From the NCBI GenBank assembly GCA_027491415.1, contig JAOZFH010000014.1, positions 1 through 32,908 of the forward strand: DNA of 32,908 nucleotides, in the 5' to 3' direction. The notes beneath the pieces were generated by a model. The model ran no database searches. It saw only the letters and a program-made list of their open reading frames with translations, and was not told the DNA's origin. The stretch's first letter is position 1. Every line of letters begins with the position of its first letter. The translations under genes were made by a program, and so were the position numbers. Positions 1 through 32,908 of the stretch are shown in pieces. Source of the DNA: Thermoproteota archaeon (GTDB taxonomy: Archaea > Korarchaeota > Korarchaeia > Korarchaeales > Korarchaeaceae).

Positions 1-1177
1 GGCCCCTCTCGGCCTCGTAGAGGATGGTGTCCGCGCCGGCCCTCAGGAGGACGGTCACGGCCTTGGGGTTCTTGCAGTCCTCAACGAACACCATGCGATC
101 CTCACCGATCTTCCTCTCCTCCACAAGTCCCGCGTAGCCCAGCTCGGCCTCGGTGAGATCCTCAAGGTTGTTGACTATCTTCCCGCCGGTGGCTCTCTCG
201 AGCCTCTTCATGTCCTTCTCGCTGACCCTGCGGACGGCCATTATTCCCTTCTGGGCAAGGAAGTGCTGGGCCACCTCGTCGATGCCCTTCTGGCAGAAGA
301 CCACGTTGGCACCGGTAGCGGCGATCTTCTCCACCTTCTCCCTGAGGATCTGGGTCTCTTGGTCTATGAAGGCCCTCAACTCCTCTGGGCTGGATATCTG
401 GATCTCAACATCGATCTCGGGCTTCTTGACCTCGAGGGACAGGTTCAGGAGGGCAATCTTGGCGTCCCTGATGAGCTTCGGCATGTCCCTGTGGACGACC
501 TCCTTGTCGAGCACGACCCCCCTGATGAACTGGGTCTCGTCGAGGCTCTCTCCCTTCTTCTTCATGATCTTCACGTTGTCCACGTCTACGACCCTCTTTC
601 CGCCCTGCACCTCCTCAACGGCCTTGACGGCCTCGACAACGACCTCGGCCAGCTTCTTCCTCGCGCCCCTAACCAGCTTGCTGCTCATAGAGGTCTCGGC
701 AACCTTCTTGAGGAGTTCCAAGTCGTCGGGATCCACCTCTATGGCGATCTTGTCCAGTTCGCCCTCGACGAACCTCAGGGCTCTCTCATAGCCGTCTATG
801 ATGATTGTCGGGTGGATATCCTTGTTGAGAAGGTTCTCCGCCTCGGCCAATAGCTCCCCAGCCAGGACGACCGCGGTAGTGGTGCCGTCCCCCACCTCCT
901 TGTCCTGAGCCTTGGCGAGGTTGACCATGATCTTGGCGGCCGGGTGCGCGACCTCCATCTCCTCCAAGATCGTGGCGCCATCGTTGCTGATGGTGATGTC
1001 GCCCAGCGAGTCCACTATCATCTTGTCCATTCCCTTGGGGCCGAGGGTGGTCTTGATGGCGTCAGAGATGGCCCGAGCCGCCATTATATTGATCCTCCTC
1101 GCCTCTTCTCCTCTGGTCCGGGTGGTACCCTCCTTCAGTATGAGGACGGGTCTTCCGCCTATGGTCGCAAGAGCCAA
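1..1177 (-). CDS. ths: Thermosome (group II chaperonin) subunit, 3' end outside window
   Basis: Absent from the ORF track because it runs off the window; manual translation gives [17 protein letters not shown]...[11 protein letters not shown]...NDGATIL...[17 protein letters not shown]; TTG start at 1177 with GGGGGTGA SD upstream. Confidence 0.97.
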
Positions 1178-1257
1178 TCCGTTCACCCCCCCAGGTTCCT
1201 ATTGAATCGGGACCTTCGGCTGCGGTCCCCTGATCCGTCGAAAGCGACCCGTTCCGC

Positions 1258-1270
1258 TATTTAAAATATT
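1258..1270. promoter_or_regulatory. AT-rich TATA-like element between divergent ths and phosphorylase genes
   Basis: TATTTAAAATATT is the main AT island in a GC-rich divergent gap. Confidence 0.6.
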
Positions 1271-1304
1271 GCCAGCTAGATAGGGAGCGGGGTGAGCGTC
1301 CAAA

Positions 1305-2123
1305 ATGCCCAAAGTTGGCATTATAGGCGGCAGCGGATTTTACGAGCTTCTAGAGGACCCTGAGAGGCTGATAGTCGACACGCCCTTCGGTCAGGTGAAG
1401 GTCGCGGTCGGCAAGATGGGGGGGAGTGAGGTCGCGTTCATACCGAGGCACGGTGAGAGGCACGAGGTGCCCCCCTTCATGGTCAACTACAGGGCGAACA
1501 TACTCGCCCTCCGCACCCTGGGGGTCGTCAGGATACTCGCCACCAACGCCGTGGGCTCCCTCTATCCCGCCTATGGCCCGGGCACGATACTTATACCCGA
1601 CGACCTCATCGACTTCACCAAGAATCGGCCGACGACCTTCTACGACGGGAAGACAAGAATCCGCATCGGAGACAGGGTAGTCGGCGGCGTCGTCCACGTG
1701 TCGATGACCCCGCACACCTACTGCCCGGAGCTGAGGGGCGCCCTCCTGGAGGCCGGAAGGGAGCTGGGGCTTGATTCGGTCGATGGGGGCGTGTACGTAT
1801 GCGCCGAGGGCAATAGGTTCGAGACGCCCGCCGAGATACGGGCCTTCAGGATGCTGGGCGGCACGGTTGTTGGGATGACCGGGTGCCCCGAGGCCATTCT
1901 GGCGAGGGAGGTGGCCGCCTGCTACGCCACGGTGACCGTGGTGACCAACTACGCCGCCGGAGTATCCGGCCCGGCCAAGCTCACCCACGACGAGGTCAAG
2001 GAGGTCTTCGCCCGCAGAATAGAGGACGTGAAGTCCATGCTCAGGATCGCCGTGGAGAGAATACCCCAAGAGAGGTCCTGCGCCTGTAAGGACGCTCTTG
2101 AGGGGGCGGTGGTGGAGCCTTGA
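1305..2123 (+). CDS. MTAP/PNP-family nucleoside phosphorylase, probably 6-oxopurine or methylthioinosine type
   Basis: GIIGGSG, PRHG..H, NYRANI, FETPAE, VGMT, VTNYAAG, C-terminal CxC. Confidence 0.9.
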   Translation: MPKVGIIGGSGFYELLEDPERLIVDTPFGQVKVAVGKMGGSEVAFIPRHGERHEVPPFMVNYRANILALRTLGVVRILATNAVGSLYPAYGPGTILIPDDLIDFTKNRPTTFYDGKTRIRIGDRVVGGVVHVSMTPHTYCPELRGALLEAGRELGLDSVDGGVYVCAEGNRFETPAEIRAFRMLGGTVVGMTGCPEAILAREVAACYATVTVVTNYAAGVSGPAKLTHDEVKEVFARRIEDVKSMLRIAVERIPQERSCACKDALEGAVVEP

Positions 2124-2164
2124 GGCTCACTGCCACCAGAATCAACCTCACATGGGGGGCAAAG

Positions 2165-3373
2165 GTGGAGGCCCTCCCCAAGATCGAGGACCTGAACGTG
2201 GAGGGGAAGAAGGTCTTCGTCAGGGTGGACATGAACGTCCCGGTGGAGAGGGGGGACGGCCCGGAGCCCGTGATCATGGACGCCACGAAGATCGAGCAGG
2301 CTGCCGCAACCCTCCGCGAGCTGCTCGATAACGGAGCCGCGGTCGTCGTCGGCACCCACCAGGGGAGGCCTGGGAGCCCAGACTTCATTAGCACGGAAGC
2401 CCACGCCAAGATTCTGAGTCAGATCCTCGGGATGGATGTGCAGTGGACCGACTCCGTCGTTGGAAGCGCCGCGAGGGAGAAGATCCGAGGCCTCAGGCCG
2501 GGGGAGCTGCTCATGCTGGAGAACCTCAGGTTCCACTCGGAGGAGAACCTCGAGGACGAACCTGAGAAGCTCGTGAGGACGCACATGGCAAGGAGGCTGG
2601 CCCCGCTCTTCGACGCATACGTTGACGACGCATTCCAGGCGGCGCACCGCTCTCAGCCCTCTCTGGTCGCTTTCCCGCTCTTGCTCCCCTCAGCCGCAGG
2701 CAGGCTCCTCGTAACGATGCTCAGAGAGCTGGCGGAGATTCACAAGGTCCAAGGAAGGAGGGTCTTCGCTCTTGGGGGAGCGAAGCTCGAGGACAAGATA
2801 AGGGTGCTTGACGCGTCTCTCAGGGGCGGGCTGGTAGACCTAGTAATCACGGGTGGTCTGCTGGGCGTCTTGATGGCCGAGGCGGCCGGCAACAAGATAC
2901 CGAGCACCGCCGCAACGTACAAGAGGAGGGAGATCCTCTTGCCCGCGGCCAAGAGGCTACTGACCGAGTTCCAGGAGAAGATACTCTACCCAGTGGACTT
3001 CGTCGTCTGGGATCCGGACACGGACGAGATCTCTCACGCCCCCGTTTACAACGTGCCAGAGGGCAAGGTCATCGTGGACGTGGGACCGGGCACGACCGGA
3101 ATCTACGCCGACGCATTGGCCGACTCAGACATAGTGGTGGCGAACGGGCCGTTCGGCATGTTCGAGGATCCCAGATTTAGGAAGGGGACCCTGGATTTCG
3201 TCAGATCCTGCTCGAGGGCAAAGAAGGAGGTGGTGTTCTGCGGAGGTCACCTCAGCTTGGCCGCAAAGTTGGCCGGCCTGGAGGAGGGCAGGATTTACAC
3301 GGCGGGGGGCGCCATTCTCTACGCCCTCTCGGGCCTACCCCTGCCAGCAGTCGACGTGTTACTGAGGAGGTGA
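2165..3373 (+). CDS. pgk: Phosphoglycerate kinase
   Basis: RVDMNVP, HQGRP, LENLRF, DAFQAAHR, GGAK..DK, NGPFGMFE; GTG 2165 preferred over TTG 2120. Confidence 0.95.
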   Translation: MEALPKIEDLNVEGKKVFVRVDMNVPVERGDGPEPVIMDATKIEQAAATLRELLDNGAAVVVGTHQGRPGSPDFISTEAHAKILSQILGMDVQWTDSVVGSAAREKIRGLRPGELLMLENLRFHSEENLEDEPEKLVRTHMARRLAPLFDAYVDDAFQAAHRSQPSLVAFPLLLPSAAGRLLVTMLRELAEIHKVQGRRVFALGGAKLEDKIRVLDASLRGGLVDLVITGGLLGVLMAEAAGNKIPSTAATYKRREILLPAAKRLLTEFQEKILYPVDFVVWDPDTDEISHAPVYNVPEGKVIVDVGPGTTGIYADALADSDIVVANGPFGMFEDPRFRKGTLDFVRSCSRAKKEVVFCGGHLSLAAKLAGLEEGRIYTAGGAILYALSGLPLPAVDVLLRR

Positions 3374-3380
3374 GGTCCGT

Positions 3381-4418
3381 ATGATAAGGGTGGGCGTGGT
3401 GGGCTACGGGACTATAGGCTCGAGGGTCGCGGATGCCGTCAGGTCCCAGTCAGACATGAAGCTGGTCGGGGTGGTCAAGCCCACGCCAGACTACAGGGCG
3501 GAGATCGCGGTCAGCCTGAGGGGGGTAAGGTTCTTCGCGCCCTCGGAGGGCGGCCTACGGGCGTGGCGAGAGAGGGGGCTGCCGATTCATGGAACGCTCG
3601 ACGATCTCCTGCGTGAGGTGGATGTCGTCGTGGACACGACCCCCGGGGGCAAGGGCCGGGGTATGCGGGACACGTACGAGTCCACTGGTGTCAAGGCCAT
3701 CTTCCAGGGGGGCGAGCCGCCGGATGTGGCTGAGGTAAGCTTCGTCGCCCAAGTCAACTACGATGCGGCCAGGGGGAGGCGGTTCGTGAGGGTGGTCTCC
3801 TGCAACACCACGGGCTTGGCCAGGCTCCTCTACGCGCTCGACAGGGAGTTCGGTGTAGAGAGGGCCATAGTGACGCTCGTTAGGAGGGCGGCCGATCCAA
3901 AGGAGGTCAAGAAGGGCCCCATCGACGCCCTAGTTCCGGACCCGCCGAGGATCCCTTCTCACCACGGACCCGACCTGCAGACCGTGGTCCCGGGGCTCAA
4001 CGTGATCACCATGGCCGTCAAGGCTCCAACGACGCACAGCCACGTGCACAGCCTGGCGGTCAAGCTGGGCCGGGAGACCAGCAGAGAGGATGTCCTCGGG
4101 ATGCTCTCGTCGGAGAGGAGAATCGTGCTCGTGTCGGCGGCCTCCGGATTCAGGTCAACCGCAGACGTCCTGGACATTGGACGGGAACTCGGCAGGCCCA
4201 GGGCTGACATCTACGAGAACGTCGTCTGGGCCGACTCGGTGAGCGTGAACGGGCGGTGGCTCTACCTGTTCCAGGCGATACACCAGGAGGCGATTGTGAT
4301 CCCAGAGAACATCGACGCAATAAGGGCCATCGCCACCGATCTGTCTGCGGAGAGGTCCATGGATCTAACGGATGCGTCGCTGGGAGTCAAATCGGGTAGG
4401 ATCTTCAGGCCCCCCTGA
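3381..4418 (+). CDS. gap: Archaeal class II glyceraldehyde-3-phosphate dehydrogenase
   Basis: GYGTIGSRVADAV, VVSCNTTGL catalytic Cys, SHHGPD, HQEAIVIPENIDAIRA. Confidence 0.97.
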   Translation: MIRVGVVGYGTIGSRVADAVRSQSDMKLVGVVKPTPDYRAEIAVSLRGVRFFAPSEGGLRAWRERGLPIHGTLDDLLREVDVVVDTTPGGKGRGMRDTYESTGVKAIFQGGEPPDVAEVSFVAQVNYDAARGRRFVRVVSCNTTGLARLLYALDREFGVERAIVTLVRRAADPKEVKKGPIDALVPDPPRIPSHHGPDLQTVVPGLNVITMAVKAPTTHSHVHSLAVKLGRETSREDVLGMLSSERRIVLVSAASGFRSTADVLDIGRELGRPRADIYENVVWADSVSVNGRWLYLFQAIHQEAIVIPENIDAIRAIATDLSAERSMDLTDASLGVKSGRIFRPP

Positions 4419-4424
4419 GGCTCA

Positions 4425-4952
4425 TCAGCTCCTCCCCTTGGCCTTCTTCGCCTTGCCTCTCTCCTTGCCCCTGATCTCCCTAGCCTCCCCCCTCCCCTCC
4501 TGCTCTGGCTCTAGAGACCCCTCGGCGAGGAGCGTTAGGTGCTTCCAGCCGGAGGCCAGTATGCTATAGGCCAGCGCCGAGAAGGCGAGCGTGGTCAGCA
4601 GAGTCTCGCCGGTCCTCGCAGCCAGGGCCGACGCGAGCCCGAGCAGAGGTATCTCCAGCCCCCCAATTATCAGGACTCTGCTGAAGGGCCTGGGATCGCC
4701 CTTCCTTATCGCTTTCACGGCCCTATCGGCGTAGAAGAAGAGGAGAATCGCGACCATCAGCGCCGCCAGGTTCAGGGGGCCGTATCCCGGTATGAGGGGG
4801 CATCCCATACGTCCGCATGCCAGTGCCCCGATGAGCATGGAACCCGCCGGACCTAGACATGCCCAGGCCGTCGCCAGACCCAGCTTCTGTAGAGCAGACT
4901 CCTCAAGCCTTGGACCCGATAAGGGTCCGCTCCTAGCCTTTGGCGTTGACAT
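4425..4952 (-). CDS. Hypothetical membrane protein (about 4 TM) with basic C-terminal tail
   Basis: 175-aa ORF fills the gap-tuf interval; four hydrophobic segments; TATA-like element about 23 nt upstream. Confidence 0.65.
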   Translation of the reverse strand: MSTPKARSGPLSGPRLEESALQKLGLATAWACLGPAGSMLIGALACGRMGCPLIPGYGPLNLAALMVAILLFFYADRAVKAIRKGDPRPFSRVLIIGGLEIPLLGLASALAARTGETLLTTLAFSALAYSILASGWKHLTLLAEGSLEPEQEGRGEAREIRGKERGKAKKAKGRS

Positions 4953-4974
4953 CGGCTCCAGCCCCGCTCAAATA

Positions 4975-4986
4975 AGTTTTAAAACT
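4975..4986. promoter_or_regulatory. Palindromic TATA element, probably bidirectional
   Basis: AGTTTTAAAACT perfect palindrome between divergent genes. Confidence 0.6.
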
Positions 4987-5048
4987 CGAACGTAAAAAAC
5001 CCAAGGACCCGCGTGAGTGCGGCATTCGTGTGTAGAGGGTGATGAGAG

Positions 5049-6314
5049 ATGCCCGAGAAGGAGCACGTGAACGTCGTGTTCGTGGGACACGTCGACCACG
5101 GCAAGTCCACCCTGATAGGCAGGCTGTACTGGGACGCCGGTATAATCAAGGAGCTCCCGCCCGAGGAGCTGGCTCACGACGCCAAGTTCGCCTGGGTCGT
5201 GGACAGGCTCAAGGAGGAGAGAGAGCGCGGAATGACCATCGACCTGTTCCACACCAAGCTCGAGACCCCCCACAAGCTGATCACAATCATCGACGCCCCA
5301 GGCCACAGGGACTTCGTCAAGAACATGATCACCGGCGCCAGCCAGGCCGACGCCGCGGTCCTCGTGGTCTCTGCCAAGAGGGGAGAGGGAGTCCAGGCCC
5401 AGACCATCGAGCACGTCTTCCTGATCAAGACCCTCGGCGTGAACCAGCTGGCCGTCGCCATCTCCAAGATGGACGACCCGACCGTTAACTACAGTAAGGA
5501 GAGGTTCGAGGAGCTGAAGGAGCAGGTCTCTGAGCTCCTGAGGAAGGTCGGCTACAACCCCGATGAGATCCAGTTCGTCCCCTGCAGCGGTCTTGAGGGC
5601 GACAACGTCTATCGGAAGAGTGACAAGATGCCGTGGTATGACGGCCCGACCCTGTTCGAGGTGATGGACACCTTCAAGGCCCCGCCGAAGCCCGTCGACA
5701 AGCCGCTGAGGATCCCCGTGCAGGACGTCTTCTCCATCACCGGAGTCGGCACCGTGGTCGTCGGCAGGGTCGAGACGGGCGTCATCAAGCCCGGCGACAC
5801 CGTGATCATCGAGCCGCTGCACAAGACCGCTGAGGTCAAGAGCATCGAGATGCACCACGAGAAGCTGCCCAAGGCCGAGCCCGGCGATAACATAGGCATC
5901 AACCTCAAGGGCATCGAGAGGAAGGAGATCAAGAGGGGCGACGTCATCGGCCACCCGAACAACCCGCCCACCGTGGTGGAGGAGTTCACCGCCCAGATAG
6001 TGGTGCTCCAGCACCCCACCGCCATAGCCGCCGGCTACACCCCCGTGATCCACGCCCACACCGGTCACGTGTCCGCGAGGATCACCGAGCTCGTGAAGAA
6101 GCTCGATCCCAGGACCGGCCAAGTCATCGAGGAGAACCCGTCCTTCATCAAGAAGGGAGACGCCGCCATAGTCAAGATGAGGCCCATCAAGCCCTTCGTC
6201 CTCGAGAAGTACCAGGACTTCCCGCAGCTGGGCAGGTTCGCCGTCAGGGACATGGGCATCACGGTAGCCGCCGGCATAGTGCTCGACGTCAAGCCCCTCG
6301 AGAGGAAGAAGTGA
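5049..6314 (+). CDS. tuf: Elongation factor 1-alpha
   Basis: [51 protein letters not shown]; SD GGGTGA. Confidence 0.99.
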
Positions 6315-6384
6315 GGGGTCGATCCTCCCCCCACCCTTTTATTTGCGGCGAGTAAAGAGGGGCCTGCGAGGGACGGGATAGAGT

Positions 6385-6699
6385 ATGGTGGAGAGGTTGA
6401 GGATAGAGCTGGTCAGCACCAACGTGAGCAGCTTGGAGTCCACCGCGAGGGAGTTTCGCGAGGTCGCCGAGAAGATGGGCGTCAGAATTCGGGGTCCCAT
6501 CCCCCTGCCCACTAAGAGGCTGAGGGTCACGACACTCCGGAACCCGTCGGGGGAGGGCACAAACAGGTACGACAGGTTTGAACTGAGGATACACAAGAGG
6601 ATCATAGACGTCCTCAACCCGGACGAGAGGTTCATCCGGAGGATAATGGGTATCTCCATACCCGAAGACGTCAAGATCAGCATCGTGATGCTGGCGTGA
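6385..6699 (+). CDS. rps10: 30S ribosomal protein S10 (uS10)
   Basis: GPIPLPTK, LRIHKRIID; follows tuf. Confidence 0.97.
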   Translation: MVERLRIELVSTNVSSLESTAREFREVAEKMGVRIRGPIPLPTKRLRVTTLRNPSGEGTNRYDRFELRIHKRIIDVLNPDERFIRRIMGISIPEDVKISIVMLA

Positions 6700-6713
6700 G
6701 CCAGCATCACGAT
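6682..6713. repeat. Perfect 14-bp inverted repeat with GTGA loop spanning the rps10 stop codon
   Basis: ATCGTGATGCTGGC-GTGA-GCCAGCATCACGAT. Confidence 0.9.
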
Positions 6714-6781
6714 TATCGCTCCTCTCACTCCTTGTCGCTTCCGTCGCCATCCATCGACCTTCGCGGTCGCTGAAGGAGAGG

Positions 6782-6873
6782 TGGCGCCGGGGGTGGGATT
6801 TGAACCCACGCGGCCCCCGAGGGGCCACCGGCTCTCAAGGCCGGCGCCTTGGTCCGGGCTAGGCTACCCCGGC
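6782..6873 (-). tRNA. tRNA-Ser(UGA), encoded CCA, no intron
   Basis: GCCGGGG acceptor, anticodon arm CCGGC-CT-TGA-GA-GCCGG, long variable arm, GGTTCAAATCC T arm, G discriminator plus CCA. Confidence 0.95.
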
Positions 6874-6969
6874 CCATCAAATACCCGTGACTCCGGATAA
6901 AAAGGTGTGAAGTAGGTGAGGGCCTACCCCCCGGGTAGCCAAGCCGGTGGTGGCGAGGGGCTGAAGCCC

Positions 6970-7365
6970 TCACTTGAGGGGCACGTACTTGCTGGACCTG
7001 GTGGCCCCCTTTCCAGGCCGGCCGTGCTGGACTACCCTGTTGGTCATGGCGAACTCGCCGAGGTAGTGCCCTATCATCTCTGGGGTGATCTGAACCTCCA
7101 CAAACTCCTTCCCGTTGTGAACGGCGATCTTCATGCCTACCATCTCAGGGAGGACGGGCATGTCCCTCCTGTGGGTCCTTATCACTTTGTTCACGCCCGC
7201 GACCTTGTACTTCCTGATCTTCTCCAGCAGCTTCTTGTTCTCGGGCGACAGTCCCCTCCTGAGGGTTCTCCTTATCCTCGCCGGCATGACCTCCGCCAGC
7301 TCATCGAGCGTCATCTGAGTGAGCTGCTCCAGCGTGTACCCCCTGTAAGTAAATTCCTTGGGCAT
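6970..7365 (-). CDS. rps19: 30S ribosomal protein S19 (uS19)
   Basis: [40 protein letters not shown]. Confidence 0.98.
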
Positions 7366-7391
7366 TCCTCAGATTCCCCCTCACTCCGCCT

Positions 7392-7403
7392 CATATAAGG
7401 TTT
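7392..7403 (-). promoter_or_regulatory. Internal BRE/TATA-like element upstream of rps19
   Basis: Minus-strand AAACCTTATATG, nearly the same as the rRNA promoter motif AAACCTTATATA. Confidence 0.5.
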
Positions 7404-7409
7404 GGTTCT

Positions 7410-8141
7410 CTACAGCTTGGCGCGCTTCTTGGCCCTTCCGGTCTTCCTTGCGGCTATGTGCCCGACCTTCTGGCCTGGAGGAGCCGTTCTCGGTACCGTG
7501 GTGGGCTTTCCGGGTCTCTTGTGCGATCCTCCGCCGTGCGGGTGGCTGGCCGCGTTCATGGCGACGCCCCTGACCTTTGGCCAGCGCTTGGGGTGAACCC
7601 TCTCGCGATAGTACGCGTTGCCCGCCTTCAGGAGGGGCTTCTCCGTCCTCCCGCCGCCGGCGACCACGCCTATGGTGGCCCTGGCCTTGGCGGAGACTAC
7701 CTTATCCTTCCCAGAGGGGAGCCTCAGGATCACGCGGTCTCCGTCGTGAGAGAACACCAGCGCGTAGGTCCCGCTCCTCCTGGCTATCTTCCCGCCGTCC
7801 CCGGGCCTGATCTCAACGTTGCAGACCAGCGTTCCGTCCGGTATGTCCGCCAGGGGGAGAACGTTGCCGGTGACGGGTTCGGCCCCTGGACCTATCTCGA
7901 TCTCTTGGCCGACGTAGGCCCCCTCGGGTGGGATGTAGGTTATTTCCTCGCCGGTCTCCAAGACGACTCTGGCGAGAGGGGTCCACCTGGCGGGCTCGTG
8001 GAGGAACTCAACGACCCTTCCCTTCACCTTCTCCTTCAGTCCCACCTGGGGGTACCTGGCTGGGCCTATCTTCAGGTGAGCGCGAGACCTGAACTGTATC
8101 CCGCCCCTCCCCTTCCTCTGAACCAGGATCCTCTTACCCAT
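7410..8141 (-). CDS. rpl2: 50S ribosomal protein L2 (uL2)
   Basis: MGKRILVQRKGRG, GVAMNAASHPHGGG, GQKVGHIAARKTG. Confidence 0.99.
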   Translation of the reverse strand: MGKRILVQRKGRGGIQFRSRAHLKIGPARYPQVGLKEKVKGRVVEFLHEPARWTPLARVVLETGEEITYIPPEGAYVGQEIEIGPGAEPVTGNVLPLADIPDGTLVCNVEIRPGDGGKIARRSGTYALVFSHDGDRVILRLPSGKDKVVSAKARATIGVVAGGGRTEKPLLKAGNAYYRERVHPKRWPKVRGVAMNAASHPHGGGSHKRPGKPTTVPRTAPPGQKVGHIAARKTGRAKKRAKL

Positions 8142-8152
8142 CGATCACCACC

Positions 8153-8419
8153 TCACAGTATTCCGAGCTGAGAGGCCACGTCTCTGGCGCTGTACTCGGG
8201 GGCGAGCCTGACGTAGGCCTTCTTCTCTCCCTTGGCTGTTATCAAGACGTTGACCTTTGCCACCTTCACGTCGAAGGCCTCCTCGACGGCCCTCTTGATC
8301 ATCAGCCTGTTGGCCCTCCTGTCGACTATGAAGACGAGCTTGTTCTGGGTGTCGAGGAGCTGAACGGCCTTCTCCGTTGCCACGGGCCTTATGAGCACCT
8401 TGAAGGGGTCGAGCTCCAC
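8153..8419 (-). CDS. rpl23: 50S ribosomal protein L23 (uL23)
   Basis: [24 protein letters not shown]. Confidence 0.98.
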
Positions 8420-8426
8420 CTCTCAA

Positions 8427-9230
8427 TCACCTCCTCAGGAACGGCACCTGCTCCTCCCTGAGGGCCTCGATGGCGCCGACGGTCCATATGGTCAGCCTGC
8501 CCGGTACTCCTCCCGGAGCGAGGTGAATGACCCCCACGTTCCTCACGCTGACGACGTCGACCCCGGGCACGTTCCTGGCCGCCCTCGATATGCCCTCGTC
8601 CTCGTGGTACACCACCAGCGGTCCCTTGGCCCTCTGCCTGACCCTGCCCCTCATCTTGCCCCTCCCAGCCCTTATCTTCCTGAACCTCCTCTTGAGCCTC
8701 TCGAGTTCCCCTTGGAGACCTAGCCTCAGCAAGAACCCATGAAAGTCCTTAGTCTTCTGGATTGAGGCCAGATCGTCTACCACTACCACTGGAACTTCCT
8801 TGAGTTCGCCCAGCCTGTGCCGAGCGGACACCAACTCGAGCGAGGCGGTCGCAGCGATGGCCGACCTTATGGCCAGCCTCCGCTCCTTCCTGTTGATTCT
8901 CTCCCACACCACCTTGTCGGCCCTCGGGGCCTGTATCCTCACGCCTCCAACGGCCTGATTGGCCCTCGCCCCCCTCGATGCGGCTGGGTAGCCCCTGCCC
9001 TTGACCCTGGGTACCCTGGCAACGCCGTGACCTGCGCCCCACGACTCGGCCGACGTCCTGAGCCCCGCGAGCGGGTCCCTGCCCTGCGGCTGTATCCTGG
9101 CCGTGAGGCTGGATAGGTAAGCCCTTCTGATCACGTCGGGCCTAACCGGAGTCAGGAAGACCTCAGGGAGCTCCAGCTCGTCAACGACCTGGGCTTCCAG
9201 GTCGAGGATAGGCCTCTTGATGTCGCTCAC
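8427..9230 (-). CDS. rpl4: 50S ribosomal protein L4 (uL4)
   Basis: SAESWGAGHGVARVPR, INRKERRLA, HLAPGGVPGRLTIWT. Confidence 0.98.
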   Translation of the reverse strand: MSDIKRPILDLEAQVVDELELPEVFLTPVRPDVIRRAYLSSLTARIQPQGRDPLAGLRTSAESWGAGHGVARVPRVKGRGYPAASRGARANQAVGGVRIQAPRADKVVWERINRKERRLAIRSAIAATASLELVSARHRLGELKEVPVVVVDDLASIQKTKDFHGFLLRLGLQGELERLKRRFRKIRAGRGKMRGRVRQRAKGPLVVYHEDEGISRAARNVPGVDVVSVRNVGVIHLAPGGVPGRLTIWTVGAIEALREEQVPFLRR

Positions 9231-10348
9231 CCGCCTTCACCTCCCCCAGCCACGGCCTGCGCCTCCTGCGCCCTCTCCTGCTCTTCCTCAGCCCTGGCCT
9301 TAAGTATCTGCTCTAGGTAACCGACGCCGGAGACGTAGATTATTCGGGGCTCTCGAAGGTCCCTCGTGTAGGGTCTTATCGGGTGCCTCATCATGACGAA
9401 CCTCTTGACGGGCCCCGGCACGGACCCCGAGAGCAGAACGTAGTCGCTCCTAACCCTGCCGTAACCCCTGAAGCCGCCGCTGGGTGGGTTGAGGTCTGGA
9501 AACGCCTCCTCTACGAGCTCGCCCTCCTCGGAGTACTTTGCCAGTCCCATCAGCAGGACGCGCTTGTTGTACTCGGTCCTCTTGTGGTAGCCCGTCTGGC
9601 CGGCGCGAGGCACCCTCCACGTCACGTAGGGCGGGTGCCTAGAGCCGAGGCTGCCCACCCTCCACCTGCCCTTGCCAGCCTTGTGCCGCAGGAGTTCTAC
9701 GCCGAACCTCCTGACGACCCCCTGCCACCCGTGCCCCTTGGTGACCGCCGTGACGTCGATCAGCTGTCCCACCTTGAAGACATCAGATATCCTAACCACC
9801 GTGCCGACCATCTCCATGGCCCTGTCCAGCCGCTCCTGTACCGTGGACCCCTTCAGCGGTATCTCGAGGACCTCTGGCTTCTTCTTCGGCAGGGCGGCGA
9901 GCTTCGGTTGGGTGGCGACGATCAACCTGACTTCTCTGACCGACTCCCTGCCCTCCTCTATTCTCCTGGCGGCCGTGTCCTCGTTGGTCAGGACCCCCTC
10001 CCTCTTGCCAAGGGTCATCGACCTCCGAATCTCTCCGGTTATCTCGAACTTCAGGTAGGTGGTGAGGGGCTTCAGGCCGTAGGGCGTTCCCACGTAGGGC
10101 CTTACCCCTATCACCCTCACGGGAGGGGTCTCAACGACCGTCGAGGGGACGGCGATCTCCTGACCGGTGGTGGGCCTGCCCGGTCGATCCTCAACCATTA
10201 TGACGTGGGTCATGCCGGCTTTGTAGCCGGGAAAGCCGGCTAGGACGACCCCGCTCGATTCAATCTCTGGGTAGGAGCGGAAGACGGCCTTCTGAGTGGC
10301 TGCGCGCTTCCTAGGCCGGAAAGCCAGTGAACCGTGCCTCCTAGGCAT
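9227..10348 (-). CDS. rpl3: 50S ribosomal protein L3 (uL3)
   Basis: RHGSLAFRPRKRA, GYKAGMTH, AVTKGHGWQG, RAGQTGYHKRTEYNK, GSVPGP; ATG 10348 has GAGGGG SD. Confidence 0.98.
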   Translation of the reverse strand: MPRRHGSLAFRPRKRAATQKAVFRSYPEIESSGVVLAGFPGYKAGMTHVIMVEDRPGRPTTGQEIAVPSTVVETPPVRVIGVRPYVGTPYGLKPLTTYLKFEITGEIRRSMTLGKREGVLTNEDTAARRIEEGRESVREVRLIVATQPKLAALPKKKPEVLEIPLKGSTVQERLDRAMEMVGTVVRISDVFKVGQLIDVTAVTKGHGWQGVVRRFGVELLRHKAGKGRWRVGSLGSRHPPYVTWRVPRAGQTGYHKRTEYNKRVLLMGLAKYSEEGELVEEAFPDLNPPSGGFRGYGRVRSDYVLLSGSVPGPVKRFVMMRHPIRPYTRDLREPRIIYVSGVGYLEQILKARAEEEQERAQEAQAVAGGGEGG

Positions 10349-10412
10349 CTGTAGCACCCCTCATTTGATACGGGCCCAACCCCGTACAACTCTCGGCGCG
10401 ACCCCCGCCCCG

Positions 10413-10424
10413 GTTAATAAACTT
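10413..10424 (-). promoter_or_regulatory. TATA-like element for the L3 operon
   Basis: Minus-strand AAGTTTATTAAC about 65 nt upstream of rpl3. Confidence 0.5.
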
Positions 10425-10436
10425 TGGAATAGCCCC

Positions 10437-10865
10437 TCAGACATCCAAGATCACGCGGGCCACCCACTCTCCGCCTTCCTCGTACACCTCCATGCCGTGG
10501 TAGGTGACCGCCTTGATCTCGGTCACTGCCTCATGTCTCTCCGGGTCCACCGGCTCCCCATGCGCGGTGGCCTCGAGTAGGTACTCCCCGTCGCGGTCAT
10601 GAGAGATCTTGACGTCGAAATCGGAGAAGACAAGCCCTTCCGTGTCCGTTATGAAGAGCAGCTCTGACAGCCAGTCGTGCAGGAGTATCACCAGGTCCGG
10701 GGCATCAACTCGCACCGTCCTGAACTCCCTGGGGGAGACCCTCTCCAAGTTGAGCATGGACGCGTACATGGCCTTGGCAGCCTGCCTGAACAGCTCTTCA
10801 AGGCTCTCTCCCCTGGCCTCGAAGGCCACATCTGCGCCGTGCTCCAGGAACATGAAGTTTCCCAT
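10437..10865 (-). CDS. Archease (RtcB ligase cofactor)
   Basis: FLEHGADV, WLSELL, EIKAVTYH, C-terminal ILDV. Confidence 0.95.
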   Translation of the reverse strand: MGNFMFLEHGADVAFEARGESLEELFRQAAKAMYASMLNLERVSPREFRTVRVDAPDLVILLHDWLSELLFITDTEGLVFSDFDVKISHDRDGEYLLEATAHGEPVDPERHEAVTEIKAVTYHGMEVYEEGGEWVARVILDV

Positions 10866-10913
10866 AGGGCCACCTGAGCTGCGAGGGGGGATCGGCGATT
10901 TAACTGATCTCGG

Positions 10914-11765
10914 CTAGCCCCTAACCACCACGTACGCGTCTCCGATCCTAAGCGTCCTCTTGAAGGTTCTGGTCTCGGGTTCGAACACGCAGTACCTGTT
11001 TTCCTCCACTAAGACGCGGGAGATCAGGGCTCCGAGCTTTTCAGCGGAGAAGTCGGCTGTCTCGGCTGGGATCGGCCCAACGGTTATTGTGACGTTCACC
11101 CTTCCAAGTCCGACGCTCAGGGACTCCGCTACCAGGGGGTACTCACCTAAGTCCGCGGAGGCCTCCTCTCCAACTCCCAGGGTGAGCCTGTCGAGGCCTA
11201 TCACGTCCAACGCGACGGTCTCGTTCTGGTAGGTAACGTTCACCCAGCCTAAACCAACTGAACTGCCTTGCAGCACCGTGACCGTCGTCCTCAGGGTTAG
11301 TCCCTCCCCTCCCAGAGAGGCCGCCAGGTTCCGCAGCCTCGCCATATCCGACCGAGGGGCGCAGGATCCGATGAGCGCCGTGTAGGTCTCGTCGGTGGTG
11401 TTCAATATCCAGAGCACGTTGTACGGGAAGTTCTCGGATGGGATGACCGGCCTGAGTTCCTGGACCCCTGCGGCGGGAGCGGCCAGGTATAGGGCCAAGC
11501 CGCCCGCTGTGAGGTTGAGCGTCAGGGTCCATAGGAGGAAGTACGCGAGGAAGGACGTCATGAAGAACTCCCTGTACGCCTTGTAGACCCCCACCTCGGA
11601 GACGGCCCCCTTCTTCCAAGTCAAGAAGGCCGTTCCTGCCGCGATATCAGTGAAGAAGAAGAGCGTAAGACCCTCAGTAGCTGATAGGCCTATCAAGCCG
11701 GAGATGATGCCCGTAAGGGACGCCAGTGAGAGCTTGAGCCAGAACAGGGAGTCCTTGAGCGTCAT
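10914..11765 (-). CDS. Membrane protein: EMC6/Rab5ip-like 3-TM N-terminus plus about 195-aa beta-rich domain
   Basis: N-terminal pattern SLTGIISGLIGLSATEG...SFLAYFLLWTLTLNL; C-terminal part has N-x-T sequons. Confidence 0.6.
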   Translation of the reverse strand: MTLKDSLFWLKLSLASLTGIISGLIGLSATEGLTLFFFTDIAAGTAFLTWKKGAVSEVGVYKAYREFFMTSFLAYFLLWTLTLNLTAGGLALYLAAPAAGVQELRPVIPSENFPYNVLWILNTTDETYTALIGSCAPRSDMARLRNLAASLGGEGLTLRTTVTVLQGSSVGLGWVNVTYQNETVALDVIGLDRLTLGVGEEASADLGEYPLVAESLSVGLGRVNVTITVGPIPAETADFSAEKLGALISRVLVEENRYCVFEPETRTFKRTLRIGDAYVVVRG

Positions 11766-11830
11766 GCCTATCGGGACGTCCGCGGCCCGCCTCCGCTTTA
11801 AAGACGTAGACCCGGGGCGCCCGCGCGAAG

Positions 11831-13723
11831 ATGTCGGCCAGACTCAAGATGGCCGGAATAGAGCTCAGGTTCGTACTGCGAGAACTCGAGGAACTCCTCC
11901 CGCTGAGGGTGGAGAAGGTCTACCAGATGGCGGACTCCCTGTTCTCATTCAAGCTCGGTGGAGGGGCCAGAAGGGGCGAACTCATAGCGTGGCTCGGCGG
12001 CGCCCTTTACCTGAGCGGGTACGACTGGGTCAAGCCCAAGACCCCCACCCCCCTCGCGATGGGGCTCCGTAAGAGGCTGAAGGGCGCCAGGATAGTGGAG
12101 GTAGAGCAGCTGAAGCTGGAAAGGGTGGCCAGCCTGCGGTACGAGGGAGATTACTCCGGCTGGGTGCACGTCGAGCTGTTTGGCAGGGGCAACCTGGTGC
12201 TCACCGACGAGGAGGGGGTCATAGTTCAGCTGGCCAGGCCCCTAAAGGTCAGGGCCAGGGAACTCAAGAGGGGAGTCAGGTACGAGTATCCCCCGAGCGA
12301 CTCGGTGGACCCTGATGGGGTTGACGTGGGCGCCCTGATGAGAGAGATGGCGGCGCACCGCGACTCAGAGCTGTGGAGGTTCCTGACCTTCCGGATCGGG
12401 ATCGGCCCCCCCTACGCCGAGGAAGTGGCATTCTCGGCCGGCGCCGACCTGAGATCAAAGTTGGGCGAACAAGAGGACCTCTGGAAGCGAATTGCCTGTG
12501 CCTCCACGGACTTGATGGCCAAGTTGAGCGGGCCCGCGGAGCCCACCCTGTACAAGGAGGGAGACGTCTACGTAGACTTCTCCGCCTTCCCGCTCCGAGT
12601 TCTGGCGGAGAGATACGAGGCTGAGAGGTTCGGTGGCCAGCTGAATGCCGCGCTCGACGCGTACCTCACATCGAGGATAGTCGAGGAGGTCGCGAAGGAG
12701 CGGAGGCCCGCCACCCCCCCAGAGGGCCTGAGGAAGCAGATGGAACTGAAGACCAAGTACGAGGAGGAGGCGGCCAGACTGAGGGCGATGGCGGATGAAA
12801 TCTTCACCAAACTGGCGGAGGTCGAGTCCGTACTCCTGGAGGCCAGGAAGGGTCGGCTCGCCGAGGGGATCAGGCTGGACAGGGGGAGGGGCGTAGTCAT
12901 CCTCAGGCTATCCGCAGGCGAGGCAGAGCTTGACCTCAGGTTGTCCGCGGCGGAGAATGCCTCCAGACTGTACGCAAAGGCAAAGAAGCTGGAGCAGAAG
13001 GCCGCCAGGATTGAGGAGATCTTGAAGGACCTCGAGAGTCGGCTCACCCGACCGGAACCGGGGTATGAGGTCCAAGTCAGGAGGCGGAAGAGGAGGGCTT
13101 GGTACGAGAGGTTCAGGTGGTTCCCCTCGTCCGGCGGAATGCTCGTGGTGGCCGGGCTAGACGCGTCGACCAACAGGGAACTCGTGAGGCGCTACATGGA
13201 GCCTTCAGACCTGTTCTTCCACGTCGACATGCCTGGAGGCGCGGTCGTGATAGTGAAGACTGGAGGAGCCGAGGTTGACGAGGCCACGCTGAGGGAGGCG
13301 GCGTGCTACGCGGCCTCATACTCGCGGGCTTGGAGGGAAGGCCTGTCGCAGGCCGACGTGTTCTACGTTCGCGGGGAACAGGTCTCCACGCACGCGCCTC
13401 CCGGCATGTTCCTGCCAAAGGGTTCCTTCTACATAGTGGGGAAGAGAGGATACTTGAGAGGTGAGCTCAGGCTTGAGATAGGCCTAATGGAGAGAAAGGG
13501 GGAATACGAGCTAATCTCAAGGCCTCCTGGCGCCGGAGGAAACCTGGTGGTTGGATACGAGATCGCGCCCGGCGATCTCCCAAAGGATAGGGCCACAACA
13601 GTTTTAATCGAGAGCCTCAGGGATGCCGCAAGGAAGAGGGGAGTGCCCGCAGAGATCGAGGTGGAGGATCTCCAGAGGCTACTGCCCTCTGGCGGGGTCC
13701 GGATCGTGGCCCCGATCAGTTGA
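11831..13723 (+). CDS. rqc2: Rqc2/NEMF/RqcH (NFACT) ribosome quality control protein
   Basis: LRKRL.GARI, VELFGRGNLVL, coiled coil, WYERFRWF, FFHVDMPG, SRAW, LPKGSFYI.GKR. Confidence 0.93.
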   Translation: MSARLKMAGIELRFVLRELEELLPLRVEKVYQMADSLFSFKLGGGARRGELIAWLGGALYLSGYDWVKPKTPTPLAMGLRKRLKGARIVEVEQLKLERVASLRYEGDYSGWVHVELFGRGNLVLTDEEGVIVQLARPLKVRARELKRGVRYEYPPSDSVDPDGVDVGALMREMAAHRDSELWRFLTFRIGIGPPYAEEVAFSAGADLRSKLGEQEDLWKRIACASTDLMAKLSGPAEPTLYKEGDVYVDFSAFPLRVLAERYEAERFGGQLNAALDAYLTSRIVEEVAKERRPATPPEGLRKQMELKTKYEEEAARLRAMADEIFTKLAEVESVLLEARKGRLAEGIRLDRGRGVVILRLSAGEAELDLRLSAAENASRLYAKAKKLEQKAARIEEILKDLESRLTRPEPGYEVQVRRRKRRAWYERFRWFPSSGGMLVVAGLDASTNRELVRRYMEPSDLFFHVDMPGGAVVIVKTGGAEVDEATLREAACYAASYSRAWREGLSQADVFYVRGEQVSTHAPPGMFLPKGSFYIVGKRGYLRGELRLEIGLMERKGEYELISRPPGAGGNLVVGYEIAPGDLPKDRATTVLIESLRDAARKRGVPAEIEVEDLQRLLPSGGVRIVAPIS

Positions 13724-13739
13724 TGTGGGGGTTTGAGAG

Positions 13740-14234
13740 TTGAGGTGGGCGCTGGTACCGCCCCCCGAGGAAGACGCTTCCGAGGAGGGACTCAAGGTTA
13801 GCGAGGTCATGACGCCGAAGGTCATCGCGGTCGCGCCGGACGACAGCGTGGCTGAGGCCGCCAGGCTCATGAAGGAGCACGACATCGGATCCGTCGTGGT
13901 CATGGAGGGTGGCAAGCTCGTGGGCATCCTCACGGAGCGGGACATAATCACCCGCTTCGTGGCCAAGGAGGACGGTAGGAGGCCCGAAGATGTGAAGGTC
14001 AGGGAGATAATGACGAAGAACCCGATACTCATCAACGAGAACGAGGATCTGATCGAGGCGGCCCGGATCATGTCCGAAAAGAACGTCAGGCGGCTCATAG
14101 TGGTGAACAAGGCGGGTAAAGTTGCTGGGGTCATCTCGGCCAGGGACGTCGTTAGAGTGGCCCCCCACGTCGTGTTCATCCTGAGGGAGAGACTGAGGCT
14201 CGCTAATTCTTGGAAAGGCACATTCCCCGTCTGA
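13740..14234 (+). CDS. CBS-domain protein (one Bateman pair)
   Basis: VSEVMT, LVGILTERDI, VAGVISARDV; start uncertain. Confidence 0.9.
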   Translation: MRWALVPPPEEDASEEGLKVSEVMTPKVIAVAPDDSVAEAARLMKEHDIGSVVVMEGGKLVGILTERDIITRFVAKEDGRRPEDVKVREIMTKNPILINENEDLIEAARIMSEKNVRRLIVVNKAGKVAGVISARDVVRVAPHVVFILRERLRLANSWKGTFPV

Positions 14235-14251
14235 TTGAGGGGTGAGTCGAG

Positions 14252-15091
14252 TTGGTGGCCAAGGTCGGGGACTACATGACCACCGAGGTGGCCGCCGTCA
14301 CCCCACAAGACACCCTGGGAGCCGTGAAGAACGTAATGCTGGGGAGGAAGGTCAAGAGGGTCCTCGTAGTCGACGGCGAGAGGCCCGTGGGGATAGTGAC
14401 CGTGGACGACCTCGCCAAGGCGTGGGCCAAGAGGGGTCCTCCCTGGAGGTGGAGGAGCCCGGAGAACGCCAGCGTCAGCAGGTACATGACCAGGGACCTC
14501 GTGACCATATCTCCCCACTCGTCAATAGTGGAGGCGGCAAGGCTGATGCTGGAGAAGGGCATAAGCGGCCTGCCCGTCGTCGAGGGGGACCGCGTCGTTG
14601 GGATCATAACGAAGACCGACCTGCTCAGGTACTTCGCCAGAGAGCTGAAGGGCAGGTTCAAGGTGCAGGATCTCATGACGAGGGACGTCGTCACCGTCCG
14701 AGAGACGGACAGCGTGAAGAAGGCCGCCATGCTCATGAAGGAGAGGGGGATAAGCAGGCTGGTCGTGATCGGTCCAGACGGGCGGATCAGGGGAATACTC
14801 ACCGAGACGGACATAGCGTTCGTCGCCCCCGAGAGGACTGGGAAGTTCATCGTCATCGACACCGGAGTGGGGAGATCCAGCCGAGAGGTGAAGCTCGGAT
14901 CAGTTGGGGAGCTGATGAGCAACCCGGTTGTGACTGTTAGGCCGGACGCGGACGCCTCCAAGGCTGCCAGAGTTATGCTGGAATGGAGGATAAGCGGGCT
15001 CCCGGTCTCTCCAGACGGGGAGACCCTCGTGGGTATTATCACGAAGACCGACATCATCAGGGGGATCGTCATTGGGTCGCCTGCGGAGTAA
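14252..15091 (+). CDS. CBS-domain protein (four CBS motifs)
   Basis: Four GI(V/I/L)T..D motifs, ISGLPV twice; SD GAGGGGTGA. Confidence 0.92.
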   Translation: MVAKVGDYMTTEVAAVTPQDTLGAVKNVMLGRKVKRVLVVDGERPVGIVTVDDLAKAWAKRGPPWRWRSPENASVSRYMTRDLVTISPHSSIVEAARLMLEKGISGLPVVEGDRVVGIITKTDLLRYFARELKGRFKVQDLMTRDVVTVRETDSVKKAAMLMKERGISRLVVIGPDGRIRGILTETDIAFVAPERTGKFIVIDTGVGRSSREVKLGSVGELMSNPVVTVRPDADASKAARVMLEWRISGLPVSPDGETLVGIITKTDIIRGIVIGSPAE

Positions 15092-15875
15092 GCCCGTCGA
15101 GGACTTCATGAATCGGGACCCCATCTCCGTGAGCAAGGACGAGCAGATCGGGGTGGCCCTGGAGATAATGGAGAGGAGGGGCATCACCCACCTGCCCGTC
15201 CTCTCTGGGTCGAGAGTGGTGGGCGTAATAGCCGCCTGGGATCTCATGGAGGGCCTGGGGTCTGCCAGGCTCCAGAGAGTCGTCTCCCGGAGGGTATACG
15301 TGAGCTCGCTCATGACGGAGCCCGCGATAACGGTGAGCCCAAAGGACACCCTCGACAGAGCCATCTCGCTCTTCAAGGACCGAGACATAAGCTTCCTCCC
15401 CGTGGTGGACGGAGACGGGAACCTCCTCGGGACCCTCACGGAGACCGACCTCATGGGACTACTCTCAGATAGGTCCGACCCACCCGTGAGCGAGCTCATG
15501 ACCGTCAACTACCCCAGGACCCTCCCGATCGACCGCATAGTGCACGCAAGATCGAAGATGCTAGAGACGGGGGCCAGGGTTCTCCCCGTGGTTGACCAGG
15601 GGACCGTCGTCGGGCTCGTGACCGACTTCATCCTAGCGAAGGCGTTCATGGAGATCAGGGAGAAGATCGACCCCAAGAGGATGGATGCGGCCGTGAGAAG
15701 GATTCTCATCGAGGACGTGATGATGGAGAGCCCCCCTACACTAAGCCCGACCGATCGCGCGGGGCGGGCCGCCGAGGTTCTCTCAGGGCACGGTATTCCG
15801 GCCGTTCCGGTCGTGGAGAGAGACCTCTCTCTGACTGGGGTTATCGCTAGGAAGGCCCTGCTGGACTTGATCTGA
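15072..15875 (+). CDS. CBS-domain protein (four CBS motifs)
   Basis: ITHLPV, ISFLPVVD, LLGTLTETDL, VLPVVD, AVPVV. Confidence 0.9.
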   Translation: MGRLRSKPVEDFMNRDPISVSKDEQIGVALEIMERRGITHLPVLSGSRVVGVIAAWDLMEGLGSARLQRVVSRRVYVSSLMTEPAITVSPKDTLDRAISLFKDRDISFLPVVDGDGNLLGTLTETDLMGLLSDRSDPPVSELMTVNYPRTLPIDRIVHARSKMLETGARVLPVVDQGTVVGLVTDFILAKAFMEIREKIDPKRMDAAVRRILIEDVMMESPPTLSPTDRAGRAAEVLSGHGIPAVPVVERDLSLTGVIARKALLDLI

Positions 15876-15891
15876 CCCTGGCAGCGATCGC

Positions 15892-16740
15892 TCAAAGCAC
15901 GACCAGGTTGTCCAGGAGCATGGAGACCAGCCCGAGCATCATGGCGGACTTGAGGATTCCGCTCACCGCCCCCGCACTCTCTGGCGCGATTCCGACTGAT
16001 CTCCTGGCGGCCTCGAGGAGGATCGCGCCAGCCACAGTGGATCCCACGGCGTAGATCTTGCCGGTGAGGCCCATCGCTATGGGTGCGGCCGTCAGGGCAA
16101 TCGTAGTCAGGGTTAGGCCTATTATCACACGCCGCGTTGCCTCTACCCCGGCCGCTATGGGAAACGTCTTGAGACCCAGCGCGCTGTCTCCGGGTAGATC
16201 CTCCACCCCCTTAACAAGCTCTCTCGCCGTGTTTGAGGTGAACGCGATCAGAGAGAAGAGGATGACCTTCACCGGCAGGTCGCCGGCGGCCAGCGCTCCG
16301 TAGAGCAGGGTGCACGCCACGCCCAGACTGACCAGGAGGTTTCCAGGTAGGCCCGTGGCCTTTACTCTGGCGGCGTACAGGAGGTACGCAGCCGAGAAGG
16401 CCGCCGCCATTAGGCCCAGGGCGAGCCCCTGCAGAAACGCTATTGCGGTAGCCGTGAGCGAGAGGGAGGCGTAGGTCAGTATCGCCTCTGCCCTGCTGAC
16501 GACTCCGCTGGGTATCGGCCTCCACGGCTTGTTGATCCTGTCAATCTCCACGTCAAAGTAGTCGTTCACCGCATTGCCGGCCATGAGCACGAGAGGGGGG
16601 ACTATCGCCGCCAGGAGCAGGTCGCGCGAAACGTCCGCCCGGACGGTCGTCCACCCCACGATCGGACCTATCGCGGCCATGACTGCGTTCTTGGGGCGGA
16701 GCAGCCTGAGGAAACCCGCTAACCTTCGCGCGATTCGCAT
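15892..16740 (-). CDS. Digeranylgeranylglyceryl phosphate synthase (UbiA prenyltransferase family)
   Basis: LLRPKN, NDYFDVEIDRINKPWRPIPSG, RELVKGVEDLPGD; ATG 16740, upstream ORF extension is antisense to next gene. Confidence 0.9.
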   Translation of the reverse strand: MRIARRLAGFLRLLRPKNAVMAAIGPIVGWTTVRADVSRDLLLAAIVPPLVLMAGNAVNDYFDVEIDRINKPWRPIPSGVVSRAEAILTYASLSLTATAIAFLQGLALGLMAAAFSAAYLLYAARVKATGLPGNLLVSLGVACTLLYGALAAGDLPVKVILFSLIAFTSNTARELVKGVEDLPGDSALGLKTFPIAAGVEATRRVIIGLTLTTIALTAAPIAMGLTGKIYAVGSTVAGAILLEAARRSVGIAPESAGAVSGILKSAMMLGLVSMLLDNLVVL

Positions 16741-16762
16741 CGGACCCAGTCGGCTTCGCCAC

Positions 16763-16770
16763 TTTATATT
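16763..16770. promoter_or_regulatory. Shared TATA box about 22 nt from both divergent ATGs
   Basis: TTTATATT between ATG 16740 (-) and ATG 16793 (+). Confidence 0.65.
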
Positions 16771-16792
16771 GCCTGAGGGGACGCTCGCCGAG

Positions 16793-17710
16793 ATGCGGAA
16801 GGTGAGGGTGGGCGTCGTTGGATGCGGCTGGTTTGGCCGAGCCCACGCCCGCGTATACCGGACCCTTGCGGGGGTAGAACTCGTCGCGGTCTCCGACATT
16901 GACCTGCAGCTCGCGAGATCCGTCGCAGAGGGGTACGGGATAGAGGCGTATGGGTCCGCCGGGGAGATGGTGGAGCGCGCCGACTTGGACGCGGTGAGCG
17001 TTGTGGTCACCCCCCAGAAGCTTGTGGAGGCGGCCACCGAGGTGTTGGAGGCCGGGGCGCACGCTCTCGTGGAGAAGCCCGTGGCCACCTCGCTGAGCGA
17101 GCTCGAGGCCCTCCGATCCGCGGCCTCCAAGGCCGGGGCACTGGTGGTGCCCGGCTTCATAGAGCTGTTCAATCCGGGCTACAGGCTCCTCAAGAAGCTC
17201 GTCCAAGGGGGGGAGCTTGGGGACCTGTACGTGGTCTCCGGGAAGAGGATAGGAAGGTCCCCCAAGAGGCAGGTGAAGTGGCAGATCGGGGTCTCGCTGG
17301 ACCTGGGTGTGCACGAGGCCTACGTTCAACTCGACCTGTTAAACGAGGATCCAGAGAGTGTTTGGGCCTTCCGGCGCTCCGTACTTGGGAACGAGGCTGA
17401 AGACGTGGCGCTGTACATCATGGAGTATCCCAGCGGCGTGGTTGGGGTCATAGAGGCGAACTGGCTCACCCCCATCAGCTACCGCGCGGTCCGCGTCTCC
17501 GGGTCGAGGGGGAGCGCCGAGCTGGATTATCTGAGGCAGACTGTGATTCTGGACAGGTCAGACAGGTCCTCAATCCTCCGAACCAGGTGGTCTGAGCCAT
17601 TAGCCGAGGAGCTGGCGTACTTCGTTCAGCACGTCAGGGAGGGAAGGGAGCCCGACCTCAACCTAGACGCGGTGGAGAGGGTCCTCTCGCTGGTTCTCTC
17701 GGGGAGGTGA
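16793..17710 (+). CDS. Gfo/Idh/MocA NAD(P)-dependent oxidoreductase
   Basis: VGVVGCGWFG Rossmann motif, LVEKP, FNP, DLGVHE. Confidence 0.9.
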   Translation: MRKVRVGVVGCGWFGRAHARVYRTLAGVELVAVSDIDLQLARSVAEGYGIEAYGSAGEMVERADLDAVSVVVTPQKLVEAATEVLEAGAHALVEKPVATSLSELEALRSAASKAGALVVPGFIELFNPGYRLLKKLVQGGELGDLYVVSGKRIGRSPKRQVKWQIGVSLDLGVHEAYVQLDLLNEDPESVWAFRRSVLGNEAEDVALYIMEYPSGVVGVIEANWLTPISYRAVRVSGSRGSAELDYLRQTVILDRSDRSSILRTRWSEPLAEELAYFVQHVREGREPDLNLDAVERVLSLVLSGR

Positions 17711-18807
17711 TCCCCTTGGGAACCCTGCAGGGATCGCTCGGGGACGAGCGGGTGGTCGTCACCGGAGAGCTCTCTGAGCTGGCGGAGCTGGCGGAGAAGG
17801 GGTACGGCTCGCTCGAGGGGGGCGCCCTCCGGCTGACCCTGATAGAGGCAGCCGAGCTGGCCCGTCAGGGAGTGCTGAAGGTCGTGGATCGCGGGAAACC
17901 GGTCGAGACCCCGGAGCTTATCGAGCTCATCGCGAGGTCCAATCCCGAGGACTTCCTGAGGTTCCTCGTCTACAGCGACCTCAGGAAGCACGGGAGGGTG
18001 CTCCGGGTCGAGCCGGCCACACCCTTCCTGCGCCTCTACCCGCGCGGTGGGCGAATAGGGAGATCCGTTGCCAAGTCCCTTGTTCTCCCCCTTTCAGAGG
18101 ACGAGCCGATCACCCACTCCGAGCTTCTAGACTACGTCAAGTACGCTGGGAGGCTGAGGAGGAGCCTCGTGATGGCCGTCGTGGACGACGAGATGAACGT
18201 CACGTACTACGAGGCCACCGGCTTCCTCCCGCAGCCGATAGGGCCCCCCCGGATCCCAGAGGGCCTGAGGGTGACCGGCAGGCTCACCCACGACAGGGTG
18301 ATAGTCTGGGACCCCGAGAAGGCCGACGCCCTCTACGCGGGCGGATTCTGGGGGCACCACATAGGGGTCGAGAAGCCGAGGCCGAAAACCCCCTACCGAC
18401 TTCCGCTTCAGATGTCCCTGTTCGAGGCGCTCTACCTCGTCGAGGCGGGGGTTCTCGACGTAGAGTCTCCTAACGGGGGCCTGTCGGCCGACGACCTGAG
18501 GAGAATCCTGTCAGAGGTTAGAAGGGACGCGGAGGCCAGGTATCTGGTGTTCAAGAGGTGGAGAGACCTGGGTTACGTCGCCAAGCCGGCCTCCAAGTAC
18601 GGATCTGACTTCATGGTGTATGAGAGGGGGCCCGGAATAGATCACGCCCCCTACCTGTGCCTCGTGGGACGAGCGGAGTCCAAAATAACTCCCGTAGAGC
18701 TGATAAGGGCTGGCAGGATCGCCACAAGCGTGAGGAAGTCCCTGGTCGTATCTGTGGTCGCAGGGGATTCGATTCTGAGCTACAAGCTCGAGTGGTACAA
18801 GCCCTGA
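17707..18807 (+). CDS. endA: tRNA splicing endonuclease, two-unit fused (alpha2-like) form
   Basis: Two EndA repeats; C-terminal unit has KYGSDFMVY..GPGIDH...RIATSVRK (Tyr/His/Lys triad). Confidence 0.93.
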   Translation: MIPLGTLQGSLGDERVVVTGELSELAELAEKGYGSLEGGALRLTLIEAAELARQGVLKVVDRGKPVETPELIELIARSNPEDFLRFLVYSDLRKHGRVLRVEPATPFLRLYPRGGRIGRSVAKSLVLPLSEDEPITHSELLDYVKYAGRLRRSLVMAVVDDEMNVTYYEATGFLPQPIGPPRIPEGLRVTGRLTHDRVIVWDPEKADALYAGGFWGHHIGVEKPRPKTPYRLPLQMSLFEALYLVEAGVLDVESPNGGLSADDLRRILSEVRRDAEARYLVFKRWRDLGYVAKPASKYGSDFMVYERGPGIDHAPYLCLVGRAESKITPVELIRAGRIATSVRKSLVVSVVAGDSILSYKLEWYKP

Positions 18808-18816
18808 CCACCAAGG

Positions 18817-19236
18817 TCACTCAAGCTCGGATATTCTGCCTGACAGCTTCTGGGCCAAGAGTTCTGCTCTTATTCCCTTCCTCTCCGCCAACTCCAGGGT
18901 CACCTGTGCTCCCGCCCCCGACACCTCGAGTTCCTCCAGCGGGAGGGCGAAGAAAACCCCTCTCTTAAGCTTCTTGAACTTCACGACGACCCAGGCAGAT
19001 GCTCCGAGGGCTCGAGACAGCTTCTCGAGGGACTCTATCTCGCCTATGGGCACGTAGGCCCTGTCCGACGAGGTGGTCTTCACCTCTATCACGGCGAGGC
19101 CTCCGGGCCCACCCGCCACGACGTCGGCTGAGGGGAGGCCCGTCGAGCCGCTCCCGGCCACCCTGACCGCGCCGATCCCTTGCCTCCAGAAGAGCCTGAC
19201 CAGGTCTCTCTCGGCCTGGGACCCCCGTCGGGGCAT
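18817..19236 (-). CDS. hjc: Holliday junction resolvase Hjc
   Basis: G..AERDL, RVAGSG, DVVAG, IEVK (PD-(D/E)xK). Confidence 0.92.
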   Translation of the reverse strand: MPRRGSQAERDLVRLFWRQGIGAVRVAGSGSTGLPSADVVAGGPGGLAVIEVKTTSSDRAYVPIGEIESLEKLSRALGASAWVVVKFKKLKRGVFFALPLEELEVSGAGAQVTLELAERKGIRAELLAQKLSGRISELE

Positions 19237-19238
19237 TG

Positions 19239-20144
19239 CTATCCCCCCCTTGTGAGGGGCAGCGCCCCGGACTCCGTGACCACGTACGTGTCCTCCCACT
19301 GGGCCACCGGCCCCCCTCTAGACTCGACGAGCGGCGGGTACTCCCGCAGCCCCCTCTTCTTCACGAGCCTCCTGATGGCGTACTCCACCCTCATGCCCGT
19401 GATCGGAATAAGCCACCTCTCGCAGAACGGCAGCCTCTTGAAAGTGTCTCTGGCGGCGACCATGACCCTCCTCTCGGCGACGTCCGAGGTTCGGACGTTC
19501 TTGGCATACGAGAATATGTACCCAGGGCGCGCCTCCACCACGAAGCCCGAGCCCTCGGGGGTAGTCACGAACGGCTCCACGGCGAATACGTCGCCCACCC
19601 TGAACTTGTAGAGGCTGAGCCTCTGGGGGACGTTCGGGACGTCGACGCCAGCGTGCAGCTTGTACTCAGATATCTTGTGCCCGGCGAGGTTTACGATCGG
19701 CTGAAGTCCCCTTGACCTGATCTCATCGTAGATGGCCCTGCTGACCGCCTTCACCGGGACTCCCGGAGCCATCGTCCTGCCCGCGGCCTCGAGGGCAGCA
19801 CGCGCCGCCTCCACAAGCGAGCCGTAGTTCCCGCTGAGGTCTACGGTCCTGGCGGCGTCTACGATGAGGCCGCCGTGTCGGGCGCCCACGTCGACCTTCA
19901 GGAGGGCACCCTCGGGGACGACGGCATCGTCCTCTGGCGGCGGGGTGTAGTGCGCTGCAACCTCGTTGATCGAGAGGTTGACGGGAAAGGCAGGCTCGTA
20001 GCCCACCTCCCTTATCTCCGACTCAATCGACTCTGCGACCTCCAGGAGCTTGACCCCTGGCCTGATCTCTCGAACGACCCTGTCGAGGAGAGAGCCCACG
20101 AACCTGCCCAACTCCACGTAATCTGGCGGGAGGTCGAACCCCAT
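19239..20144 (-). CDS. map: Methionine aminopeptidase type II
   Basis: AFPVNLSINEVAAHYTP, KVDVG, DAART, GHKI..YKLHAG, AVEPF, AQWEDT. Confidence 0.97.
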   Translation of the reverse strand: MGFDLPPDYVELGRFVGSLLDRVVREIRPGVKLLEVAESIESEIREVGYEPAFPVNLSINEVAAHYTPPPEDDAVVPEGALLKVDVGARHGGLIVDAARTVDLSGNYGSLVEAARAALEAAGRTMAPGVPVKAVSRAIYDEIRSRGLQPIVNLAGHKISEYKLHAGVDVPNVPQRLSLYKFRVGDVFAVEPFVTTPEGSGFVVEARPGYIFSYAKNVRTSDVAERRVMVAARDTFKRLPFCERWLIPITGMRVEYAIRRLVKKRGLREYPPLVESRGGPVAQWEDTYVVTESGALPLTRGG

Positions 20145-20211
20145 CTTTCGGCTTCCGAGTTGCGGCGATGATTAATTTAACATGGAGTGCTCAAAAGCCA
20201 GGAGGGCGCAG

Positions 20212-20844
20212 TTGCGCAGGATCATAGCGAGATCTGGGTGCAGCGAGGAGGGATTCAGGATCGCGGTAGAGGTCTTGGGGAGGGGCGGCCTCGTTATCTA
20301 CCCTACAGACACTACCTACGGGTTGGCAGCCGACGCGGAGAACAGGGAGGCCGTGCTGAAGGTCTACAGGGTCAAGGTGAGGCCGAGGAGCAACCCGCTC
20401 ACGATCGCGGTAGGCGACTTCGAGATGATGGCCCGCTACGCGGTCTTTGATGAGAGGCTCGAGAGCTTCATGAGGGAGTTCCTGCCCGGGGCCGTCACGT
20501 TCATTCTGCCGAAGACCGAGAAGGTCCCGGATGAGGTGAACCCCAGGGCGATAGGCGTGAGGATCCCAAACAACCCCATAGCCATCGAGCTGGTTCAGAG
20601 GTTCGGGAGGGCCATAACCGCCACCAGCGCCAACATCAGCGGAAGGCCCCCCGCCTACACGCCGGAAGAGGCTATGATGGCCCTCCCCGATGCCGACCTT
20701 ATAATAGATGCTGGCCCCCTCCCCAGGGGACTGGCCTCTACGGTCGTGGACCTCACCTCCGGGAGGCCAGAACTCGTGAGGCAGGGGCCCGTCCCCTTCG
20801 AGGAGATCCTGAAGAAGTTCCAGGAGGTGGTTGGGGGCGCTTGA
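20212..20844 (+). CDS. tsaC: L-threonylcarbamoyladenylate synthase, single-domain TsaC/YrdC type
   Basis: YPTDTTYGL, K.R..NPL, PGAVT, TSANISG, STVVD; TTG 20212 has GGAGGG SD (ATG 20182 alternative). Confidence 0.93.
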   Translation: MRRIIARSGCSEEGFRIAVEVLGRGGLVIYPTDTTYGLAADAENREAVLKVYRVKVRPRSNPLTIAVGDFEMMARYAVFDERLESFMREFLPGAVTFILPKTEKVPDEVNPRAIGVRIPNNPIAIELVQRFGRAITATSANISGRPPAYTPEEAMMALPDADLIIDAGPLPRGLASTVVDLTSGRPELVRQGPVPFEEILKKFQEVVGGA

Positions 20845-21851
20845 TCGCCCTGGGGATTGAGTCCACCGCTCACACCTTCGGCGTGGGCCTGGCGACCTCA
20901 GAGGGCGAGATATTGGCCAACGCCAGGTCCGTCCTCAAGTCCCCCGAAGGCGGGCTCAAGCCGGGTGAGGCTGCGGAGCACCACGCGAGGAATGCCAGGT
21001 CCGTCATCGAGACCGCCCTGAGGGAGGCTGACATCTCGCTGGGTGACGTTGACCTCGTCGGCTTCGCCCAGGGGCCCGGCCTGGGCCAGCCGCTCCAAGT
21101 GGGCGCCGTGGCAGCCAGGACGCTCGCGCTCCGCCTGGGCGTCCCACTAGTTGGGGTGAACCACCCGATAGCCCACATAGAGATCGGGAGGCTGGTTACC
21201 GGGGCTAGAGATCCCCTGGTGGTCTACGTCTCGGGCGGAAACACGCAGATCATGGTTCACCGCGAGAAGGGATTCAGGATCATCGGTGAGACCCTAGACA
21301 TAGGCCTGGGCAACGCTCAGGAGAAGGTGGGCCGCCTTCTGGGCTTCCCCTTTCCGGCAGGCCCCCACCTGGATCGCGTGGAGGGAGGCTGGGTCGACCT
21401 GCCTTACACCGTGAAGGGCATGGACCTCTCGTTCAGCGGCATCGTCACGGAGGTCGAGAGGAGGCTCAAGGAGGGAGCTGACAGGGACGACGTGGCCTGG
21501 AGCTTCGTGGAGGTCGCCTTCTCCATGCTGGCAGAGGTGACCGAGAGGGCCCTCGCGGCAACGGGTCGGGACGAGGTCCTGATCGTGGGAGGGGTAGCCG
21601 CCTCGCCCAGGCTCCAGGAGAAGATCAGGACCATGTGCGAGGCCAGGGGCGCCAGGATGCTGGTGCCCCCGCCAGAGTACCTCAGGGATAACGGGGCCAT
21701 GATCGCCTGGACGGCCCTCCTGGCCTACGCCCAGTTCGGTCCCCTCGGAGTGGAGGAGAGTGCTATCAAGCCGAGGTGGAGGCCTGACGAGGTCGAGTGG
21801 AAGCTCTTAGGGCCCGAGGAGTTGCGCTTAATACTGAGGGATCGTTCCTAG
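20841..21851 (+). CDS. kae1: KEOPS t6A threonylcarbamoyltransferase Kae1 (stand-alone)
   Basis: LGIESTAHT, GPGLG, NH..AHIEIG, YVSGGNTQ, GETLD, KGMDLSFSG, DNGAMIA. Confidence 0.97.
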   Translation: MIALGIESTAHTFGVGLATSEGEILANARSVLKSPEGGLKPGEAAEHHARNARSVIETALREADISLGDVDLVGFAQGPGLGQPLQVGAVAARTLALRLGVPLVGVNHPIAHIEIGRLVTGARDPLVVYVSGGNTQIMVHREKGFRIIGETLDIGLGNAQEKVGRLLGFPFPAGPHLDRVEGGWVDLPYTVKGMDLSFSGIVTEVERRLKEGADRDDVAWSFVEVAFSMLAEVTERALAATGRDEVLIVGGVAASPRLQEKIRTMCEARGARMLVPPPEYLRDNGAMIAWTALLAYAQFGPLGVEESAIKPRWRPDEVEWKLLGPEELRLILRDRS

Positions 21852-21868
21852 GTCCGGGTGCCCGGGCC

Positions 21869-22471
21869 TTGAAGATATGCCTCACAGGCTTCACCGGAAC
21901 TGGGAAGAGCACCCTAGCAAGGAGGCTCGCTGCCCACTACGGGCTGGACTACGTCTCCGGTGGAAACGTCCTCAAAAAGCTCATTGGCGGTGAAGAGGCT
22001 CTCAGTGACCCTGGATGGTGGGAGAGGGAGGGTGGTAAGCGCGCAATGGAGCTCAGGAAGCAGGACCCGAGCTTCGACAGGAGGGTGGACGAGGAACTCA
22101 TCAGGCTCGCGATGGAGAGGGGGGACGTGGTGCTGGACTCGTGGACCATGGCCTACCTGCTCGAGGCCGACGACAAGGTGGCGATCTTCCTCAAGGCTGA
22201 CCTCGGAGTCAGGGCCGAGAGGGTGGCCAAGAGGGATGGGACGAGCGTTGAGGAGGCCAAGGTGGCCATTCTCAGGAAGGATGCAGAGACCAAGAAGATC
22301 TACCTCTCCCTCTACGGATTCAGGCTCGGGGAGGACCTGAGCCCATTCAACCTAGTTCTCGACACCACCAGGCTGTCCGCGGACGAGACCTTCGACGTGG
22401 TCAGGAGGTTCATCGACTACTGGTTTAACGTCAGGCTCGGGAGGGGTGATCTCAATGATAAGGAGGAGTGA
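21869..22471 (+). CDS. cmk: Archaeal-type cytidylate kinase
   Basis: P-loop GFTGTGKST, VSGG, FDRRVD, RAERVAKRDG, LVLDT. Confidence 0.85.
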   Translation: MKICLTGFTGTGKSTLARRLAAHYGLDYVSGGNVLKKLIGGEEALSDPGWWEREGGKRAMELRKQDPSFDRRVDEELIRLAMERGDVVLDSWTMAYLLEADDKVAIFLKADLGVRAERVAKRDGTSVEEAKVAILRKDAETKKIYLSLYGFRLGEDLSPFNLVLDTTRLSADETFDVVRRFIDYWFNVRLGRGDLNDKEE

Positions 22472-23129
22472 GCTCGTCAAGATGATCGACCACACGCTCC
22501 TCAAGCCTCAGGCCACCGAGTCCGACGTGGCCGGGCTCGTGGAAGAGGGTCTGAAGTATGGGTTCCACTCGGTGGTGGTGAACCCGTACTACGTTCCCCT
22601 GGCCGCGAGGCTGGCGAGGGGTTCAAGCCTGAAGGTCTGCTCCGTCGTGGGCTTTCCGCTCGGCGCCACCCTGCCCGAGGTCAAGGCGCGTGAGGCCGAG
22701 CTGGTGGGCAGGCAGGGCGCCTCGGAGGTGGACATGGTGATCAACGTGGGCGCCCTGAGGAGCGGCCTGGACGACATCGTCCTCGAGGACGTGAGGGGGG
22801 TCGTCAGGGCCTTCAGGGGGGTGGTACCCGGGGGAGTCGTGAAAGTCATACTGGAGACGGGGCTGCTGAAACGAGAGGAGATAGAGGCGGCATGCGCCTT
22901 GGTGGAGGAGGCTGGCGCAGACTTCGTCAAGACATCCACCGGTTTTGGGCCGAGAGGCGCAACGGTCGAGGACGTGAGGCTCCTGAGGAACCTAGTGGGC
23001 GACAGGCTCGGGGTGAAGGCCGCCGGTGGAATAAGGACCTATGAGCAGGCCGTTGCCATGATAGAGGCCGGCGCAAACAGGATAGGGACCAGCTCAGGCG
23101 TCAAGATAGCGGAGGGGGCGCCCGAGTAA
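22455..23129 (+). CDS. deoC: Deoxyribose-phosphate aldolase
   Basis: IDHTLLKP, VVGFPLG, EVDMVIN, KVILET, FVKTSTGF, VKAAGGIR, RIGTS. Confidence 0.98.
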   Translation: MIRRSELVKMIDHTLLKPQATESDVAGLVEEGLKYGFHSVVVNPYYVPLAARLARGSSLKVCSVVGFPLGATLPEVKAREAELVGRQGASEVDMVINVGALRSGLDDIVLEDVRGVVRAFRGVVPGGVVKVILETGLLKREEIEAACALVEEAGADFVKTSTGFGPRGATVEDVRLLRNLVGDRLGVKAAGGIRTYEQAVAMIEAGANRIGTSSGVKIAEGAPE

Positions 23130-23182
23130 CCGTAATTAACCCGGCCCCTGCAGTAGGGAACTGAGGGCGCGCGGCGGCGCGG

Positions 23183-24076
23183 GTGAGGTTGGACTTGGGA
23201 GCAAAGGAGGGGCTTGTGGCAGAGGCCGAGGAGATAAGGCAGCGCTATCAGGTGGTCGGCCGGAGGGAAGAGCTGCGGAGGATACTGGCCGCCGCCAGGG
23301 CAGGGAAGCACATACTCCTCGAGGGGCCCGTGGGGGTGGGGAAGACCTTCCTGGCCAAGGTGGTGGCCTCGCACCTGGGCAGGGAATTCATTAGGGTAGA
23401 CGGAGACGAGAGGCTAACCGAGGCCAGGCTGATTGGATACTGGGATCCCCCGCTGGTCCTCAGCAGGGGGTACGTGCGGGAGGCCTTCGTCGAGGGTCCC
23501 CTGACCAGGGCCGCGCTGAGCGGGGGAGTCCTGTTCATCAACGAGCTGAACAGGCTCCCGGAGTCCGCTCAGAACGCCCTCCTCCCAGTGATGGATGAGG
23601 GCATAATCACGGTCCCACACCTGGGCGAGTTCAGGGCGAGGGAGGGCTTTCTGATAGTGGCAACCCAGAACCCGGAGGAGAGCATCGGCGTGACCAGGCT
23701 CTCGGAGGCGCTCAGGGATAGGTTCGTCCTCGTGAGGCTGGAGTACCAGTCAGAGGAAGAGGAGCGGGAGATTGTGAGGCTGAGGAGCGGAGTCGAGGAT
23801 CCGAGGATCGTCGGCACGGCCGTCAGGATAGTTCGGGAGACCAGGAGCGATCCCTCCATAAGGAGGGGCGCCTCCGTCAGATCGGCCATAGACCTCGCAT
23901 CGGTCGTGAGGCAGATCTGTGAGGACCCGACGGAGGGGGACTGGATCACCGCCGCGATCATGGTCCTCAGCCCCAGGGTTGAACTCCGCGACGGCGTGAC
24001 CGACGACGTCGAGTCTGTGATCAGGGACCTAGTTCTCAGGGCGTTACGGGGAGCGGCCGAGGGTTTTCGGGAGTAG
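23183..24076 (+). CDS. MoxR-like AAA+ ATPase
   Basis: Walker A GPVGVGKT, Walker B-like LFINELNR, ATQNP sensor 1, LSEALRDRF arginine finger, GASVR sensor 2. Confidence 0.93.
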   Translation: MRLDLGAKEGLVAEAEEIRQRYQVVGRREELRRILAAARAGKHILLEGPVGVGKTFLAKVVASHLGREFIRVDGDERLTEARLIGYWDPPLVLSRGYVREAFVEGPLTRAALSGGVLFINELNRLPESAQNALLPVMDEGIITVPHLGEFRAREGFLIVATQNPEESIGVTRLSEALRDRFVLVRLEYQSEEEEREIVRLRSGVEDPRIVGTAVRIVRETRSDPSIRRGASVRSAIDLASVVRQICEDPTEGDWITAAIMVLSPRVELRDGVTDDVESVIRDLVLRALRGAAEGFRE

Positions 24077-24095
24077 AGGGGCGGACCGGCGCCCC
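24061..24095 (+). other. Putative -1 programmed ribosomal frameshift signal
   Basis: G_GGT_TTT at 24061-24067 in the AAA+ frame; hairpin GGGGCG-GACCGG-CGCCCC at 24078-24095; -1 frame is open into the vWA ORF. Confidence 0.7.
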
Positions 24096-24096
24096 G

Positions 24097-25128
24097 ATGA
24101 CGCTCAGCCCGCCTCCGAGCACCTCCGGCGTCCCCAGCGAGCCTGAGCCCAGGCTGGGCGAGTGGCGAGAGATTGACCTAGACTACGAATCCCTGTACGC
24201 CAGGGCCGCCTCGGCGGCGTCGTCGGGCTCTCTGGGTGAGCTCATCTCTCTGGCAGCCCTGAGCAGCGTGGCCGTTGCTAGGGCGATCTCGGAGGGTGGG
24301 CTGGAGGGAACCTTTCTCAGGTCCTTGGAGAGAAACCCGGCGGCCGGCATGAGGCTTTACCGACAGATAAGGTGGCACCTCAACCCCGAGCTCAGGAGGA
24401 GGTTCAGGTCCCTCCTCAGCAAGGTCGCGCTGAGGAGTGGGGTGAGGATCGCCTCGCTTGCGTCCGGCAGGTCAATGCGCGTTCTAACGAGGTACGAGCC
24501 GGGCATGGACTTCGACGCCGAGGAGACCATACAGAGGCTGATCTCCAGCGGAAAGAGTCTGAAGGAACTCACCTACGAGGATGTCGTCGGGGTTAGGAGG
24601 GTGGAGCGGAGCCGCGGGGCTGTCATAATATTGGACGCAAGCGGCTCGATGACGGGGGGCAAGATCGCGGCCGCGGCGCTCTCCGCGGCCGTCGCAGCTC
24701 ACCTCATGAGGGCGGACGAGTACGCGATCGTCGCGTTCAACACGGAGCCCTTCGTCTTAAAGGGGGTGAGGGACAAGACCCCCATTGAGAGGGTGATCGA
24801 GGAGATAATGGACTTGGCCCCGCTTGGCTACACCAACATGAGGGGGGCCTTAGAGGTGGCCCTGAAGCAGGGCGCCCTTATCAAGAGGCCAGACAAGAGG
24901 TACGTCCTGATCACCGACGGGCTCTACAACGTTGGAGGAGATCCCCGGTCGGTGGCCAGGCGCCTCAGCGGGCTCAACGTGATAGGGGTGAGGGGATGGG
25001 GCGGGAGAAGGACCGCCGCCGGCATGCGGCTCTGCGCCGAGCTGGCGAAGATGGGAGGCGGGAGGTTCATAGAGCTGAGAAGCCCCCAGGGAGTCCCGAC
25101 GGCCGTGGCCAGGATTCTGGAGTCCTGA
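24097..25128 (+). CDS. von Willebrand factor A (MIDAS) domain protein, possibly made only as a frameshift fusion
   Basis: ILDASGSM (DxSxS), GYTN, LITDG; Pro/Ser-rich N-terminus. Confidence 0.9.
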   Translation: MTLSPPPSTSGVPSEPEPRLGEWREIDLDYESLYARAASAASSGSLGELISLAALSSVAVARAISEGGLEGTFLRSLERNPAAGMRLYRQIRWHLNPELRRRFRSLLSKVALRSGVRIASLASGRSMRVLTRYEPGMDFDAEETIQRLISSGKSLKELTYEDVVGVRRVERSRGAVIILDASGSMTGGKIAAAALSAAVAAHLMRADEYAIVAFNTEPFVLKGVRDKTPIERVIEEIMDLAPLGYTNMRGALEVALKQGALIKRPDKRYVLITDGLYNVGGDPRSVARRLSGLNVIGVRGWGGRRTAAGMRLCAELAKMGGGRFIELRSPQGVPTAVARILES

Positions 25129-25135
25129 CGCGCAC

Positions 25136-25142
25136 TTTATAT
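25136..25142 (+). promoter_or_regulatory. TATA box for tRNA-Leu and possibly the peptidase
   Basis: TTTATAT 25 nt upstream of the tRNA 5' end. Confidence 0.65.
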
Positions 25143-25163
25143 CCCGGGTGGAAGGTGCGGTCA

Positions 25164-27128
25164 TTGAGCGGGGGTGGCCGAGCCAGGTCAAAGGCGCGGG
25201 GTTTAGGACCCCGTCCCTCAGGGGTTCGTGGGTTCGAATCCCACCCCCCGCACCACCTGATCGCGATCTCTCTCCTGATTCTGATCGCCCCCTCCCTCTC
25301 CCCCGCGGGAGCGCCAGGGTTCCCCCAGGCCGGTGGGTGCCTCCGCCCGAGCTACAGGATGAGGGTGGAGATCTCCCCATCCCTCGACGCCGTGTCCGGC
25401 TGGGAGCAGGTCACGTGGCAGAACTGCGAAGGGGAGGCCGTGAGCGAGGTACACCTGAGGCTGTATCCCAACGCCTTCTCGTCGAGCGGCGGACAGATTG
25501 AGGTGCTGTCGGTGTCCTCACCGGGAAGGAACTCGACCTCTGGCGTCGGGGGGCCCGATGACACTGTCCTAGAGGTCTCCCTTGACCCCCCCGTGGCACA
25601 TGGGGAGAGGGTGACCATCGAGATCGAGTTCACGGTCCACGTCCCGGAGGTGGACGACAGGTTCGGCCGCAGCGAGGGGGTGCTCGCCCTGGGAAACTGG
25701 TTTCCGATACTCTCCGTGCTGAGGAACGGGTCTTGGGTGGATCACCCTTACTTCCACGACGGGGAGTGCTTTTTCAGCAAGTCGTCCGACTTTCTCGTTG
25801 AGCTCGTGGTTCCAGGTGACCTAGTGGTTGCGGCCACGGGTGAGCTGACCTCGGAGAGCCGGCTGGGAGATGGAAGGGTCGTTCAGATGTGGGTGGCCCA
25901 CGGGGTGAGGGACTTCGCGCTGGTCGCGAGTCCCCGCTTCGAGGTCTCGCGGGAGAGGGTAGGAGGGGTGACCGTATACTCCTACTACCTGCCCGAGCAC
26001 GCCGAGGGAGGGAAGAGAGTCCTAGAGTACGCCGTCAACGCGATACGCGTCTTCAGTGAGCACTTCACGCCCTACCCCTTCTCCGCCTTCCGGGTGGCGG
26101 AGGTGCACGGCTGGTTCGGCGGGATGGAGTACCCCCAGCTCATCATGGTGTCCAGCTCGTTCTACGAGGGCGACGAGCGGACGCTCGAGATGATCGTAGC
26201 GCATGAGACGGCGCATCAGTGGTGGTACTCCCTCGTGGGCAACGATCAGTGGGAGGAGCCGTGGCTCGACGAGTCACTGGCGGAGTATTCACAGATCCTC
26301 TACTTTGAGTGGGTCTACGGTCCGGAAAATGCAGAGATGGCATTCTGGGACTTCGTGGGGAACCCCTACAGGTTCTACATCGACTCGGGAGAGCCGGCCC
26401 TGCCTGTCGCGGTCAGCGTCGGCGAGGTCTCCGACGCCCCCGGGCGGTACAGGGCGGCGGTGTACCTGAGGGGCGCCTGGGCCCTGAGGATGCTGCGCGG
26501 GATCCTGGGGGACGAGTCCTTCTTCCGTGCGCTGAGGGTGTACGCGGAGGAGAACGCCTTCGGCGTGGCCACCGGCGAAGACCTCGTATCGGCGTTCGAG
26601 GAGTCATGGGGCGGGGATCTCGACTGGTTCTTCGAGGAGTGGGTGTACTGGGGGTGCGTCCCGTCCTATCGGGTGGCCAGGGTCGGGAGGGTAGCCGAGA
26701 GGTCTTGGATGGAGGTGTACCAGTCCCTCGAGGGCTGTGACGGCGGCGCCCCGAAGTCAATGCCAGTCGAGTTCGAGGTGGACCCCTGCGGACGGGTAGA
26801 GTCCTGGATCAACTCCACCTGGGCGAACGTGAGCCTCCCGGAGGGCTGCGAGCCCGAGGTCGTGTTGCCTGACCCAGACGACGAAATCCCTGGGGCAGAC
26901 TTCGGGTGGTCGGCTCGGAGCGACGGCGTCCCTGCGACGCCGGGAGGTTGTTCGCCCGGCGGGAGCTCATCTAGGGAGTGGACATCGCCGGTCTCTATGG
27001 TCCTGATCCTCTCGGGGACGGCGCTGACCCTGGCCTTCGCGATCTGGCTGGGCAGGACCAGGTCGAGGGCCTCGTCGGAGTCGTGGCCGAGTCAGGAGGA
27101 GGTGGATGGTGCGGCCGCCGGGATTTGA
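25164..27128 (+). CDS. M1-family zinc aminopeptidase, probably secreted and C-terminally membrane anchored; start uncertain
   Basis: GGMEYP, HETAHQWW...WLDESLAEY (HExxH-x18-E), VYLRGA; hydrophobic N segment LIAISLLILIA and C-terminal TM. Confidence 0.85.
   Translation: MSGGGRARSKARGLGPRPSGVRGFESHPPHHLIAISLLILIAPSLSPAGAPGFPQAGGCLRPSYRMRVEISPSLDAVSGWEQVTWQNCEGEAVSEVHLRLYPNAFSSSGGQIEVLSVSSPGRNSTSGVGGPDDTVLEVSLDPPVAHGERVTIEIEFTVHVPEVDDRFGRSEGVLALGNWFPILSVLRNGSWVDHPYFHDGECFFSKSSDFLVELVVPGDLVVAATGELTSESRLGDGRVVQMWVAHGVRDFALVASPRFEVSRERVGGVTVYSYYLPEHAEGGKRVLEYAVNAIRVFSEHFTPYPFSAFRVAEVHGWFGGMEYPQLIMVSSSFYEGDERTLEMIVAHETAHQWWYSLVGNDQWEEPWLDESLAEYSQILYFEWVYGPENAEMAFWDFVGNPYRFYIDSGEPALPVAVSVGEVSDAPGRYRAAVYLRGAWALRMLRGILGDESFFRALRVYAEENAFGVATGEDLVSAFEESWGGDLDWFFEEWVYWGCVPSYRVARVGRVAERSWMEVYQSLEGCDGGAPKSMPVEFEVDPCGRVESWINSTWANVSLPEGCEPEVVLPDPDDEIPGADFGWSARSDGVPATPGGCSPGGSSSREWTSPVSMVLILSGTALTLAFAIWLGRTRSRASSESWPSQEEVDGAAAGI
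25168..25255 (+). tRNA. tRNA-Leu(UAG), encoded CCA, no intron
   Basis: GCGGGGG acceptor, anticodon arm CGGGG-TT-TAG-GA-CCCCG, long variable arm, GGTTCGAATCC, ACCA end. Confidence 0.95.
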
Positions 27129-27203
27129 ACCCGGGTCTGGAGCGCTCCGCGCCTCGAGAGGCTTGGCAGGCTCCCATCCTAGACCAGGCTAGACTACGGC
27201 CGC
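27107..27203 (-). tRNA. tRNA-Gly(GCC) with 19-nt intron at 37/38 (27145-27163), encoded CCA
   Basis: GCGGCCG acceptor, GGAGC-CT-GCC-A[AGCCTCTCGAGGCGCGGAG]C-GCTCC, GGTTCAAATCC, ACCA; full bulge-helix-bulge. Confidence 0.95.
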
Positions 27204-27259
27204 CCGTTCCCCCGAATCACCATGATCGATATAAAAGCTTGTCGAGGGTCTCGGGAGCG

Positions 27260-27937
27260 GTGCTGACCGTACTGCTGGCCGAGGCCTCCCTCGAACTCAT
27301 ACCGAAGAGGCTGCGGCGAGATAGGAGGGTCGTCAAGGCGGCGGCCCGGAGGGGCAAGGATCCCAGCGAGATGCTCCTGGACTCCTCGTACCTGGGGCCG
27401 GACCTCGTGAGGAGGGTAGACACATCCGGGAAGAGGGGGAGGCCGGACGTGGTCCACAGGTCCCTGCTCGCGCTCACGGACTCGCCTCCCTGGCGCGAGG
27501 GGTGGCTCCGCATCTACCTCCACACGGTGGGGGGCAGGATATTCGAGCTTGAGCCGGGACTCAGGCCCCCCAGGAGTTACAATCGCTTCGTGGGCCTGAT
27601 GGAGGCGCTCCTGCGGGATGGGAGGGTTGGTCCCCAAGACAGGCCCCTCATAAGGGAGTTAGACCTCTCCCCCGCGGAGCTGGTGGGGAGCATAAATCCC
27701 GACCTCGTGATGGGACTTACGGCGAGCGGGGGCCTCGCAAATCCACTAGAGGTTTTGGACCCCGGACTCGAAGAGGTGGCGGTCGTAGGCTGCTTTCCCG
27801 TGGGTGATTTCTCGGAAGAGATCAGGGGGCTCTTTGATTCAGAGGTCAGTCTCTACGAGGGCGTCCTCTCCGCCTCGGCCGTGGCCTCAGCCGTCGCGTG
27901 GGCCTACTACATCGTGAGGAGGTGGGGTGGCCGGTGA
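27260..27937 (+). CDS. nep1: Nep1/Emg1 16S rRNA pseudouridine N1-methyltransferase (SPOUT)
   Basis: LAEASLELIP, LLDSS, KRGRPDVVH, RPPRSYNRFVGLM, VG.FP.GDF. Confidence 0.92.
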   Translation: MLTVLLAEASLELIPKRLRRDRRVVKAAARRGKDPSEMLLDSSYLGPDLVRRVDTSGKRGRPDVVHRSLLALTDSPPWREGWLRIYLHTVGGRIFELEPGLRPPRSYNRFVGLMEALLRDGRVGPQDRPLIRELDLSPAELVGSINPDLVMGLTASGGLANPLEVLDPGLEEVAVVGCFPVGDFSEEIRGLFDSEVSLYEGVLSASAVASAVAWAYYIVRRWGGR

Positions 27938-28308
27938 GGAGGGCCGTCAGGCGCAGCAAGCAGAGGGAGAGGAGGATAGCGAGGGAGCGGATCGTATGGC
28001 TCCTCACTCTCGCCGACGCGGTCGCACCCGAGAGGCCAGATCTAGCCAAGAGGTACGGCGAGCTGGCCAGGAGGATATCGCTCAGGGCGAGGGTCAGGAT
28101 CCCGCGGCGGTGGAGGTGGAGGTACTGCAGGGAGTGTAAGTCCTACCTCATCCCGGGGGTGAACGCGGCGGTCAGGACCAGGCCCAGGAGGATGCCGCAC
28201 CTGGTGATCCGCTGCTTGGAGTGCGGGGCGATCACTAGGAGACCCTATCTGAGGGAGAAGAGGCGGAAGCTAAGGTTTAAAATGCCGGCCGAGGGCCGGC
28301 CTGAGTGA
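27934..28308 (+). CDS. rnp4: Ribonuclease P protein Rpp21
   Basis: IARERI..L, CREC...CLECG zinc ribbon, RRPY. Confidence 0.93.
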
Positions 28309-28339
28309 GGTAAGCCGCCAGCCGGAAAAGGTGATCGGC

Positions 28340-28792
28340 TTGCCGACGGCACGGGACGTGAGGGCAGACTTGCTGATAGATCGGGTCGCCGAGGAACTCA
28401 AGAAGCTCGAGGAGATCAAGCCGCCCGAGTGGGCGTCCCTGGTGAAGACCGGGTCGCACAAGCAGAGGCCGCCGCAGCAGGAGGACTGGTGGTACATCAG
28501 GGCCGCGTCGGTGCTGAGGACCGTCTACCTGCACGGGCCTGTGGGCGTCGAGAGGCTCAGGACCAAGTACGGCGGCAGAAAGGACAGGGGAGTCAGGCCG
28601 GAGCACTTCAGGAAGGCCAGCGGGCACATAATCCGGCTGATACTCCAGCAGTTGGAGGAGGCGGGGCTCGTCGAGAAGGTGCCCGGGAGGGGCAGGAAGA
28701 TCACGAGGAAGGGCGTAGCCCTGCTCGACAGGAAGGCGGCTGAGATCCTCAAGGGGCAGGGGCTGGTGCCCGGGAGGGTTGTGGCCCCGTGA
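28340..28792 (+). CDS. rps19e: 30S ribosomal protein S19e
   Basis: [33 protein letters not shown]; TTG 28340 or GTG 28331. Confidence 0.98.
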
Positions 28793-29127
28793 GCGCCGAG
28801 GATGAGGAGCTGAGGAGGATTCAGGAGCAGCTTCAGGCCGAGATGCTGGCCAGGCAGAAGGAGCAGAAGGAGGAGGAAGAGAGGAGACTACTCGAGAAGC
28901 AGAGGATAGACGCCCTAGTCCGGCAGCTCCTCGACAGCGAGGCGTGGGCCAGGCTCAAGCGGCTCGAGATGGTGAAGCCCGGGCTGGCCGACGAGGTGAA
29001 GATCTACCTCGTCCAGCTGTACACGTCCGGCAGGCTGACCAGGAGGCTGAGCGACTCCGAGCTCAAGGCCCTCCTGGCCAGGATCGCGAAAAGGTCGAGC
29101 TCAGATTTCAGGATCAGGATAATGTAA
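28789..29127 (+). CDS. PDCD5/TFAR19-like DNA-binding protein
   Basis: DEELRRI, LRQ-like [19 protein letters not shown]; conserved position after rps19e. Confidence 0.9.
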
Positions 29128-29149
29128 TGTGATCGCGAGGTGTTGTGGA

Positions 29150-29302
29150 GTGGCGAGGTATCGTCCGCTTGCGTCGAAGCTCAGGTACGCCAGCGCGATG
29201 AAGTCCAACAGGAGGATTCCGATCTGGGTGTACATCCGGACCATGAGGGGAGTCAGACCGCGTCCGCTCAGGAGCTGGAGGAGGAGCAGGCTCCAGCTGT
29301 GA
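29150..29302 (+). CDS. rpl39e: 50S ribosomal protein L39e
   Basis: Too short for the ORF track; manual translation MARYRPLASKLRYASAMKSNRRIPIWVYIRTMRGVRPRPLRSWRRSRLQL; GAGGTG SD. Confidence 0.93.
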   Translation: MARYRPLASKLRYASAMKSNRRIPIWVYIRTMRGVRPRPLRSWRRSRLQL

Positions 29303-29318
29303 GCGGGAGGTGGGTTGA

Positions 29319-29618
29319 ATGGAGGAGTTCAGGGACACCCTCTCGAGGGACTCCGACGAGGGTTACCTCACGCTCAGGCTCGGGAGGATAATCAGGGAGA
29401 AGTACCCCCCAAAGAGGAGAGCCTCCAGGGCGGTGAAGGTCATAGCGCAGGAGGTCCGAAGGAGGCTAAGGCTCGACGACGAGTTTGAGGTGAAGGTGGA
29501 CCCCGAGCTCAACGAGATGATCTGGAGTCGGGGGGCGGGGAACCCCCCGAGGCTGATCAGGGTCTACGTGAGGGTTGACCGCGAGGAGAAGGTGGCCACG
29601 GTCGCCCCCGCGAGGTGA
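29319..29618 (+). CDS. rpl31e: 50S ribosomal protein L31e
   Basis: RRASRAVK.I, VDPELNEMIWSRG..NPPR.IRV. Confidence 0.93.
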   Translation: MEEFRDTLSRDSDEGYLTLRLGRIIREKYPPKRRASRAVKVIAQEVRRRLRLDDEFEVKVDPELNEMIWSRGAGNPPRLIRVYVRVDREEKVATVAPAR

Positions 29619-30295
29619 GGGGCGACTTGCCCATCGAGAGGGCCAAGCTGGAGGGCAGCCCCGGCCTGGGAATATTTGCCAGGGTCGTCGGGAGGGCCGC
29701 CTTCGTCCCCACAGGAACCGCCAGGAGGTTCAGATCTCAGCTCGAGGAGGTTCTGGGCGCAAGGGCCGTTGAGGTGAGCCTCTACGGCTCTCGCCTAGTC
29801 GGAGTCTTCATGGCGGGAAATGGCGAGGTGGTCCTGCTCCCGTCGATCGTCAACCCAGCGGAGGTTGAGGCCGTCGAGGAGTCCGATCTCCCGACGCACG
29901 TCTTGGACGTCAGGCTGACCGCACTCGGGAATGTGATACTCGCCAACAGCTACGGGGCCGTTGTTCACCCTGAGTTCCGCGACTCCGAGCTGGAGCAGAT
30001 CTCTCGGGCGCTCGGCACCCCGGTAAGGAGGGGGACCATAGGCGGCGTGGGCGTCGTCGGCTCGCTGGCGGTTGCAACAGACAGGGGGGTGCTGGCCTCC
30101 CCTGACCTCACCGACGAGGAGGCCAGGGTCATAGAGGATGTCCTGGGGGTTAGGGTCCTCAGGGGCACGGTGAACGACGGGGTCAGGTACGTGAGGACTG
30201 GCATGCTGGCCAACGACTCCGGCGCACTGGTAGGCTACCCCACCACCCCACTTGAGATAGACGTGATAGCCGAGGCCCTGGGCCTGGAGCCCTAG
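29615..30295 (+). CDS. eif6: Translation initiation factor 6 (aIF6)
   Basis: SRLVGVF, ALGNVILAN, VGSLAVAT..G, GTVN.G, AND.GALVG..TT. Confidence 0.95.
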   Translation: MRGDLPIERAKLEGSPGLGIFARVVGRAAFVPTGTARRFRSQLEEVLGARAVEVSLYGSRLVGVFMAGNGEVVLLPSIVNPAEVEAVEESDLPTHVLDVRLTALGNVILANSYGAVVHPEFRDSELEQISRALGTPVRRGTIGGVGVVGSLAVATDRGVLASPDLTDEEARVIEDVLGVRVLRGTVNDGVRYVRTGMLANDSGALVGYPTTPLEIDVIAEALGLEP

Positions 30296-30381
30296 CTCAG
30301 CCTAATTATCCCGGCCTTGGGGGCCCGGGCAGGTCGCGACGCCCAAGTGATCAAGCCTTTAACTATGGGCGAGCGGGGTGC

Positions 30382-30804
30382 ATGGGATCGAGGTTGAGCG
30401 AGGCAGGTCAGGGGAGGCAGGCTGACGTCGAAACCCTGCAGGCCATGTATCAGGCCCTGATGGATGCCAGCAATCGCCTAGCCGTGCAGATCGCCGATCT
30501 TCAGGGCGCCATTGAGACGCTGGGCATCCTGGAGAAGGTAGACGAGGGGGAGAAGTTCGGCCCGTTCCTCTTGCCGGTTGGCGCGTTCCTCATGCTGAGG
30601 GTCCCGGGGGCGCTGGCCGACAAGGTCCTGGTCAACCTCGGCGGGAACGTCTACGCGGAGATGGATCCAAGGGGGGCGAAGGAGGAGCTGACTAGGATGC
30701 TGGAGGAGTCGAGACAGGAGCTCGGTAGGGTGCAGGCGACCCTCAGGCAGATAGAGGCCCAGCTGACTCAGGCCATTAGCCAATCTAGCCGTAGGGGTAG
30801 GTAA
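30382..30804 (+). CDS. pfdA: Prefoldin alpha subunit
   Basis: Coiled coil, LLPVG...KVLVNLGGNVYAE, coiled coil; position after aIF6. Confidence 0.88.
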   Translation: MGSRLSEAGQGRQADVETLQAMYQALMDASNRLAVQIADLQGAIETLGILEKVDEGEKFGPFLLPVGAFLMLRVPGALADKVLVNLGGNVYAEMDPRGAKEELTRMLEESRQELGRVQATLRQIEAQLTQAISQSSRRGR

Positions 30805-30889
30805 GATCCCCGCCCGCCGCGGCGGCTAAGCTCCACCTGTCAGCTCCCCGTTATATTTTACGCGCGACGGAGGGCGCGGGTGATCCCGC

Positions 30890-31828
30890 TTGAGGTGGGG
30901 TTGGGCGCTCAGGTCCCTCAGGGGGAGGGACTTCCTCACGCTGTCCACCGTAACCCCCGCGGAGTTCAGGGCTCTGGTCGACAGGGCCATGGCGCACAAG
31001 AGGGGGCTCGTGGCCGGCAAGCCCCTCGACGGCATGGTCGTGGCCGGGATATTCGAGAAGCCGAGCACCAGGACCAGGGTCTCCATGGGAACGGCCTGCG
31101 CGCACCTCGGGGCCACCTTCATGACACTCCCGGTGGAGGCCCTTCAGGTCTCCAGGGGAGAGACCCTCAGGGACACCGCCACCGTCCTCAGCAGGTACGT
31201 CAACGCCGTAGCCGCCAGGGTGAAGAAGCACGAGACCCTCGAGGAGCTGGCCAAGTGGGCCGACGTGCCCGTGATCAACATGCTGAGCGACCGCTACCAC
31301 CCGCTGCAGGCCCTCGCCGACGTCATGACCATCGTGGAGAGGTTTGGGGACGAGCGGGTCAAGGTGGTCTTCGTGGGCGACGGCGCGGCCAACACGAGCC
31401 ACAGCCTCATGCTGGCTTCCGCCCTTATGGGCTACGACCACGCGGTCGCCGCACCAAAGGGATACTGGCCCGACAGCTCGGTGGTCAGCAGGGCCCTTGA
31501 GATCGCCTCAGAGACTGGGGCCACCATCGAGATCTACGAGGACCCGGTCAGGGCAGTCCACGGTGCCGACGTGATATACACGGACACCTGGGTGTCCATG
31601 GGCGTGCAGGATGTCGAGGAGCGCATGGAGGTCTTCCCGCCCTACCAGGTGAACGACGAACTCCTCAAGCACACCTCAGAGCGGGCCATCGTGCTGCACT
31701 GCCAACCCTGGTTCCTAGGTCAGGAGATAACCGAGAGCGTGGCGTATGGGCCAAGGTCCGCCGCGTTCGACCAGGCTGAGAACAGGCTCCACACCGCAAA
31801 GGCGGTTCTGGAGGCTCTCTTGGCCTAG
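30890..31828 (+). CDS. argF: Ornithine carbamoyltransferase
   Basis: FEKPSTRTRVS, HPLQALAD, DTWVSMG, HCQP, QAENRLH. Confidence 0.9.
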   Translation: MRWGWALRSLRGRDFLTLSTVTPAEFRALVDRAMAHKRGLVAGKPLDGMVVAGIFEKPSTRTRVSMGTACAHLGATFMTLPVEALQVSRGETLRDTATVLSRYVNAVAARVKKHETLEELAKWADVPVINMLSDRYHPLQALADVMTIVERFGDERVKVVFVGDGAANTSHSLMLASALMGYDHAVAAPKGYWPDSSVVSRALEIASETGATIEIYEDPVRAVHGADVIYTDTWVSMGVQDVEERMEVFPPYQVNDELLKHTSERAIVLHCQPWFLGQEITESVAYGPRSAAFDQAENRLHTAKAVLEALLA

Positions 31829-31837
31829 CGCTAGGTC

Positions 31838-31853
31838 CGCAAAACCTTATATA
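31838..31853 (+). promoter_or_regulatory. rRNA operon promoter (BRE + TATA)
   Basis: CGCAAAACCTTATATA about 240 nt upstream of the 16S 5' end. Confidence 0.75.
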
Positions 31854-32089
31854 GCGTCCCCCCCTTTCCTCTACTTGCCGCGACATCCCGGTCGCGGGCC
31901 CGAGGGGTGAAGGGTGACCCCCTGACCGGCTGAGGGCCCGTCGATTCCGGTCGCGGCGACAAGTGACGATAAGTGGCCATGTGAGCGCGAGGAAAAGGGC
32001 CTCGCCCGACCCCTCGCGCTCGAGAGAGTCCGGGTGTCCCGCGTATAGAGGCAGGGCGGATCGGAGAGGCCTTGCGGCCGCTCCTGAGA

Positions 32090-32908
32090 GACCGGTTGAT
32101 CCTGCCGGAGGGGACCCCTAGCGGGCTCGCACTAAGCCATGCAAGTCGGCTGGGGGCCATTCCGCCCCTGGCGGCGCACGGCTCAGTAATACACGGTCAA
32201 CCTACCCTGGGGACCGGGATAACCTCGGGAAACTGAGGCTAATCCCGGATAGGGGCCGGGTACTGGAATGTCCCGGCCCCGAAAGTAGGCGGGGGGAGCC
32301 CCGCTGAGGCCCCAGGATGGGACCGTGGCCTATCAGGTAGTAGGTGGGGTAACGGCCCACCTAGCCTGAGACGGGTGCGGGCGGTGGGAGCCGGAGCCCG
32401 GAGATGGGCACTGAGACAAGGGCCCAGGCCCTAAGGGGCGCAGCAGGCGGGAAACTTCCGCAATGCGCGAAAGCGTGACGGAGTGAGCCCGCGTGCCGCC
32501 CGCTGAGGGCGGCTGTCCCCGGGTGTAAACAGCCCGGGACAGGAAGGGGAGGGCAAGGCTGGTGCCAGCCGCCGCGGTAAAACCAGCTCCTCGAGGGGTC
32601 CCCACGCATACTGGGCCTAAAGCGTCCGTAGCCGGCCCCGCAAGTCCTCGGTTAAATCCACCGGAAGACCGGTGGGCTGCCGGGGATACTGCGGGGCTAG
32701 GGAGCTGGAGGGGCCGGGGGTATTCCGGGGGGAGCGGTAAAATGCGTAGATCCCCGGAGGACCACCGGTGGCGAAGGCGCCCGGCTGGAACGCGTCCGAC
32801 GGTGAGGGACGAAAGCTGGGGGAGCAAACCGGATTAGATACCCGGGTAGTCCCAGCCGTAAACGATGCCGGCTAGGTGCCGGCCGAGGTTTCGGCCTCGG
32901 CCGGTGTC
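32090..32908 (+). rRNA. rrs: 16S rRNA, 5' portion, truncated by window end
   Basis: CCGGTTGATCCTGCCGGA, CTAAGCCATGCAAGTC, GTGCCAGCCGCCGCGGTAA, GGATTAGATACCCGGGTAGTCC; exact 5' end approximate. Confidence 0.99.

What the first reader, a model, noticed from the sequence alone, without database searches (positions are those of the whole stretch)
23183..25128. Candidate -1 programmed frameshift joining a MoxR AAA+ ATPase to its vWA partner
Seen: the AAA+ ORF ends GAG GGT TTT CGG GAG TAG, so G_GGT_TTT (24061-24067) is a canonical X_XXY_YYZ slippery heptamer in the correct phase, two codons before the stop. Ten nt downstream is a 6-bp all-GC hairpin (GGGGCG-GACCGG-CGCCCC, 24078-24095). A -1 slip reads TCG GGA GTA GAG GGG CGG ACC GGC GCC CCG ATG, directly into the vWA ORF. 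That ORF begins with a linker-like Pro/Ser segment (TLSPPPSTSGVPSEPEP), and its only SD-like sequence is distant and mostly inside the hairpin. Known: frameshifted chelatase chlD genes make a short AAA+ subunit and a long AAA+-linker-vWA subunit this way. Inference: this MoxR-type locus makes a 297-aa ATPase and a 648-aa ATPase-vWA fusion at a fixed ratio, giving rings with a tethered adaptor. I know of no description of this for MoxR/vWA chaperones, and archaeal recoding cases are rare.
Basis: partly seen in the sequence, partly recalled or inferred. Interest (0 to 1): 0.92.

Follow-up and report, generated by a model that had tools for sequence, protein, structure and literature searches.

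The report
Conserved frameshift site joining ATPase and vWA
Across the archaeal phylum Korarchaeota, a MoxR/midasin-like ATPase gene runs into its vWA partner gene through a conserved slippery site and hairpin, so ribosomes probably slip back one base to make a fused ATPase-vWA protein alongside the short ATPase.

Summary
The AAA+ ORF (23183-24076) carries G_GGT_TTT in phase at 24061-24067. A 6-bp GC hairpin lies at 24078-24095, and the vWA ORF (ATG 24097) is in the -1 frame.

In one genome this pattern is not beyond chance. The comparative evidence is what carries it:
- Of 47 distinct orthologous junctions, 44 keep the -1 offset, 2 are in-frame fusions and 1 is +1.
- All 44 keep an in-phase T_TTY slip motif. 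The synonymous T before it never varies.
- All 41 hairpin-bearing loci keep a 10-nt spacer.
- In a 37-sequence alignment of these loci, 5 of 6 hairpin pairs show compensatory changes.
- The -1 frame never has a stop between slip site and ATG (0 of 41), against 23 of 41 in the 0 frame and 19 of 41 in the +1 frame.
- Deep-branching korarchaeal genomes use T_TTT_TTA instead. In two of them no ATG or GTG lies near the slip site, yet -1 coding conservation starts at the slip site.
- 53 of the 150 best related protein clusters are single-chain AAA-vWA proteins. Their median length is 633 aa; the predicted product here is 637-648 aa.

The family is not chlD; its nearest solved relative is midasin. 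The main rival is hairpin-gated translational coupling at the conserved ATG. No protein-level evidence exists. I found no published description.

The parts
23183..24076 (+). AAA+ ATPase ORF (0 frame), AAA_5/MoxR-like, nearest solved relative midasin; probable true start GTG 23216
   Evidence: Orthologue alignments begin at residues 9-17. GGAGG lies 6 nt before GTG 23216.
23205..23209 (+). Shine-Dalgarno-like GGAGG serving the ATPase start at 23216
   Evidence: sequence. The 16S 3' end was read in the relative G013.
24061..24067 (+). Slip site G_GGT_TTT in phase with the ATPase frame
   Evidence: The T_TTY core is invariant in 44 of 44 -1-offset junctions. The synonymous T at 24064 is invariant, while no other degenerate codon column of the ORF is.
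24067..24096 (+). Trans-frame segment: ten -1-frame codons between slip site and ATG; always open in relatives
   Evidence: 0 of 41 loci have a -1 stop here, against 23 of 41 (0 frame) and 19 of 41 (+1 frame). 25 of 43 have a -1 stop in the 10 codons upstream.
24068..24077 (+). 10-nt spacer ending GA; contains the 0-frame stop TAG 24074-24076
   Evidence: Spacer length is 10 nt in all 41 hairpin-bearing loci. The position of the stop varies among relatives.
24078..24095 (+). GC hairpin (6-bp stem, 6-nt loop), candidate frameshift stimulator and/or mask of the vWA start
   Evidence: 96.2% of cells pair; 5 of 6 pairs show compensatory change; it is the only conserved structure RNAalifold finds.
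24097..25128 (+). vWA/MIDAS protein ORF in the -1 frame, with a Pro/Ser-rich start and an intact MIDAS motif
   Evidence: Invariant D180, S182, S184, T246, D274 in alignment A1. No canonical SD at normal spacing.

Best explanation
This is a programmed -1 ribosomal frameshift cassette conserved across Korarchaeota.

Most ribosomes translating the AAA_5-type ATPase gene stop at TAG 24074 and release the short ATPase. A fraction slip back one base on G_GGT_TTT. The invariant part is tRNA-Phe re-pairing on T_TTY. Those ribosomes read ten trans-frame codons through the hairpin and continue into the vWA ORF. The product is a 637-648-aa ATPase-linker-vWA chain with the same architecture and length as the single-gene relatives.

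The GC hairpin 10 nt downstream is the likely stimulator.

The conserved ATG just after the hairpin probably also allows a free vWA protein by termination-coupled re-initiation, so up to three products are possible.

Shown: conservation of the slip motif, spacer, hairpin, frame offset and open -1 frame, and the existence of fused relatives.

Inferred: that slippage happens, its efficiency, and what the fusion does. My guess is a 'mini-midasin' ring carrying a tethered MIDAS domain.
For: 1. Frame offset. The vWA is in the -1 frame in 29 of 30 genome loci, 30 of 33 named genome loci and 19 of 19 metagenome loci. Pooled with L104, that is 44 of 47 distinct junctions.

2. Slip motif. All 43 junctions tabulated carry T_TTY in phase:
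- G_GAT_TTY: 21
- G_GGT_TTY: 10
- A_AAT_TTY: 7
- G_GTT_TTY: 3
- T_TTT_TTA: 2
L104 adds a third T_TTT_TTA. G_GAU_UUU is the working slip site of pea enation mosaic virus, and changing it to G_GGU_UUU gave 112% of wild-type frameshifting (PMC4737148 passages).

3. Nucleotide-level constraint. Among 276 well-occupied codon columns in 14 representatives, the third position is invariant only at one Trp and one Met column. The third-position T before TTY is invariant in 43 of 43 although positions 1-2 vary.

4. Open frame.
- 0 of 41 hairpin loci have a -1 stop between slip site and ATG, against 23 (0 frame) and 19 (+1 frame).
- 25 of 43 have a -1 stop within the 10 codons upstream.
- In 12 of 43, that stop lies 0-1 codon before the heptamer.
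- The shuffle product over 12 representatives is 0.007.

5. Hairpin. 96.2% of cells pair; there are 30 double-change cells against 7.0 +/- 2.1 in shuffles (0 of 500 reach it); slid controls reach 69% at most. Its length changes only in steps of three (15, 18, 21 and 24 nt), apart from L068 (16 nt).

6. Deep branches (G029-G031) use T_TTT_TTA without the hairpin.
- The -1 translations of L026 and L104 align from residue 2/3 onward, at the slip site.
- L026's first ATG is residue 44.
- L028 has no ATG or GTG for 215 nt after the heptamer and only one TTG.

7. Hadarchaeota locus L068. The AAA-to-vWA offset is kept, but the conserved ATG is out of the vWA frame.

8. Fused relatives.
- L006 is one 664-codon open frame and L069 is in frame.
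- 53 of the 150 best clusters hold both domains in one chain, median 633 aa.
- The window's two reading frames align colinearly to fused P0003.

9. No canonical SD serves ATG 24097.

10. No indel in independent contigs of three runs.
Against: There is no protein, ribosome-profiling or reporter evidence.

The ATG directly after the hairpin is conserved and in frame in 40 of 41 hairpin loci. In 18 of 41 it overlaps the 0-frame stop as ATGA. That is the classic signature of translational coupling, and it would by itself hold the offset at -1.

A GAGG sits in the 5' arm of the hairpin.

24 of 44 heptamers are not canonical X_XXY_YYZ.

The 10-nt spacer is longer than the 5-9 nt I recall as usual for -1 stimulators (recalled, from no call).

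Fold energy is not above shuffles.

Most of the ten trans-frame codons are fixed by the hairpin, so the open-frame statistic rests on few free codons.

The relatives are not independent. L068 and the T_TTT_TTA group are few genomes, all metagenome-assembled.

L043 breaks the rule: +1 offset, no hairpin.
Confidence: 0.68

Rival explanations
1. Two ordinary genes with strict translational coupling and no functional frameshift. The hairpin masks the vWA start. A ribosome finishing the ATPase ORF melts it and re-initiates at the adjacent ATG (ATGA overlap or a stop a few nt upstream), which gives matched amounts of two separate proteins. The T-run is simply a conserved Asp/Gly/Asn-Phe at the ATPase C-terminus.
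For: - The ATG is conserved, and in 18 of 41 loci it overlaps the stop as ATGA.
- All 0-frame stops lie within 36 nt after the motif.
- The hairpin abuts the ATG with one nt between in all hairpin loci.
- GAGG lies in its 5' arm.
- No free SD at normal spacing fits re-initiation.
- An ATGA overlap fixes a -1 offset and 3n indels without any slippage.
- Co-location of stop and start is the published criterion for coupling, and the authors state both may occur (PMC3711429 passages).
Against: This reading does not explain:
- the invariant synonymous T
- the absence of -1 stops between motif and ATG, while they abound just upstream
- the fixed 10-nt distance between motif and hairpin
- the T_TTT_TTA lineages with -1 coding conservation from the slip site and no ATG or GTG nearby
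- L068, where the ATG is out of frame but the ATPase-to-vWA offset is kept

RNAalifold finds no pairing partner for the T-run.

The Phe is absent from the fused orthologue L006.
Confidence: 0.24
2. A relic of an ancient gene fission. One indel split an ancestral fused gene in the korarchaeal ancestor, and the -1 offset and T-run are inherited scars without present function.
For: Fused single-chain relatives are common outside the phylum. A T-run is a plausible indel site.
Against: At 33-60% protein identity among these lineages, synonymous sites are saturated. Yet the motif, the spacer and the open -1 frame persist. The hairpin shows compensatory change, which indicates ongoing selection. The slip motif changed type between classes while staying slippery.
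Confidence: 0.05
3. Assembly or sequencing indel in a gene that is really fused.
For: The window comes from a 63-contig draft genome. Homopolymer runs are error-prone.
Against: The same offset appears in 44 distinct junctions from independent assemblies, including a one-contig genome, G013. Contigs of three separate runs span the junction with no inserted or missing letters.
Confidence: 0.01

Closest known systems
Frameshifted chlD (fs-chlD) of Mg/Co chelatase (Antonov et al. 2013, PMC3711429; Kuznetsov et al. 2022, PMC9227772; passages read)
   Same: An N-terminal AAA+ module and a C-terminal vWA/integrin-I module are joined by -1 frameshifting. The short product is the ATPase alone. Fused single-gene relatives exist. 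Archaeal examples and a downstream structure are described.
   Different: It belongs to a different AAA+ clade. The window's ATPase scores 32 bits on BchD-ChlD against a cut-off of 499.55, and its best families are AAA_5, MadB and GvpN. The fs-chlD slip sites are A-rich (A_AAA_AAR) rather than T_TTY. The genera listed there are Methanocaldococcus, Methanococcus and bacteria, not Korarchaeota. Here a conserved ATG follows the site.
MoxR-family ATPase with vWA partner (RavA-ViaA, NorQ-NorD, CbbQ-CbbO)
   Same: An AAA_5/AAA_3-type ATPase gene sits next to a vWA gene. NorQ, CbbQ and the MoxR-type entry 2r44 are sequence hits.
   Different: Those partners are separate polypeptides (recalled). I found no report of recoding for them. 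Here the single-chain fusion is the common form among relatives.
Midasin (Rea1/Mdn1)
   Same: It is the best solved-structure match of the ATPase (E 4.4e-43 against 1.8e-18 for NorQ). An AAA_5-type ring carries a C-terminal MIDAS domain tethered by a linker. The fused orthologue L006 has an acidic linker. Ten giant midasin-like proteins are among the best 150 relatives.
   Different: Midasin has six AAA modules in one chain of about 4700-4900 residues (PDB chain lengths; the count of six modules is recalled). Here there is one module per chain, presumably forming a ring by oligomerisation (inferred). Midasin's role in eukaryotic ribosome biogenesis does not transfer.
Luteovirus/umbravirus -1 slip sites G_GGU_UUU and G_GAU_UUU
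   Same: The two commonest heptamers here are the same and interchange among close relatives. In the virus a stop lies 3 nt after the site; here it lies 0-6 nt after in 17 of 41 loci (PMC4737148 and PMC5009743 passages).
   Different: Those are viral RNAs read by eukaryotic ribosomes with different downstream elements. Activity on archaeal ribosomes is untested.

Membership tests
-1 programmed ribosomal frameshift cassette | Slippery heptamer in the 0-frame phase X_XXY_YYZ | tested here: met
   The window has canonical G_GGT_TTT. Across relatives, 20 of 44 are canonical, 24 of 44 are G_GAT_TTY or G_GTT_TTY, and the T_TTY core is present in 44 of 44.
-1 programmed ribosomal frameshift cassette | Conserved downstream RNA structure at a fixed short distance | tested here: met
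   The covarying hairpin lies 10 nt downstream in all 41 hairpin-bearing loci. The distance is at the long end of what I recall as usual. The hairpin is absent in the 3 T_TTT_TTA loci.
-1 programmed ribosomal frameshift cassette | The -1 ORF is open from the slip site and depends on the upstream ORF for expression | tested here: inconclusive
   It is open in 44 of 44. However, an in-frame ATG follows in 40 of 41 hairpin loci. Dependence is suggested only in L026, L028 and L068.
-1 programmed ribosomal frameshift cassette | Trans-frame protein product observed | not testable with these tools
   No RNA run was listed. No proteomic resource is on hand.
fs-chlD / BchD-ChlD chelatase subunit | Membership of the BchD-ChlD or cobaltochelatase protein family | tested here: not met
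   TIGR02031 scores 32.4 bits against cut-off 499.55, and TIGR02442 34.1 against 779.45. The Pfam Mg_chelatase match covers residues 24-64 only.
MoxR-type (AAA_5/AAA_3) ATPase with vWA partner | AAA_5/AAA_3 domain over Pfam cut-off, next to a vWA-domain gene with a MIDAS motif | tested here: met
   AAA_5 scores 88.6 bits (cut-off 22), AAA_3 66.6 (27) and VWA_2 40.2 (27). MIDAS residues are invariant in A1. Sources name fused relatives 'MoxR-like ATPase'.
Midasin | Six tandem AAA modules plus linker, D/E-rich region and MIDAS domain in one giant chain | tested here: not met
   There is one AAA module of 297 aa. The similarity is to single midasin AAA modules only.

The most novel reading that the evidence does not exclude
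A phylum-wide, anciently conserved archaeal -1 frameshift sets the stoichiometry of a 'mini-midasin'. Free ATPase subunits and frameshift-made ATPase-MIDAS subunits would co-assemble into a ring carrying a limited number of tethered MIDAS domains. The hairpin would do double duty as frameshift stimulator and gate of a coupled internal start, giving three products from one mRNA. It would be the first recoding case in the MoxR/midasin branch of AAA+ proteins. It uses slip sites otherwise known from plant RNA viruses, on archaeal ribosomes at high temperature.
Probability: 0.35. Interest if true: 0.85.

Novelty: new variant of a known kind. Interest (0 to 1): 0.74.

Why it matters
Few -1 frameshift cases are documented in archaea. 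The 2016 review lists the chelatase genes, some virus tail genes and a possible Sulfolobus case (PMC5009743 passage).

This would add a case conserved over a whole phylum: 42 of 43 species genomes hold the gene. It has a compact, covarying stimulator and several interchangeable slip sites, which suits study of how archaeal ribosomes slip at high temperature.

It would also show that joining an AAA+ motor to its vWA adaptor by recoding arose, or persisted, outside the chelatases, in the clade nearest to eukaryotic midasin. That gives a small, tractable model for how a MIDAS domain works when tethered to its own ATPase ring.

For annotation: these pairs are currently called as two genes ('hypothetical protein'), so a probable 637-648-aa product is missing from korarchaeal proteomes.

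Tried and rejected
Fold energy as evidence: the 76-nt region folds no better than shuffles, so I dropped energy in favour of covariation.

Assembly error: rejected.

chlD membership: rejected.

T-run as part of a larger RNA structure: RNAalifold on 20 sequences found only the hairpin.

Transcriptional slippage: I judged a run of 3-6 T too short, from recalled knowledge; it was not tested.

Oligo-T terminator: rejected, because it would lie upstream of the ATPase stop codon.

SD function of the GAGG: it is unlikely at 14-17 nt from the ATG, when the genome's peak is 7-10 nt.

Expression data: no RNA holder was listed. The four runs laid are DNA contigs of a relative about 93% alike, and X4 did not cover the junction.

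Word-based search for longer proteins found only 1 fused relative. The exhaustive HMMER search was needed.

PDB sequence search with the vWA protein found nothing at E <= 0.01.

Not done:
- The 16S 3' end could not be read in this genome, because its 16S gene is cut by the contig end. I used G013 instead.
- Of the 29 metagenome loci, I analysed 19 (L074-L092). I dropped L093-L102, which were partial matches of 81 residues or fewer.
- L070 had no upstream sequence.
- Paralogous AAA/vWA loci of this genome (L032-L037) were fetched but not analysed.
- No structure prediction or complex prediction was run.
- Antonov 2020 (Mol Biol Evol, msaa081) is not held, and supplements are closed. I therefore cannot exclude that korarchaeal genes sit in its chlD lists.
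- My statement that no description is in print rests on the searches, and on term look-ups in two papers.
Full report
WHAT IS IN THE WINDOW

- An ORF at 23183-24076 ends GAG GGT TTT CGG GAG TAG. G_GGT_TTT (24061-24067) is therefore in the X_XXY_YYZ phase.
- A 6-bp GC stem with a 6-nt loop lies at 24078-24095.
- ATG 24097 opens a 343-aa ORF in the -1 frame, ending at 25128.
- The first protein is an AAA_5/AAA_3 ATPase. The second is a vWA protein (VWA_2, VWA_CoxE) with an intact MIDAS motif.
- The ATPase likely starts at GTG 23216, 6 nt after a GGAGG.
- A -1 slip would give a chain of 648 aa, or 637 aa from GTG 23216.

IS IT MORE THAN CHANCE?

In this genome alone, no.
- The region folds no better than shuffled sequence (z = -0.35).
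- 95 of 1642 crude ORFs have an in-phase canonical heptamer in their last 15 codons.
- 7 gene pairs show a heptamer with an open -1 frame into the neighbour.

The case therefore rests on relatives.

WHO HAS IT

The genome is a korarchaeon. Named relatives include Candidatus Korarchaeum and Candidatus Methanodesulfokora. The vWA orthologue is present in 42 of 43 species genomes of the phylum. It also occurs in a Hadarchaeota genome (L068) and, fused, in a Jordarchaeia genome (L069).

FRAME OFFSET

- tblastn placed the vWA in the -1 frame relative to the ATPase in 29 of 30 loci. The 30th, L006, was one in-frame ORF.
- Of 34 loci L038-L071 (of 36 returned; L072 and L073, weak bacterial matches, were dropped), 33 had an adjacent ATPase. 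30 were -1, 2 in frame and 1 +1.
- All 19 metagenome loci analysed were -1.
- Pooled and de-duplicated, and with L104 added, there are 47 distinct junctions: 44 at -1, 2 fused and 1 at +1.

A constant -1 offset alone could come from ATGA start/stop overlaps, which 18 of 41 hairpin loci have. The other features matter more.

SLIP MOTIF

Every -1 junction has T_TTY in phase. The heptamers of the 43 junctions are:

| Heptamer | Loci |
|---|---|
| G_GAT_TTY | 21 |
| G_GGT_TTY | 10 |
| A_AAT_TTY | 7 |
| G_GTT_TTY | 3 |
| T_TTT_TTA | 2 |

L104 is a third T_TTT_TTA locus, giving 44.

- The window's canonical form is private. Its four congeners, a 96%-identical metagenome contig, and contigs of three sequencing runs carry G_GAT_TTT.
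- That is not a loss of function. G_GAU_UUU is the natural slip site of pea enation mosaic virus, and converting it to G_GGU_UUU gave 112% of wild-type frameshifting (PMC4737148, passages).
- The third-position T of the codon before TTY is invariant in 43 of 43 loci, although its first two positions vary.
- Among 276 well-occupied codon columns of the ATPase ORF in 14 representatives below 85% identity, the only invariant third positions belong to one Trp and one Met codon.
- The T-run is therefore constrained as nucleotides, not as amino acids. It has no conserved pairing partner.

HAIRPIN

In 37 distinct sequences:
- 96.2% of cells form standard pairs.
- 5 of 6 pairs show changes on both sides.
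- There are 30 double-change cells, against 7.0 +/- 2.1 in shuffles (0 of 500 shuffles reach this).
- Sliding the partner by 1-3 columns drops pairing to 39-69%.

The spacer from heptamer to stem is 10 nt in all 41 hairpin-bearing loci. The hairpin's length varies only as 15, 18, 21 or 24 nt, apart from L068.

OPEN -1 FRAME

- Between heptamer and ATG, no locus has a -1 stop (0 of 41). 23 have a 0-frame stop and 19 a +1 stop.
- In the 10 codons just upstream, 25 of 43 have a -1 stop.
- In 12 of 43, that stop is 0-1 codon before the heptamer.
- Shuffling only the free spacer and loop letters gives a joint probability of 0.007 over 12 representatives. This is modest, because the stem fixes most codons.

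LINEAGES THAT SEPARATE THE MODELS

- The deep korarchaeal genomes G029-G031 have T_TTT_TTA and no hairpin.
- The -1 translations of G031 (L026) and G029 (L104) align from the slip site onward (residues 2/3). The differences I read in that first stretch are synonymous in the -1 frame. Yet L026's first ATG is residue 44.
- In G030 (L028), no ATG or GTG and only one TTG occurs in the 215 nt after the heptamer, although profile homology to the vWA protein starts about 120 nt after it.
- In the Hadarchaeota locus L068, the hairpin is 16 nt. The conserved ATG falls out of the vWA frame, while the ATPase-to-vWA offset stays -1.

These few loci fit frameshifting and do not fit a start at the ATG. All are metagenome assemblies.

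FUSED RELATIVES

- L006 is one open frame of 664 codons with an acidic linker and no T-run or hairpin.
- Of the 150 best clusters found with its protein among 1.84 billion, 53 hold both domains in one chain (median 633 aa). 72 are ATPase only, 15 are vWA only, and 10 are giant midasin-like proteins.
- The window's two frames align colinearly to fused P0003, at residues 8-285 and 322-620.
- Sources name such proteins 'AAA family ATPase', 'MoxR-like ATPase' or 'GvpN'.

THE RIVAL

Hairpin-gated translational coupling explains several features:
- the conserved ATG
- the ATGA overlaps
- the GAGG in the stem
- the missing SD: GAGG peaks 7-10 nt before starts in this genome but lies 17 nt from this ATG
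- stops that always fall near the hairpin

Conserved stop/start co-location is the published mark of coupling, and both mechanisms can coexist (PMC3711429 passages).

Coupling does not explain the following:
- the invariant synonymous T
- the fixed distance between motif and hairpin
- the open -1 frame
- the loci without a nearby ATG or GTG start
- L068

I put frameshifting (probably together with coupled initiation) at 0.68 and coupling alone at 0.24.

WHAT IT IS NOT, AND WHAT IT RESEMBLES

- It is not chlD. The BchD-ChlD model scores 32 bits against a cut-off of 499.55.
- The known fs-chlD sites are A-rich and were reported from Methanocaldococcus, Methanococcus and bacteria (PMC3711429, PMC5009743 passages).
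- The ATPase's best solved relatives are single AAA modules of midasin (E 4.4e-43), then NorQ, a MoxR-type protein and CbbQ.
- The predicted long product is thus a one-module counterpart of the midasin layout: an AAA_5 module, a linker and a MIDAS domain.

NOVELTY

My searches found no description of recoding in MoxR/AAA_5-vWA genes or in Korarchaeota. Two papers were checked by term look-ups. Antonov 2020 and all supplements could not be read.

I rate it a new variant of a known kind: AAA+-to-vWA joining by -1 frameshift, in another AAA+ clade, with other signals, and phylum-wide.

LIMITS

All evidence is comparative and computational. The relatives share ancestry.

Noticed in passing
L043 (JAOZFG010000017.1), around locus positions 2440-2540: This is the one exception to the -1 rule. 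The T-run is six T long, the hairpin is gone, and the vWA ORF lies in the +1 frame, open from 12 codons upstream, with its first ATG about 25 codons after the ATPase stop. It could be a +1 slip variant (Phe codon followed by CGA then TAA), an independent start, or an assembly fault.
   Followed up: partly
window 23183-24076: The ATPase's best solved-structure matches are AAA modules of eukaryotic midasin (E 4.4e-43), well ahead of NorQ (1.8e-18). Relatives occur in Asgard genomes (Jordarchaeia fused, Freyarchaeota). This may bear on the origin of midasin.
   Followed up: partly
window 23534-23554 (protein residues ~118-124): The Walker B position reads Asn-Glu rather than the usual Asp-Glu. 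A simple pattern search found NE in 44 related clusters and DE in 1, out of 150. The effect on ATP hydrolysis is unknown.
   Followed up: partly
window 32092-32887: This is the 5' part of the 16S rRNA gene (model positions 4-828), cut by the end of the contig. The window's own anti-SD sequence therefore cannot be read.
   Followed up: yes
window 25168-25255, 27107-27203, 6782-6873: tRNA-Leu(TAG) lies 40 nt after the vWA stop. tRNA-Gly(GCC) is called at 97 nt, long enough to suggest an intron. tRNA-Ser(TGA) is 92 nt.
   Followed up: no
L106 (G030:C65) and L107 (G029:C8): The same deep-branching genomes that carry the T_TTT_TTA pair also carry a second, in-frame fused AAA-vWA paralogue of 632 codons. 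One has a TAG inside the match in the profile search.
   Followed up: partly
window 24996-27128: The listed 710-aa ORF runs across the tRNA-Leu gene, so its real start must lie downstream. Its product contains an HExxH-type motif and looks like a metallopeptidase. That is my reading of the translation; it was not searched.
   Followed up: no
window 20841-22471: Two ORFs overlap by 55 nt (20841-21851 and 21797-22471). They are followed by an ORF overlapping by 26 nt (22446-23129) that ends 54 nt before the ATPase ORF. The gene row is tightly packed and its functions were not checked here.
   Followed up: no
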